A stretch of DNA of 64,000 bases, taken from positions 171,267 through 235,266 of the forward strand of contig CAVQDX010000040.1 of assembly GCA_963711335.1 (NCBI GenBank). The letters run 5' to 3'. The DNA is from an uncultured delta proteobacterium (lineage in GTDB: Bacteria > Desulfobacterota > Desulfomonilia > Desulfomonilales > Desulfomonilaceae). The position numbers were made by a program, and so were the translations under genes. Position 1 is the first letter of the stretch. Every line of letters starts with the position of its first letter. Below the pieces are notes generated by a model. It was given only the letters and a program-made list of their open reading frames with translations, ran no database searches and was not told where the DNA came from. Positions 1-64,000 of the stretch are shown piece by piece.

Positions 1-1952
1 CCGCATCGGCGCCATGATCCTGTCCGTCTCCCAATGCCCACCCGACTTCGGGCGTGTATGCTTCCGCCCACCAGCCGTCCAATTCCGAAAGATTGACTCC
101 CCCATTGACTAGTACCTTCATGCCGCTGGTTCCGCATGCTTCCCAAGGTCGCCGCGGCGTGTTGATCCAGACGTCCACCCCCTGAGCCAGGCGCTCCGTT
201 AACAGCATGTCGTAATCACTGAGAAAGATCACATGGGGTCGAGCCTCGGGCCGGCGGATAAAATTTATCCATTCATGGATCAAGGCCTGCCCCTCCTGGT
301 CTTCTGGATGGGCCTTGCCGGCGATGATGAGTTGCGCCGGGCGCTGAGGATTGGTTAACAAACGAAGCAGTCGTTCTGGGTCGTGCAGCAGCAGGTTCGG
401 CCTCTTGTAGGTCGCGAAGCGGCGCGCAAAGCCGAGTATCAATGCGTTGGGATCAAATAGATGTTTCGCTCGCCTCGACCGCTTCGGGCGACGCTCCGGA
501 GGCGGCCAGTTGATTTGACAATCGCTCGCGAGTGTATTCAACAAGGGACTTTCCGGCGGCGGTCCGGAATTGCCAGAGCGTGGCGTTGGAAATGCGGCTA
601 ATATCCTCCTCCAGGGTTTCCGTCGGCCCGAGCCATCGGTCTTTTCCGCACGACTTCCGTCCAGAGACAGTCCGACTCCGCGGAGTCCCAGCTCGGCATG
701 TGAACTCCGTTGGTGACGTGCCCGACGGGGACCTCGTCCATTGGCCAGCGCGGAAAGAGAGGCTCAAATAGATCCCGGCTGACCTTGCCGTGCAACCGAC
801 TCACGCCATTCACCGCTCCGCTCCCCCGGATTGCCAGATAGGCCATGTTGAAACTCTCCGATGTGTCATTAGGATTCTGGCGGCCTAGAGCCAGCAAGTC
901 GTGAAGAGTTATGCCGAGCTTCTGCTCCGCATAACCACCGAGGTATTGTTCGATGAGAGCCGGGTGCGAAACGGTCAAAGCCGGCGGCCACTGCCGTGTG
1001 GGTAGTGAAAAGGTTTCCCGCTCGAGTGACGGCCAGAGCGACTTCGAAGGGCTGCGCTGTCTCTTTCATGAAACTGCGGGCACGTTCGAGCACGGCAAAG
1101 GCCGCATGGCCTTCATTCAGATGACAGACTTCCGGCTTGACGCCAAGCGCAGCAAGGAGCCGCCATCCGCCGATCCCGAGGAGCAGTTCTTGCTTGAGAC
1201 GCAGCTCCGGTCCGCCGCCATAGAGTTCGCTGGTAATTCCTCGATGGGCTGGGAAATTCGCGGCGTCATTGCTGTCGAGCAGGTAAAGTTTTACTCTGCC
1301 GACCTGGACCTGCCAGGCGCGCAGCCAGACCGAGTAACCAGGTAAGGCGATCTCCAACCGCAGCCACTCGCCGTTTGGCTGGCGCAAAGGCGTAATCGGC
1401 AACTGTCCGGGGTCGTTATACGGGAAGAGCGCCTGTTGCGCTCCGTCCTTATCAATCACCTGGCGAAAATAGCCTTGCTGGTACAGCAGGCCCACCCCGA
1501 CCACCGGCACACCCAGATCGCTGCAGGCTTTGAGCTGATCGCCAGCTACATTGCCAAGCCCGCCCGAGTAGATAGGTAAGGCTTCGCTCAACATAAATTC
1601 CATGCTGAAATAAGCGGCGCAGGTCAGGGGACCCTGCGAATGGTTCCGTTGAAACCACGCTGGCGACGCCACCGCTTGCCGCATGGTCTGCACTAGGCCA
1701 TCAACGTTTTTACGAAAAACTGGGTCGGCCATCAGACGCTCGATCTGGTCGCGCGAGACCGTCTGCAGGACAACCCAAGGATTATGCGTGATTTCCCACA
1801 GTTTGGGATCAAGCTGCCGCCACACCTTCGTCGGTGGCATGATTCCACGACCAGCGCATGTCCAGAGCCAGCTCCGCCAGGGAATCGAATCCCTCTATTT
1901 CCGTGGGAAGAAGGTTGTATATTGGGTGGGTGACGCGTGTTTGTTTGCTCAT
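1..1952 (-). pseudogene. glgP: alpha-glucan (glycogen/maltodextrin) phosphorylase; C-terminal end lies outside the window; frame broken 4 times as sequenced
   Basis: The minus-strand pieces 1809..2027, 869..1840, 598..978, 453..767 and the frame covering 1..457 read as one protein: ...LALDMRWSWNHATDE|VWRQLDPKLWE..., ...AAGFDRFAP|ALIEQYLGGYAEQ..., ...SWDSAESDCLWT..|CGKDRWLGPTE..., then FDPNALILGFARRFATYKRPNLL...IIAGKAHPEDQ. ATG at 1952 is preceded by GGGAAG. Each junction (near 1826, 963, 655, 462) is repaired by removing one base. Confidence 0.85.
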
Positions 1953-2092
1953 GGTTGCTTCCCGAGGTGTGTTCCGGACCGAAAATTCGTACGCATCAGT
2001 TAGGATTCTCCTCGTGACTCCGCTCATCCTCGTCCTGGCTTGTTGTCCGCTGATGAAGGACAGACGACGCGCGCCAATGGCCCCGCTCCGCC

Positions 2093-3743
2093 CTAAACCG
2101 ACGACGCCAGAGCGTCACTGACTATCGTCTGGGCTTCCTCCAGGATTCGGCTCATATGATCCGGTCCCAGGAAGCTTTCCGCATAAATCTTGTAGATATT
2201 CTCGGTCCCTGACGGCCGTGCCGCAAACCATCCGTTCCCGGCCACCACTTTCAACCCTCCTATGGGAGCGCCATTGCCCGGCGCGTGGGTGAGGATGGCC
2301 TGGACTTTTTCGCCCGCCAACTCGGTGAGCTTAACCTGCTGGGGTGAGAGCTTCGCCAACTGTTCCTTTTGATCCGGAGTGGCCGACGCCTCAACACGTT
2401 CATAGGCAGGTTCACCGAACTCGACGCGTGAGTTCGTGGTACATTTCGCCGGGATCGCGTCCCATTCGGGCCGTGATCTCCGCCGCCAGCAAAGCCGGGA
2501 CAATTCCATCTTTGTCCGTCGTCCAGACCGCTCCATTTAGACGAGCAAAGGACGCCCCTGCGCTCTCTTCACCACCGAATCCAAGCGACCCTTCGAGAAG
2601 GCCAGCAACGAACCACTTGAATCCAACCGGCGTCTCGTAGAGCTTCCGGCCAAGCTTCTCCGTGACGCGATCAATCATCTGACTGCTCACCACTGTCTTG
2701 CCTACAGCCGCTTCCTTGCGCCACTTCGGCCGGTGTTGAAAGAGGTAGGAGATGGCGACGGAAAGGTAGTGATTGGGAGCAAGCAACCCGCCGCTCCTTG
2801 TAACAATCCCGTGGCGATCGTGGTCGGTGTCGCAGGCGAAAGCGATGTCAAAGCGATCCTTAAGGCCAATTAACTTCTGCATCGCATAGGGTGAGGATGG
2901 GTCCATACGGATCTGGCCGTCCCAATCCACAGTCATAAAACGGAAAGTCGGGTCTACGGCCTCGTTGACGATGGTGAGGTTCAACCCATAGCGTTCTGCA
3001 ATCGGCCCCCAGTAGCATACCCCGGCGCCGCCAAGAGGATCCACTCCCAGGCTGATCTTCGCGTCGCGAATGGCGTCCATGTCGATCACATTGCCGAGGT
3101 CGCTAACGTAGGCGTTGAGGTAATCGTGCCGTCGCGTCGTAGGAGACCGAAGAGCTTTCTCGAAAGGAATCCTCTTCAAACCCAGAAGGCCATTCTCGAG
3201 AAACTCGTTCGCCTTCGCCTCGATCCATGCGGTAACTGCGGATTCCGCGGGCCCGCCGTTTGGTGGATTGTATTTGAAGCCACCATCACGTGGAGGATTA
3301 TGCGAGGGAGTGATCACAATGCCGTCGGCGAGCCCTGTCTTGCGCCCGCGGTTGTAAGTGAGAATCGCGTGGGAGATTACGGGCGTCGGAGTATATTCTT
3401 CCTTCTCCGCGAGCATGACTTCCACGCCATTTCCCGCCAGCGTTTCCAGGGCGCTGGCAAGAGCGGGCACTGAAAGGGCATGCGTGTCCATGCCCAGAAA
3501 CAGGGGACCATCGATCTTCTGTCGCTCACGATACAGGCAAATAGCCTGAGTAATGGCAAGGATATGCCACTCGTTAAAGGACTTATCGAACGCTGAACCG
3601 CGATGCCCTGAGGTGCCGAACTTAACCCGTTGTTCCGGCGCCGAAGGATCAGGCGCCTCGGCATAATAGGCTGTGATCAGTCTAGGCACGTCAACCAGCA
3701 TTGATGTTTCGGCTGGCTTTCCCGCAAGGGGAGACACTTTCAT
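2093..3743 (-). pseudogene. pgm: phosphoglucomutase (alpha-D-glucose phosphate-specific), one frame break as sequenced
   Basis: ORF 2412..3743 carries typical PGM motifs (GTSGHRG, ITPSHNPP, GGEESAG). The C-terminus continues in ORF 2093..2536 (..EFGEPAYERVEA...GGLKVVAGNGWFAARPSGTENIYKIYAESF). The junction near 2422-2432 is repaired by deleting one base (..HELTR|EFGEP..). Confidence 0.85.
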
Positions 3744-3791
3744 GGCGCTCCTCTCAAATTCCGTGAGGCGTCTTAAAAAACGTTGAGCTTT

Positions 3792-4538
3792 TTAGTGATG
3801 ATCTATAGGCCGCCCCTCATCGTCGTAGAGATATGCCTCATAATCCCCGCTATCGGCTTTCGAGGAGTCGAACTCAGGGCTATTTTTTATGGATTCCCGC
3901 GTGAGGTCAAAATACACACTGGATTCGTCCCATTCCACACGCCTGATCCATTGGGGCGATAGAAGAACTCTCTTCCCCGGCAGCCAGTTGCGGGTATCCA
4001 CAACCAGAAAACGAATCACCCAAATTTCATCGTCGACAATAAAATCTTCCACATGACCGATTTCACCGTCGATGGCATGAATATGGTAGCCGGTGACCTC
4101 CCGTGAGCTGTGTAAATGCGGATCATCCCGCCGCTCCGACACAGAAGCTTCCTGTTCCACAAACACTTCATCAACAGGAAGGGGTAACGGGGTTGTTCCG
4201 AAAGCGCCTCCGTAACCGCCTCGCCAAGGCCACTGATAGTACTCATGTAGCTCGGCCTCATGCTGACGATAAATGGGTCTCTGCGTATCGATATCGGGGC
4301 TGCCGTTCACCTGGGCACGGGTAAGGTTTACCGAAAGCGTGCGTGACTCCAGTTCTAGTTTACCGAAAGCGGCAGGGGAAATGAGCACCTTTCGGCCGGA
4401 TAACCAATTGCCTGTTTCTACGACAATATAGCGGATAGTCCAGGTTTCATCATCGAAGTAGAACTCGTCCACTGTTCCCAGGTCACCGTCGGTGGCCCTG
4501 ATCGCGTAACCAATCATACTACTAATATTTTGTTGCAT
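3792..4538 (-). CDS. PRC-barrel domain protein (two PRC-barrel repeats)
   Basis: Two internal repeats of the PRC-barrel signature (GY.I.A.DG.IG.V.DF..DDE.W.IR..VV.T.NWL.G.KVL.SP). AGGAGG lies 5 nt before the ATG at 4538 (MQQNISS..), so I prefer that start to the ORF-track start at 4559. Confidence 0.7.
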   Translation of the reverse strand: MQQNISSMIGYAIRATDGDLGTVDEFYFDDETWTIRYIVVETGNWLSGRKVLISPAAFGKLELESRTLSVNLTRAQVNGSPDIDTQRPIYRQHEAELHEYYQWPWRGGYGGAFGTTPLPLPVDEVFVEQEASVSERRDDPHLHSSREVTGYHIHAIDGEIGHVEDFIVDDEIWVIRFLVVDTRNWLPGKRVLLSPQWIRRVEWDESSVYFDLTRESIKNSPEFDSSKADSGDYEAYLYDDEGRPIDHH

Positions 4539-4632
4539 AGCGCCTCCTATGAGTCTCATTGGTACGGGGGTAATGGAATATTAAAGGGGAAACGACATAC
4601 TGCTTTCTCTCTTTTTATGCTTTCGCAGTAGC

Positions 4633-5271
4633 TTATGTGGCTGCTCGGCTACGCAGGGACTCTCTCAAATAGGACCGTTCTCCCATCATGTGCAATAAAG
4701 GACCATGCGTAGCAATTTCCATAATGCTGATAGAGGCCACTGGCATGCTGATGCGATCGCGAAAACGCCCCACATCAATGCCTAACAGTGAGCACAGCAT
4801 TATTTGGATCGTGGCCTTATGAGAAACGACGAGCACATTGCCTGAAGCGCAGGTGTTCTCAATTTCTTCAAGCGCAAGTGAACTGCGCCGAGCAATATCG
4901 ATGCCTTTTTCTCCTCCGGTGGGAGCATTCCACCCTGGATCAGTTAACCATCGAACGTAGTCATCATGAAACTCACGATTAACATCTTCAGGAGTCTTAC
5001 CCTCCCATTGGCCAAAAGCAATTTCTTTCAACCCTTCTTTGAGTCGCATTTGTATTCCGACCGCCTCGCAAAGAGGTTTTGCCGTGGCCACTGCACGGCG
5101 TAGAGGACTGGAAAAGACAGCGGCCCATGGAAGGGATTTATATGCGTCGGCAAAATCCTCCGCCATCTGGCAACCTGCCGGGGTCAAATCCGGGTCGAGG
5201 GTCCCGCAGTAACCCCCTGTTTGGCTGGCTGTGGTTTCCCCATGTCGCAGAAAATAAATCATTAAATTCAT
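4633..5271 (-). CDS. histidine phosphatase family protein (phosphoglycerate-mutase-like, GpmB/CobC type)
   Basis: N-terminal YFLRHGET catalytic motif and a later VVSHKATIQ histidine motif. Intact 212 aa ORF. Confidence 0.75.
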   Translation of the reverse strand: MNLMIYFLRHGETTASQTGGYCGTLDPDLTPAGCQMAEDFADAYKSLPWAAVFSSPLRRAVATAKPLCEAVGIQMRLKEGLKEIAFGQWEGKTPEDVNREFHDDYVRWLTDPGWNAPTGGEKGIDIARRSSLALEEIENTCASGNVLVVSHKATIQIMLCSLLGIDVGRFRDRISMPVASISIMEIATHGPLLHMMGERSYLRESLRSRAAT

Positions 5272-5298
5272 AAGTTAGTCCTTGTCACGATAACCGGC

Positions 5299-5395
5299 GT
5301 GAGTTACGAACCGTCTACAACAGAAGGAGGAGGACGAAACGTGCCCGAAAAATGGACCATAAAATGCCCGATGTCTGTTTTATCAAGGGCTTAAG
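5299..5395. repeat. partial third copy (copy A) of the intergenic repeat family also found at 5722..5971 and 17969..18217
   Basis: Shares GTGAGTTACGAA (5299..5310, against 5816..5827 in copy B) and the core GTGCCC-N-GGACCA-N-AAATGCCCGATGTCTGTTTTATCAAGGGCTTA (from 5341). The spacing between the two motifs is 42 nt in both A and B. Confidence 0.6.
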
Positions 5396-5404
5396 AACTC
5401 AAGC

Positions 5405-5650
5405 CTAATTGTCGCCAAACAGTTGTTGGACTGCGCTTAGTATGCCGTAGGCCGCAAGTAGATCAATTCTTCCGGATTGCCTGACAAAATCCCTAAAATT
5501 TCTTGTGTAATAATGATTCGTGCCAAGCAAGGTAGTCAGACAATCAAACGCTTGCACCCTCCAGCGTCTGAACACGGTTGGATCAAAATCAGATTTGAGA
5601 GCGAGTGTGCCTGATTCCATCAAATCGTCGATTCGCTTTTCTGAACACAT
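5405..5650 (-). CDS. hypothetical 81 aa protein, apparently sigma-54 dependent
   Basis: Intact ORF with AGGGG about 6 nt before the ATG at 5650. A sigma-54 promoter lies about 70 nt upstream. No recognisable family. Confidence 0.45.
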   Translation of the reverse strand: MCSEKRIDDLMESGTLALKSDFDPTVFRRWRVQAFDCLTTLLGTNHYYTRNFRDFVRQSGRIDLLAAYGILSAVQQLFGDN

Positions 5651-5721
5651 CTTTGACCCCTATTAATTAGGAGTGACCAAGGAGAAACAATTTCTTTAAC
5701 CCTTGAGACTGACTGCAACAT

Positions 5722-5739
5722 AAGCACTTTCTGTGCCAA
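5722..5739 (-). promoter_or_regulatory. sigma-54 (RpoN) promoter, -24/-12 type
   Basis: The minus strand reads TTGGCACAGAAAGTGCTT. GG and GC are 11 nt apart, as in the consensus TGGCACG-N4-TTGC. It points at the 81 aa ORF. Confidence 0.65.
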
Positions 5740-5971
5740 CCTGTCATCCGATAGAGAATTCTCTAACAGAACAACTCGGTTAATTAGATAGTTAGGTATA
5801 GTGACGAAGCCTGGTGTGAGTTACGAAGGTGTGAAAGAGAAGGGAAACCAGAGAAATGTGCCCGACAAACGGGCCACACAATTCCTGATGTGTGTTTTAT
5901 CAAGGGTTTATGAATTGCCACGGTGTCTTAATGTCGGTCAATCTGATTGGCCTGCGGTGCGGTTTTCGCTC
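5722..5971. repeat. copy B of a regulatory cassette of about 250 bp (activator gene tail + conserved spacer + sigma-54 promoter)
   Basis: Co-linear with 17969..18217. Promoter at offset 0, TTAATTAGAyAGTTAGG at offset 58 (56 in C), GTGCCC at offset 136 (135 in C), TGTTTTATCAAGGG, GGTGTCTTAATGTmGGTCAATC, then the stop codon and the last codons of an activator gene. Confidence 0.7.
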
Positions 5972-5988
5972 TTAATTTCGATTCGCTT
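5938..5988 (-). pseudogene. relic 3' tail of a sigma-54 activator gene (last ~16 codons only)
   Basis: The minus strand reads KRIEIKSENRTAGQSD*, against KRFGITSENRTTDQDD* at the end of the intact activator 18184..20628. Upstream of this the frame contains stops and similarity is lost. The HD-GYP gene ends at 6083. Confidence 0.5.
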
Positions 5989-6082
5989 TACTCACAAAAT
6001 CCGCTTTTCTTGTTATCAAATAGATGGACGGAAGAAAAACTCCGGCGGATTAATGGAATTACGTCCCGAATCATGCGCTGGT

Positions 6083-7178
6083 TCAAGATCCGAGATGTTG
6101 GCTCTGGATCTTCTCTATTTCACCAAGGTTTTCTAGAAAGATTTCCAGTATTGCAGGATCAAAATGCTTTCCTTTGCCTTCCTTAATGATCTGCAGGGCT
6201 TTCTCGTTAGAAAACGCATCCTTGTAGGGCCGTCTTGTTGGTTAAGGCGTCGAAGACATCCGCCAATGGCAGCAATTCTCCCCATGAAAGGTATGTTTTC
6301 TCCTGACAAGTCCATTAGGGATAGCCACTGCCATCCCATTTTTCATGATGGGACAGCGCTATGGTCTCGCCTGACCTGAAGTAATTCCGACGAAGACCCG
6401 CTCAAGAATTTTTCCACCAATGACAGTGTGTCGCTTCATGATTTCCCATTCGGTCTGGATCCAATTTAGCCGGCTTGAGCAATATGGCGTCAGGGATGCC
6501 CATTTTCCCAACGTCATGCATCGGACTCGCATTGAGTATGATTTCACAATCATGTGGTGTGAGGCAGAGTCTGGTCGCCAGAAGATGACAATAACGGCTC
6601 ATGCGCCTGACATGAAGCCCTGTGTCTTCATCCTTGTACTCAGCCGCTATTGCCAGCCTCTCAATCGTTTCCAACTGGGCTTGGTAGGTTTGACGCTGTC
6701 CCTCGGCGGCATCTTTCAATGCCTGTTTCAAATGAATGGTTCGCTTTTCAACCATGTTCCCTCTAATTCGGCACTGGTACCGTTTAATTTCATCTTGCGT
6801 TTCCTTCATCCTGATCAGAGAAGCGGTACGCACCTTCAATTCCAGCTTGTCCACCGGCTTGGTGATAAAATCGTTTGCCCCTGCATCCACAGCTCTCAAC
6901 CGGTCTTCTTTTCCGGCCAAAGAGGTGACCATGCAGATGGGCACATCCAAGAATTCCTCGTCTTCACGGATTTTTTGAGCAACTTCAAAGCCATCCATGC
7001 CCGGCATCATAATATCGAGCAGCACGAGGTCGAAATCCAGCGTGACCATTGAGAGCGCCTGAAAACCGTCTTCGGCAAAATCAACTTCATATCCGATGCT
7101 CAATAGCATAGCCTCCAACAGTTCCCTGTTCAGTTCTTCGTCGTCCACTACTAAAATTCGGTGTGCTCGTTTCCTCAT
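6083..7178 (-). pseudogene. response regulator with HD-GYP phosphodiesterase output (RpfG-like), frame broken 7 times as sequenced
   Basis: REC domain (ILVVDDEELNRE..DLVLLDIMMPGMDG) then HD-GYP. Reading across frames gives HDVGKMGIPDAILLKPAKLDP|TEWEIMKRHTVIGGKILE|GSSSELLQ.|GETIALSHHEKWDGSGYP|NGLV|GENIPFMGRIAAI|ADVFDALTNK|RPYKDAFSNEKALQIIKEGKGKHFDPAILEIF...HLGS*. Junctions lie near 6455, 6398, 6374, 6319, 6304, 6263 and 6233. Confidence 0.85.
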
Positions 7179-7181
7179 TTC

Positions 7182-7554
7182 TCAGACCTTTCCACGGGAA
7201 GATACTTCTCAATAATTCTCACAAACTGCCTGGTATCAATAGGCTTGGAGATATACCCATCACATCCGGTCTTTAGTACCATGGCCTCGTCAGTGGGCAT
7301 GCTATGGGCCGTCAACGCCAAGATAGGTATGCTCGTTCGTAATAGGATCCCCTTTCAGTATCTTGGTGGCCTGAAGACCGTTCATGCCGGGTAATCCAAG
7401 ATCCATAAGGATAAGATCAGGATGCTGAGCCTTTGCCACGACTGATTCCATCCATGGCGTTTGTCGCCTGCAGCACTTCGTAGCCTGCAAATTCCAGAAG
7501 ATCGGCAGCTAGCTCCATGTTCATGGGATTGTCCTCGATAACTAGCACTTTCAT
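7182..7554 (-). pseudogene. single-domain CheY-like response regulator, frame broken twice as sequenced
   Basis: MKVLVIEDNPMNMELAADLLEFAGYEVLQATNAMD..|ESVVAKAQHPDLILMDLGLPGMNGLQATKILKGDPITNE|IPILALTAHSMPTDEAMVLKTGCDGYISKPIDTRQF..*. Junctions lie near 7450 and 7331. The stop is 3 nt before the HD-GYP start. Confidence 0.8.
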
Positions 7555-7608
7555 GACTACGTAAAACCTCCTATAGTTTCTTGACCATCAACCTGTTCCC
7601 CGGTCTGG

Positions 7609-10524
7609 CTAAGGAGCGCATGGGATAGTAAATGAGAAAACACTCCCGCTACCTTCTCCATCGCTTTCTATCCAGATCTTTCCGCCGTGCAATTCTACCA
7701 ATTTCCGCGTCAAAGCCAGCCCCAGGCCCGTGCCTTGATACTTCCGTGCAGTCCCCGAGTCGATCTGTTCGAACTCATCGAAAATCCGTTCTTGATCCTC
7801 CTGCTTTACGCCTATTCCATTGTCCCTTACGCTGAAGACAAGTTCGTCCTGCTTCCTTTTCCACTGTTACAGAAAGCTTGCCTCCATCCGGCGTGAATTT
7901 CGTGGCGTTTGACAGCAGGTTCAAGATAATTTGCTTGAGGCTGCGCTCGTCTGCCCAGACCATCAGATCGTCCTGAGCATAAAGACTGAGGTCCTGATTG
8001 CGATTAAGCGTCTTCTCCCGCACCAGCAGAAGACATTCCTCCAGAATCTTTCTGACTTTGACTGTCAGAGCAACGCAATTCCGTTTTTTTTGCCTCAATC
8101 TTTGCCAAATCCAAAATGTCATTTATGAGGCTGAGTAGGTGACGTCCAGCTATGAGTATATTGTCGACATACCTGACCTGTTTCGCATTCAAGTCCCCAA
8201 AAGTCTTATCATGAAGAACTTCTGAGAACCCAATTACTGAATTCAGAGGCGTACGAAGTTCGTGACTCATGCTTGCGAGGAATTCGCTCTTTGCCCTATT
8301 TGCCGCTTCTGATAACTCGATGATCTTCTTGGCCTTTTCGCAAATCGTGTTCGTATCGCTTCGTTTCGGATAAGTCTCTTGCTATTGATGAAACGCCCAA
8401 GATTTTTCCGAAAGAGTCCTTTATCGGAGAGACGGACAGGAGAACTGGGGACCTCGTTGCCATCCTTGGCAACTCTGGTGGTTTCAAGATTTTCTGTTCG
8501 CTCTCCTAGCCTTACCATCTCAAGAAGATGCGTCACCTGAGCGTGGAGTCTCGGGGGTATGATTGCGAATACAGATTGCCCCTTTGCTTCTTTAGCAGTA
8601 AGACCGTACATCTTTTCTGCCTCCCTGTTCCAACTGACGATTGTACCGTCCAGATTCTGGCCCATTATGGCCTCGTCCGAGGACTCGACTATGGCAGCAA
8701 GGAAAGCCCGGTCACCCTCGGCCTTCACGCGTTCAGTAACGTCCCTGACAAGAGCTGCAAAATGCGCCTCATGTTTATTTGAATATTCGCTCACTGATAT
8801 CTCCACGGGGAACGTGCCGCCATCTTTTCTAAAGGCAATTGTGTTACGGATTCTTTCATTTACTCCTGTTCCCAATGCCTTCAACTGAGGCTTCAGAGAT
8901 TCGTCTTGTACCCTGGAATAGAGATCCGGCATGAACAGATTAACATTTTTCCCTATCATCTCTTGGGCCGGGCAGCCGAACAGTCTCTCAGTCGCTGGGT
9001 TAACCATTTCTATGGTACCCTGATCATCGAAACTAATTATACCTTCCAATGCAGACTCGAAGATTGATAGAATCTTTGCCTCGCTTTCCTCAAGCGCTGT
9101 GCGGACCGCTTTCTGCTCGGTCTGGTCCCTGAAGACGAGGACTACTCCACTGATGGCCCCGTCTTGGCTGATTGGGGCCGCGCAGTATGCGATAGACCGC
9201 TCGGCTCCGTCTCGTGCTATGAGCAGGGTGTCATTGGCCCATTCCACCACCGTCCCCTCAGTGAGGAACTCGCCGCACAGGGTTCTGTGCCGGCTTACTG
9301 GGTTTCTCGTTCACGATGCGCAAAACATCATCTATGGTTTTGCCTTTGCCCTCGTCCTCCGTCCATCCGGTAAGTCGCTCAGCCACAGGGTTCATCTGTT
9401 GCACCAGAGTTCCTGTGTCAGTGGTTATCACCGCGTCACCGATAGAATAAAGGATAGTCCGATACCGCTCCTCAATCAGCCGGCGCTCCTGCTCCGACCT
9501 GTAGAGGTTCTTATACATAGAGGCCTGACGATTTCGGTAGCCATAGGCGCTACCAGTTCCTACTACCAGAATCAAAGCCCCGGCGAACAACGCTGCAATG
9601 ATGCCCCGAAAATGAGCCCCCTGAAGGATCTCGGTCTTGTCCACTTGGGCCACGATAAACCAGCGCGAATTGGGAATATGTTTCAGATAGGCAAGCACAT
9701 CTTCTCCGCGGTAGTCCTTCCCCTCGAATAGCCCTTCCTTTCCTAATATTGCCTGAGTGGCCGGAAGTGACGTGTCGAGGACATGTCTGAAGGTGAGCGG
9801 AGTGTTGGGCCGGTGACGGACTTGATTCAAGTAAAGAACCTCATCGCCGTCTCTGCGGACCAGAAGCGTCTCGGTCGTACGACTGAGGGTGGGCCACGAA
9901 CGAATCAAAGGGTACAGGAGCGATTCGGCATTGCTCCTCAGGACCGCCACGGCAATGGCCTTGCCCTCTTGGCCCAGGACAGGCGCCACCGCCGCGAGTT
10001 GAATAATACCCTGGGATGATGACGCATACAGCTCGCTCAATGTCGCAGAGCCCTTGGTAAGAGCTTCCTGTACGGCCTCCCTCTCAACCGGGCTCAACGG
10101 TTCCGGCTGGGGCTTGGCAGACAAGAGCATGTTACCGTCGAGGTCGAACAACACGATGTCGGCGTAACTTCTTGTTTGTTGCTCAAGCGACCAATCTATC
10201 CTGCATCGCTTTCTGGAGTAAATTGTCGCTCTGGTCCAGGAGCCACTCAGATAATGCGTCTCTCTCAAAAGGACCGTTCGCCAAAATCCAGACGTCGCCA
10301 AGTCGTTGTTTCCTCCACATTACTATCTCATCGATCTTCAACTTGACGACGCTCGCCAGGTCCTCGTAATTCTCTTTCTGTATTCGCTCAGCCTCATGGG
10401 TGTAGTATGTGTAACCTGCGATCAAGAGCACTGCGGTCGCTCCAAAAAAAAGAACTAACCAGGGTAATCTGGTACGGATGGAAAAGCCTCCTTCTCGTTT
10501 GCGGTCAGGGATATTGATAGGCAT
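7609..10524 (-). pseudogene. membrane sensor histidine kinase (periplasmic sensor, TM, 3 PAS, HisKA, HATPase), frame broken 6 times as sequenced
   Basis: Pieces 10183..10524, 9258..10301, 8267..9250, 8296..8487, 8004..8270, 7775..8122 and a final frame ending CAP* at 7609 join into one kinase (..EAANRAKSEFLASMSHELRTPLNS.., ..[15 protein letters not shown].., ..[44 protein letters not shown]). Junctions lie near 10201, 9265, 8448 (run of 4), 8340, 8084-8091 (run of 8) and 7855. Confidence 0.85.
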
Positions 10525-10585
10525 TTTGGATCTTCCTCATGAAAGCAGGTGAATTCTGAATCAAGATGTTGTGTTCCTTTGTCTT

Positions 10586-11732
10586 CTAGTCGAGCGTTTC
10601 GGACACAGAGTTAACCGGAGGACTGGCCGGCAATTCGCACCAGAAAGCGCTCCCCCGACCAGGTTCGCTGTTGACACCAATCCTCCCGCCGTGGGCTTCC
10701 ACAGCCAGCTTGCAGAAGGCAAGCCCCAGGCCTGTCGAGTATTTTCGTCCCCTCTGATTTGATTCTACCTGCCAGAACTTTTCAAAGATTTTATTGTGAT
10801 ACTCCGCAGGGATGCCTTCACCAGTATTTTCAACCGCAAAGCTGACATGTTTTCCATTGGAATTGACCGTAACAGTGATCCTCCCATCAGCAGGTGTGAA
10901 CTTGAAGGAGTTCCCCAGAAGGTTTTCAATCACCCTGGAAACAAGTCCTTGATCGGCTACAAGTAGGATGGGACGCTCCGGTAATTTAAGAACGATTTCA
11001 CGGTTACCCTTCAAAGACCCAAGTCTCGCAAGGACCTGCCTCGCTACCTGCGCCAGGTCAAATTCGGCTAAAGTCAGAGTCAATGACCCCGGACTCCATG
11101 CGACTTACATCGAGAACCGAGCCAATCATCCCGTTTAGCATTTCGGTCGAGGCCCTGGCGGATTTGACATATTCTTTCCCGCGATCAGTAAGATTTTCCT
11201 TTTCGTAAGTCTCCAGGATTTCCAAATGACCAAGGACTGCCATGAGGGGACTGCGCAAATCATGGATAATCATATGAACATGGCTGTCTCTAACGTCTTC
11301 GAGTTCACGGAGTCGCTTGTAATTATCGAGCAGTTGGACCTTTTGTTTCTGGAGTTTGAGATGCGTCCTGACACGCGCAAGAACAAGCGTGGGAGTTATC
11401 GGCCTGGTGATGAAGTCGACCGATCCTTCATCGAATCCTTTGCGTTCATCTTCTACCTCTGATTTGGCAGTGACGAAAATGACCGGAATATCCGACGTCC
11501 TTGCATCTTCCTTGAGGACACGGCAGACTTCATAGCCATCCATCACTGGCATCGCTATGTCCAGCAAAATGAGATCCGGCGGGTCTGTGGACCGGGCTAT
11601 GGCCACGGCTTCTTCTCCGTCCAAGGCGGCTTTCACTTCATAGTGAGGCCTCAGGATAACATCCAGAAGGCGAATGTTTTCTGGGCGGTCGTCTACAATA
11701 AGGACGGTTTGTTTCAATCCATGATTGTCCAT
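10586..11732 (-). pseudogene. response-regulator/histidine-kinase fusion (REC-HisKA-HATPase), one frame break as sequenced
   Basis: ORF 11058..11732 has REC (VLIVDDRPENIRLL..DLILLDIAMPVMDG) plus an H-box (IIHDLRSPL). ORF 10586..11083 has HATPase (NLLGNSFKFTP..GLGLAFCK). The junction ..SRMESG|SLTLTLAEFDL.. sits at a run of four G/C at 11087..11090. Confidence 0.85.
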
Positions 11733-11733
11733 C

Positions 11734-13128
11734 CTAAATTTCCAGCTCGGCCATCAGCTCGGCCAGAACGTTCCCGGCTTTGGCGAAATCATAGCTTTCC
11801 AGGGACTCTTGAAGCACACTCAAGCGTTTCTCAAACGCACCGCCGTGTAGTTGCTCCTTTATGGGGCCAATCAAGACATCGGCCCTCGTGGAATTCTGTC
11901 CTACAAGAACCTTCAACTCTCGTAGCAGAGACAGAGATTTCAATGGATCGATTTCTAGTGAAAGTTTCGACATACAGCCGGCGCTCGTGGCCGCTTCGTC
12001 CCTCTTCAGAAAAGTCGGCGAATAAGGAACGTCGTTCAACGTTGCCTTCATTTTCTTTTCCTGCGTTAAGATTCGTTCGTTACGAATGTCCAAGGGTATG
12101 GTGAAAGTGAACACGCTCCCTTTGCCTTCACCCTCACTTTCCACCCATATTTTCCCTCCGTGAAGCTCTACGAAGCGCTTAGTCAAGGTAAGTCCCAGGC
12201 CCGTGCCCTTACTCTGACACGAAGCCTCACTATTCACATGTTCGAACGCTCGGAAAATTCTTTCCTGATCTTCAGGTTTTATTCCGATACCACTATCTCG
12301 CACGCTAACCTTGAGATCAGTGTCTGTCGTTCCAACTTTCACCACGATCTTGCCACCATCTGGAGTAAACCTGGTCGCATTGGAGAACAAATTGAACATC
12401 ACTTGTCTCATTACACGTTCGTCAGCAAACATGGACAATTCTGCAGGAGCGATCACGTCAACAGTATGTCTGTGTCTGAGAGCCTGCTCTCTAATAAGAA
12501 GCAGGCATTCATCCAGCAAAACCTTAACGTCAAACTCTGAACACTCCAGTTCCGTCTTTCCTGCCTCCAACTTTGCAAGATCCAGCAATATGTTGATGAG
12601 ACTCAGCAGACGTCGCCCTGAAACCAGTACATTATCAACGTACTTGGTTTGCTTCTGATTGAGTTCGCCAAAACTCCCATCCTTCAGAACCTCGGAGAAC
12701 CCAATTATCGCGTTGAGAGGTGTACGAAGCTCATGGCTCATATTTGCCAAGAATTGGCTCTTTATCCCGTTGACTTCCTCCGGCGCTGCCTTTGCTTGGA
12801 GCACAGCATCCTCGACCCGTTTGTTGCGCTCGATGATGTTGAGAATCACGCCTATCAGTCCGAGAACAAGTCCTCGGGGGTCAGACAACGTGGACCTGTG
12901 ACAAATCAAATCTTGGACAGCGCCACAGGAGTCTTGCGTTCGTCCTAGTTCCTCGTTTTGAATTTGGAGTTCGATTTGGCATATTCTCAACTCATGAACT
13001 AGCTTTTCCATCTCATCGCAGGACATAGCTGATACGTCCTCGGTCGTGGGTACACTTTCGCGAAATTTTGCCTCAGCCTGTTTGCGGAGGTTGGAATGGC
13101 TCCCCTTGTCTTCATCTCGATCTGGCAT
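11734..13128 (-). CDS. cytoplasmic histidine kinase lacking a sensor PAS domain, with a C-terminal extension of about 100 aa
   Basis: Intact ORF with the H-box SHELRTPLNAIIGFSE and HATPase (GTGLGLTLTKRFVELHGGKIW). The N-terminus keeps the leader EMEKLVHELRICQIELQIQNEEL seen before PAS domains in the activator at 18184..20628, but runs almost directly into the DHp helix. ATG at 13128; the ORF track starts at TTG 13140. Confidence 0.8.
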   Translation of the reverse strand: MPDRDEDKGSHSNLRKQAEAKFRESVPTTEDVSAMSCDEMEKLVHELRICQIELQIQNEELGRTQDSCGAVQDLICHRSTLSDPRGLVLGLIGVILNIIERNKRVEDAVLQAKAAPEEVNGIKSQFLANMSHELRTPLNAIIGFSEVLKDGSFGELNQKQTKYVDNVLVSGRRLLSLINILLDLAKLEAGKTELECSEFDVKVLLDECLLLIREQALRHRHTVDVIAPAELSMFADERVMRQVMFNLFSNATRFTPDGGKIVVKVGTTDTDLKVSVRDSGIGIKPEDQERIFRAFEHVNSEASCQSKGTGLGLTLTKRFVELHGGKIWVESEGEGKGSVFTFTIPLDIRNERILTQEKKMKATLNDVPYSPTFLKRDEAATSAGCMSKLSLEIDPLKSLSLLRELKVLVGQNSTRADVLIGPIKEQLHGGAFEKRLSVLQESLESYDFAKAGNVLAELMAELEI

Positions 13129-13242
13129 GCTGCACCCCAATTACAAGTTTATTTCAAGTTTATGTGACCAGGACCACTCGTTGAGATGATCTCCGTGGTT
13201 CCTCAGATCAATTCTTACTGCAGTATCGCGAGATTACTGTGC

Positions 13243-13268
13243 AAAAAACCGCCTGGTAGACTTCCAGG
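13243..13268 (-). terminator. weak Rho-independent terminator candidate after sodB
   Basis: The minus strand reads CCTGG-AAGTCTA-CCAGG-CGG-TTTTTT: a 5 bp stem followed by a T run. Confidence 0.35.
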
Positions 13269-13349
13269 AAACAGCCATTTGAGTCGAGGGTTGGAATCCG
13301 AGAGGCCAATAATACTTCACAAACGAAATTGCGAAGGCGGGATCGTTCA

Positions 13350-13976
13350 TTATCTGCCAAGGTTCTTTGCCCCGAAATCCCAGTTAATCAGTTTATCCAG
13401 AACTGCGTTGACATAGTCCGCTCGTCGGTTCTGGTAATCCAGGTAGTAGGCGTGTTCCCACACGTCGACGGTCAATAACGGTTTCATGCCGGTGGTCATC
13501 GGTAAATCCGCATTGCCGGTCTTGACAACCTTGAGCTTGTCTCCATCCAGAGCGAGCCACACCCAGCCGCTGCCGAACTGGGCCATTGCAGCGGTCGCCA
13601 ACTCCTTCTTGCATGCATCCAAGCCGCCGAAGGAAGCCTCAATCTTTTGCTTCAACACTGCCGGTGGTTCACCACCACCCTTTGGTCTCAGGCTATGCCA
13701 GTAAAATGTGTGATTCCACGTTTGCGCCGCATTATTGAAGATCGCCGTCTTGTCAGCTTTGCCGGCTGTCTCGATGATGATTTTCTCCAACGGCAGGTCC
13801 GCAAACTCCGTTCCTGCTACCAGCTTGTTCAGGTTATCGACATAACCCTTGTGATGCTTCCCGTAGTGGAAACCAATCGTATTTGCGGAGATTACGGGTT
13901 CCAGAGCGTTATCCGCGTAGGGCAGAGACGGTAGGACATGCTGCGTTGCGCTTTCAATCTTGTTATTGCTCATCAT
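13350..13976 (-). CDS. sodB: Fe/Mn-family superoxide dismutase
   Basis: Intact 208 aa ORF with [21 protein letters not shown] and [15 protein letters not shown] motifs. Confidence 0.92.
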
Positions 13977-14086
13977 TTTCCTCCCATGTAGCGGCGTAAA
14001 AGCCTAACCAGTGATTAAAAAACTGTATGGAGTTGATCCATAAAAGGTTTTCCGAGTGTCGAACATAAGAAACATCAGCTACAGCA

Positions 14087-15572
14087 TCAATGTCTTGATG
14101 GACCAACTTTCCTGAAATCGATATATCCTCTCTCAACGTCTGTAGATATCAGTTCCACGCGAATCCTGTCCCCGACATCAATTCCGTCGAACCCGTGGAC
14201 CAGCCTTCCTTCAACAGGCGTCTTGACGAGCCGGACCCACGTGCCTTTAGAAGAAGCGCCAGTAACAATACTTTCAAACTGTTCCCCGATTCTAGATTCA
14301 AGGAGAAGCGCAGCAGCCGATTTGCCGACCTGCCGTTCGACTTTCCTGGCGGCGTCTTCTTTTTCCGTGCAATGTTTCGCCAAAACATCCAGTTCATCAT
14401 TCGTATATGGTGAAGATCTCTGTTCTACGGCGGCCTTCAATAAGCGTTGCGTGATCAGATCGGAATAGCGACGATTAGGGGCCGTGGAATGGGTATAGTC
14501 CTTGACAGCGAGACCAAAGTGTCCTGGGGCAGTCTCGCCGGGGAGTTCTGAAATGTATTCACCAGGTCCTAAGAGTTTAATAACAGCGAGGGACAGGTCT
14601 GGGAATCGAAGCGGATCGGCTGCTTTCTCATTTGATTAGAAACTCCTCAAGCGCCTTTGAATCCGGGTTTTCAGGAAGAGTGAACCCATGTTCCCTGGCG
14701 ATCTCGACAATCCGTTCCCATCGTTTTGGAACGTGTACCACACGGCGGATCGAAGGGAATTTTCTTGATGAGAGATACCGGGCGGTTACTCCGTTTGCCG
14801 CTATCATAAAATCTTCAATAATGTCCGTGGCGCGATTCTTTTTATCCACTTCCAGTTTACGGACGTAATCACCGTCAAATGTCGGTCTCGCCTCAATGGT
14901 TTCGAAGCTAAGAGCCCCCTGAACATGTCGGAAATTCTTCATACGCTGCGCTATCCTGTCCTGGATGCGAAGAATCTCATCAAGTCCATTTACGACGGCA
15001 ATGGCCTCAGGCATAGCGCCATTACCTTCCAACCATGCCGCGACGCTGTTATATGCGAGCTTCGCATGATTGCGCACACGAGCCCCGTAGATGTCAGAAT
15101 CCTGAAGGGATCCGTCCGCGCCAATCAGCATTTCAACGACAATTGACAGGCGATCCTCATTAAAATTCAGGGATGTGAGGTCGGTGGAAAGCTCTTCAGG
15201 AAGCATTGGGAATATCCGAGCCGCTGTGTAAACAGAAGTAGTGTTATGGCGAGCGTGTTCGTCAATGGCCGATCCATTTTTAACGAGCGAGCCCACGTCA
15301 GCGACAGCGACAAAAATCTTGACTTTGTCTCCCGGTATGGCCTCGGCAACGCTAAGCTGATCCAGGTCACGGGAGTCATCGTTGTCAATGGAAGCCCACA
15401 GAATATCTCTCAAATCACGAACCGGGGTGCCGTTAGTTGCTGCAAGCGCCTGCATTTTGCCAAGTTCGTCGACCGCTTCCGCAGAAAAGTCAGGGAGCAA
15501 TCCTCTCTCAAGCATTGCTCTCTGGGCGATGTTCTGTAAAATAGTACGGTGTTGTTTATCGTTTGCGTTCAT
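14087..15572 (-). pseudogene. RNB-domain exoribonuclease (RNase II/R family) with C-terminal S1-like domain, one frame break as sequenced
   Basis: ORF 14628..15572 carries the RNB acidic motif (IDNDDSRDLDQL). The downstream frame continues ..NEKAADPLRFPDLSLAVIKLLGPGEY...NRRYSDLITQRLL... to 14087. The junction lies at an A run near 14631-14633. Confidence 0.8.
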
Positions 15573-15667
15573 AGAATGTAATTCTCACCTTCATTCGGCC
15601 TTAACCCGAAGAGTACATGTGGCAGTGTCCTCCGAGAAATCAGGCAAACGAGCTTCTCAATCCTCCA

Positions 15668-16177
15668 TCAATTCTTCTTTTCTGACGGATTGGGTTCCTT
15701 ATTCTTTTCCTTGACCTTTTCTTCTTGAGGCTTGGCCCCTTCCATTTTTTCCTGGGTCTTTTCTTTCATCTTTTCCATCTGCTGTTGCTGCTGAGGCTCC
15801 TGCATTTGTTGTTGTCGCGGCGTTTGCTGTTGCTTCAGGTGTTCTTGCTGAAGCTCTTCCCGCTGTATGTGTTGACGTCGCATCGGCTCGGCCTGCTCGC
15901 GATCAGGGCGTATGCGCTCACGTTGCTCCTTCTGAGGGCGAACCTGTTCTGTGGGTTGTCCTGCGCCCTTTGAACAGTCCCTTGCCTTTCTTTTTTCCGC
16001 CTCTTCCATGGTTTTGAATGGACCTGCAATGGTTTCCGCTTCAATCACCCTGCACGCGCCATTCTTGTCCTTGACCACAAACCAATGTTTTTTCTCAGCC
16101 AGAGCAACCCCGGCCATCAGAGAAAAAACTATCACAACAAACAGCACTGGCGAATTTCTCAACAATCGACGTTTCAT
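15668..16177 (-). CDS. secreted protein with a small N-terminal domain and a Gln/Glu/Lys-rich tail
   Basis: Signal-peptide-like MKRRLLRNSPVLFVVIVFSLMAGVALA, with GGAGAG before the ATG at 16177. Followed by KKHWFVVKDKNGACRVIEAETIAGPFKTMEEAEKRKARDC and then low-complexity Q/E/K-rich sequence. Sits directly downstream of 16258..17673. Confidence 0.55.
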   Translation of the reverse strand: MKRRLLRNSPVLFVVIVFSLMAGVALAEKKHWFVVKDKNGACRVIEAETIAGPFKTMEEAEKRKARDCSKGAGQPTEQVRPQKEQRERIRPDREQAEPMRRQHIQREELQQEHLKQQQTPRQQQMQEPQQQQQMEKMKEKTQEKMEGAKPQEEKVKEKNKEPNPSEKKN

Positions 16178-16257
16178 GTTTCTCTCTCCGTTTGTGTTTA
16201 TTTTGCAAAATATTCGCTCGCTCGTTAGCCTATCCAAGAACGAACCCGACCAACACA

Positions 16258-17673
16258 CTATTGCGCAGCGTTTGGCGCTTCTTTCTTTTGTTTGTCAGAT
16301 GGCTCATTTAGTCTCACCAACAGCCATTCTTGCGTACGTTCCTTACCAAGATGAACCAAAACCCCTGTTTCGTCCTTGGTAAGGTTGTAAATCCCCGTCT
16401 CCATTATCACGGCGTTTTCATTCTTGTCGGCAAAGGTCCAGACAGCTCTCTGAGATTCCTTATCAACCATGCCTTTGATCGGTTTGGCCGTATTGTCCTC
16501 GCTATTGAAGTATGTTCCCTGTATGGCGCCTTCCTTGTTGACAGCCAGTTGAAGGACCATGTTAGAAGGTTTGTTAGCCTCCTGAGTGACAGCGAAAACC
16601 CCTAACGGCATCCATTGGTCCTTGTCATCCGTGATTTTTGGCGCTTTGTCTATTATCCGGACAGCCTGGTCATAATACTCCGGAGCAGAGCAAAGACGTC
16701 GACCATTGAGATAAACGTAATCATCCGCATAATAAAAATTGGAGCCATAGTCATAGTACAGGGGCGTTCCCCAGCCCCATGGGACCCATGAACTCAGGGC
16801 AATCCATGTGGCGGGGCCCCACCAATACGCCCAGGGTCGGTTTGGCCAGATGTGATTGTGCCAGTAATAGTTGTTGAGATACGGGTGGTTAGTCCTCCAA
16901 TTCGTATTAAATACGTCGTTATAGCGCTGGGAATAGTTACTTCGGAGTTGCTGGGTTGTCTGAGGGCTTATTTTACTAGTCAGGCTCGTGCCTTTTTGCG
17001 GGAAATTACCCGCAACGGGGCTTGTTCCTGCCACCGATCCGCCCTTGGCGAATTGATCCAGAGCGATTGCGCCTGCGGCTACCCCCAACGTAGCGGCTCC
17101 AACTTTGCCTAGCCCGGGTTTTGCGCTACCAACATTGGTCTTGGGCAGGTTAAGATGTTCCTGTAACTGACTCTGGGTCGGCTTCTTTCCAGACGTTACA
17201 TTTGAGGACCTGTTTACGCTGGACGGCCTAGATCTGGTGTTGGACGATCGGTTGACACTGGATGGCGTCGACATGGTGTTTGAGGACCGGTTTACGCTAG
17301 ACGGCCCCGATCTTATGTTGGAGGATCGGTTTACACCGGATGGGCCAGACCTGGTGTTTGAAGGCTGGTTGACACTGGATGGCGCCGACATGGTGTTTGA
17401 GGACCGGTTTACGGTGGACGGCCCCGACCTGGTATTTGAAGAGCGACTTACACCGGATGGGCTCGCCCTGGTGTTTGAAGGCCGGCTCACAGACGGAGTA
17501 GCCCGATTTGCGCCTCCTCCACCACCGCCGCCTCCATGAAATACGGCGCCTCCTCCGCCACCACCGCCGCGACCTCCTCCGTGGTCTCCGCCTCTGCCCT
17601 GGGCGACCGCGGAAGGCGCCATTAAGGCTAGAATTGATACAAAGGCAATTAAAAGATACGATATTTTTTTCAT
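16258..17673 (-). CDS. secreted repeat protein (signal peptide, poly-Gly, 8 x 13-aa Ser/Asn/Arg repeats, Trp/Tyr-rich segment, C-terminal globular domain)
   Basis: Intact 471 aa ORF: MKKISYLLIAFVSILALMAPSAVAQ, then GGGRGGGGGGG..GGGGGGGG, then eight units like PSSVNRSSNTRSG, then NYYWHNHIWPNRPWAYWWGP...WVPWGWGTPLYYDYGSNFYY. Confidence 0.6.
   Translation of the reverse strand: MKKISYLLIAFVSILALMAPSAVAQGRGGDHGGGRGGGGGGGAVFHGGGGGGGGANRATPSVSRPSNTRASPSGVSRSSNTRSGPSTVNRSSNTMSAPSSVNQPSNTRSGPSGVNRSSNIRSGPSSVNRSSNTMSTPSSVNRSSNTRSRPSSVNRSSNVTSGKKPTQSQLQEHLNLPKTNVGSAKPGLGKVGAATLGVAAGAIALDQFAKGGSVAGTSPVAGNFPQKGTSLTSKISPQTTQQLRSNYSQRYNDVFNTNWRTNHPYLNNYYWHNHIWPNRPWAYWWGPATWIALSSWVPWGWGTPLYYDYGSNFYYADDYVYLNGRRLCSAPEYYDQAVRIIDKAPKITDDKDQWMPLGVFAVTQEANKPSNMVLQLAVNKEGAIQGTYFNSEDNTAKPIKGMVDKESQRAVWTFADKNENAVIMETGIYNLTKDETGVLVHLGKERTQEWLLVRLNEPSDKQKKEAPNAAQ
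17179..17502. repeat. tandem repeat, about 8 copies of a 39 bp unit inside CDS 16258..17673
   Basis: The 13-aa periodicity is visible in the protein (PSGVSRSSNTRSG / PSTVNRSSNTMSA / PSSVNQPSNTRSG ...) and in the antisense shadow ORF 17237..17539 (DRFTLDGPDLM.. repeated). Confidence 0.8.
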
Positions 17674-17968
17674 TGCGGCCTCTCCTTTAGAATTAGATGC
17701 GGAACCTGGTATAATTACTTTGATTGGACCTGTTTCTCGCGAATAAAATGGGTCTCTGCTTGTTCAAAATATGTACGTTTACGACCCGCGTTGAGGTTCA
17801 GAATTGAGGTGACTTTTTGAAAAAGAGATCTAACAGTCGATTAGATCGCCTCATCATTCCGATATATTAAACCAGACAAACACATCAAAGGCGCTCTAGA
17901 GCCTTTCAATGCTCTATCAATCCTTCTTGTTTGATGGAATGGAGATAGTTTAACCCTTGTCGTATATG

Positions 17969-17986
17969 AAGCACATTTCGTGCCAA
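17969..17986 (-). promoter_or_regulatory. sigma-54 (RpoN) promoter, -24/-12 type
   Basis: The minus strand reads TTGGCACGAAATGTGCTT, with GG and GC 11 nt apart. It points at 16258..17673 through a leader of about 285 nt. Confidence 0.65.
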
Positions 17987-18217
17987 CTGTCCCACACAGA
18001 ACCATATGCTTGAAAAAACCATAACTAATTAGACAGTTAGGATTAGCTATAGAATTTGGAGTTCGTTATGAAGCGTCTACGACAGAGGCTTAACGGGAAG
18101 AACGTGCCCTAAGAACGGACCACTAAATGCCTGATGTATGTTTTATCAAGGGGTTAGAAACTAGCCTGGTGTCTTAATGTAGGTCAATCATCCTGGTCTG
18201 TGGTACGGTTTTCGCTC
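17969..18217. repeat. copy C of the regulatory cassette of about 250 bp (sigma-54 promoter + conserved spacer + 3' end of the intact activator gene)
   Basis: See copy B. Includes CTAATTAGACAGTTAGG (18025..), GTGCCCTAAGAACGGACCAC (18104..), TGTTTTATCAAGGGG, GGTGTCTTAATGTAGGTCAATC and the activator stop at 18184. Confidence 0.7.
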
Positions 18218-20628
18218 GTAATCCCAAAACGCTTCATGTGACGATACAGAGAATCTCGGGCTATACCAAGCGTACGGGCTGCGGATCTTCTATTGCCTTC
18301 GCAACGTCGGAGCGCCTCCAAAACCAGGGATTTGATCACCTCATCCGTCACGTCGTGAAGCGTCCGTTCTTGCAACGGGAAACTGGAAACGTGAGACCAG
18401 TCCTCAAGATCTGCTTTGCCAGAAGGCAGCGTCAAGCTTAAGCTATGCCCGTCGGATAGCATCAATGAGCGCTCGAGAGCGTTCCGCAACTCCCTGACGT
18501 TGCCGGGCCAATCATATCTAGTAAGCCCAATTGCGAAGGCCGGATCAACATACGGGAGAGTAGTTAGTTGAAGTTCCACCGCTAGCCGCGACATGATCTC
18601 TTCCGAGAGTATGGGGATGTCTTCGATCCTGTCACGAAGGGGTGGCACGGTTATCCCGAAAACGTTAATTCTATAGAAGAGGGCGGACAGGAATCGGCCT
18701 TCCTCAACCTCATTATCGAGACTCCTGTTGGTAGCCGAAATGATCCGCGCATTCACATTAATGGGTTTTTCACCGCCTACACGAAGGAATGACCTTGTGT
18801 CCAGAAACGTAAGAAGCTTGGACTGCAACGAGAGTGGAAGCTCTCCTATTTCGTTGAGCAGGAGAGTGCCCCCTTCCGCCAACTCCAGAAGTCCTCGTTT
18901 ACGCCTATGCGCTCCTGTGAATGAGCCACGCTCATGTCCGAAAAGCTCTGATTCGGCTAATTCCCTTGATATGGCAGCGCAATTCAGTGAAAAGTAGGGG
19001 CCAAGCGCACGCTTCGAATGGTCGTGGATCCACCGCGCCAAATAGTCTTTGCCGCTTCCGCTCTCCCCCTGAAGTAGTACTGCCCCGTCACTAGCGGCGG
19101 CCGAGCGAGCCTCGCGCATAGTCGCCCTCATGGCTTCCGAGGGGTAGCTTTCAAAAACTGCTTTGGGGGTAGGCGATACCCTCGCACGCTCCGTCACATC
19201 ACGAGAAATCCCGAATACACCGATAATTTTACCCTCAGCGTTATGAAGAGGTCTGAGGACAGTATTCAGGGTCAACGAGACGCCCTTTCTCCGGACAGTG
19301 TGTTCTCTTTCGATGGACTCTCCGGCGAGTACGCGGAGATCCAGCTGTCGAAGCTGGCGCCCAACTTCCTCGCCATAGATGTCCTTGGGTTTGCGTCCAA
19401 TGATTTTGGACGTGTCAAGTTCAACCATTTTGGCCATCGCTGGGTTCACTTGTGTGTATTCAAAATTACTATTCATAATGAAAATCATGTCCTGGGCGCC
19501 GTCAAATATTGCCCTGAAACGCTCTTCACTGCGACGCAAAGCTTCCTCATCCCGCTTCCGTTCGGTAATATCAAGATATGTTCCCGCCAACCGCAACGGT
19601 TTGCCGTCTTTAGCCCTGGCAACGACTGAACCACGGGCCAACACCCACTTCCATTCGCCGAACCTGGGCCTGACCCGAAATTCCGCCTCGTATAAAGGTG
19701 TGCGACCTTCCAGGTGGGCATTTAAAGTCTCCATAACCAGAGACCAATCGTCTGGATGAGTTAGATTCTCCCACCAAGGGAGATGTGACTGAATCTCATC
19801 TAGAGTGAATCCTAGCATTTCGGCCAAACGCTGATCGCAAATAGTCTCACCTGTCTCAAGGTTGTAGTCCCACGACCCCAGGCCCGCTCCGCTCAATACG
19901 AGGTTCAGCCTTTGCTCACTTCGCCCCAGTTCGTCTTCCGCTCGGTGGCGCTCGACAATTTCAAGTTCAAGTTCTTTATTGGTCTTCAATAAATCGGATG
20001 TGCGTTCTGTTACTCTAAGTTCGAGTTCATCGTGAGCCCGCAGCGCTGACTCCTCTGCGAGCTTACGGTCGGTAATGTCCAATATGGCTGTTCGAAATCG
20101 GCCGGCCCCGCCTTCAGTGTCTTCTATTATTACGCTTTGCAATTGAGCGTGGAACCAACCGCCATCAGGTTTTACAAATCTTATTTCGCAACGGTGTTGG
20201 GTGTTGGTTTGAAAGACCTGCTTACGGTGGAGATAGAAAACATCTTGATCATCCTTATGAATAAAACTCGTCAACGGCTTGTCAATTAAAGATGTTCTCT
20301 CAATTCCAATTAGGCTCGCTCCGGTGAGGTTAGCTTCCAGAATAATCGCATTCTTGTCTAATGTGAAATATCCAACCGGCGCATAGTCGAATAAATCCAA
20401 ATACCTTTCTCTGGACCGCTCCGCTTCCTCTTGAGCCCGATGGAGTTCCTCATTCTGCATTTCCAGCTCGATCTGATGGACCCACAACTCCTGAATGAGT
20501 TTTTGCATTTCCTCTTGGGTCAGAGCTGGTAAATCGGGGATTCTTTCTCCAGATTTTCCGAGAACGGCAGCCTCTGCCCTAGATCGCAGACCGGTGCGAT
20601 TAATCTTGGGATCCTCATCTTTTGTCAT
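18184..20628 (-). CDS. sigma-54-dependent transcriptional activator (3 PAS, AAA+, Fis-type HTH)
   Basis: Intact 814 aa ORF. AAA+ motifs GESGSGKD, ESELFGHERGSFTGA (GAFTGA-type loop) and WPGNVRELRN. C-terminal HTH AARTLGIARDSLYRHMKRFGI. Confidence 0.92.
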   Translation of the reverse strand: MTKDEDPKINRTGLRSRAEAAVLGKSGERIPDLPALTQEEMQKLIQELWVHQIELEMQNEELHRAQEEAERSRERYLDLFDYAPVGYFTLDKNAIILEANLTGASLIGIERTSLIDKPLTSFIHKDDQDVFYLHRKQVFQTNTQHRCEIRFVKPDGGWFHAQLQSVIIEDTEGGAGRFRTAILDITDRKLAEESALRAHDELELRVTERTSDLLKTNKELELEIVERHRAEDELGRSEQRLNLVLSGAGLGSWDYNLETGETICDQRLAEMLGFTLDEIQSHLPWWENLTHPDDWSLVMETLNAHLEGRTPLYEAEFRVRPRFGEWKWVLARGSVVARAKDGKPLRLAGTYLDITERKRDEEALRRSEERFRAIFDGAQDMIFIMNSNFEYTQVNPAMAKMVELDTSKIIGRKPKDIYGEEVGRQLRQLDLRVLAGESIEREHTVRRKGVSLTLNTVLRPLHNAEGKIIGVFGISRDVTERARVSPTPKAVFESYPSEAMRATMREARSAAASDGAVLLQGESGSGKDYLARWIHDHSKRALGPYFSLNCAAISRELAESELFGHERGSFTGAHRRKRGLLELAEGGTLLLNEIGELPLSLQSKLLTFLDTRSFLRVGGEKPINVNARIISATNRSLDNEVEEGRFLSALFYRINVFGITVPPLRDRIEDIPILSEEIMSRLAVELQLTTLPYVDPAFAIGLTRYDWPGNVRELRNALERSLMLSDGHSLSLTLPSGKADLEDWSHVSSFPLQERTLHDVTDEVIKSLVLEALRRCEGNRRSAARTLGIARDSLYRHMKRFGITSENRTTDQDD

Positions 20629-20902
20629 GTATAAACGCAGCCTCCTCGATCAAATCTACAATAGTCTTATAGCATTGTGTCTTAATATTATACCACCGGT
20701 CTTGATTACCAGAAATTTAATTTGTTTGGGGCTCATATTAGTGAGGAAGCTAATTAATAAAACCGGAAATAAGGGAGAGGCGGGATCGTGTAATGACCCA
20801 ACCTCTCGATGCACACGAAAAAAACCGGGCAGTTTTGTTACGTGTAATAATCAAGTGTGACATGTTCTCTACATGTCAATGGCCTGAACAAAATTTCCAG
20901 GT

Positions 20903-21169
20903 TCATTCATAATGGCTCCACATTCTGAGAATTTTGACCACTCTTAGGTCGTCCAGAACCTGGTATACGATACGATGTTGAATAGTTAAACGTCGAGAAT
21001 AGGCGCCTGAAAGGTCCCCCACCAATTTCTCAAACGGGGGAAAATTTTGGAATGGGTTTCCTCTGATGATGTTTAAAAGTTCCTCAGCTTTTGATTTCAA
21101 TCCAGCTTCTCGAATCTTCCTGGCGTCCTTCTGCGCTTTGACCGTGAAGACCAGTCTCCATTTTACCAT
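20903..21169 (-). CDS. yoeB: type II toxin, YoeB/Txe family
   Basis: 88 aa protein with ..LVGDLSGAYSRRLTIQHRIVYQVLDD..VKILRMWSHYE, typical of YoeB. Overlaps the antitoxin gene by 7 nt. Confidence 0.85.
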   Translation of the reverse strand: MVKWRLVFTVKAQKDARKIREAGLKSKAEELLNIIRGNPFQNFPPFEKLVGDLSGAYSRRLTIQHRIVYQVLDDLRVVKILRMWSHYE

Positions 21170-21405
21170 CCGGGGTTCTCGCTACATTCTTCCACCGGAG
21201 TTTCCAGCCCCTGGCGAATCGATTCGCTCATGCCAGGCATGGACATCAGATAGAGAGTCTCCTGTATTGAACGCCAGTCTTCCTCGGAGATTAAAATTGC
21301 GTTCCCTCGTTTCCCGGAAATCTGAACCGGCTCATGAGATGACGCTACTTCCTTTATAAGTTTGTAAAGTTGAGACCTGGCTTGGGTAACATTTATGGTA
21401 TTCAT
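21163..21405 (-). CDS. yefM: type II antitoxin, Phd/YefM family
   Basis: 80 aa protein with MNTINVTQARSQLYKLIKEV...PVQISGKRGNAILISEEDWRSIQETLYL. Confidence 0.85.
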   Translation of the reverse strand: MNTINVTQARSQLYKLIKEVASSHEPVQISGKRGNAILISEEDWRSIQETLYLMSMPGMSESIRQGLETPVEECSENPGW

Positions 21406-21421
21406 GAAGTGCCCTCCGAGA

Positions 21422-21444
21422 TTAATGTACGTTAATATGTACGC
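21422..21444 (-). promoter_or_regulatory. candidate YefM-YoeB operator (two TGTAC cores 12 bp apart)
   Basis: TTAATGTACGTTAATATGTACGC lies 17 nt upstream of the yefM ATG, with TGTAC at 21426 and 21438. The E. coli yefM-yoeB operator has two palindromes with TGTACA cores 12 bp centre to centre. Confidence 0.5.
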
Positions 21445-21545
21445 TTTGTCAAAAACGCATAATGGGGATGAGCGGATGCCTGGCCCTTAATTCGGAAATC
21501 CAGCATCTGGAGCGCATCTGAATTTCATTACGTAATGATTGAATC

Positions 21546-21579
21546 AAAAAAAACGCCGGCTATAAAACCGGCGAAAAAA
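21546..21579 (-). terminator. Rho-independent terminator (bidirectional shape) after the acyl-CoA synthetase gene
   Basis: AAAAAAAA-CGCCGG-CTATAAAA-CCGGCG-AAAAAA on the plus strand. The minus transcript has a 6 bp GC stem followed by T8. Confidence 0.75.
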
Positions 21580-21614
21580 GAGTTATGAACGAGCTGCGTT
21601 CAATCTGAATAAGA

Positions 21615-23193
21615 TTAGGCGCTCTTTTGAAACTTTTCAGCCTCCATCCGCTTCAACTCTCTTTTTAAAATTTTTCCTGTGGCGGTCTTCGGTAACTCAT
21701 CTATTGTTGTAAACTCAATTTGGCGAGGGGCTTTGTAGGCAGCCATGTTGGCTTTAGCCCATCTTATCATTTCCTCCTCCGTAGCTGTATGGCCTGGGGC
21801 CAGCACCACAAAGGCCTTTGGGAATCTCTCCCTTTGCCCTGTCGGGAATACCTATAACCACGGCTTGCAGAATCTTAGGATTTTCCGATAAATAGCTTTC
21901 AACTTCACTGGGATAGATATTGTATCCCCCACACACCAGCATGTCGTCTTTCCTGTCGACTATGTACAGGAGACTATCGCTGTAACTGTCGCCCTTTAAG
22001 TACGCAAGGTCGCCTGACTTCCACCAACCATCCTGAATCTTTGCCGCAGTCATTTCAGGGTCTTTCCAGTAACGATTGATTACACCCGGCCCTTTACACC
22101 AAAGTTCGCCTATCTCACCATTTTGCAAATCATTGCCATCAGGCCCCACAACTTTGATCTGCCAGCCCGGAGCAGGCCAACCGGGGCTTCCGGGCGTATA
22201 GTGCCCGAATCGTGTATGTGTAACACTACTGCCCGACTCTGTAGCTCCGTAACATTCTATCAACCCAAGCTTAAAAATTTCTTCGATCTGCCGACCCAAT
22301 TCCGCAGGCAGGGAAGATCCAGCGGCCTGACCAAGCCTAAGGCTTGAAATGTCGTAAATGTCCTTGTTCTTGAGGTACTCCTCGATAAGATATGTCCACA
22401 TCGTGGGCGTACCCATAAAATGAGTAACCTTGTGTTTGGTAATGAGTTCCAGAGTATCCTTCGGGAAAAACCTTTGTAACGTAACTACGGTGGCCCCTGC
22501 ACAAAGAGTCGGAAGCACCGTAATCACCATGTATACATGAAAAAAAGGCGTTCCCGTAAGCACAAGATCTTCATCTGTCATAGGGACCACGTGTCCCGAG
22601 TTTACTCTTGCCTGGAACAACCATCCGCCATGCGTGGACAGAGCGCCTTTTGGTCTACCCGTGGTGCCGGAAGTATAAAGTAACGCCAGCCCATGATCAT
22701 CGGGAACGTCTAACGCCGAGAAATCAGAATTGTTTTTGGAGATCAGCTCCTCGTAGACCAAAACGTTGCGATTGACCCCATTACCCGCAATGCCCTGAAC
22801 TGAGATTATTTTTTTGACCGAGGGGAGTTTGTCGAGAATAGGTAAAATATTTTCTTCCGTTTCGGTCGCCATCCCAATAATGACCATAGCTTCGCTGTGG
22901 TTAATAATGTACTCAATTTCCATCTTTTTCAGCATAATGTTGAAAGGAACAGAAATCGCTCCCATCTTGGCGATGGCCACAAAGGCCACAATGAATTCAG
23001 GAACGTTTCGGAGATAAAGCGCCACTCGATCTCCCTTTTTAACACCCAATCCATGAAGGGCGTTAGCCATAGCGTTTACCTGATCGTTCAGCTCCGAATA
23101 CGTATATCTGGCTCCAGTGACCCCATCGATAATAGCCGTCCTGCTTGGTATTCGGTCGGCGTTCTTCTCAACACATTCATGGCCTAAGTTCAT
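21615..23193 (-). pseudogene. AMP-forming acyl-CoA synthetase/ligase (ANL superfamily), one frame break as sequenced
   Basis: Motifs LLYTSGTTGRPKG, GYGATE-like YGATESG and WWKSGDL. The C-terminus continues in ORF 21615..21809. The junction ..GEIPK|AFVVLAPGHTATEEEMIRW.. at 21815-21816 is repaired by removing one base. GGAGGAGAGGAG precedes the ATG at 23193. Confidence 0.85.
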
Positions 23194-23258
23194 CCCTGTA
23201 ACTCCTCTCCTCCACATAAGGTTAGCTTGCTTAAACTTTCAGCCGAACATGGGTTTAT

Positions 23259-23275
23259 AAGCAAGGTCCGTGCCT
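23259..23275 (-). promoter_or_regulatory. sigma-54 (RpoN) promoter, -24/-12 type
   Basis: The minus strand reads AGGCACGGACCTTGCTT (GGCACG-N4-TTGCT), with GG and GC 11 nt apart. It lies about 65 nt upstream of the acyl-CoA synthetase ATG. Confidence 0.7.
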
Positions 23276-23374
23276 GACAGACAGACAACATGAGGTATAA
23301 AATTTAACTCTTTGGAATAATGACTAGATTTAATGTGTGATTGATATGACGAGGAACTATTCTGGGGATAGAAG

Positions 23375-23411
23375 TGGAAAGATTGTTTCCACAGGAGGAA
23401 ACATTTTTTCC
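23375..23411 (-). promoter_or_regulatory. candidate upstream activator sequence: two dyads TGGAAA-N5-TTTCCA and GGAAA-N5-TTTCC
   Basis: The dyads lie at 23375..23391 and 23397..23411, with centres 21 bp apart, about 100-135 bp upstream of the -24 element. Confidence 0.45.
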
Positions 23412-23424
23412 AGTACAGTTAGAG

Positions 23425-23778
23425 TTAGGCGTCTAAACTATATAAATCATAACGTTTGAGGCGCTTCCGGAGTGTTGGGCGGGAAATTCCCAGCATTCTC
23501 GCCGCGGCCGAAAGGTTTCCATTGGTTTCAGTCATCGCTTTCTTTATATGTATTTTCTCAACTTCATCCAGTGAACCGTGCCCTGATGAATCCAAAGGCT
23601 CCGCTCACGAAGCCGTCAATACGGCTTGAACGGCGTCGGCCAGCAGCACTGAGCTGCGAGATGCCAGGATTGCCTTGGTAAGAACATTTTTTGACTCCCG
23701 AACATTTCCTGGCCAGGAATATGCCTTCAGAATGTTCATTACCCTGTTTTCTAGCTCGCGTGACTTTAGATCGGATGA
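23425..23778 (-). pseudogene. 5'-truncated sigma-54 activator relic (last ~115 codons, in-frame TGA)
   Basis: One frame reads ..LKSRELENRVMNILKAYSWPGNVRESKNVLTKAILASRSSVLLADAVQAVLTAS-TGA-AEPLDSSGHGSLDEVEKIHIKKAMTETNGNLSAAARMLGISRPTLRKRLKRYDLYSLDA*. The TGA is at 23605..23607. There are stops immediately upstream (23779..23784), and no Walker A or GAFTGA region is present. Confidence 0.75.
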
Positions 23779-23840
23779 TTATCAAATCAGCGAAGGTGAA
23801 ACCTAATTCGCTGTCTTTGGCCTGATTTGGGCCAATTTTC

Positions 23841-23869
23841 TTGACATGCAAAAGGAGTCGAGTCATATT
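23841..23869 (+). promoter_or_regulatory. sigma-70-like promoter candidate for padR-modABC
   Basis: TTGACA (23841..23846), a 17 nt spacer, then CATATT (23864..23869). The next ATG at 23879 would give a nearly leaderless mRNA. Confidence 0.3.
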
Positions 23870-23878
23870 ACTCACACT

Positions 23879-24457
23879 ATGACTAGTCAAGCAATGAAGC
23901 TACATGCCGTTTCGTCCAGAAACCCTGCGGAATTCGCGGTTATGGGGGCTCTCGACCTTCAGGATTCTCATGGCTACAGGTTGGTAGCATTTCTCCAGGA
24001 AAATTTATCAGGAATCTGTTGCCTTGGTCGCAGCCAAATCTATGCGTTGCTGACCAGGCTCGAACATGAAGGCCTGACAGTTCACGAACGTGTTGAACAG
24101 ACCAACCTCCCTTCCAAAAAAGTGTTCAGGCTCACACAGTCCGGAAGAAATGAACTCCTTCAGTGGCTAACCGCGCCTGTGCCGAATCTGAGGGATCTCA
24201 GAATAGAGTTCCTAATCAAGCTCTTTTTCGCACGATTTAGATCGCAAGACGCAGAATTGGTTCTGCTGTCCAAACAACTCGAAGTATGTAAATCCAAGCG
24301 GTCCCGCTTGATTGATGTTAGGTCCAGGGCATCAAACAGAATCGACCAGGAAGCTCTTGAGTATCGCATTTCAATGGCTCAGGCCGCCTGTGTTTGGCTG
24401 GAGTCTCTGATCAAACAAACTTCCGACCCGGCTAATAAATCTGTTCCCGCGCAGTAA
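23879..24457 (+). CDS. PadR-family transcriptional regulator
   Basis: FAVMGALDLQDSHGYRLVAFL....SQIYALLTRLEHEGLTVHERVEQTNLPSKKVFRLTQSGRNELLQWL matches the PadR winged helix. The start is uncertain (23846, 23879 or 23894). Confidence 0.7.
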   Translation: MTSQAMKLHAVSSRNPAEFAVMGALDLQDSHGYRLVAFLQENLSGICCLGRSQIYALLTRLEHEGLTVHERVEQTNLPSKKVFRLTQSGRNELLQWLTAPVPNLRDLRIEFLIKLFFARFRSQDAELVLLSKQLEVCKSKRSRLIDVRSRASNRIDQEALEYRISMAQAACVWLESLIKQTSDPANKSVPAQ

Positions 24458-24482
24458 TCAGCTTCACATTGAAAGGACTACG

Positions 24483-25271
24483 ATGAAAAAAGAACGTTTT
24501 CTAATCCCCATTTTGTCAGTTCTGTTGTCGATTGGCGCCGTTGTTGTTTCTGTCACTAATTGTTTGCCGTCGGAACCCGGACATGTAACGGTTTTTGCAG
24601 CGGCTTCCACTACTAACGCTATTAATGATATCGCCGCCGCGTTTAAGAAACAATTTGGCGTCGACGTGGTATCCTCATTCGCTTCATCCTCCACTCTAGC
24701 CAAGCAGATCGAACAGGGAGCGCCTGCGTCCATTTTTATTTCAGCGGACGAAGACTGGATGAATTACCTTGCCAAGAAAGATTTAATCGCCCCGGACAGT
24801 CGAACCGATCTCCTCGGTAATAGCCTCGTGCTGATTGCTCCAGTTTCCAGTAAAATATTGAAGATAGATAATATTAAGTCCCAATTGGCGCCTGAACTGG
24901 GCTCCGGACGGCTTGCGACAGGAGACCCGGACCACGTTCCAGTTGGTAAATACGCTAAAGCGGCGCTTGAAAATCTCGGGATATGGAAAGAGATCGAGCC
25001 TAGACTCGCTCGAGCGAGCGATGTTCGTGGCGCTCTAGCTCTTGTCGAAAGGGCTGAGGCCCCCCTTGGGGTCGTTTACTCTACTGACGCCGCTATTAGC
25101 AAGAATGTGAAAATCGTCGGAGCCTTTCCTCCTGACAGCTATCCGCCTGTAGTCTATCCGGTAGCATTGATTAAGGCCTACGATAGCCAGGACGCCAAGA
25201 AATTCTTTGAGTTCCTCAAGAGCGCGGAAGCCAGGACGATTTTTGAGAAATACGGTTTTAGCGTCAAGTGA
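24483..25271 (+). CDS. modA: molybdate ABC transporter substrate-binding protein
   Basis: 262 aa with a signal/lipobox-like N-terminus and VFAAASTTNAINDIAAAFKKQFGVDVV..FASSSTLAKQIEQGAP..IFISAD. Followed by the permease and ATPase genes. Confidence 0.88.
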   Translation: MKKERFLIPILSVLLSIGAVVVSVTNCLPSEPGHVTVFAAASTTNAINDIAAAFKKQFGVDVVSSFASSSTLAKQIEQGAPASIFISADEDWMNYLAKKDLIAPDSRTDLLGNSLVLIAPVSSKILKIDNIKSQLAPELGSGRLATGDPDHVPVGKYAKAALENLGIWKEIEPRLARASDVRGALALVERAEAPLGVVYSTDAAISKNVKIVGAFPPDSYPPVVYPVALIKAYDSQDAKKFFEFLKSAEARTIFEKYGFSVK

Positions 25272-25969
25272 CTGAATGGTACACATTGACACCACTGGAA
25301 AAGGAAGCGCTCCGACTGAGTCTTTGGATATCAACATGGGCGGTCATAGCCATCCTTCCTCCGGGAATATTCATCGCGTGGCTTCTCGCCAGAAAGAGGT
25401 TTATTGGCAAAACCTTTCTCGATGGCTTGACACATCTGCCCCTCGTCTTGCCACCGGTTGTGATCGGCTATCTACTGCTGGTTCTCCTTGGCCGAAATGG
25501 AGTCATTGGGGCCTGGATATACAAAAACCTTGGAATCAGTTTTATCTTCAATTGGAAAGGAGCCGCTGTGGCGTCCGCTGTAGTAGCGTTTCCTCTCCTG
25601 GTAAGAGCGATTCGTCTTTCCATTGAACAGGTGGATGTGGGGTTGGAAGCGGCGGCGAAGACCCTGGGGGCCGGTCCGATCCGGGTATTTTTCACAGTCA
25701 CAGCGCCTTTAATTATGCCGGGGATCATTACCGGCGTAATTTTAGCCTTCGCCCGTAGCCTTAGCGAATTTGGAGCGACCATAACCTTTGTTTCGAACAT
25801 TCCAGGACAAACTCGGACCCTGCCTTTAGCGCTGTATACGCTGACACAAGTCCCGGACGGCGAAGCTGGGGCCTTTCGTTTATGCGCAATTTCCGTGATT
25901 GTGGCTTTCGTGGCGTTGATGTTGTCGGAATTCAGTTCCAGATATGTTTTTAACAAGATTCGAGGCTAA
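25268..25969 (+). CDS. modB: molybdate ABC transporter permease
   Basis: 233 aa multi-pass membrane protein with the EAA-type loop (LEAAAKTLGAGPIRVFFTVTAPL). Overlaps modA by 4 nt. Confidence 0.88.
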   Translation: MTEWYTLTPLEKEALRLSLWISTWAVIAILPPGIFIAWLLARKRFIGKTFLDGLTHLPLVLPPVVIGYLLLVLLGRNGVIGAWIYKNLGISFIFNWKGAAVASAVVAFPLLVRAIRLSIEQVDVGLEAAAKTLGAGPIRVFFTVTAPLIMPGIITGVILAFARSLSEFGATITFVSNIPGQTRTLPLALYTLTQVPDGEAGAFRLCAISVIVAFVALMLSEFSSRYVFNKIRG

Positions 25970-25972
25970 ACG

Positions 25973-26740
25973 GTGCTTGAAGTAAATGTCCGAAAAAAAT
26001 TGGGCGCATTTACAGTCAACGTTGCATTCTCAACTGGAGATTCGGGAATCACCGCGATCTTCGGGCCTTCCGGGGCAGGAAAAACCTCGGTCATCAACAT
26101 GGTCGCCGGACTGCTTGAACCGGATCACGGTCGAATTTCTTTGGACAATGAACCTATCTTTGACTCTAATAAGCGGATTAATGTCGTTCCCAACAAGAGG
26201 CGACTCGGTTATATTTTTCAGGATGGCCGCCTTTTCCCTCATCTATCTGTCAAATCCAACTTGACTTACGGAATGAAATTGCTTCCCAGGAAGGATAGAA
26301 GACTTAGCTTTGACAAGGTAATTGACCTTCTGGATTTGGGAGCGCTGCTATATAGACGGCCGTCCAAGCTATCAGGTGGGGAGAAGCAGCGGGTGGCCAT
26401 CGGTCGGGCGCTCCTTACCAGCCCTTCCCTACTGCTTATGGATGAGCCGCTTTCGTCACTGGATGGCCAACTAAAGGCGGAGATTTTGCCTTTCGTGTCA
26501 AAAATGCAGAGGGAATCCATGATCCCGACGCTGTATGTCAGCCATTCAATTGACGAGATATTGTTGATCGCTGAAAGGGTCATTGTTATCAGGGGTGGAC
26601 AGGTAGCTTTTTCCGGTAAACTTGATTCATCTTTAATAGAAGAGCGCTCCGAGCTTTTCCCCACGCTCCAGGGAAACAGCCCTGCCCTACTACCGAAGCC
26701 CTATTTTCAAAATGCTTTAAGTTCCAGCCCCCTGTTTTAG
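25973..26740 (+). CDS. modC: molybdate ABC transporter ATP-binding protein, short form without a recognisable TOBE domain
   Basis: Walker A GPSGAGKTS, signature LSGGEKQRVAIGRAL and Walker B LLLMDEPLSSLD. Only about 40 aa follow the ABC core. GTG start. Confidence 0.8.
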   Translation: MLEVNVRKKLGAFTVNVAFSTGDSGITAIFGPSGAGKTSVINMVAGLLEPDHGRISLDNEPIFDSNKRINVVPNKRRLGYIFQDGRLFPHLSVKSNLTYGMKLLPRKDRRLSFDKVIDLLDLGALLYRRPSKLSGGEKQRVAIGRALLTSPSLLLMDEPLSSLDGQLKAEILPFVSKMQRESMIPTLYVSHSIDEILLIAERVIVIRGGQVAFSGKLDSSLIEERSELFPTLQGNSPALLPKPYFQNALSSSPLF

Positions 26741-27065
26741 AGGCGCAGCAGTCGATTACCACATTGCCCTGACATTTGCTCTTTTGATCCTGCTTTTGAG
26801 TTGAACCTATGCGGATCCAGTCATAGCTTTCTTCACCAATTTCCATATTTATATCTAATGTAATAAGCAAGTTGCATCTCAGATACGGACTCGGTGTTGA
26901 CCACATCTCATTAGTCCTGCTAAATATGCCATAATGGTTATGTCTGCTTGGACATATTGCTCAGGCCAGGCGCATAGTAAACCAATTTAACTCAAAGAAT
27001 CACCATCTAAAGGTTTACATCGGAATCTATCCGAGGCGAACCACGAATCCGGAAAGGAGGTTCCT

Positions 27066-30000
27066 ATGGATTTGACTCGTCGTCAGTTCATTTTGCTTTC
27101 CGGCGCAGTTGGAGCCGGGGCGGCTTTGTCTTCCCTCGGGCTCGATCTGGGGCCGGTCAAAGCTTATGCTGAAGAACTCAAAATCGACAAAATGAAGAGC
27201 GCGAAAAATACCACAACTATATGTCCTTACTGCTCAGTATCTTGTGGTCTTATCGTGAGCACAGACACCGCAGCCGGAAAAATCATCAACATTGAGGGGG
27301 ACCCGGACCATCCCATCAACGAAGGAGCGCTTTGCGCCAAAGGCTCCGCTCTTTACCAGACAACGGCCAATAACCCTAATCGTTTGACCAAGGTGCTTTA
27401 TCGGGCGCCATTCAGTGACAAATGGGAAGAAAAACCATGGGACTGGGCCGTAACTGAAATCGCCAAGAGAGCAAAAGCCACTCGCGACGCTGATTTCATA
27501 GAGAAAAACAGCAAAGGACAGACTAGTCAACCGCGTTGAAACTATCGCTCATCTCGGAAGTTCAAACATAGACAATGAGGAATGCCATACTCTTAACGCA
27601 TTGATGAGAAGCCTGGGGGTAGTCTATCTGGACCACCAGGCGCGGGTTTGACACAGCCCGACAGTTGCGGCTCTGGGAGAGTCGTTCGGGCGTGGCGCAA
27701 TGACCAATCATTGGATAGATCTCAAAAACAGTGACTGCCTTCTGATCATGGGCAGTAACGCTGCGGAAAACCACCCTATCTCCATGAAGTGGGTAATGAG
27801 GGCAAGAGAGAACGGGGGCAAGATTATTTCTGTTGATCCTCGTTTTACTCGTACTTCAGCGGTCGCCGACATCTATGCGCCTCTTAGATCAGGAACCGAC
27901 ATCGCCTTCCTGGGGGGCATGATCAACTACATCATTGAAAAGAATAAGTATTTCAATGATTACGTTCTAAACTACACCAATGCGTCGTACATTGTCGGAG
28001 ACAAGTTTGATTTTAACGATGGACTGTTCTCGGGGTATGACCCCCAGAACAAAAAATACGACGCTTCCAAATGGGCGTTTAAACTCAACGACAAGGGTGT
28101 CCCAGAGATGGACCCCACTCTGAAAAATCCGCGCTGTGTGTTCCAGTTGTTAAAAAAACACTACTCCCGATACCCTCTTGAAAAGGTTTCAGAGATAACC
28201 GGGACTCCGGTGGCCGATCTTCTCAAGGTATACGAGGCGTTCTCTTCGACAGGGGTGAAGGACAAAGCCGGTACGGTGCTCTACGCATTGGGGTGGACGC
28301 ACCACACCTTCGGGACACAAAATATCCGAGCCAGCGCCATCATTCAGTTGCTGCTCGGTAATATTGGAATTGCAGGCGGCGGAATCAACGCCCTTCGCGG
28401 TCAGCCCAATGTTCAAGGCTCCACTGATGGTTGTTTGCTTTTCCACTTGATACCCGGCTACTTGAAAGTCCCTCGAACTTCCCAACAGAGTCTGGAGTCA
28501 TACCTCAAGGCCAACACTCCAACCACGGCAGAGCCTCAATCCCCGAATTGGTGGCAGAACACTCCCAAGTACACGGTCAGTCTTCTCAAATCCTACTATG
28601 GCGATAAGGGTTCGAAGGAGAATGATTTCGGTTACGCATGGTTGCCGAAGTGTGACGACGGAGCCACATATTCGTGGTTCGACATGTGCGATGTTATGTA
28701 TCAGGGAAAAATGAAGGGTATGTTCGTGTTCAGTCAAAATCCGGCAGGGAGCCACCCTAACACGAATAAAGTAGTCAAAGCGCTTTCGAATCTGGACTGG
28801 CTGGTGCACACCAACATTTTCAACAATGAAACGGCGTCCTTCTGGCATGGCCCTGGTTTAGACCCTAAAAAAATCAAAACAGAGGTATTTCTGTTACCGG
28901 CCGCATGTTCAGTGGAAAAAGAAGGTAGTCTCTCAAATAGCGGCAGGCTTGCCCAATGGCGTTACAAGGCGGTTGAACCCCCTGGAGACGCCATTTCTGA
29001 TGGAGACATGGTTGCCAGGCTCGTTCTGAAACTCAAGGAACTCTATCAAAAAGAAGGAGGGAAATGCCCCGAGCCGATTCTGAATCTCCAGTGGGATTAC
29101 GTGGATGAAAAGGGCCGATATGACTCGCACAAGGTAGCTAAAGGAGTTAACGGTTATTTCCTGAAGGACGTGACGATCAAAGATCCTTCAGGGAAAGATC
29201 TCAATTTCAAGAAGGGCGATCTTGTTCCCACCTTCGGATTCTTACAGGCCGACGGTAGCACATCGTGCGGCAACTGGATCTATTGCGCTAGCTACACAAA
29301 CGCCGGGAACATGATGGCCCGCCGCGGAAAAGAGGATCCCACAGGACTTGGGCTCTATTCCAACTGGGCCTGGTGCTGGCCGGTCAATCGTAGAATCATT
29401 TACAACAGAGCTTCCTGTGACCCGAGTGGCGCCCCGTGGAACCCCAAGCGACCCCTCCTGAAGTGGGAAGGGGACAAATGGGTCGGGGACGTTCCTGATG
29501 GACCTTGGCCTCCCATGAGTGACAAGGAAAAGGGGAAACTGCCGTTCATCATGAAACCGGATGGAAGAGCTTTCCTGTATGGTCCAGGACTGGTGGACGG
29601 GCCGTTTCCAGAGCAGTATGAACCAGTGGAAAGCCCGTTAAAAAAGAACCCGATGTCCAAACAAATGAATAACCCAGCGATCAAGTTCTTCAAGAGTGAC
29701 ATGGACAAGATTGCGTCAGGCGGATCCTAATTTTCCGTTTGTTTGCAGCACCAATGGCCTCGCTGAGCACTGGTGTAGTGGATCTTTCACGCGATGGCAA
29801 CCTTGGCTTCTCGAAGCCCAGCCTGAACTCTTTGTCGAAATGAGTCCGCAACTCGCCAAAGAGATCGGCGTCAAGAACGGCGATAGGGTTAAGGTGGCGT
29901 CCATCAGGGGAGAAGTGGAGTGTGTGGCCATGGTGACCCCGCGCATGCGTCCATTCAAGATTACCGGTAAAGTTGTTCATCAGGTGGCGCTGCCTTATGC

Positions 30001-30127
30001 TTTCGGCTGGCTGATTCCAAAATCGGCCAGGAACAACTCAACAAATCTCCTTACACCAGCAGTAGGAGATGCCAACACCATGTGCCCCGAATACAAGGGA
30101 TTCATGGTCAATGTCACGAAAGTATGA
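27066..30127 (+). pseudogene. fdhA: periplasmic formate dehydrogenase catalytic subunit, selenocysteine-containing, Tat-exported; frame broken twice as sequenced
   Basis: Twin-arginine leader MDLTRRQFILLSGAVGAGAA and 4Fe-4S motif CPYCSVSCG. In-frame TGA at 27649..27651 within LDHQARV-U-HSPTVAALGESFGRGAMTNHW. The three pieces 27066..27539, 27523..29730 and 29696..30127 join as ..FIEK..|LVNRVETIAHLGSSNIDNEEC.. (junction between 27504 and 27522; an A5 run lies at 27504..27508) and ..DKIAS.|ADPNFPFVCST.. (near 29716-29724). Confidence 0.88.
27649..27690 (+). promoter_or_regulatory. selenocysteine UGA codon plus candidate SECIS hairpin
   Basis: The TGA at 27649 is in frame with ORF 27700..29730 (51 nt apart). 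The hairpin 27668..27684, CGGCTCT-GGG-AGAGTCG, has 7 bp including one G-U and starts 17 nt after the UGA. Confidence 0.6.
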
Positions 30128-30140
30128 GGAGGTGTAAAAA

Positions 30141-30788
30141 ATGTCCAAAGGATTCTCGATACTCGTAGACACCTCCAAATGCACCGCGTGCAGAGGTTGT
30201 CAGATAGCGTGTAAGCAGTGGAATCAGTTGCCGGCCACGCAAACGAAGAACTGGGGCAGTTACCAAAACCCGCAAGATCTGTCGGCTGTGACCTGGAAAT
30301 TGGTCAGGATGGCAGACGGAACGAACGGCGATGGCAAAGTTTACTGGAACTTCTTTTCCGATCAATGCAGACACTGCCTGTCTCCGGGTTGTATGGCGGC
30401 GGCCGAAAATGGTGAAATTGTCCAGGACGAAAAAACCGGGGCTGTACTTTTCACCCCAAAAACAAAGGACCTGGACTTCAAGGCTACTCTCGAGGGATGT
30501 CCATACAACATTCCTCGGCAGGATCCCAAAACAAAGCAACTTTTCAAGTGCGTAATGTGTTTCGACAGAATTACCAACAACCAGATCCCTGCCTGTGTAA
30601 AAGCTTGTCCCACTGGAGCAATGGTTTTCGGGGAACGTGACAAGATCGTGGATATGGCCAAGAAAAGGGCAGAGGAACTCAAGAAAACTTACCCCAAAGC
30701 TGCGGCTCTTAATGCTGACGACGTTCGGGTGATCTATGTAGTCAAGGACGACCCCAAGAAGTATTACGAGTTCGCCGCCGGCAAATAG
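30141..30788 (+). CDS. fdhB: formate dehydrogenase iron-sulfur (beta) subunit
   Basis: 215 aa with CTACRGCQIACK, CRHCLSPGC, C..CPYNIP and CVMCFDR......PACVKACPTGA ferredoxin motifs. Starts 11 nt after fdhA. Confidence 0.88.
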   Translation: MSKGFSILVDTSKCTACRGCQIACKQWNQLPATQTKNWGSYQNPQDLSAVTWKLVRMADGTNGDGKVYWNFFSDQCRHCLSPGCMAAAENGEIVQDEKTGAVLFTPKTKDLDFKATLEGCPYNIPRQDPKTKQLFKCVMCFDRITNNQIPACVKACPTGAMVFGERDKIVDMAKKRAEELKKTYPKAAALNADDVRVIYVVKDDPKKYYEFAAGK

Positions 30789-30810
30789 GTTTTCTCATTT
30801 CTTAAGAGCG

Positions 30811-30838
30811 CAACCCTGAGGAATTTTCCTCAGGGTTG
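30811..30838 (+). terminator. strong hairpin after fdhB (terminator candidate without a clear U tract)
   Basis: CAACCCTGAGG-AATTTT-CCTCAGGGTTG, a perfect 11 bp stem 23 nt after the fdhB stop. Confidence 0.5.
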
Positions 30839-30927
30839 TCGCTTCACCGAATCAGATTTAATCTCAGTGTCTTTGCAATGTGACCCGTTCTTTGAAGATG
30901 TGATTCCAATAAATCGTGTGGTTCTGA

Positions 30928-31329
30928 ATGGATTTCAGACTTCGCTACAAGATCTGGCTCGAAAACGACGCGGGAAAACCTGTAATTGGAATGGGCAAGG
31001 TCAAAATTCTGCTCGCAATCCGCAGGTTTGGCTCCATTAGCGCCGCGGCTCGTGAACTTGACCAGCCATATCGTAATGTCTGGGCAAAGATTAGAGAAGC
31101 CGAGAAACATTGCGGATACAAGCTGGTAGAAACCGGTCACACAGGATCCAGCCTCACTGACAATGGCGAACAACTCCTCTCCAAATATATGACGCTATTC
31201 AGAAGTTGCTCACGATCGGCCAAGCTCAAGTTCCACCAACTCTTCACCGGTGATTGCGACACTAATATTGGAGCACAAGACAATTCAAATCTTCCGGCCG
31301 AAGAGGAAGATTCAGAATGGCTGAGTTGA
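30928..31329 (+). CDS. ModE-N-terminal-like winged-helix regulator without Mop/TOBE domains
   Basis: KIWLENDAGKPVIGMGKVKILLAIRRFGSISAAARELDQPYRNVWAKIREAEKHCGYKLVE resembles the LysR-type HTH of the ModE N-terminal domain. 133 aa in total. Confidence 0.55.
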   Translation: MDFRLRYKIWLENDAGKPVIGMGKVKILLAIRRFGSISAAARELDQPYRNVWAKIREAEKHCGYKLVETGHTGSSLTDNGEQLLSKYMTLFRSCSRSAKLKFHQLFTGDCDTNIGAQDNSNLPAEEEDSEWLS

Positions 31330-31673
31330 AGACGGTTTCGGAACAATTTAGTTTTGAACTATTAATCGAAAGGAGACTGAACAACTAACTAAATTGTAAA
31401 CATGACTGACATTATGTTTCGGAAAACTTTACACCACTGACCTTATATCCTTCCTACGCTCCGTCAAATTGAGAGTATTTTCCCGTAATTGAACCAATAT
31501 ATTCTGTTTGGATTTCTATAGAAATGTTGGCGCGGTTAATGCATCTATCCTGAGTAGCTCATAAACAAGGGCGCCTGAAGACTCATTCTTGCGCCGCGCT
31601 TAGATGAATTTGTTGACCTGGCCCATAATGTTTGTTTACTATCGTGACCCTCTAAGCCACGCTTGAGGTCATC

Positions 31674-32702
31674 TTGACTGATCCTTTTTTCGACATCGCC
31701 ATAGCCCTCACACTATGTTTCGCATTTGTAAATGGATTTCATGACGGCGGTAATGTAGTGGCCGCCACAATTTGCTCACGGGCCATGAACCCTTGGAGAG
31801 CCCTATTTTACGCCGCCATCGCGGAGTTTATAGGGCCGGTATTGCTCGGAACCGCCGTAGCAAGAACTATGTCTTCCTGCGTGCTCAGGCCTGACATGGT
31901 TGAGGATATTCAACCTCACATCCTATATATTGTCGTTTGTAGCGCAATGGCCGGCGCCATGTCCTGGAAGTTGCCTACCTGGTATTTCGGTCTACCGTCA
32001 AGCGGTTCCCACGCGTTGATCGGCGGATTAGTGGGAGCGGGCGCCATCGGTATAGGCGTTCAGTCGATTATGATCGACAAAGTTATTCGCAGTGTTCTGC
32101 TCCCTCTCATGTTGTCACCGATCCTGGGGATTTTTCTCGGGTATTTTCTTTTTTCAGTTATTAGGCGCCTGTTCGCAGGAGCCCACAGGCGCATAGGCCA
32201 GTTTTTCGCTGTTCTTCAAAGGCCGGTAATGGCGCTCCTGGCCGCAGGCCACGGTTCAAATGACGCCCAGAAATCCATGGGGGTCATCGCGATAATCCTT
32301 TCGGCAAGCGTTCATGAGGTGGAAGGCGCCTTGATCCTGCCCGATTGGGTACTTTACAGTTGCGCAGCGGCGTTGGCTTTGGGACTATTGGCGGGCGGTT
32401 GGCGCATCGTCAAGAAAGTAGGAACAGGAATCTCCAAGATGGAACCGGTTCATGCGTTTGCGGCCCAACTGTCATCCGCGGTAATAATACTTGGCGCCTC
32501 AGTGTTTGGGGGACCGGTGAGCGCTACGCAGGTGGTAGGATCATCCGTGCTTGGAGTAGGAGCTTCCCGCAGGGCCAGCGGGGTCAAATGGTCCGCGGCC
32601 ACACAGATCGGCTACGCCTGGATTCTGACCTTCCCTGTGTCTATGCTCATTGGAGCCGGATTCTGTCGGCTTTTAATCCATTTCTTCGCTTCCACCAATT
32701 GA
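31674..32702 (+). CDS. pit: inorganic phosphate transporter, PiT (PHO4) family
   Basis: 342 aa polytopic protein with two copies of the PiT signature (GFHDGGNVVA and GHGSNDAQKSMG). TTG start. Confidence 0.85.
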   Translation: MTDPFFDIAIALTLCFAFVNGFHDGGNVVAATICSRAMNPWRALFYAAIAEFIGPVLLGTAVARTMSSCVLRPDMVEDIQPHILYIVVCSAMAGAMSWKLPTWYFGLPSSGSHALIGGLVGAGAIGIGVQSIMIDKVIRSVLLPLMLSPILGIFLGYFLFSVIRRLFAGAHRRIGQFFAVLQRPVMALLAAGHGSNDAQKSMGVIAIILSASVHEVEGALILPDWVLYSCAAALALGLLAGGWRIVKKVGTGISKMEPVHAFAAQLSSAVIILGASVFGGPVSATQVVGSSVLGVGASRRASGVKWSAATQIGYAWILTFPVSMLIGAGFCRLLIHFFASTN

Positions 32703-32710
32703 GGTGACGA

Positions 32711-33322
32711 ATGGCATTGTGGAAAATCTTCGGCCAAAAGCGTGAAGCTGATTTTTACGAACTGTTACTCTCTCAATGTGAAAAGACCGTCCAGGGATGT
32801 CAGTCTCTGGTCAGGTTTCTGGACAATGACAGTCCGCCTGAAGATCTGTTGAGACTGGAACAGGAAGCCGACGACATTCGTCGAATACTCATTGACGAAC
32901 TAAATCAGACATTTATAACACCAATGGACCGTGAAGACATTTTCATGCTTTCAAGGGCCATAGACGACGTGCTTGACCACGCATACAACGCCGTCAAAGA
33001 AATGGAGGTCTTTGACGTCCAAAGCAATGAATTTCTTTTCAAGATGGCGGAATTATTATTAAAAGGGGCTGAAGAACTCCTGAACGCTATCAAACACCTG
33101 AAGAAAAACCCAAATGTGGCGGTCGGATACGTTGTAAGGGCGAAACGATTGGAGAATGAAATGAACGACGCTTATCTGGATGCGCTCAAGCAGCTATTTT
33201 CGGGGAACAACGTCAGGCTCATGCTTAGTTACAGGGAGATTTACAGACATTTTAACAGGAGCGCTGACACGGTGGATGAAGCGGCCAACATTATAAGCGA
33301 CATTGTAGTCAAGATGGGATAA
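32711..33322 (+). CDS. DUF47 / PhoU-like phosphate transport regulator (PiT-associated)
   Basis: 203 aa helical protein (..EADDIRRILIDELNQTFITPMDREDIFMLSRAIDDVLD..) immediately downstream of pit, the usual genomic partner. Confidence 0.75.
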   Translation: MALWKIFGQKREADFYELLLSQCEKTVQGCQSLVRFLDNDSPPEDLLRLEQEADDIRRILIDELNQTFITPMDREDIFMLSRAIDDVLDHAYNAVKEMEVFDVQSNEFLFKMAELLLKGAEELLNAIKHLKKNPNVAVGYVVRAKRLENEMNDAYLDALKQLFSGNNVRLMLSYREIYRHFNRSADTVDEAANIISDIVVKMG

Positions 33323-33328
33323 CCCATT

Positions 33329-36300
33329 CTAAACCGGATCTGGAGCTATTTCAGTTATCCCGTATGAAGTCCCCATAGAAGTCAGATCGTTTGGACGATT
33401 GGAATCGGGCGCTAGATTCTTTTTCTTGCCATTACCATTACCGTTACCATTTCCGTTTCCGTTTGAGCCGCTCCATCTTTCGAGAATCTCGGCCAGGTCT
33501 CTGGCTTGAATCGGCTTTGAAATGTAATCATTCATCCCCGCCTCTATACATCTTTCTCTGTCTCCTTTCATCGCGTGGGCGGTCATGGCTATTATGCGCA
33601 CATGAGGATCCAGAATCTCGTCAACACTTTCACGAATAATCCTTGTTGCCCGTAAACCATCCATTATCGGCATCTGAACATCCATTAGAACTATATCGAA
33701 CTTCTCCTGTTTCAGTATATCGATGGCCTGAACTCCGTCATTAGCGCAGTGAGCCTCGTGGCCCATTTTTTCAAGGACGGACAACGCCAGTTTCTGATTC
33801 GTATAATTGTCTTCGACCACCAGAACCCGAAGTCTTTTTCTCCTGGCCTCGGCTATTGTATGCCTTGTGACGATCCGCCTATTTTCCCTGCCAATTTGAG
33901 CGCAGGCCTGTCCAAGAGACATCACCAGACAATCATAAAGTTGCGCCTGCCGCACCGGTTTGGTGAGGTAACCCGCAAATCCTTTCTCCTGCAAACGCTT
34001 TGCGTCGCCACGTCTGCTCAGTGATGTCATCATGATCAATATCAGGTCATTCAAGTCAGGGTCCCCTTTGATAATTTCGCCAAGAGTTTCCCCGTCCATA
34101 GCAGGCATTTGCATATCCAGAAGGACGATCTCGTATGGGTCACCCGTTAAGGAAGCGTGGCGCAGCTTAACTAGAGCGGACGCCCCGCCATCGACCAGGT
34201 CAAAACGGCAACCCCATGCTTGAAGATAGGCCTCCAGGAGTCTGCGATTCGTAGCGTTATCGTCTACCCCAAGGATCCTACGGCCACAGATTTCCTCTCT
34301 CGGACTGACCCGTTTTGGAGGAGCGAAAGGCTGCTGTTCCAGGACAGCAGTGAACCAGAAAATAGAAACCATTATCTGTTCCACTCTCCACGCCAATCTC
34401 CCCGCCCATTAATTCAACCAGGTTCTTTGAGATGGAAAGCCCCAAGCCGGTTCCTCCATACTGTCTCGTGTCTGATGAGTCAATCTGGGTGAATGGATCG
34501 AAGAGTTGCTCCACCTTATCCGCCGGGATACCAATACCCGTGTCACTCACGGTGAATTTCAATATCGTCTTGTTCTCCAACTCGCCCAATACGGACACGT
34601 TGACGGATACTTCCCCATGTGGGGTAAACTTTATGGCGTTTCCGATTATGTTTGTGAGAATTTGCCTAAGTCTCCCCGGATCACCAATCACAAATGAAGG
34701 AACCTCCGGATCGATCAGGCAGACAACTTCCAGATCCTTTTCCTGCGCCCTCATAGCCAGTAGATCCGATATGTCCTCCAGTGTGGCCCGTAGATCAAAG
34801 TCTATGTTTTCTAAAGCAAGTTTTCCTGCTTCAATCTTTGAAAAATCAAGGATGTCGTTTATCAAAGTCAACAGAGCGTCTCCGCCGATCTTGATGATCT
34901 CAGAGTATTCCCTCTGCTTTTCATCAAGCTCAGTGTCGAGCAACAGTTCAGTCATTCCTATTACCCCATTCAGCGGGGTTCTTATTTCATGGCTAACATT
35001 GGCCAGAAACTGGCTTTTGGCGATGTTCGCCGCCTGCGCCTCGACAGTCAGCTTTTGGGCTTCCTTGATGGATGATCTCAGCCTTTGGTTGGTTTCCTCG
35101 ACTTCGGAGTTTGCCTTTCGTAAGGCTTCTTCAGAACTCTTCCTCTCAGAGATGTCTCGGATACTTGTGAGTACCAGATTAGTGGCTCCATCCTCAAACT
35201 TTTTCAAAATTACTTCAGCGTGAAAAAACGATCCATCCGATCGCCTGGCTTCCCATTCGATCATCTGATTCTCGCCATCCAGGGTTTTCCGCCACACTTC
35301 CGGCATCGTGTCTAGCGGACTCGCAGGACCGGGAAGATCTCTTTCTACAGTCGTGGACATTATTTGATCCGGAGTATAGTTAAAAAGATCGAGCATCATG
35401 CTGTTGAAACTTATCACTCTACCCGTGGCGTCCTGAATGATAAGGGCGTCATGGGCGGAATTGAACACAACCTTTAATCTGGCCTCAGAAGCCCTTACTT
35501 CGAGTTCAGACTCCTTACGCTTGAGTTCAATCGCAAAAAAACCGACGATAAGGATTACCGCTATGAGGGTAAACAATATTGGCAATAGTCTATTTGTAGA
35601 TATGTTCCTGGCCCACAAAGCGCTGCTAATATCGATTCCCAACACGGCCATAACCTTTCCGTCTGATTGTGGAGCGGATAATGGGACAAAAGCGCTTATC
35701 CACGATCCCCATTTGTCCTTATATGGGCCTTCGGTTATCTCTTTTCGTGTTTCATAGATCTTCTTTATAGCAGGCGGGGCGTCATCATATACGTAGCCCG
35801 GTGGAGAAAAATCTTTAGAGCCTATAGGCTCAGAATCCACAAGAAAAACCACTAACCCGTCTTTATAGCCCAGCAGATAAAGAAAGCGGCACAGCGGATT
35901 ACCCTTTTTAACCGATTCAAATCTCTCGTGGATAGCTCTGTAATCCGGAGACTCCATATCGCCTACGGATCCAGTCAGACGCTCAAGTTGATCCAAAGCG
36001 ACACCGCCGGCTACCATGCCGGCCTGAACCAAAAGGTTTTCTCTCTCGTTTCGATCAGCCCTGGCGCCTACCAACTCAGTAGCGCCCCAGCCGGCGACTA
36101 TCGTCAATGTCAAAGAAAACGCAAGCCACCGTCCACCTAAAGTCTCGGTTGGTTCGAGAGAAAAATCCAGGGCGGAAACCCAACGATGAAGGAAGAAGCG
36201 CCATATCCCCACAGCCATGACTACTGCGCAAGCGGCTCTTATTAACTGAACAGGAAAACCGAAGGTACGCCAGAACCATTCCTGGTTGAGTGACGAAGCA

Positions 36301-36854
36301 GGGAAAAAAGTCGATTCGGAAGGAAACAGCCCGGTGGCCAACCCATAAACGAACATGGAAACAGCGGCTATTTTTAACTGCCTGCTTTCCTTTGATAAAT
36401 TATCATTAGATTCCCGCCACAGAACCATGGCTGCAAGGACGGAACTGGAAATCCCCAGAAAATACCCACAAGTAGCGAACACACCCTTGACGCCTTCCAG
36501 AGCGCCCATAGCGGACAGAAAAATCAGGGGATAGTAGATCCACGGGCCAATTTCATTATTTCTTGTCTGGATCAAACGACTCAGGCGACCAAACTCGAAC
36601 AGGGCGATATAAGATCCTGCCACTAAAGCGAGACGTATGACCTTTAAAAGGAACAAGTCAGAGGCGCTCAGAGCCAGAGTCTCCAATAGAGAGCTGAGGC
36701 CGTGAGTCGCTGAAAAGACAGTCAACCAAACAAAGGGGAGCCGATCTCTTCCAGCCTGGGCCAAAACCCCGCAAATCACTGCCAGGATTATGAACGCTAG
36801 GCCAGAAACGAAAAATGCGTAATCGACTTGACTCGCTGCGAAATATGGCGTCAT
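33329..36854 (-). pseudogene. hybrid sensor histidine kinase (multi-TM N-terminus, extracytoplasmic domain, PAS, HisKA, HATPase, two REC), one frame break as sequenced
   Basis: ORF 34278..36854 ends inside HATPase (..GLGLSISKNLVELMGGEIGVESGTDNG). The frame of 33329..34396 continues SIFWFTAVLEQQ.. and then two REC domains. The junction sits at a run of three at 34366..34368. The C-terminal tail has GNGNGNGNGNG. Confidence 0.85.
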
Positions 36855-37188
36855 TTTAGTTCACTGGAAGGAATAAATATAATTCACATAACCCCTATGT
36901 GCCCGTGGTGGAATATATTCAATCCCAACAATGCTGTCTACAAACTTTAAGCGTCTAAAATCTGAAATAAGGCAGTTTAAAGGCGGGTTAGAGTAAATTT
37001 TTATCAAATATTTGAAACTATATCGGTTAACCTATAATAATTATGCGTAAATTTATTTACGCGCTGACAATGTGCCCATCATGAAATTTGCTGAATTTCA
37101 TGATGTAGTCATCCTCAATAAATTTTCTTAAAAGAGATGTTGAAAGAGATCGTTGAATGGAAATGGTTAGCTATTCGGGCCATGATTG

Positions 37189-37977
37189 CTATTGCATTGG
37201 GTAAGCCTTGATCCAGATTACAGCTCCAATCTCTACCTTTTTATCCTTACCCTCACGCTGGATGGGTTTGTCCGCTTCCATTATCGCTGAAAAACCCCAC
37301 CAACCGGCTTTGGGCATGGCAAAGTTGAAAACTCCATTAGGGTCTGTCTTGACAACCTGTCTAACATGAGAATCCGTAGGCGCGTGTGCGGCTCCCTTCG
37401 CCCACCACTCGACTTCTACGTCGACATCAGGAGCAGGCAATTCCGTCTTTAAAAACACGGCCTGTGAATACATTTCCTGAATAGAGGCTGTACGGTCTGG
37501 ATAGAGGGACTATTTCAGCGGGCAAACCTGCGGTTTTCGCAACAGGTTTATCCCAGCCTTCTTCCGCCCCGAAAGCGTCGACGATAACCTTCGTGGCGTG
37601 GACTATGTATTTGTCTTCGGAGGGTTCCCAGTAAGGAGCGGGCAGCAGAAAAAAAATGTAATCCGCCGGTCTGGTAACCTTGAATGTCGGTCTCCCAGGT
37701 TGACCTGCCATCCACCTTCTTTTCATGCAATGTCCCCAATAGATCAGTCAATGTTTCACCTGTTACAACACCGAATTTCTCCGGTTTGTCCATCTGCATC
37801 AGTGGACCGCCCTCAAACGGATGGGTAAACTGCAGAAGCAGACCTATATCCTTGCTGTCACCTTTGGTCACCACGTCTTTAGATGGAATTATCATTGCAA
37901 AATGGGCAAAGGCTGATACAGCGAACACCAATATCATTGTGGCTGACAACAAAAGTATGCTCTTGAGGGTTTTTCAA
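37189..37977 (-). pseudogene. DUF4198 (COG5266 CbiK-like) periplasmic metal-binding protein, frame broken 3 times as sequenced
   Basis: Pieces 37548..37952, 37427..37726 and 37189..37473 join as ..STWET.|[27 protein letters not shown].. and ..YSLYSG...|[21 protein letters not shown]... Removing one A from the A5 run at 37970..37974 gives TTG(37977)-KTLKSILLLSATMILVFAVSAFA-HF, a clean signal peptide preceded by AGGAGAG. Confidence 0.7.
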
Positions 37978-38017
37978 TTTGGCTCTCCTGCAAAATGTTG
38001 TTTCCAACTTTACGCTG

Positions 38018-38356
38018 TCAGCCCAATTGGCTGCAATCCCATATTCGGTCCCATCCACCACCGCCTTTGTCGTCCTTTTTGTCATCGCTGTCATCATCGG
38101 CTTCATCATCTCCCCTGTCTTCTTCATCAGTAGCGGAGACTAATTTAAAAAGATTGTTCTGAGCCTGAAGTTTGTCGACAAAAATTTCTTGAATTACTTG
38201 ATCTATCCGAGCGGCTTCAATCGATAGGCAAGCCGACGAAACATTTGAGAAACCGTCCAATATCTTTGTCTTACAAGGGCTAAAGTCGGCCAAAACGATG
38301 GTCCCCACAACTACCAACGTGACAAACAACCTGGTGACAATCAGCCATAATTTCAT
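38018..38356 (-). CDS. hypothetical membrane-anchored protein with acidic tail (boundaries uncertain)
   Basis: MKLWLIVTRLFVTLVVVGTIVLA.. followed by ..ATDEEDRGDDEADDDSDDKKDDKGGGG. Overlaps ORF 37879..38127, which is in the +1-related frame and has no stop before the DUF4198 start. See findings. Confidence 0.35.
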   Translation of the reverse strand: MKLWLIVTRLFVTLVVVGTIVLADFSPCKTKILDGFSNVSSACLSIEAARIDQVIQEIFVDKLQAQNNLFKLVSATDEEDRGDDEADDDSDDKKDDKGGGGWDRIWDCSQLG

Positions 38357-38401
38357 TTTCAAATCCCCAAATTCCGTGAACACAGTTGTTTGATTAAATA
38401 T

Positions 38402-40216
38402 TTAGAAAGACGCCGATAGGGTAATCTGTCCACCGTAAACCGGATCGATTACCCTGTCCGGTCGAACCCCAAAATTGTTCGCCTAGCGCCCCACTTTGCC
38501 ATCCAGGCACAGACCGGTCTATGCACGCATAATTGAACCACTTCCCAGGCTGCCAGTAACCCATGACTACACTGAAGATCATGCCTTCCAGAAGCTTCCA
38601 GTCGAAGCCTGCATTAATTTCGTAACCTAGAGAGGTATCTGGAATGTTCGGCGAAGTGGGATAGCGGTTGAAATTGAAATCCAGATTTCCATCACGAGTA
38701 TTTGGAAAATTCGGAAATATGTAAGACAGGTGCTCATCATTATTTACAATAGGCTCCAGGTTAGGTCCAATACATGCCCAACTGTAGCCATTTGATGTTC
38801 TGTTAGCGTAAAAAAACGTTCCATAAATATTGAGATTAGAAGCGACCGCATAGTCCAATCTTCCGGCAAATACGCTTGCATCTCGAAGGTAGCCATCATG
38901 TGACAAGTTGTAGGCGTTTAAACCGGAGCCGTAATTGTAGCAGAAGAGTGTGCAGTACGGCCTGAACACATCGAAATTACCAAGGAAACGATCGTAGGTC
39001 GGATGCGTCCCAAAGGAGCCTGCCTGCTTCCAGATTAGCGTTCCGTTTCTTCGGTCAAGGCCGGGAGACCATGCTTGCAGTAAGCTCAACTTTGTGGGGC
39101 CAAAGATTGCTCCCAATTCTATGGCGTATTTCCATTGTTCGATCTGCTGGGTCATTGGCCAGCGAGGATCAGCTGGTGGAAAAGGAGGAATTCTAGCGCC
39201 ATCGGAGCTGCTCGCCATCTGTCCGTCCAGTAAAGCCACGCAGCCTCAGCGTTAGCGAAAATACGTCCATTGTTGTATTTTGTATAAATCGAGCCATGGG
39301 AGAAACTTGAATCAACCGAAACGTTTCGATCAATAGTGTCATTACCGTGATTGGATTCCAGATTTCCATCAAGGAGAACAGCCTCCGGGCCGACATGATA
39401 CGCAGCGTATGACCCAATAGCCCCAGCGGACAACGAACCACTTGAATATACCAGAAACGCCAGAAAATCCGATGAAAGCGACCCCCGTCCGTCAGCCCTG
39501 CTGAAGTACTGACGTAGTTGAGTCCTGTGGACAGTCACAGCGTCATCGTATCTGTAGCCTGGAAGGTCATAAGGATTCAGGTAAAGCCCGTATTGAGGGA
39601 TGCTTGAAGTCCCGACAAAAGTGTAAGGATAGTATCCTATACCAAAGTCAAACGGACCATACGGAACGACCAGGGCCGCTGATTCGGTCGTAGCCGCGTC
39701 TTCTCCATCGTATTGCAACCCCATACCGAACTTCCACGGCCTCTTCCCCACTGTCAGCGTTCCAACAGGAGTGACCGCAGTTATCCAGAATAGGGTGAAC
39801 TGGGCGTCACTGAAAGCGTTCTTCAATCCTGGAGCGTCCATGGTGTTATAGTTGGTGTTCCAGGGATCGCCGTACGTTCCCAGTCGAAAACGGGCCTGCA
39901 TCTTTAAAGCCGAATTTATGATTATTCTTGGATCAAACGAGACATTGAAATAAGACCAGCCTGAAGTGGAGCCTGTGACAAGGTTGGTGTCAAACTGACC
40001 GCCATTCCAGAAATTCAGATTGGCCACCTTGGTATTTGTTCCATTGTCAACATCATACGGGCCAAAGAAGCCATTGTGGCCGGTTTGGTTGTAAAACTCG
40101 TGAGTCCATGAAAAATTACCTGTGAGGTCCAGGCTCCAGGAGTAAGCTACTGAAGTTTGCAAAAGCACAAGACCGACAACAATAATTGACGGAATCAGGG
40201 ATCTGGTTCCTCGCAT
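38402..40216 (-). pseudogene. large outer-membrane beta-barrel (porin-like) protein of unknown family, frame broken twice as sequenced
   Basis: Signal peptide MRGTRSLIPSIIVVGLVLLQTSVAYS and an aromatic-rich alternating pattern throughout. ORFs 39152..40216 and 38394..39239 join near 39221 (..AAWLYWTD|QMASSSDG..). A last shift near 38446 (T4G4 runs) gives the ending ..IDPVYGGQITLSASF*, with the C-terminal Phe typical of barrel proteins. Confidence 0.6.
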
Positions 40217-40365
40217 CGAGATTCTCCAACTACCCCCGAAAATTTAATAGCAACGATAACAGGTTTGTAACACGGCCAAGACAGGGTGTCAACAGCAAAG
40301 TAATACAAGGTATTACTTTGGAAGAGTTACTCTAATGAAGACAATCTACACCGGACAACAGTTCT

Positions 40366-41211
40366 TTATCTGGATCGATTGCGAACCCACCTCACCCCTA
40401 ATGCCCCCAGGTAGGCCGCCCCGGCAATGACAATGGTCGTCGCGCCTGCCGGATAGTCCGGGCCATAGCTCAAAAACAATCCGGACGTGGTAAATGTGGC
40501 GCACAAAAGCGTTGAGATAATCATCATGCGCCATAGGGTTCTGGAGAAGAGAGCGGCGATCCCTATCGGAAGCGTTAGCATCGCCACCACCATGACGACA
40601 CCGACCACTGTAGACAGGACGACCACTGTCAAAGCCGCCAAGCCCAGTAGCAGGAGATAATAGACCTCAACGTTGAGACCTCTGAGCCGAGCGAATTCCT
40701 GATCGAAACAAACCGCCAGAAACTGGTTGTAAAAAAGTAGTCCGGCTATCACAATTATGGCGTCCAACCCGGCCAGCATCCAGAGGTCATTGCTCGACAC
40801 CATGAGGATGTTCCCGAACAGGTATCCCATGAGATCTTCATTGTAACCTGGGGTTCTCGAAATAAAGATTATCCCCACCGCCATGCCTATGGCCCAAAGA
40901 GCGCTGATGACCGTATCTTCCCTTTGTTTCGCCCGAAGGCTCACTAGACCTATTATAGCAGCGGCGATAAGAGCCGATACCAGGGCGCCATGCAGAGGAA
41001 TTACACTATGCCAGTGATATACCCTGTTGAGATACAGGGCTGCTCCCATCCCTCCCAGTACAGTATGGGCAATGCCATCCGCAATATATGAGATCCTGCG
41101 CACGACGACATATGTGCCGATTACACCGCAGGCCACGCTAGCGAGAATCCCGGTTAACAGGGCGTTCTGGAGAAAAGAGTATTGTTGCAGGTCCGTCAGG
41201 AATTCCGGCAA
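40366..41211 (-). CDS. znuB: metal (Zn/Mn) ABC transporter permease, ABC-3 family
   Basis: 281 aa polytopic protein typical of ZnuB/MntB permeases. Overlaps the ATPase gene. Confidence 0.85.
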   Translation of the reverse strand: MPEFLTDLQQYSFLQNALLTGILASVACGVIGTYVVVRRISYIADGIAHTVLGGMGAALYLNRVYHWHSVIPLHGALVSALIAAAIIGLVSLRAKQREDTVISALWAIGMAVGIIFISRTPGYNEDLMGYLFGNILMVSSNDLWMLAGLDAIIVIAGLLFYNQFLAVCFDQEFARLRGLNVEVYYLLLLGLAALTVVVLSTVVGVVMVVAMLTLPIGIAALFSRTLWRMMIISTLLCATFTTSGLFLSYGPDYPAGATTIVIAGAAYLGALGVRWVRNRSR

Positions 41212-41975
41212 TTACACGACTCCCCACCATTGTGCCTTATCATTTTCATCGGCGATCCATAAATCTCGTTAATAATGGCGCCGGTAATTTCGCTGGTCGG
41301 ATGCATCAGGACTTTCTTCTTGACGCATATTACACTTTTCACAAAGCTGGAGACAAAACCAACATCATGGGAAACCATGATTATTGTGAGCCGCTCGTTG
41401 AGTCTTTGCAGTAATTCATACAGGTCTCCCTCCATGACAACGTCCAGATTGGCGGTTGGCTCATCAAGTAGAAGAAGTTCCGGCTCACATGCAAGGGCCC
41501 GCGCAATAAAAAGCCTTTGGCGCTGACCACCGGAAATTGACGCGAAAGATTTTTTTCTGACATCGCTTAGCCCGACCAAATCCAGCACAGCAGCCGCAAT
41601 TTCTTTATCTTTTTTTGAATAGGGCCCAAAGAGGCTACCATGACCGAGACGCCCCATGAGCGCAACATCCATAACTGTCGCTGGAAATTCCTGGTCCAAT
41701 TGTGAATGCTGAGGCATATACCCGATGAGAGGCCTGGCGTTTTCCGGCGCCTGCCCAAACACCCTTACGAGTCCCTGAGCCGGTCGAAGTAACCCCAGCA
41801 TCAGCTTCAACAACGTAGTCTTCCCGCCGCCGTTAGGCCCGACTACCGACGCGAAATCCCCTTTAGCGATGGAAATGTTTACATTTTCCAAAACAGGATG
41901 AGAGTCATACGAAAAACGAAGGTCTCTAATGAGGACTGCAGGGACGTTTGTTGTTACCAGACTAGAGTTGTCCAT
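41196..41975 (-). CDS. znuC: metal (Zn/Mn) ABC transporter ATP-binding protein
   Basis: Walker A GPNGGGKTT, signature ISGGQRQRLFIARAL and Walker B LLLLDEPTANLD. Confidence 0.88.
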   Translation of the reverse strand: MDNSSLVTTNVPAVLIRDLRFSYDSHPVLENVNISIAKGDFASVVGPNGGGKTTLLKLMLGLLRPAQGLVRVFGQAPENARPLIGYMPQHSQLDQEFPATVMDVALMGRLGHGSLFGPYSKKDKEIAAAVLDLVGLSDVRKKSFASISGGQRQRLFIARALACEPELLLLDEPTANLDVVMEGDLYELLQRLNERLTIIMVSHDVGFVSSFVKSVICVKKKVLMHPTSEITGAIINEIYGSPMKMIRHNGGESCNCRNS

Positions 41976-41993
41976 CAGAGGTGTCGCAAAACC

Positions 41994-42911
41994 TTACCTT
42001 GATTGGGATTGAAGAGCGGATTTGAGTTTCTTGGCTATTTCCGCCAGGTTTGTGACATAGTCCCTGGCCAGATCATCGATTGGGACTACCGCGCCTCCTA
42101 TCGATTCGGCTAGGTTCTCGGCGTTTTTCTTCGGAAACTGGGGTTGAACAAAAATGACTTTTACGTCATGCTTTTTGGCGTCTTTTATCAATCTTGCCAA
42201 TTGTCTCGCTGTTGGTTCCTTGCCCTCAATTTCCACTGCAACCTGTTTCAAACCGTATTCATGCGCAAAATATCCAAACGCTGGGTGAAACACGAAGAAG
42301 CTCTTGCCTTTGACAGGCGCCAACGCTTGTTTGAGCTGTTCGTGAATCCTGTCCAGATCTGCCTCTAATTTCTTTAGATTCGCTTCATACACTTGACGGT
42401 TTTTTGGATCTACTTGGATCAACGCATCCGCTATGGTTCCAGCTTGAATCCGGGCAAGCTGAGGATCGAGCCATGTGTGCCGGTCAAGAGCGTCAGCCTC
42501 ATGGGCGTGTCCATGTTCCTCGACAGCGTGGTGATCCCCATCTTGCTCATTCACGGGCCGAAGCTCTATTCCCTTTTGGATATTAACGATTTCAGCGTTC
42601 TTGAACGTCGCTCCAAGCTTCTTTACCAGTGTCTCTTCGAAGGGAAATCCCAGGTTGAAAAACACTTTGGCTCTCGCCAGCTTGGCCATCAGTTTGGGAG
42701 TGGGCTCAAACGTGTGGGGGTCCTGACCGGGCCCCACCAGCACACTGACTTCGACCAGTGGACCGCCTACCCTTTCTACGAAATAGGCGATGGGCTCAAT
42801 GCCGACGAAAACGTTGATCTTGCCTCCGGCGCCATCTTCACCGCAGAAAGACAACCCGGGCCAAAGCCCTATCAACAGGGACAGCGTCAGTCCTGCCAAG
42901 CTTCTCCACAT
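41994..42911 (-). CDS. znuA: periplasmic metal-binding protein (cluster A-I), zinc-type with His-rich loop
   Basis: 305 aa with a signal peptide, DPHTFEP and the loop DGDHHAVEEHGHAHEADALDRHTWLDP, characteristic of ZnuA. Confidence 0.85.
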   Translation of the reverse strand: MWRSLAGLTLSLLIGLWPGLSFCGEDGAGGKINVFVGIEPIAYFVERVGGPLVEVSVLVGPGQDPHTFEPTPKLMAKLARAKVFFNLGFPFEETLVKKLGATFKNAEIVNIQKGIELRPVNEQDGDHHAVEEHGHAHEADALDRHTWLDPQLARIQAGTIADALIQVDPKNRQVYEANLKKLEADLDRIHEQLKQALAPVKGKSFFVFHPAFGYFAHEYGLKQVAVEIEGKEPTARQLARLIKDAKKHDVKVIFVQPQFPKKNAENLAESIGGAVVPIDDLARDYVTNLAEIAKKLKSALQSQSR

Positions 42912-42986
42912 CGAACATTGCCTCCGTCAAAATGGATATCAGATCTGCGCACAATCTCTGACAAACTCGTTTCATAGGGCTTTGAG

Positions 42987-43005
42987 TTACATTGTTACAA
43001 AGTAA
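42987..43005. promoter_or_regulatory. 19 bp near-perfect palindrome upstream of znuA (candidate Zur/Fur-family operator)
   Basis: TTACATTGT-T-ACAAAGTAA (8 of 9 positions symmetric), 76-94 nt upstream of the znuA start. AT-rich like Fur-family boxes. Confidence 0.4.
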
Positions 43006-43166
43006 TACCGCGCCTGTCAACAGGATCGGGGTGAACAATAGTTAAAGATCACGGAAACAAAAATTTGTTCAATTTCCTTTTTCTAAAAACTAAGGTAAAT
43101 CTCCTCACCTAAAATACGATACTGTGGCTCCATTTTCGGTCAAAAATGATTATTTTATAGCGAGAG

Positions 43167-44387
43167 GTGATCACAGTGTACCAGGAACGTTTTGAAAATC
43201 TATTCAGAGTAGCCTTGAAGATTACCTCCTCACTCAACATTTCCGACATACTGGAAACACTGAGGGATGAGGCCAAGGTATCCATTCCCAACCTTCAGGA
43301 GGCGTGTCTTCTCCTGGTCGATCCTGAAGCCGCCAACTACACGCGTCCACTGCACTGCGCAATGTCCTCAGACTCTATAAACTGTCAACTCTGCAAGAGA
43401 GGACGAAAGGCGATCACCGCCAGTCTGGAAAATCCAGCGGCCTATCTTTGCATATTACCTGGACAGGACGGATCTCAGGTTCTTCCTTCAGCGACTCCTA
43501 TTGACGGGTTATCCGAAGTAGCGATCCCTGTCTATCATGATGGACAGCCGTTAGCTGTCCTAAACGCAGTAGCGCGTGAAGACGCCAAAATCACTGAAAA
43601 GGATCTGATACTGCTTAAAGACCTGACCGACCTGGCTTCGAATGTTATAACAAACGCAAAAAAACATTGGAAAATGTCCCAGCAGAAATTGACATTGGAC
43701 AGGATCCTGGGCCATCTACGCCCTTTTGTTCCTCAAACCGTTCAAAATATAGTGGACAAGAATCCCGACGCCCCGTCACTCGACAAGATAGACACCGAAA
43801 TAACGGTCCTGTTTCTGGATGTGGCCGGTTACACCAGAATCAGCGAGTCTCTGAATCAGGATCAGGTCAATTTTATAATAGAAAAATATTTCTCAAGCTT
43901 CCTTGACATCATTTATGGACATAACGGCGACATCAATGAAACCGCCGGTGATGGGCTCATGGTCATTTTTCAAGGCGCCCCCATTGAGTCGGCCATGAAT
44001 GCAGCCAGGGCGGCTCTCGACATCCGCCGTCGTACAAACGAGATCAACATCGAGTTGCAGGGTCGTTTTCAGCCGATTGTCATAAACATGGGAATAAACT
44101 CGGGCATCGCTGCCGTAGGCATGTCACGGTTCCAGGGAAAGGCTGGCACTCGAATGACCTTTACGGCCAGCGGGTCAGTCACAAACCTCGCAGCAAGAAT
44201 CGCAGCGGAGGCGTCCGACGGAGACATACTCGTGGGGTCAGACACTGCCGAAAAAATTCGCGATAATATGGTTCTTTACGATCGAGGCGCCATGAGGTTC
44301 AAGAATGTGGCGAACCTCACGCATGTTTATAGTCTGCTGCCCGGCAATCACATGGAGCAGGATTTTGCTGAAGAGATACAGCCCTGA
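43167..44387 (+). CDS. class III adenylate/guanylate cyclase with N-terminal GAF-like sensor
   Basis: Cyclase core ITVLFLDVAGYTRISESL....FSSFLDIIYGHNGDINETAGDGLMVIFQG....GINSGIAAVG. GTG start. Confidence 0.8.
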   Translation: MITVYQERFENLFRVALKITSSLNISDILETLRDEAKVSIPNLQEACLLLVDPEAANYTRPLHCAMSSDSINCQLCKRGRKAITASLENPAAYLCILPGQDGSQVLPSATPIDGLSEVAIPVYHDGQPLAVLNAVAREDAKITEKDLILLKDLTDLASNVITNAKKHWKMSQQKLTLDRILGHLRPFVPQTVQNIVDKNPDAPSLDKIDTEITVLFLDVAGYTRISESLNQDQVNFIIEKYFSSFLDIIYGHNGDINETAGDGLMVIFQGAPIESAMNAARAALDIRRRTNEINIELQGRFQPIVINMGINSGIAAVGMSRFQGKAGTRMTFTASGSVTNLAARIAAEASDGDILVGSDTAEKIRDNMVLYDRGAMRFKNVANLTHVYSLLPGNHMEQDFAEEIQP

Positions 44388-44429
44388 GCCTGACATTTCA
44401 GCGCAAAGAGAAATCTTCGGAGGAAACAT

Positions 44430-47313
44430 CTAGTTTGGCGCTGCGGCGAGCTTACCGATAGTATCCAAGAGTCTTTTCATGTCTACTGGCTTTTCCAGTA
44501 TCGCGTCGATCCCTGATTCACGGACAGCTAGATCTTCCATTGTTTGTCCACCCCAGCCAGTGAGTAGGATAAAAGGCGTCTTGGGCGTCTCCCTTTCCAT
44601 GCAAATCGCCTTCAAAGCCTGACCTACCTTCAAGCCATCTATGCCCGGCATTACCAGATCACAAATGACTACATCAACATCCTCGGACTTAAAAATATCA
44701 ATAGCCTGCTCTCCGGACAAAGCCGAAAATATCGTGTATTCCATTTGTTCCAGAACCTGGCCAAGCATTTCAACTATTGGCTCCATGTCGTCAATTATCA
44801 GAACTCTGCGGGCAAGCGGTATAAATGATTGCTCCGGGGGTTCTTCTACTAGCGGTCTGTCAGACAGAGGCAGTTTAACAGTGAAAACCGTTCCCACCCC
44901 CACTTTGCTCGTTGCGGTTATAGCCCCACCGTGAGTCTCAACTATGCCATGACAGACGGCCAGGCCCAGACCTGTCCCAATGTTGGTCTTTTTTGACGTC
45001 CAGAATGGATCGAATATCTTCCCGAGGAACTCTTCGGGAATTCCCGAACCAGTGTCCGCTACCTCAATGACGGCAAAACCGTCTTCAGAATAGCTGCTTA
45101 CATCGACATTCCCACCATGGGGGCACGCTTCAACAGCATTCTTTATGAGGTTGGACACGACTTCGAAGATTTGATTATCCAGGCCCTCTATCATTAGACC
45201 TTTTTCGATCTTTTCTCTGAGGCTGATTGAATAGCCATCTTCTGGCCGGATATCTTTCCACCATGGCTTGCTGATTTCAACAGCTTGGGAGACTACCTGC
45301 GAAACCTCGAAAACCTTACGATCCTCGACCTGGCCTTCTGCCCTTATTCGAGCAAACGTCTGAAGTCTTCGGACAGTTTCAGCCCCAAGTCGGACACTGT
45401 CCCGCATCCATTGAATAGATTCTCTGGCCTTTCCATGCCTCCCCGCTTCCAGGTCAATCAGGGACAACTCGAGACTACCCATGATGATTTGCAACAGGTT
45501 GTTGAAGTTATGAGCGACTCCTCCTGCAAGGTCCGCTACCGCCCTGACTCGTTCATGTTGCACCAGAGCGTTTTCCGCAGCCTTTAGGGAACTGAGATCC
45601 TCGTACATGCCTACTCCACCAAGGAATTCGCCACCTTCGGATTGGACACTGTTAAATACGGCCCGCAGAGGAACATCTCTATCCCCGGTAACAGAGTGAT
45701 ATTCTCCTTCGTAATGCCCGGTTTGCCCAGCCAGACTAGCGTTTATGGCCACAAGTAAGTCAGGGTCCTTAAGGCGTTCCAGCATTCTGAATCCCTGAAG
45801 TCTCTCGCGTGGAGCGCCTAAAATATTAAGAAATTGGTCATTGAAATCGAGGATCACTCCCTGTTTGTCATAATGCATGATTCCAAGCGGCGAATTGGCA
45901 AAAATCATTCGGTATCGTTCTTCGCTCTTCTCCAATTGCTCGGCAATTCGCCAATTAAGCAGTCCGATTGCAGCTATTTCCGCAAAGGCTTCACCAAGTT
46001 GAGCGTCTCCTTCCGTAAAACCGCCGTTCTTGTTGCCGAGCGCCAACAATCCCAGCGTTTTATTTTGAGCTACAAGAGGAACCAGAAGAATATTCTCGAG
46101 GATGACATGTCCTTTGGGCAAATCGAGTGAATCGATGTCTGCAGCCAGATCGTTCCTGAAAAAGGCTCTCTTCGTATTATATACGTGCTGATGCAGGCCA
46201 GTTACTGGGATTTCCTGACTGGGGTCCAGGTCGCACGACTGCCCTCCCGGTTCGAAATGAAGGACATTCTGCAGATCGCCCCGAGAATTTAGGGCCGAGA
46301 TATGGCCGGATTGGGCCTCGATGAGTTTGAGAGCCCATTTCAGGATAAATCGCGCTGCCTGTTTGAAATTGTCACTCTCAAGAACCGACCGGGCAGAACT
46401 CAGCAACCCCTCAGTTTCAAGATTGGACTGTTTGAGTTCCTCGATGGCCTCGGCCAGTTCTCTTTCCAGTTCTTTTCGATCGGTGACATCCTCGCATGTC
46501 ATGATGTCCCGGCCCGACTCAAGGCGAACAGGCCTGAAGTGAATCACCTTGTCGGACCCGTCCTTGCACCGCACAGTGAAAGTTCTTGGTCTGAGATCTT
46601 TCGGGTTTGCCGATCTCAAGTCTTCTTTCCACACCGCTACCACTTCACGTCTGTAATCAGGATCCGGGTAAGCCTTTTTTACCCAGGCTGTGCCATTTGG
46701 CAACTCGGAAGATTCGTACCCAAACATCTGGACAAATTTCGGATTCAAATATTCGAATCGTCCAGTTTCAGAAACCACCACCAACCCAAAAGGCGAACTC
46801 TCGGCTAGTGATTTGAAAAGATCCTTTTCCGTTCTGATAGTTTCTTCAGTCTGTTTGCGCCACGAAATATCCGTTAGAATACCTATGCTGCCTTTTAGCG
46901 TGCCATTATCGTCAACCAGTGGAGAAGCCGAACATATTACAGAAATTATCTGACCGTCGGCGACTCTTTAACTCAAATTCATAGATTCCGGGTTCTCCTT
47001 GAACACGTTTTGCGAACTCCAACCCAAATTTATTGACATAATCATCGGATACAAATTCATCGGCGCGATGTCCAATAATTTCCTCACAATCGTATCCCAA
47101 GGTTTGACACGCCCTGGGGTTGACGTATATGATCCTGCCAACCTCATCCAATGCGACAACTCCATCGTTCATGGCCTCAAGGAGTTTCTTAAACCATTCT
47201 TCCTTCTCTCTAAGGGTTCGTCTTTCAGTTTCAAGTTCGCTTATACGATTTTTGAGATCATTGATCTCTAGGAGGAGGTTGTCGGTCTCCTTTGATGAGT
47301 CGCCCATATCCAT
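44430..47313 (-). pseudogene. hybrid histidine kinase (PAS-PAS-GAF-PAS-HisKA-HATPase-REC), one frame break as sequenced
   Basis: ORF 46912..47313 (coiled-coil plus PAS start) continues in the frame of 44430..46784 as ..EFELKS|ADGQIISVICSASPLVDDNGTLKGSIGILTDISWRKQTEE... The junction lies near 46955. The C-terminal REC has VLIIDDMEP...DVVICDLVMPGIDG. Confidence 0.85.
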
Positions 47314-47558
47314 TTCCCCAGCGCCGGAATACGTGTTCCGGCGTAAACCCGTGTTTTACGCCTTGTTAGATAGTTTATGTGTCAAGAGATACTAGACTCT
47401 TTAGGAGTGAGGATCAACAAAATATCCGGCCATTATTAGCTGCCGCGACGGCAGTTGTCGTCGCGGTAGCAGGCAATCCTATCGGCACGGCCCTAATAAT
47501 TGTTAATCACATTAATCATCCAATTGGCAGAAGCTGCAAGTAAATTCGGACCATGAGA

Positions 47559-48074
47559 TTAGTTGGCGTTTGGAGGCAGGCCCTGAAGGATGTTGAGTCG
47601 ACTCTTCAGTTTGAGTTTATTACTGTCGCTAATGATTTTTGACGCGGCGAGTTGGGAGTCTTGGGCGAGATTGTTGATCGCCCTCTGATTGGCGGCAAGC
47701 CGATTCAACAGGGCGTTCAACGTCCTGGTGCAGTTGACGATGTCCGTGCTGGGTACGCTACGGATATTTCCTTCAGGGTCTCGAAGAACCTGTGTCATGC
47801 TGTTGTTTTTGATACAAGCCTTGGCGACTGTAATAGACTGATTTAGAGTGGCCTGCTGCTGGAGGAGCCAGTTTCGTTTAAGCTCTAGAGAACTTGGTCC
47901 GCCGGGCACACTGGTTATAGGGGTGGCAGCGGCGCTGGTTGACAACTGCTGGGCAAGAACGTTGTCCTCAGCGATATGGACGAACACCACCTGAGTAACA
48001 AGAATGATCATGAGAATGGTAATAGGTTGCAAAAATCTCTCTATAAAACCTTTACTATTCATTTTCCCTCGCAA
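47559..48074 (-). CDS. hypothetical membrane-anchored/secreted protein
   Basis: One N-terminal hydrophobic helix (ITILMIILVTQVVFV) followed by a Gln/Asn/Leu-rich, probably coiled region. No family recognised. Confidence 0.4.
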   Translation of the reverse strand: MRGKMNSKGFIERFLQPITILMIILVTQVVFVHIAEDNVLAQQLSTSAAATPITSVPGGPSSLELKRNWLLQQQATLNQSITVAKACIKNNSMTQVLRDPEGNIRSVPSTDIVNCTRTLNALLNRLAANQRAINNLAQDSQLAASKIISDSNKLKLKSRLNILQGLPPNAN

Positions 48075-48145
48075 TAGGGTCTGTCATTTCGCTCGACGCG
48101 CGAAATCTATCCCTGCGATCGGATAAGATTTCTAGTCACGTTGTA

Positions 48146-49780
48146 TCAATGAGCGCCATGGTTCCAGGGGACATCATGGACGTTTCCCTCCTTCAGAATT
48201 CCCATCTTTCGTTCAAGTGTCGCACGATTTATCCTGAAGCCCATCAGAGAAATATAATAGTCGCCTTCGGACAATGATAACTGTCTTTGCGCATCCAACA
48301 CTTCGACGTATGTGGCGACCTGTTCTTTGTAACGTTCCTGGTTGATGCGGAAGTTCTCAGTCCGGAACTCGACTGCAGCTTTATTATTCGCTATGTCGCT
48401 CTCCGAGCGTTTCATGTCCTCATATGCCTGCTTCACTTCGTTCATGATCGTTTCGACGAGCAGTTCCCGATTCACAAAGGCCCTGGCTTCGGTGGTTCGT
48501 TTCTCAGCGACTGTCGAACGCTTGCGGAACATGTCGAATGTCCAGGTCAAAAGACCCTGAATTTGCCAATCGTTTGTGCCTTCAGGATCAATAACATTCC
48601 AATCGTCATTGTAACGCACTCCCCGGGCCGCTACGTCGATAGTCGGCATAACATCAGCCTTGGCTGATTTTACCATGGCCAGCGCCTGATCCACTGAAAT
48701 ATTGGCCTGTCGAATTTCCAGCCTGTTTGCCGCCGCTATCGCGTAAGCGTCAGGTAATCTGTATTCGCTCGGCCGATGGGTCAAATCCATGACGACGTCG
48801 GTAGGGGTGTCCTGAGGATTCCTCAAAAAATAATTCAGATTGGCCTGATTCTTGGCGATGTCGGCCAGGGCCTGGGTCCTCTGGATCTTTGCCTGGGCCA
48901 ACTGGCCCTCAGTTGACAGCACGTCCACTTTCGGGACGACTCCAGCTTTATAGAATTCCATGGTCTGGTTGCGCAGAGCCTCCAGCGCTCGAATTGCGGA
49001 ATTCGCTACCTCAAGCAGTTTCTCTGCCTGCATCATACCGTAATAGGCCTGGTATACATTAAGGATGAGGTCCTGTTTGTTCACATCAAACTGGATTGCG
49101 GTGTAGTCGACACCCAGCCTGGCGTATTTGTAGTCATTTATGAGTTTGCCGCCGCTGAATATCGGCTGGGTTATCGTGACCGAACCCGTGAACTGACGAA
49201 ACGGGTCGATGCGGAAAGGATATAACGGAGGGCCAGGGAATAGGTCATCCCGTCGCACTACTTGCTGAAAGGAGGCATATCGAGAATCCTGCACCGCTGT
49301 AAGCGCCGATACCCATCCTCCGTTCCGGTATCTGTCCCAGTTACCCGTATACTGCAAAGTGATCGAAGGGAAGAAATCCGAATACGCTTCACGGCGCTGA
49401 TATTCTTTTTCTTCAACCGCAAGCCTGGAATCCGCCATTGTCAAGTTTCTGGTGATGGCAATAGAGACGGCCTGAGGTAGGCTGACCCTGAGGTTTGGGT
49501 CGACGTTCCTGTAATTCGGACCCGAGGCCCCGTCTGTTGGTCCCATGACATCGGAATCAGGTTTGGTTTGTAATGTCATTGATTTGGTATCGCTCGAAGG
49601 CGTCGACGCCTTGGTAGCCGCAGGCCGACCACCGCCCTGGGAACTCTTCGAGTCGTACGCCAGGCCGTTCTTGACAGCCGCAAGTTTTTTACCCGCCAGT
49701 GCGTCCCTGATATCCACTCCCCCGAAAACAAGAAGAGTGGCCACCAAGAGAACCAGCGTTAATCGAGCTAGCCTGACCAT
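48146..49780 (-). CDS. TolC-family outer membrane efflux protein
   Basis: 544 aa with a signal peptide and two repeats of the OEP pattern (helical heptads with conserved Q..L..A...Y.AG). Intact. Confidence 0.8.
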   Translation of the reverse strand: MVRLARLTLVLLVATLLVFGGVDIRDALAGKKLAAVKNGLAYDSKSSQGGGRPAATKASTPSSDTKSMTLQTKPDSDVMGPTDGASGPNYRNVDPNLRVSLPQAVSIAITRNLTMADSRLAVEEKEYQRREAYSDFFPSITLQYTGNWDRYRNGGWVSALTAVQDSRYASFQQVVRRDDLFPGPPLYPFRIDPFRQFTGSVTITQPIFSGGKLINDYKYARLGVDYTAIQFDVNKQDLILNVYQAYYGMMQAEKLLEVANSAIRALEALRNQTMEFYKAGVVPKVDVLSTEGQLAQAKIQRTQALADIAKNQANLNYFLRNPQDTPTDVVMDLTHRPSEYRLPDAYAIAAANRLEIRQANISVDQALAMVKSAKADVMPTIDVAARGVRYNDDWNVIDPEGTNDWQIQGLLTWTFDMFRKRSTVAEKRTTEARAFVNRELLVETIMNEVKQAYEDMKRSESDIANNKAAVEFRTENFRINQERYKEQVATYVEVLDAQRQLSLSEGDYYISLMGFRINRATLERKMGILKEGNVHDVPWNHGAH

Positions 49781-49842
49781 ACCTATTTCTCCTCCATCAA
49801 CAAATCACGACAATCCCGCTCAAGCGACCGGGATCACAGATA

Positions 49843-51076
49843 TCATTTCGAGTCAACCATCATACGACCGAAAACCTTGGCGTTACCGACGAGATTTGAG
49901 ATAAGAATCCTCTCATTCGGCGCATGAGCCAATCCTTCAATTTTTTCCCATACAGCGGCTGAAAGCCCAGCCTTCCGGAAAAAAGTCGCAACCGTCTGTC
50001 CGCCTATTCCCTGCGGCCTCGGCTGCACTCCGTAGATTTCCTGGACCGCCTGCGCAAGTTCAATTACCACCGGAGAATCCTGCGGTGTGCCATGAGGAGA
50101 CTCACTCCTCAGACGCTCATCCACCGCAACCTCCACACCAAACCGATCCGAGACTTCACCTGCAACAGCTCTCATCTCCTGGAACACAGCATCAGGATCG
50201 ATCGTAGGCAGGACCCTGCAGTCAAAGAAAAAGACATCCTCACCTGGTATTGTGTTAATATTCTGGACGTTTGCGTCCTTACGAGTCGGTTCGAAAGTGC
50301 TCTCCGGAGGGTTGAAAAAGCTGTCCCGCTGATTGAAGCGTTCGTGCAAGGCTTTGTCCAGCTCGACAATCATATGAGCAGCCACTCGAAGAGTGTTCCT
50401 GCATTTGTCCGGTCGGCTCGCGTGTCCCTGCTTTCCCGTTATCTTGAACTGCACCTGGAAAAGATGTTTTTCCGAGATTTCAATTACGTCTCCGTCTTTA
50501 GAACCAGCATCCGGGACAAGTATTAGGTCGTCCGGTCTGAAAAGATCGGGCCGGTTCTTTAGAAACAAAATCCAGTCCGTAATGGCTCCCTGATTCTTCG
50601 TCAGAAACAAGGGCAAGCCCAACGTTCAGACTGAAACTTCCGACCTCCTTAACCGCACGAGCGGCAAAAACGCTCGAAGCCAATGCCTGTCCGTTATCTT
50701 CTACGCCGCGTCCGTAAAGGTAGCCATCTTCAACATGTGGTTGAAATGGATCGTGATCCCACAGCCTGCGTTCTCCAACGGGCACAACATCTATGTGACT
50801 AAGTATCCACAGTGTTCTTGACGTATCTTTGCCTTCGAAAATCGCCAGGAGGTTGGGTCGAACTCCATCGGGAACTCGATCATCCGGCGCTGGAATCTCG
50901 ATAACCAGGTCCGGCCGTATATTCAGAACTTCTTCCTTTATGACCAAATACTTCGCCATTTCCCCCGTTCCGCCGTTTTCCGGGCCAAGGGCGGGAATGG
51001 AGCATATCCGCGCTAGAAACTCGACGGACTGATCAGTAAGTTCTTCGATACGTTGGGCGATCCTTTGAAAAGTCAC
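49843..51076 (-). pseudogene. M20-family metallopeptidase (ArgE/DapE-like), one frame break as sequenced
   Basis: LWILSHIDVVPVGE..WDHDPF..GYLYGRGVEDNGQ and ..LALVSDEESGSHYGLDFV|LKNRPDLFRPDDLILVPDAG... The junction at a T run near 50590-50600 is repaired by removing one T. Confidence 0.8.
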
Positions 51077-51201
51077 AAAACCTCCGAAACTACTTTAACT
51101 ATTATTAATAGAAATTATATTGCTGTATTAGTATGTTATATTAATTTGCTATAATTAGTCAAGGAAAAATGATAAGTATCAGATGAGGAGCGTCGCTTGA
51201 A

Positions 51202-51831
51202 ATGGTCTACTATCTGAATATCCTTGGGACTGCGATTTTTGCGATTGGGGGCTCCCTCGCGGCTGCGCGTAAGGGAATGGATTTGTTCGGGGTAGTGGTG
51301 GCCGCTGTATTGACAGCGATAGGCGGTGGCACATTACGTGACCTTTGCCTTGGAGTCCACCCGGTCAACTGGGTAACTGACTCGACTGGGCTAGTGATCG
51401 CCGGGGTTTGTGGCGCATTGACGTTCACCTATGTCAGTTTGCGCCAGTTTAGCAAGATTCCCTTCAAACATCTTAATGTAGCGGATGCGTTCGGACTCGC
51501 CCTATTCACCGTGATCGGATGTGACACCGCTGTAAATCTTGGGTCAAATGCGCTTATTACTGTCACAATGGGGATGCTGACTGGATCGGGCGGCGGCATC
51601 ATGCGTGATGTGTTTTCGGGGGAGATCCCCCTGTTCTTCCGTAAGGAAATCTATGCCACGGCCTGCCTTGTCGGTGGAGCGGCTTATTTGATTATCCTTG
51701 CTCTGGATATGCCCGACGGCTTGGCAATGCTGGGTGGAGCCGCTGTCACACTTGGGATACGTCTCGCAGCTATCCACTGGCGCTTGTCTTTGCCCAACCT
51801 GGCTCAATATGAGGAGAAGCTGAAAACGTGA
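51202..51831 (+). CDS. UPF0126/TRIC-family membrane protein (YadS-like)
   Basis: 209 aa with two UPF0126 repeats (..AIGGGTLRDL.. and ..GSGGGIMRDV..). Confidence 0.75.
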   Translation: MVYYLNILGTAIFAIGGSLAAARKGMDLFGVVVAAVLTAIGGGTLRDLCLGVHPVNWVTDSTGLVIAGVCGALTFTYVSLRQFSKIPFKHLNVADAFGLALFTVIGCDTAVNLGSNALITVTMGMLTGSGGGIMRDVFSGEIPLFFRKEIYATACLVGGAAYLIILALDMPDGLAMLGGAAVTLGIRLAAIHWRLSLPNLAQYEEKLKT

Positions 51832-51923
51832 TTTGGCGGCAACAAGCGACATAGTCGGCTAGAAATGATAACGGCCAAGACTAGCACGTACGTCACATTC
51901 GCTCGCATAATTGAATGGCGATT

Positions 51924-52196
51924 CTAAGATTTGTTTATCCCTCGGTAAACATCTTTCCTGTGGCCTATTTTTGTGACCAGTATCAAGAGATCTTGGTCTT
52001 GGACCTTATAAATTATTCGGTAGTCTCCAACCCTCAGACGGTAAAATCGCTCCAGGCCAATCATGGCTTTCGCTCCATTCGGTCGAGGCTCGGTGGCCAA
52101 GGACAGAATTTGTCCGTCAACCCGTTTCTGGTCGCGTTTGGGGAGGGCGATTAGTTCTTTGAGTGCGGAAGGAATTATTTGGATCCTATAGTTCAA
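51924..52196 (-). CDS. relE: type II toxin, RelE/ParE family
   Basis: 90 aa: ..LKELIALPKRDQKRV...L...PRPNGAKAM.GLERFYRLRVGDYRIIYKVQDQDLLILVTKIGHRKDVY. Confidence 0.85.
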   Translation of the reverse strand: MNYRIQIIPSALKELIALPKRDQKRVDGQILSLATEPRPNGAKAMIGLERFYRLRVGDYRIIYKVQDQDLLILVTKIGHRKDVYRGINKS

Positions 52197-52447
52197 TCAG
52201 CGCCAAGCTCTTTTCTAGCTGCCTCATACGGGATTGGGATTTCATTGGGGTCCGACAATCTTCGAACAATCTCAACAGTGTCCAGAGTATCTTCAATTTC
52301 CTCAAGGAGCTTAAGGTCTTCGATTGGAACAAGGACAGCGACATCCTTGCCTCGTCGATTAAGGACAATACGTTCTCGGCCAAAGGCTACCTGGTTTAAC
52401 GTTTGAGCAAAGTCCTTCCTAACGTTCCCTGTTGTTAGTCGTTTCAT
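52193..52447 (-). CDS. type II antitoxin, Phd/YefM family
   Basis: MKRLTTGNVRKDFAQTLNQVAFGRERIVLNRRGKDVAVLVPIEDLKLLEEIED.. Overlaps relE by 4 nt. ATG at 52447 is preferred to the ORF-track start at 52522. Confidence 0.8.
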   Translation of the reverse strand: MKRLTTGNVRKDFAQTLNQVAFGRERIVLNRRGKDVAVLVPIEDLKLLEEIEDTLDTVEIVRRLSDPNEIPIPYEAARKELGAD

Positions 52448-52466
52448 ATGTCCATTCCTTCTCAGC

Positions 52467-52489
52467 GTACTATTTGTACGTTTTGTACA
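52467..52489 (-). promoter_or_regulatory. candidate operator of the Phd-RelE pair (GTAC / TGTAC / TGTACA repeats)
   Basis: GTACTATTTGTACGTTTTGTACA lies 20-42 nt upstream of the antitoxin ATG. Confidence 0.4.
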
Positions 52490-52561
52490 AATATAATTCA
52501 TCTTGAACGATAGTTCAAGCAATCCCCATCATCCCGGCATGGGAACCAAAGAGCTAGCATA

Positions 52562-53434
52562 TCATTTCGAGTTACGAGGCGACATCTCTGAAAAAGTGTT
52601 GGCGAACCTTGCAAACTCCTCTACGGAGAGTGTTTCAGCCCTTCGGCCCAGATCGATGCCAGCGATACCAGCAGCCTCCATAATGCAGTCAAAATTCAAG
52701 TCAGGGGCAACCAATGACTTCAGTGAATTCCGAAGCGTCTTGCGTCTTGAGGAGAATCCTGCTTTGACAAGTTTTGTAAAGAATTTGTGATCAGTTATTT
52801 TGTGCGGAGGAGTGTCAGGAAACTCTATTCGAATCATGCTGGAAGTGACCTCCGGCCGCGGATAAAAGGCTTCCGGAGGGACATTGAAAAGGGCCTGAGA
52901 ATGCGCCGTCGCAGCGAGGAGAACCGTCAGCGCGCCGTAATCTCGCGTTCCCGGATCAGCAACCAGCCGCTCAGCTACTTCTTTCTGTAGCATCACCACC
53001 GCAAAATCGAAAATGTCATGGTTTTCCTGAAAAGTAAAAATTATGCGGCTCGATAAACTGTACGGTAGATTTGCCACTACCTTCAGCTTGCCAACATCTG
53101 CGGCCAAAGATCGAAAATCAAATCTTAGAACGTCCTGGTGGATCAATTTCACGTTGGGAAAGCTTGCAAGATTAGACTCAAGTTCCCTGAAAAAGCCGGC
53201 GTCTACTTCTATTGCCCATACTGTTACGTTCAATCGGGCCAGCTCTTTGGTCAAAGCTCCGAGTCCCGCGCCTATTTCTATTATATGATCCCCTTCCCTC
53301 AGGTTCGCGACGTCCACGATCATATCGAGATACGAGAGATCAACAAGCAGGTTCTGGCCAAGCCACTTTTTCGGGGCAAGTCCCTTCGCCTTGAAAATTG
53401 CCTTGGGATGAATCTTGTTTCTGATCATAGCCAT
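52562..53434 (-). CDS. rsmA: 16S rRNA (adenine1518/1519-N6)-dimethyltransferase
   Basis: ..KKWLGQNLLVD......I......GDHIIEIGAGLGALT..L and NLPYSLSS motifs. I placed the start at MAMIRNK (53434) because the ORF-track start would overlap the mnmE end. Confidence 0.88.
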   Translation of the reverse strand: MAMIRNKIHPKAIFKAKGLAPKKWLGQNLLVDLSYLDMIVDVANLREGDHIIEIGAGLGALTKELARLNVTVWAIEVDAGFFRELESNLASFPNVKLIHQDVLRFDFRSLAADVGKLKVVANLPYSLSSRIIFTFQENHDIFDFAVVMLQKEVAERLVADPGTRDYGALTVLLAATAHSQALFNVPPEAFYPRPEVTSSMIRIEFPDTPPHKITDHKFFTKLVKAGFSSRRKTLRNSLKSLVAPDLNFDCIMEAAGIAGIDLGRRAETLSVEEFARFANTFSEMSPRNSK

Positions 53435-53447
53435 GGAATAGTCATTC

Positions 53448-54873
53448 CTATTTGCCCACACAGAATCGCTCAAAGATTCGATCAAGCACGGCTTCGTCCA
53501 CCTGTTCCCCGGTGATTTCCCTCAAATCCCTTAAAATACCGGTCAGTTCCAGGGACAGGATCTCAGGGGCTGGACTGTTTCCAGTCGAAAGGGATTCCAA
53601 AACCGGGTCGATCTTGCGCAAGGCTGAATCAACGAGCAGCAGGCTTCTCTGATTCAGACGAAGAGCAGTTGAATGTCCGGATGTCGATATAATTTCCATC
53701 GCCCGTTCATGAAGAGCCTGCTTAAGCTTCTCAATGCCGCTTCCCGGTTTTTGCGCTTATTTTTAGCGGCACGGGGCAAAAATCGGGAAAGCGGTCCAAG
53801 TCAATCAGGACACCAGGCAAATCGGTCTTGTTGAGAACAAGTATGGTCGGCGAATCCTTGCAGAATTCAAGAACCGACAGATCATCCTTATCGATTGCAG
53901 AGCCTGAATCAATAACCATCAGAAGAATATCCGCCTTTTCCATCCAGGACAGAGCGCGGCGTATTCCTTCACTCTCAATCGGATCAGGGTCGTCCCTCAG
54001 ACCGGCTGTGTCGCAAACCTCGAACAACGAGCCGTTTATGATGATGTGTTCCGATACAGCGTCTCTGGTAGTGCCTGGGAAAGGGGTCGCAATCATTCTG
54101 TCTTCGTTGATAAGAGAGTTGAAGAGTGTGGATTTGCCTACATTCGGTTTACCGACAATCGCCACTCTTATCCCCTCGCTCCTCCGTCTGCCTGCGACGC
54201 CTGATTCTATTAGCCGAACCATCTTGTCTCTGACCCTGTTCAGAACAGGCAGAGGCGCCGGAAACTCCAAGTCGACATCCTCGGCAAAATCAATGCCCGC
54301 TTCTATCTCAGCGACTGCATCGGTGAGGTCTGCGATAATTTCCAGAATTTCCGCCGAGAGTTTCCTGTCCAGTCGACCCCTGGCCTCTTCAACTGAGGCA
54401 GGACTTGAGGCCATGATCAAATCTATCACCGCTTCAGCCTGGATGAGATCAAGCTTTCCGTTAAGAAACGCTCGTCGGGTGAACTCTCCTCGACCCGCAA
54501 GTCTGGCGCCGCAAGAAATAAGAATCTTAAGCGCCTCGTTCATAATCACGGGACCGCCATGAAGACTGATCTCGACTGTATCTTCCCCTGTATAAGAGTT
54601 CGGGCCTCTCATTACTATAGCAAGCCCATCATCAATAGTGGGAGGATCAGCCAATTCCGGACTATATGAGACAAGTCTGCCGTAAACAGCCTTGCGCTCG
54701 GGAAATGCGCTATCGGCAGGATTCACGGCCACAAAAACATCAGATATGATTCGGACCGCGTCAGGACCGCTTAGTCTTATCATCCCTATTCCGGAATACC
54801 CCGGAGGGGTCGCCATCGCCGCTATCGTGTCGGATTCATATTGAAGACAGTCTGTCATGGATACCAGGAACAA
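53448..54873 (-). pseudogene. mnmE: tRNA modification GTPase MnmE (TrmE), one frame break as sequenced
   Basis: DTIAAMATPPG N-terminus, G-domain GKPNVGKSTLFN / DTAGLRD / NKTDL, and C-terminal ..FERFCVGK*. The junction ..ISAKTG|SGIEKLKQALHERAMEI.. at a GGG run near 53735-53740 is repaired by removing one G. Confidence 0.88.
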
Positions 54874-54914
54874 AAAACCCGTGAGTTTCGGGCAGAAATC
54901 CCAAAAGCCACGGG
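54872..54914 (-). terminator. Rho-independent terminator candidate after ctc
   Basis: The minus strand reads CCCGTG...(GGG-ATTTCTG-CCC)...CACGGG followed by TTTTTT. Lies between the ctc stop (54943) and mnmE. Confidence 0.45.
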
Positions 54915-54942
54915 CGGAAGAGTCCGATGACGTTAGGTAAAA

Positions 54943-55554
54943 TTATTTTGCAGGTTCTTCGGCGGCTTCGGCTTCACCCGCCTCTTCCTTCTTCGGCGCT
55001 ACCACAGTCGCCAAAGCTATTCCGAGGTCCATTGCAGGGATTACACCAGTGGGCAAGGTTATTTCGCCCACGTGAATCGAGTGGCCTCTTTCCAGTTTTG
55101 AAACATCCACAACTATCTGATCAGGAATGTCAGCGGGAAGGCATGACACTCGAATTTCCTTGGCCGCTGTTTGGAACATGCCGCCCTTTTCAACGCCAAC
55201 AGGCTTGCCCTGAAACTCCAAAGGCACCTCGACTTCAATGGGCTCATCCATAAAAATCTGGAGGAAATCCAGATGCACTATTGAGCCATCGACCGGACGG
55301 ATTTGATGCTCCTTAAGCAGAGCCAGCATGGTCAATTCGTTCCCACCTTCAGCGGTTATCCGTAGATCGAAAAGCGGGTTGCTTCCAGCTTTTTCTACAG
55401 CCTTCCTGAATTCATGAATATGTATCGACAGACTCATCGGTTCAATCTTTTTGCCATAAAAAACCGCAGGCGCCTTACCCTGGGCCCTTAGTCTTCTTGC
55501 CGGTCCTTTGCCGGTTCCAAAACGCTGTTCAGCGCTGAGAGTGACTTTGTTCAC
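54943..55554 (-). CDS. rplY: 50S ribosomal protein L25 / general stress protein Ctc
   Basis: 203 aa: ..RFGTGKGPARRLRAQGKAPAVFYGK...P..L......F........GSN.L..L, with an acidic C-terminal tail. Sits next to prs, as in many bacteria. Confidence 0.88.
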   Translation of the reverse strand: MNKVTLSAEQRFGTGKGPARRLRAQGKAPAVFYGKKIEPMSLSIHIHEFRKAVEKAGSNPLFDLRITAEGGNELTMLALLKEHQIRPVDGSIVHLDFLQIFMDEPIEVEVPLEFQGKPVGVEKGGMFQTAAKEIRVSCLPADIPDQIVVDVSKLERGHSIHVGEITLPTGVIPAMDLGIALATVVAPKKEEAGEAEAAEEPAK

Positions 55555-55616
55555 AGTTCCTCCGTTTGGGGATTCCGGGATTTGTCCAGAGAATTGGACA
55601 TTCCGATCCCGCTCGA

Positions 55617-56564
55617 TTAAACAAATAGTTCAGAGACGGAAACTTCTCGATGTATCCGACCTATCGCCTCACCAAGAAGTGGAGCGACTGATTGCACTTT
55701 TAGTTTTGGACATCTTTCCAGCTTATCATTTGCCGGTATGGTGTCTGTAATGTACAAATTAACTATTGGAGAATCATTAATTCGTTGAATAGCCGCGCCC
55801 GACAGCACAGAGTGCGTGCAGCAGGCTTCTATTTTACGCGCTCCGACGTTTTCCAGCGCAACTGCAGCTTTGACAAGGGTTCCGGCTGTGTCGACCATGT
55901 CGTCCAAAAGGACAACATCCTTCCCGGCAACATCGCCTATTACGTTCATTACCACTGATTCGTTGGGTTTGGATCGGCGTTTGTCGATAATGGCCAGATT
56001 GGCTCCAAGCCTCTTGGCGAAGGCCCGGGCTCTCTCCACCCCACCGGCGTCGGGTGAAACTACCACGCATTCGCCACCATTATGATCGGACTTGATTGTG
56101 TCCGCCATAATAGGTCCGGCGTACAAATGATCCACCGGAATATCAAAAAATCCCTGTATCTGCCCCGCGTGCAGATCCAGCGTGAGGACGCGGTCCGCCC
56201 CTGCGGCGGTAATGATGTCCGCAACGAGTTTGGCCGTTATGGGCGCTCTGGACGCTACTTTACGGTCCTGTCTGGCATATCCGTAATAGGGCATTACCGC
56301 TGTGACACGACTGGCAGAGGCTCTTTTCAGGGCGTCGATCATAACGAGTAGTTCCATAATGTTATCATTCACTGGACTACATGTTGACTGAACGACAAAA
56401 ACGTCCATGCCGCGGACGTTTTCCCTGAATTCAACCTGGGTTTCGCCGTCGCTGAAGTGCCCAACGGTAGCGTCTCCGATCGGTATCCCCATATACTTGG
56501 TAATACTCTCGGATAGGGCAGGATTGGAATTTCCAGTGAATATTTTTAGCCCGACTCTCATCAA
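55617..56564 (-). CDS. prs: ribose-phosphate pyrophosphokinase
   Basis: 315 aa: LKIFTGNSNPALSE.I......P.GD..V..FSDGE, YYGYARQDRK and the PRPP loop VVLLDDMVDTAGT. Confidence 0.93.
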   Translation of the reverse strand: MMRVGLKIFTGNSNPALSESITKYMGIPIGDATVGHFSDGETQVEFRENVRGMDVFVVQSTCSPVNDNIMELLVMIDALKRASASRVTAVMPYYGYARQDRKVASRAPITAKLVADIITAAGADRVLTLDLHAGQIQGFFDIPVDHLYAGPIMADTIKSDHNGGECVVVSPDAGGVERARAFAKRLGANLAIIDKRRSKPNESVVMNVIGDVAGKDVVLLDDMVDTAGTLVKAAVALENVGARKIEACCTHSVLSGAAIQRINDSPIVNLYITDTIPANDKLERCPKLKVQSVAPLLGEAIGRIHREVSVSELFV

Positions 56565-56724
56565 ATGGTCCTTTTACAAGATAGGCTGCGGTGCAAAGAG
56601 ATGATAATACGATTACCGTTGTGTCATGTCAACAGGAAACAGGCTGAAATATGAGGTAATTGAAATAGACAACCGTTATTGATATACTGAAAATTCCCAT
56701 AAAAAATACGCGGAGGATGTCCAA

Positions 56725-57042
56725 ATGAAAACACTGGTGGTGTTTTTGTCGCTGACTTTTTTTCTAATTGCGGGCTCAGGCGTGTCACTGGCCGCGGCCG
56801 AAGCTCCAAAGACCGATAAACCTGCAAACGCAGTGGTTAATTACAATCCTAAATATAAGTGTGTCATGGTCTGCAAAGGTGAAAAACCAGCTCTTGAAGT
56901 TCTAGAAGATGGACTCGCCTATGCGCTGGATGTGCCTTTGGCCCTTTTGAGCCCTATAACCTGCCCACTCGTTACCCCGCTCATGGACAGGCTTGATTCT
57001 GACCCTGACAGATACTATGACGGGAAGAGATTCAAAAGATAA
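56725..57042 (+). CDS. hypothetical small secreted protein
   Basis: Signal peptide MKTLVVFLSLTFFLIAGSGVSLAAA. 105 aa, with GGAGG before the ATG. No family recognised. Confidence 0.45.
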   Translation: MKTLVVFLSLTFFLIAGSGVSLAAAEAPKTDKPANAVVNYNPKYKCVMVCKGEKPALEVLEDGLAYALDVPLALLSPITCPLVTPLMDRLDSDPDRYYDGKRFKR

Positions 57043-57086
57043 TTGCGGCCAGCATGTTCCGTCTATCAGGACCGAGTCGCAGGCGC

Positions 57087-57638
57087 TCATTTCAGGACAA
57101 AGCATTTCTCATCACCAACCTCTCCCTTGAGGTGGAATTCAACCTGCTTTTGAGGAATCTCCTTCAGGTGGTAAACGATCTCCCATTCCTGTGACTTCTT
57201 GTTCCAGGAATACTGATCAAGCGATACTTTTTTCCCCTTCTGAAGGTAGAGCATGAGATACCATCCGCCATAAAGCTTGGAATAGCAGATTTTGACATGC
57301 TTGACGTTTTTCATGTGACCAGCGAAATCGAGAGCCGCCTTGCTGACTTGATCCTTTTCACCCTCATTGATGAGGGATTCCGAGGACCCCTTTTGCTCTC
57401 CACCCGCCGGGGGGGTGTACTGAGGGGGAGGCGGAGTGGCCAGTAGTTTTTTCAGCTCTTCGTCTGAACCTTTCTTGGCGCTTTCAGTTTGCCCCGCACT
57501 CTCCGTCGAAGCTTTTACCGGTTGTTTACCTGCCTCTTCGTTCGGAGCCTTCACGCTCTTTAGAGCGGAAACACAACCGACAATGGCCAGGGCCCCCACC
57601 AATGCAAGAAAAAAAAGCATGCCTCGGTAAGATTTCAT
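57087..57638 (-). CDS. hypothetical lipoprotein
   Basis: Lipobox LAIVGC after a hydrophobic leader, then a Pro/Glu/Lys-rich linker and a compact C-terminal domain. Confidence 0.5.
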   Translation of the reverse strand: MKSYRGMLFFLALVGALAIVGCVSALKSVKAPNEEAGKQPVKASTESAGQTESAKKGSDEELKKLLATPPPPQYTPPAGGEQKGSSESLINEGEKDQVSKAALDFAGHMKNVKHVKICYSKLYGGWYLMLYLQKGKKVSLDQYSWNKKSQEWEIVYHLKEIPQKQVEFHLKGEVGDEKCFVLK

Positions 57639-57802
57639 TTATTAATCCATTGATATAATCTACGAAAAAAGTAATGTAAATATATCATGTTGAACATAGT
57701 TTTTCAACTTAATCGAAAGCAGACAATCCTTTTTCCTGGCTGTTGACGCCACGAACTGCAGAAGGGTTTGGATGGAATGAACTTGATTTTTCAGGCAGGA
57801 TT

Positions 57803-58705
57803 TTAAGCGACAGATCGCTTGTTTTGTTTAGGAATTTCAGTCGCTAGCCGCCCAAGTCTTTGATGACTGAGGTCAATGTACGCTGGGTTTATTTCATAAC
57901 CAACAAAATGCCGTCCGAGTTTTTTAGCTGCAACTGCGGAGGACCCGCTTCCCATGAACGGGTCAAGCACCACATCGCCTTCGAAGCTGTAAAGATTGAT
58001 CAAACGCTCTGCCAAACCCAGGGGAAACGGAGCCGGGTGCCCTACCCTCCTGGCTGATTCAGACTGGATTTCCCAAACACTTGTGGTGGCACGCATAAAT
58101 TCATCTCGACTGATTGTGGATTTACCCTTATTCGGCCTGTCGAAACGATCTTTAGAAAATATCAGCACGTACTCATGCAGATCTCTTAGAGTAGGGTTGC
58201 CTGCCGACATCCATGACCCCCATGCGCACGAGCCGCTGGATCCTTTTCCCTTGACCCAGATTATTTCACCCCTCATCAGCAGACCGAGACGGGAAGCAAT
58301 CACCGCCACGAAGGAGTTCAAAGGTATATAGGGCTTGCGTCCAACATTGGCGACATTGAATGCGATCCTCCCCCCTGGCATGAGCGTCCTTTTAGTTTCT
58401 CTCAACACTTTTTCCAGAAGGTTCAGATATTCTTCAAGAGTCAGATCTACATCGTAATCCTTACCAACATTATAAGGTGGGGATGTAACCATCAAAGCTA
58501 CAGAATTGTCAGGCAGTTCATGCATGTTCTCGGAAGAATGCGGGAAAATTTGATCCAATACTTCAGCGGGCGCAGATCCCTCTATTTCCCTTTCTCCTTC
58601 TACACTGGATGAAGCGAATAGCTTTCGGCCATAAAACGACGAGGAATCATGATTCTCTCGTTTACCTACCCCAAACGCCTTAGTAGTTGTTCTGTGTTTC
58701 TGCAC
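57803..58705 (-). CDS. beta-class DNA methyltransferase (N4-cytosine or N6-adenine; pfam N6_N4_Mtase type), no adjacent endonuclease
   Basis: Motif IV MVTSPPYNVGKDY comes near the N-terminus and motif I VLDPFMGSGSSAVAA near the C-terminus (the beta permutation). Intact 300 aa ORF. Confidence 0.8.
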   Translation of the reverse strand: MQKHRTTTKAFGVGKRENHDSSSFYGRKLFASSSVEGEREIEGSAPAEVLDQIFPHSSENMHELPDNSVALMVTSPPYNVGKDYDVDLTLEEYLNLLEKVLRETKRTLMPGGRIAFNVANVGRKPYIPLNSFVAVIASRLGLLMRGEIIWVKGKGSSGSCAWGSWMSAGNPTLRDLHEYVLIFSKDRFDRPNKGKSTISRDEFMRATTSVWEIQSESARRVGHPAPFPLGLAERLINLYSFEGDVVLDPFMGSGSSAVAAKKLGRHFVGYEINPAYIDLSHQRLGRLATEIPKQNKRSVA

Positions 58706-58740
58706 TTTGTCTCTGGGAATCCATGATTTAGTGGCGTGCC

Positions 58741-58925
58741 ACAGTGGCCGACGGACATGACAAGTAATATATCAAATTTTACATGTCAACTTTTTTATTT
58801 TATTTCAAGTCAATGAAGAGTTTAGTTAATATTTTATATTATTTATTATCCATGTTCTATAGCTATAAATAATTGTAACTTACTAACTTAACTACATTAA
58901 GTTGCATAATATTAGAGTCAGCTCC
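58741..58925. other. AT-rich intergenic island between the methyltransferase and alaS
   Basis: My hand count over 58761..58920 gives 32 G+C in 160 nt (about 20 percent), against roughly balanced composition elsewhere. Contains the inverted repeat AACTTAA-CTACA-TTAAGTT. Confidence 0.6.
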
Positions 58926-59149
58926 GTGCCACATCCAAATCCGGTTTCGTCGCCACTCGCAACGGATTCTAATACTGGTCCTTTCAAACAAAGGAGAAAT
59001 AGCAATACTGAACAAAATCCCTTCCATTCACTTTGATAACGCTCCGCCTTGTTGCCAGACACTCCTAAAGTGTGATAATTCTTTAAAAATGGCGAAATTC
59101 GGGCCTGAGCCGAGCGACTATGAGTCTCACATCAAGGCTGGGAGGATTT

Positions 59150-61783
59150 ATGACCGGCGCTGAGTTGCGTGAAGAGTTTCTAAAATATTTTGAAGCCCAA
59201 GGACACACAAGAGTGGAAAGTTCATCCCTGATACCCAGTGGAGACGCGACTCTACTTTTTACAAACGCCGGAATGGTTCAATTCAAGGGCGTGTTCACGG
59301 GGAAAGAACATCGACAGTACAAAAGAGCGGTAACGGCTCAGAAGTGCCTGCGAGTAAGCGGCAAACATAACGACTTGGAGAATGTTGGCCAAACAGCCCG
59401 GCATCACACGTTTTTCGAGATGCTCGGGAACTTTTCATTTGGCGATTATTTCAAAGAGGACGCCGTAGCTTTCGCCTGGGAATTCCTCACAAAGAGGCTT
59501 GCGCTACCCAAAAAGCAACTGCATGTCACGATTTATCTGGACGACGATTCTGCTAACAGCATTTGGAAAAAGGTGTTAGGAAGCGGAGCCAACCCTATTA
59601 TCCGTCTGGGCGAAAAGGACAACTTTTGGAGTATGGGTGATACCGGACCATGCGGCCCGTGTTCCGAGATACATATTGATCAGGGAGAGAGGCTGGGCTG
59701 CGGTTCCCCAGATTGCGGCCCTGACTGCGATTGTGACAGATTCCTCGAACTGTGGAACCTCGTTTTCATGCAGTATGATCGAGACTCTTCCGGTAGGCTT
59801 GCGCCGTTGCCCCGTCCTTCGATTGACACGGGTCTTGGGCTGGAAAGGCTGGCTGCGGTAATCCAGGGTAAGGACAGCAACTGGGACTCAGATATATTCG
59901 AGCCTATAATTAGCAGGATCGAGGATCTATCAGGCAAAGGTCGCGAATCAGGGCCGAACGAAACGGTAGCTATCAGGGTAATAGCTGATCACAGCAGAGC
60001 CGCCGCCTTCCTGATCGCGGACGGAGTGCTGCCTTCAAACGAGGGCAGAGGCTATGTCTTGAGAAGGATAATGCGACGGGCCTTACGTTATGGCAAAAGA
60101 TTGGGGCTGGATGAACCTTTTCTGTACAACACCGCCTCGGTCGTAGTTGAGACCATGGCCCCCGTGTACCCCGAACTTGAAACCAGACGAGCTTTAATAG
60201 ATGAAGTCATCAAAAACGAAGAGGAACGTTTTCTTCAGACCCTGACACGCGGACTAGCTCTTTTTGATGAGGAAATAACCCGTCTAAGCAATTCCGGGAG
60301 CCTAGAGATTCCTGGAGCCGTGGCTTTTCGACTCTATGACACGTTTGGTTTCCCCAGAGACCTGACTGAGGACCTTGCCAGAGAGTCTGGAATGGTCGTT
60401 GACCACAAAGGTTTCGAAACTGAGATGGCCAAACAAAAAGAGATGGCTCGTCAAGCATGGGACGGAAGCGGCAGCTTAGAAACCACGGTTCCGTGGGAAG
60501 CTGTCCAAGACCTTGGGGCGGTAGAATTTACCGGCTATGACAGACTTGAAGACACCGGGGCAATTACGGCCATTTTAAGAGACGGTAACAGGATCGCCAA
60601 AACAGGAGCAGGCGATATTGTCTCGATCATCACTGACAGAACCCCATTCTATGGTGAATCCGGGGGACAGGTTGGGGACCATGGAGCTATCGCCAAAGAC
60701 GGAGCGGAACTGGAAGTTCAGGACACTACCCGACTAGGATCAACGCTGATAGTTCACAAGGGAATTGTGAAATCAGGTTCATTCTCAGTCGGAGATGTCG
60801 TTTCGCTAGAGGTCGAAACAGGGATAAGAAGGTCGATCATGGCCAATCACTCCGCCACACACCTTCTCCAGTGGGCCTTAAGAGAAGTTCTTGGACCACA
60901 CGTCAACCAGAGAGGATCTCTCGTAGAACCCAACAGACTCCGTTTCGATTTCACTCACTTTTCCTCCATAACAGACGAGGAACTGGAGCGAGTTGAAAAC
61001 CTCGTTAATGAAAGGATCCTTGAAGACATCGATGTGACAGTCCTGGAGATGCCCATCGAAAAGGCTGTAGAGATGGGGGCAACGGCTCTGTTTGGGGAGA
61101 AATATGGAAATGATGTAAGAGTTGTATCAGTGGGCGAATTCAGCAAGGAGTTATGCGGTGGGACTCACGCGTCTCGGACTGGAGAGATTGGGCTGTTTAA
61201 AATCACTTCCGAGGGAGGTATTGCTTCAGGAGTCCGTAGAGTCGAAGCTGTGACGGGAATGGGTGTGATATCTTACCTACGCAAAGTGGAAAATGAATTG
61301 AACCAGGTTGGTATCCGGCTTCGCGCCGCAAAGGGCGATGTGGTCAAGAAACTTGACAAGCTCATTGAGGAAAAGAAGGCAAAAGATCGGGAGATATCTG
61401 ATATCAAGCAAAAGTTCGCTCGTCGGGAAGGGTCTGATATCATAGAAGGCATAAAGGAAATTAATGGCGTCAAGGTGCTGATCCAAATCGTTGAAGATAT
61501 CCACAATCCGAAAGAATTGAGAGAACATGCGGACAGAATAAAAGACAAACTCAAATCGGGTGTGGCTTTGTTAGGGGCGAGAGCTGATGGCAAAGCCTTT
61601 CTGTTGGCGCTGGTAACGAAGGATCTTACCGACAGATTTCACGCAGGAAACATTGTCAAGCGGGTCGCTGAATCTATCGGAGGTTCGGGAGGAGGACGTC
61701 CCGACATGGCTCAAGCAGGCGCCCCGGATGTGGAATCTTTAGATGAAGCGATCAATTCAGCGGTGAAATTTATTTTTCCTTGA
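59150..61783 (+). CDS. alaS: alanine--tRNA ligase
   Basis: FLKYFEAQGHTRVESSSLIP..DATLLFTNAGMVQFK, the HH..FFEMLGNFSFGDYFK motif, the editing domain HSATHLL and a C-terminal DHHA1-like end. GGGAGG lies before the ATG at 59150. Intact. Confidence 0.95.
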   Translation: MTGAELREEFLKYFEAQGHTRVESSSLIPSGDATLLFTNAGMVQFKGVFTGKEHRQYKRAVTAQKCLRVSGKHNDLENVGQTARHHTFFEMLGNFSFGDYFKEDAVAFAWEFLTKRLALPKKQLHVTIYLDDDSANSIWKKVLGSGANPIIRLGEKDNFWSMGDTGPCGPCSEIHIDQGERLGCGSPDCGPDCDCDRFLELWNLVFMQYDRDSSGRLAPLPRPSIDTGLGLERLAAVIQGKDSNWDSDIFEPIISRIEDLSGKGRESGPNETVAIRVIADHSRAAAFLIADGVLPSNEGRGYVLRRIMRRALRYGKRLGLDEPFLYNTASVVVETMAPVYPELETRRALIDEVIKNEEERFLQTLTRGLALFDEEITRLSNSGSLEIPGAVAFRLYDTFGFPRDLTEDLARESGMVVDHKGFETEMAKQKEMARQAWDGSGSLETTVPWEAVQDLGAVEFTGYDRLEDTGAITAILRDGNRIAKTGAGDIVSIITDRTPFYGESGGQVGDHGAIAKDGAELEVQDTTRLGSTLIVHKGIVKSGSFSVGDVVSLEVETGIRRSIMANHSATHLLQWALREVLGPHVNQRGSLVEPNRLRFDFTHFSSITDEELERVENLVNERILEDIDVTVLEMPIEKAVEMGATALFGEKYGNDVRVVSVGEFSKELCGGTHASRTGEIGLFKITSEGGIASGVRRVEAVTGMGVISYLRKVENELNQVGIRLRAAKGDVVKKLDKLIEEKKAKDREISDIKQKFARREGSDIIEGIKEINGVKVLIQIVEDIHNPKELREHADRIKDKLKSGVALLGARADGKAFLLALVTKDLTDRFHAGNIVKRVAESIGGSGGGRPDMAQAGAPDVESLDEAINSAVKFIFP

Positions 61784-61821
61784 GTAACGAAAATCAGCCA
61801 ATGTTTGCGGGAGATCAACAG

Positions 61822-61992
61822 ATGGACATAAATGAAAGTAATGAGGTGTACGGTCGAATCACGAGGGTCATTAACGAACTCAAGATGTCCAGGCAATCTG
61901 TAACGATTTTCAAAGTGGTAGAATTGACTGGAATCGACCAGTTTGTAGTGTTTCGATATTTTTATGAGAAGGGTTTATTACGCGGCAAATGA
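61822..61992 (+). CDS. hypothetical small protein (56 aa from the ATG with an RBS)
   Basis: GGGAGA lies 7 nt before the ATG at 61822 (MDINESNEVYGRITRVINELKMSRQSVTIFKVVELTGIDQFVVFRYFYEKGLLRGK). The ORF-track version starts at TTG 61780, overlapping the alaS stop. Confidence 0.3.
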   Translation: MDINESNEVYGRITRVINELKMSRQSVTIFKVVELTGIDQFVVFRYFYEKGLLRGK

Positions 61993-62000
61993 CGAATATG

Positions 62001-63680
62001 TCACTCATCCAGCACACCTGGCGGGAGTTTGTCTTTATTGGCAGGGACCCCAGTCCCGGGTTCTTCGTCGATCCCGGACGAATCAAATGTGTCAGGAGCG
62101 AGCTTGTCAAAATTTTTGTCCGCAACCTTGAACTCCAGTCCGTATTCTTTGGCTTTGGCAATATAAGAACCCGAGTCTAGTCTCACCTCTCCGGCGACTG
62201 AGACCCTCACAGCCGCAGCCCCTTCCACAGGACACTTATTTTCACACCACCCACACCCGGCGCATCGATTGGCGTGAACAACAGGGACGCCATTCTTTCG
62301 TCCTTCAGCAGGTTGAAAAGAAATCGCATGGTAAGGGCAGACCTCGCCACACACTAGACATTTCTTGTCCTGATTCCAGACGAGACAGTTTTGCCGGTCA
62401 ATCCAGGCTGTTCCAATTTTTGCCTGAATCTTTTCCTCTACGGGCAGCTTCCTGATGGCGCCTGTCGGGCATACAGAACCGCAGATTGCGCAGTTAACGG
62501 CGCAAGCGGCCAACCTTGGAACAAGTGTTGGGCTGAATAACCCTTCCAGTCCAGCTTTCAGCCATATCGGCTGTAAAGTGTTCGTAGCGCAGGCCTTCAT
62601 ACATAGTCCGCACCGAACGCACAGTTTTAAGAATTCAAACTCGGGAATCGCGCCTGGAGGACGAATCAAATCAGCCGGAGTAACCGCCCTCTCCTGTCCC
62701 AATAAACGTGGCTGATTCCAGCCAGTTCTTGTCAGAGACGCCAGAGTCAGCCCAGAAAAAGCAGAGAGCAAAATGCCTCTCCTCGTAATATCCGGCGTAA
62801 TGGAGGCGCTGTCCGTAGAACCGCGACCGGTAAAAAAGGAAATGGCGTTCTCAGGACATAGCTTCTTACAACGACGACAAACCAGGCAATCCTGGAAGCT
62901 TGTCGTGTGCGGATCTTCTCCAATGGCTGCCGTGGGACAATTCCTTACACATCGTCCACACTGGGTGCACGAAGAGCTGACATTCCTACGAATAAGGGGT
63001 CTTCTCGACAGGATCGCCAGCATCGCTCCCGCCGGGCACAAGAACGAACACCAGAACCTGGGAGAAATTATAGCCAGCGCTGAAACAAAGAATATAAACC
63101 CGGCGATGAAATAATTGGCAGCGGAAACTCTGCGTGAAATCTGAACGTAGGCGAGATCGGGGAAGAATTTATAAAGGGGAGAGGCAAGATCCAGCCCTGT
63201 GTCAACTATTGAAAGTAAAATCGGATACGCCACTTGCCCCCAAAACCGGGTAATAAGAGAAATCGGGGCCACAAGAAAGGCGAGAGACACTCCTCCGACC
63301 GCAGCAGCGAGCACGATTAGCAGAATATAATATTTGATCGAGCGATATTGGGACTTAGAATCATATCCAGATCGTGGAGACCTTAGTCTTGACTTGGGGT
63401 AGATTGCGCCCTGAATCGCATCTATCGTTGTCCCCATGGGACACACATACCCGCAGAATCCCCGTCCGACCACCAGGGCGCTCAACAATACGAGCAATGA
63501 CAGGAGAAAACCTACCTGAAAATGCCGCGACGTTATCAATGTGACGCTGGCAATCAAGGGGTCCAGTTTGAGAAACGTGTCCAGAGGTAAATCAAGTGTT
63601 TCGGGATACGCAGCCCAGATTATCAAAAACAAAAAAGCTGCAAAGCTGATTAGCTGTATTAATCTCTGAAATCGAATCAA
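62001..63680 (-). CDS. membrane-bound polyferredoxin (NapH/MauN-like N-terminus plus multiple 4Fe-4S domains)
   Basis: 559 aa with N-terminal TM helices carrying CGYVCPMGT and WCSFLCPAGA motifs, then six Cys clusters (CTQCGRCVRNCP, CLVCRRCKKLCP, CVRCGLCMKACA, CAICGSVCP, CLVCGEVCP, CAGCGWCENKCP). Confidence 0.75.
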   Translation of the reverse strand: MIRFQRLIQLISFAAFLFLIIWAAYPETLDLPLDTFLKLDPLIASVTLITSRHFQVGFLLSLLVLLSALVVGRGFCGYVCPMGTTIDAIQGAIYPKSRLRSPRSGYDSKSQYRSIKYYILLIVLAAAVGGVSLAFLVAPISLITRFWGQVAYPILLSIVDTGLDLASPLYKFFPDLAYVQISRRVSAANYFIAGFIFFVSALAIISPRFWCSFLCPAGAMLAILSRRPLIRRNVSSSCTQCGRCVRNCPTAAIGEDPHTTSFQDCLVCRRCKKLCPENAISFFTGRGSTDSASITPDITRRGILLSAFSGLTLASLTRTGWNQPRLLGQERAVTPADLIRPPGAIPEFEFLKLCVRCGLCMKACATNTLQPIWLKAGLEGLFSPTLVPRLAACAVNCAICGSVCPTGAIRKLPVEEKIQAKIGTAWIDRQNCLVWNQDKKCLVCGEVCPYHAISFQPAEGRKNGVPVVHANRCAGCGWCENKCPVEGAAAVRVSVAGEVRLDSGSYIAKAKEYGLEFKVADKNFDKLAPDTFDSSGIDEEPGTGVPANKDKLPPGVLDE

Positions 63681-64000
63681 ACGCTGATCTTCTTTATGTT
63701 CAAATTCTCGAGATCTATTCTTCCAAGTCCGCGTTCAGCCGCAATTCGGATGTGTTTAATTTGTTTGGGCTGAAGTTTCTTCCCATACCATTTTCCCAGG
63801 GCCGTCATCTGGGCGTCTGCAGCCACCATGTCTGTTGAGGCTATCACGAGATCCATTGGGATAACTTCTCCAGGCCCGCCAGGTCCACCGGTGCTCAGAA
63901 TTCTTGTCCCATCCATAACTACCAAATGAGGTTTTAGAACGGTCACCATGTCCACGATAGACTCATGAAGATCATACCTATTATGAAACGAGATCCGATC
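63677..64000 (-). CDS. DUF362 domain protein, C-terminal part (N-terminus outside window)
   Basis: ..DLHESIVDMVTVLKPHLVVMDGTRILSTGGPGGPGEVIPMDLVIASTDMVAADAQ.. matches the DUF362 C-terminal region. Overlaps the polyferredoxin start by 4 nt. Confidence 0.6.
   Translation of the reverse strand, partial: DRISFHNRYDLHESIVDMVTVLKPHLVVMDGTRILSTGGPGGPGEVIPMDLVIASTDMVAADAQMTALGKWYGKKLQPKQIKHIRIAAERGLGRIDLENLNIKKISV

Follow-up and report, generated by a model that had tools for sequence, protein, structure and literature searches.

Predicted sigma-54 enhancer-promoter cassettes duplicated in a Desulfomonilaceae genome and in its relatives

The sigma-54 closed complex at a -24/-12 promoter needs an AAA+ activator bound 80-200 bp upstream, which is brought to it by DNA looping, often with IHF; classical IHF-assisted systems include nifH with NifA and Pu with XylR. 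Intergenic repeats at gene ends, namely Correia, ERIC and BIME/RIP elements, can also carry promoters or IHF sites; they are characterized by terminal inverted repeats and high copy numbers. General stress regulons are run by alternative sigma factors such as SigB of B. subtilis and the alphaproteobacterial EcfG/PhyR.

Within the Desulfobacterota, IHF-assisted sigma-54 activation has been documented in D. vulgaris, where the EBP site of orp1 lies at -131, IHF sites are located between this site and the promoter, and IHF is required (PMC3897727). The reuse of promoter regions within a genome was catalogued under the name of putative mobile promoters (Nijveen, Matus-Garcia and van Passel 2012, PMC3575422), using as a criterion at least 80% identity over at least 50 nt upstream of non-paralogous genes of one genome and a survey window of -150 to -50 from the start codon. 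The same work lists repeat elements that bear promoters or IHF sites (PMC3575422).

In the window (the whole stretch of 64 kb analyzed here), two full copies, A and B, and one partial copy, C, of a cassette with a sigma-54-type promoter were found. An earlier note on this DNA knew of no described element with this layout. This opinion could not be upheld, as the arrangement of activator gene, UAS, IHF site and -24/-12 promoter is a textbook one, is found at the D. vulgaris orp promoters (PMC3897727), and promoter reuse has been catalogued (PMC3575422). The cassette resembles the orp1/orp2 system with its EBP DVU2106 (PMC3897727) in the -24/-12 promoter, the dyad 100-150 bp upstream of it, the IHF-consensus site between enhancer and promoter, the activator gene adjoining its target, and a bEBP with AAA+ and Fis-type HTH domains. 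It differs from the orp promoters in that conservation reaches to about -257, a second, perfect IHF consensus is present upstream of the dyad, block I overlaps the last codons of the activator, and positions +1 to +11 form a conserved box. In function, the cassette would be a standard sigma-54 enhancer-promoter region, and its evolution fits promoter reuse of the kind described as putative mobile promoters (PMC3575422). The understanding of how sigma-54 promoters work is not changed by it.

Cassette copies in the window

Copies A and B are both located on the minus strand and align co-linearly at 72-76% identity. When A was queried against the window using blastn, B was retrieved with 72% identity over 197 nt (E 2.6e-24), and the repeat search gave the same pair as 143 nt at 76% identity. 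With the flanks included, the co-linear alignment covers 17949-18240 and 5695-5995 (minus strand). The duplicated cassette of the earlier note, whose motifs are all present on this strand, was thus confirmed as a real similarity, but its length of 250 bp was too short: with the start-site box the unit comprises about 270-280 bp, since conservation extends past the -12 element into the box CAAGGGTTAAA at the predicted start site. The note had also placed an activator 3' end in each copy. Both tails, SENRTTDQDD* and SENRTAGQSD*, were read correctly, but only in A do they belong to an ORF (814 aa), B having relic codons only. The main features are as follows.

18184-20628, minus strand: sigma-54 activator (bEBP) of 814 aa by ORF and Pfam; the only activator ORF directly before a copy (A)
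17949-18217, minus strand: copy A, full cassette, activator-linked
16258-17673, minus strand: first gene after promoter A, coding for a secreted protein of 471 aa that is Gly-rich and has 13-aa repeats (39-nt DNA repeats)
5695-5971, minus strand: copy B, full cassette; upstream of it are about 15 relic codons of an activator but no activator ORF
5405-5650, minus strand: gene of an 81-aa protein without a Pfam family, under predicted promoter B
5263-5393, minus strand: copy C, partial; its block VI-like end includes the ATG of the histidine-phosphatase gene (4633-5271)

The search for further copies that the earlier note had proposed led to this third copy and to at least 22 copies in related genomes. 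Copy C shows 77% identity to A over 106 nt (blastn, E 1.3e-15). It consists of blocks III-VI only, of which III-V are intact, has no -24/-12 element and runs into the histidine-phosphatase gene; no further sigma-54 promoter was found in its vicinity at up to one mismatch. An nhmmer profile revealed no copies other than A, B and C in the window at E < 1e-3.

Block anatomy and the activator tail

Eight conserved blocks of fixed order and spacing are present in all 16 full copies of the cassette family. The mean pairwise identity in these copies is 0.82 for the blocks and 0.52 for the linkers, a contrast (82% vs 52%) that is partly circular, as the blocks were picked after inspecting conservation; the copies are moreover related by descent, which makes their common blocks non-independent observations. 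Positions below are counted from a start predicted 12 nt past the G of the GC element, and all blocks lie on the minus strand.

Block I, 18202-18217 in A and 5956-5971 in B: GAGCGAAAACCGTACC, overlapping the activator tail codons SENRT; identity 0.79; family consensus GAGCGAAAACCG.ACC at -257 to about -242
Block II, 18169-18189 in A and 5923-5943 in B: GATTGACCTACATTAAGACAC, holding the activator stop TGA (18184-18186); identity 0.86; family consensus GATTGACC.ACATTAAGACAC at -229/-209
Block III, 18130-18156 in A and 5884-5910 in B: TAACCCCTTGATAAAACATACATCAGG, on the plus strand TATCAAGGGGTTA, a perfect IHF consensus WATCARNNNNTTR; family consensus TAACCCCTTGATAAAACA.ACATCAGG at -196 to about -170, with the IHF consensus centred near -190
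Block IV, 18104-18123 in A and 5858-5877 in B: imperfect dyad GTGGTCC-N7-GGGCAC at about -163 to -144
Block V, 18057-18073 in A and 5812-5828 in B: CTTCATAACGAACTCCA, moderately conserved (identity 0.70); family consensus CTTCnTAA..CA..CCA
Block VI, 18025-18040 in A and 5780-5795 in B: CTAACTGTCTAATTAG at about -80 to -65; family consensus CTAACtATCTAATTAG at -80/-65
Block VII, 17970-17986 in A and 5723-5739 in B: sigma-54 promoter TTGGCACGAAATGTGCT with GG at -24 and GC at -12; family consensus TTGGCAC-N5-GTGCT at -26 to -10
Block VIII, 17949-17959 in A and 5695-5705 in B: CAAGGGTTAAA at predicted +1 to +11; identity 0.89; family consensus CAAGGGTTAaA at +1/+11

The predicted promoters TGGCACGAAATGTGCT (17970-17985) and TGGCACAGAAAGTGCT (5723-5738) each have one mismatch to TGGCAC-N5-TTGCW. 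The pattern TGGCAC-N6-TGCW occurs at two sites in the 64 kb, one each in A and B, against 0.14 expected, which bears out the claim of a canonical -24/-12 promoter in each stretch; the element is present in all full copies of the family. One additional site in the window matches TGGCAC-N5-TTGCW at up to one mismatch (23260-23275). It follows another activator relic and was rejected as a cassette, being non-homologous. A tandem sigma-70 promoter on the TTGACC of block II was also considered, and no sigma-70-type site was called on the cassette strand.

The upstream block with the highest conservation is block III, whose IHF consensus WATCARNNNNTTR is perfect in 15 of the 16 copies; over all 16 copies, 18 matches to this consensus were counted, against 0.7 in shuffles. 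This perfect consensus (about -190) is farther from the promoter than the dyad is, outside the interval from UAS to promoter. Block VI (about -70) occupies the classical IHF position between the candidate UAS and the promoter and is IHF-like, with one mismatch to the consensus on the plus strand, and perfect in two family members (TATCAGATAGTTA). The dyad of block IV, GTGGyCC-N7-GGGCAC, is kept in the 16 copies and in distant orthologues and is the best candidate for the activator binding site (UAS, about -153), while block II is a candidate distal activator site. Dyad, IHF consensus and -24/-12 promoter fit the anatomy predicted by the earlier note, in which the spacer carries an enhancer and a bending site. 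Blocks I, II and IV could not be treated as one repeated motif. The second-best match of a PWM of block IV is inverted block I in most copies, but this match scores only 7-13 bits, which is non-significant over 2 x 390 positions, and is no more than a hint given that the copies are non-independent.

The core of block III recurs in block VIII as its inverted complement: TAACCC(C)TTG of block III and CAAGGGTTA of block VIII form an inverted repeat that extends over 15 nt at 87% in copy B. The classical sigma-54 model accounts neither for the start-site box nor for the inverted match between this box and block III.

The dyad could alternatively belong to an RNA feature, either as a terminator of the upstream gene or as part of a structured 3' UTR or small RNA. 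The terminator-like call made by the scan for the dyad of copy B (GCCCGTTTGTCGGGC followed by ACATTTCTCT) and hairpin energies down to -12 kcal/mol in some copies speak for this possibility, but the dyad of copy A was not called a terminator, the hairpins range from -1.4 to -12.3 kcal/mol, and in several copies the pairing is broken without compensation. In addition, the tails after the dyad are pyrimidine-rich and contain no U-run, and a terminator would account for one of the eight blocks only. We therefore consider an RNA feature very unlikely. RNAalifold gave a consensus of -8 kcal/mol (sense) and -13 kcal/mol (antisense) over 318 columns, and low z-scores against column-shuffle controls stem only from the dyad and the long-range inverted repeat of blocks III and VIII. 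At the Rfam gathering threshold there was no match in the window, and 11 loci gave one tRNA only. The check for RNA structure suggested by the earlier note was thus negative, with no Rfam match and a negligible consensus. The conserved leaders of relatives were rejected as a common RNA fold (consensus only -1.9 kcal/mol), and a hidden small ORF was rejected because every frame of every copy contains at least one stop.

The 814-aa protein encoded before copy A is, judging by its domains, a canonical bEBP. Pfam matches were obtained for Sigma54_activat (9.4e-61), HTH_8 (1e-08), PAS_4, PAS_3 and AAA_lid_14, corresponding to three PAS domains, an AAA+ sigma-54 interaction domain and a Fis-type HTH at residues 767-801; its sigma-54 contact loop is GSFTGA (ERGSFTGA in the translation). 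The HTH is followed by an acidic tail of 13 aa, the last eleven of which (SENRTTDQDD and the stop) overlap the cassette. Activator homologues carry Desulfomonilaceae or Desulfomonile labels and fall into classes of about 813 aa (PAS-only), 933 aa, 753 aa (REC) and 623 aa (REC); the HTH ...GIARDSLYRHMKRFGI and the acidic tail SENxTxDxxD are common to the four domain classes. Coding and non-coding copies both retain the codons AGC GAA AAC CGN ACC, third positions included except that of CGN, whereas the next four tail codons (xDxxD) are kept solely in translated copies. This suggests a dual constraint, acting at the DNA level on block I and at the protein level on the acidic end, and the activator gene would terminate within the enhancer of its own target. 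Genes for RpoN, IHF and HU were not found in the window or in the relatives' loci examined.

Copies in related genomes and their history

The family was found by independent DNA-pattern scans and an nhmmer profile. The profile gave 16 full copies with pairwise identities of 47-94% and three partial ones, and six additional copies follow the genes of activators that are more distantly orthologous or paralogous. When species-representative genomes were searched for a 20-nt core, copies were found in two MAGs named "uncultured delta proteobacterium" and in one contig labelled Omnitrophota; more copies were found in JGI metagenome contigs using a looser pattern. The cassette is confined to one lineage, with three copies in the 64 kb of the window and a handful per related MAG.

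A cassette directly follows the activator orthologue at 65% identity (L023, with a second copy 4 kb downstream) and at 63% identity (L025), as well as a gene of the 933-aa class (L028); two copies follow a gene of the 746-aa REC class (L029). After a 46% orthologue (L024) the cassette is degenerate, with blocks I, II, VII and VIII visible, and in a D. tiedjei-like MAG (L030) only the promoter TGGCAT-N5-TTGCT followed by GGGTTATA is left. In the deepest comparisons, blocks II, IV, VII and VIII are retained together with the CTAACC starts of blocks III and VI, while the ATCAA core of block III is lost in the most distant copies (L024, L025).

The origin of copy B can be seen in the metagenome contig L017 (WSSedB1Ca), which has an intact locus B. 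The B-type cassette there comes after the gene of a 753-aa REC-PAS-AAA-HTH activator with the ending ...KRFGIMSENRTADEDD (...MSENRTADEDD) and is followed in turn by the small gene, copy C and the genes of the phosphatase and the PRC-barrel protein. As the full activator precedes a B-type cassette in this contig, the codons before copy B are a true relic of a lost paralogue. Copy B is in addition a mosaic. Its 5' flank up to block I is 97% identical to L004_7840, a cassette heading a different gene cluster in a related MAG, and 49% identical to L003_4388, the locus B orthologue; after block IV the values are 61% and 86%, respectively. This pattern points to homologous recombination between two cassettes with a crossover inside blocks II-IV. 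Relics of neighboring genes were also found at the flanks of other copies. In L009 the codons KRFGI of the donor flank are retained behind a small ORF, and in L001 the left end of the cassette provides the last codons (ESENQTKN*) of a glucose-6-phosphate isomerase gene, a relic of which is present in L008 without the gene itself. Such flanking relics, together with the mosaic junctions, are a signature of duplication and recombination, not of transposition.

The earlier note had left the choice between a mobile and a duplicated unit. Duplication stood, with at least 22 copies before unrelated genes, but mobility did not, as the copies lack terminal inverted repeats and a distant blastn search gave no plasmid or phage match. 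It seems extremely improbable to us that a non-autonomous mobile element is at work, be it MITE-like, Correia-like or a 'mobile promoter', inserting at gene ends and bringing a promoter along. Several copies per genome stand before unrelated genes, an inverted repeat of 9-15 nt (TAACCC(C)TTG / CAAGGGTTA) brackets the promoter region, and the isomerase gene of L001 takes its last codons from the left end of the cassette, all of which speaks for such an element. This inverted repeat is internal, however, since homology continues for about 85 nt upstream of its left arm, through blocks I-II and the relic codons; no target-site duplications or transposase link were seen, copy number is low and limited to the one lineage, and the relics and junctions are those expected from duplication and recombination. 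A MITE or Correia-type repeat was rejected on the same grounds, the only inverted repeat being internal, the copies few and terminal inverted repeats absent. The cassette differs from Correia, ERIC and BIME elements in lacking terminal inverted repeats and high copy number, and in that its promoter is of the sigma-54, not the sigma-70, type.

The putative mobile promoters (PMC3575422) share with the cassette homologous non-coding upstream regions before non-homologous genes of one genome, in the absence of a recognized mobile element. Measured against the criterion of that catalogue (PMC3575422), the 62-nt core common to A, B and C has an identity of 81-84%, A and B as a whole have 72-76%, and the cassette lies farther from the start codon than -150 to -50. 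Further differences are that the family copies, at 47-94%, are more diverged than the 80% cut-off, that the cassette spans about 280 bp with a whole enhancer, and that some copies precede paralogous small genes. The mechanism also appears to be visible here, as duplication from an activator-linked unit and recombination.

Copy B has no activator gene but relic codons only, copy C has no promoter, and many ORFs in the window are disrupted, all of which would suit B and C as non-functional leftovers of duplication, similar because time has been limited, with A the only working promoter. We regard this as unlikely. Copy B retains all eight blocks though its linkers have diverged to about 50-60%, and such blocky, mosaic conservation, as read from the alignments, does not match the uniform decay of a recent duplication. 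The order of B, small gene and C, with the small ORF intact, is conserved in three genomes, and the activator gene located 12 kb away encodes the same HTH, which means that B can be activated in trans. Many of the disrupted ORFs would most simply be long-read indel errors of a MAG, not real decay; the same split genes were found in the related MFD MAG, but not in the WSSedB1Ca contig, which lacks the frameshifts of the window.

Predicted regulation and downstream genes

Taken together, the stretches are probably paralogous sigma-54 enhancer-promoter regions of one regulon that were spread by duplication and recombination. We infer protein binding, the assignment of blocks to proteins and promoter activity from the nucleotide sequence. 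According to the proposed model, PAS- or REC-type EBPs with a near-identical Fis-type HTH, in the window the 814-aa protein, would bind dyad IV (about -153) and probably also blocks I and II (about -220 to -255); the region of blocks I-II (-257 to -209) could form a second activator platform, parted from block IV by block III. IHF-type bending at VI (about -70) and III (about -190) would loop the activator onto sigma-54 RNA polymerase at TTGGCAC-N5-GTGC, and the transcript would start at the conserved box CAAGGGTTA.

The ancestral unit would have adjoined the 3' end of an activator gene, the final codons of which extend into block I. Some 15 of these codons would have travelled with the unit in segmental duplications, and recombination between copies would have followed. 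Copy A would be the activator-linked copy, and copy B, whose own REC-type activator is lost, presumably depends on one acting in trans; as the HTH is common to several sensor classes, the 814-aa protein can serve copy B. Copy C would be a promoter-less remnant. It may be inert and transcribed inside the B operon, or, at a distance of about 330-480 bp downstream from promoter B, it may act as an additional enhancer. The probable history of these paralogous regions offers a natural example of regulon growth, in which a whole enhancer-promoter is copied from behind the activator gene to new genes, and the copied cassettes then serve as recombination substrates. The eight ordered blocks with their coordinates also provide a testable cis-regulatory map for an orphan EBP family in a lineage of uncultured or poorly studied sulfate-reducers and dehalogenators.

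The genes downstream of cassettes across the family encode YflT, DUF3309, CsbD, DUF5670, PRC-barrel and Transgly_assoc proteins, a low-affinity iron permease, and proteins of 66-90 aa without a Pfam match. This mix is of the stress type and recalls general-stress regulons known from other phyla, and together with the relatives' copies the cassettes would wire small general-stress-type genes into one sigma-54 regulon. Small proteins of the CsbD, YflT, DUF3309, PRC-barrel and Transgly_assoc (GlsB/YeaQ-type) families are likewise found in the SigB and EcfG regulons, from which the cassette differs in its predicted driver, sigma-54 with PAS/REC EBPs in place of an alternative sigma-70-family factor. 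No sigma-54/RpoN regulon with such genes was found in full-text literature searches or in a term search of one sigma-54 regulon survey.

It is conceivable, if rather doubtful, that the cassette marks in cis a general-stress-type regulon of Desulfomonilaceae that depends on sigma-54 and has not been described before, in which several EBP sensor classes converge on one propagating 280-bp module and the +1 box and leader add a layer of control. PAS-only, extended-PAS and REC-PAS EBPs would then have one DNA-binding module in common, and the added layer would consist of the +1 box, with its inverted block III core, and the conserved leader motifs of the relatives. CsbD, DUF3309, YflT and PRC-barrel genes are suggested as a candidate regulon under sigma-54 control. 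The duplication itself is of modest interest, and of somewhat more if such a sigma-54 stress regulon exists.

In the window, copies A, B and C precede genes that are mutually unrelated according to Pfam. Promoter A is separated by a leader of about 290 nt from the gene of the 471-aa secreted repeat protein, which is followed by a gene for a 196-aa protein; neither protein has a Pfam match. After promoter B the order is the 81-aa gene, copy C, the histidine phosphatase (4633-5271) and a PRC-barrel protein. The family of small proteins to which the 81-aa product belongs follows many cassettes in relatives, and L003 and L017 keep the same arrangement of copy C as the window. The remaining window is ordinary chromosome with alaS, mnmE and many sensor kinases.

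The leader behind promoter A and leaders of cassette relatives

The leader of promoter A, the sigma-54 promoter of cassette copy A, is about 290 nt long and contains a terminator-like hairpin:
17887-17906, minus strand, hairpin AAAGGCTCTAGAGCGCCTTT followed by GATGTGTTTG

The hairpin lies approximately 55-70 nt past the predicted start of promoter A, and the output of this promoter might be a short transcript or might be subject to attenuation ahead of the gene for a 471-aa secreted protein (16258-17673, minus strand). This protein, encoded downstream of promoter A, includes a poly-Gly segment as well as a 13-aa motif, SxVNRSSNTRSGP, that is repeated in tandem at least eight times; the repeats correspond to DNA repeats with a 39-nt period at 17189-17500. 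It was not attributed to any Pfam family.

Many members of the cassette family have common leader motifs before small genes, namely CTGAAACGTTTTTTGAG .. GGACC .. GCAGTAACTGC .. ATCTCCG.AGGT.TCA..GG.GG, located at about +30 to +110 after the cassette promoters (loci L001, L004, L006, L008, L009, L020, L023 and L024 from related MAGs and metagenome contigs). These motifs could be a subtype-specific leader element. No Rfam family matched the shared leaders, and a common fold was not demonstrated because the RNAalifold consensus of eight sequences reached only -1.9 kcal/mol.

An activator remnant, a possible second one, and surroundings of activator genes

The window also includes a remnant of another sigma-54 activator, with a sigma-54-like promoter behind it:
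23437-23730, minus strand, C-terminal activator remnant whose N-terminal part is not intact
23260-23275, minus strand, sigma-54-like promoter AGGCACGGACCTTGCT, upstream of the gene for an AMP-binding enzyme (21754-23217)

The remnant shares 33% identity with residues 702-805 of the 814-aa activator encoded directly before copy A, and its HTH reads ...RMLGISRPTLRKRLKRYDL. The layout of this region (23260-23730) is the same as that of the cassette, but their DNA is not homologous. In addition, a segment of 41 nt that separates the superoxide dismutase gene from a kinase gene (13304-13344) is 76% identical to 18506-18546, which encodes residues 695-708 of the activator; the segment may be a further small remnant of an activator gene or a chance match.

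At three distant loci (L023, L024 and L028), the gene immediately upstream of the activator gene encodes a protein of about 1000 aa, which combines fused CheB-methylesterase, CheR-methyltransferase and PAS domains and may be a part of the sensory input. Upstream of the window activator gene, a toxin-antitoxin-like pair (20903-21405) was found instead.

Split genes and the label of a related contig

Many genes of the window, including those for glycogen phosphorylase, phosphoglucomutase, an HD-GYP response regulator and sensor kinases, are broken into overlapping or adjacent ORF pieces (453-1840, 2093-3743, 6402-7178 and 7775-10524). The genes are split likewise in a related MFD (Microflora Danica) MAG; their orthologues are intact in the WSSedB1Ca metagenome contig (L017). 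The splits have the look of indel errors from long-read sequencing in a MAG, not of true pseudogenes.

The contig JBAZTA010000008.1 (L008 and L009) is labeled Candidatus Omnitrophota. Its cassettes and neighboring genes share 80-94% identity with their counterparts in the Desulfomonilaceae-like MAG MFD01299 (L004), and this contig was probably mis-binned.
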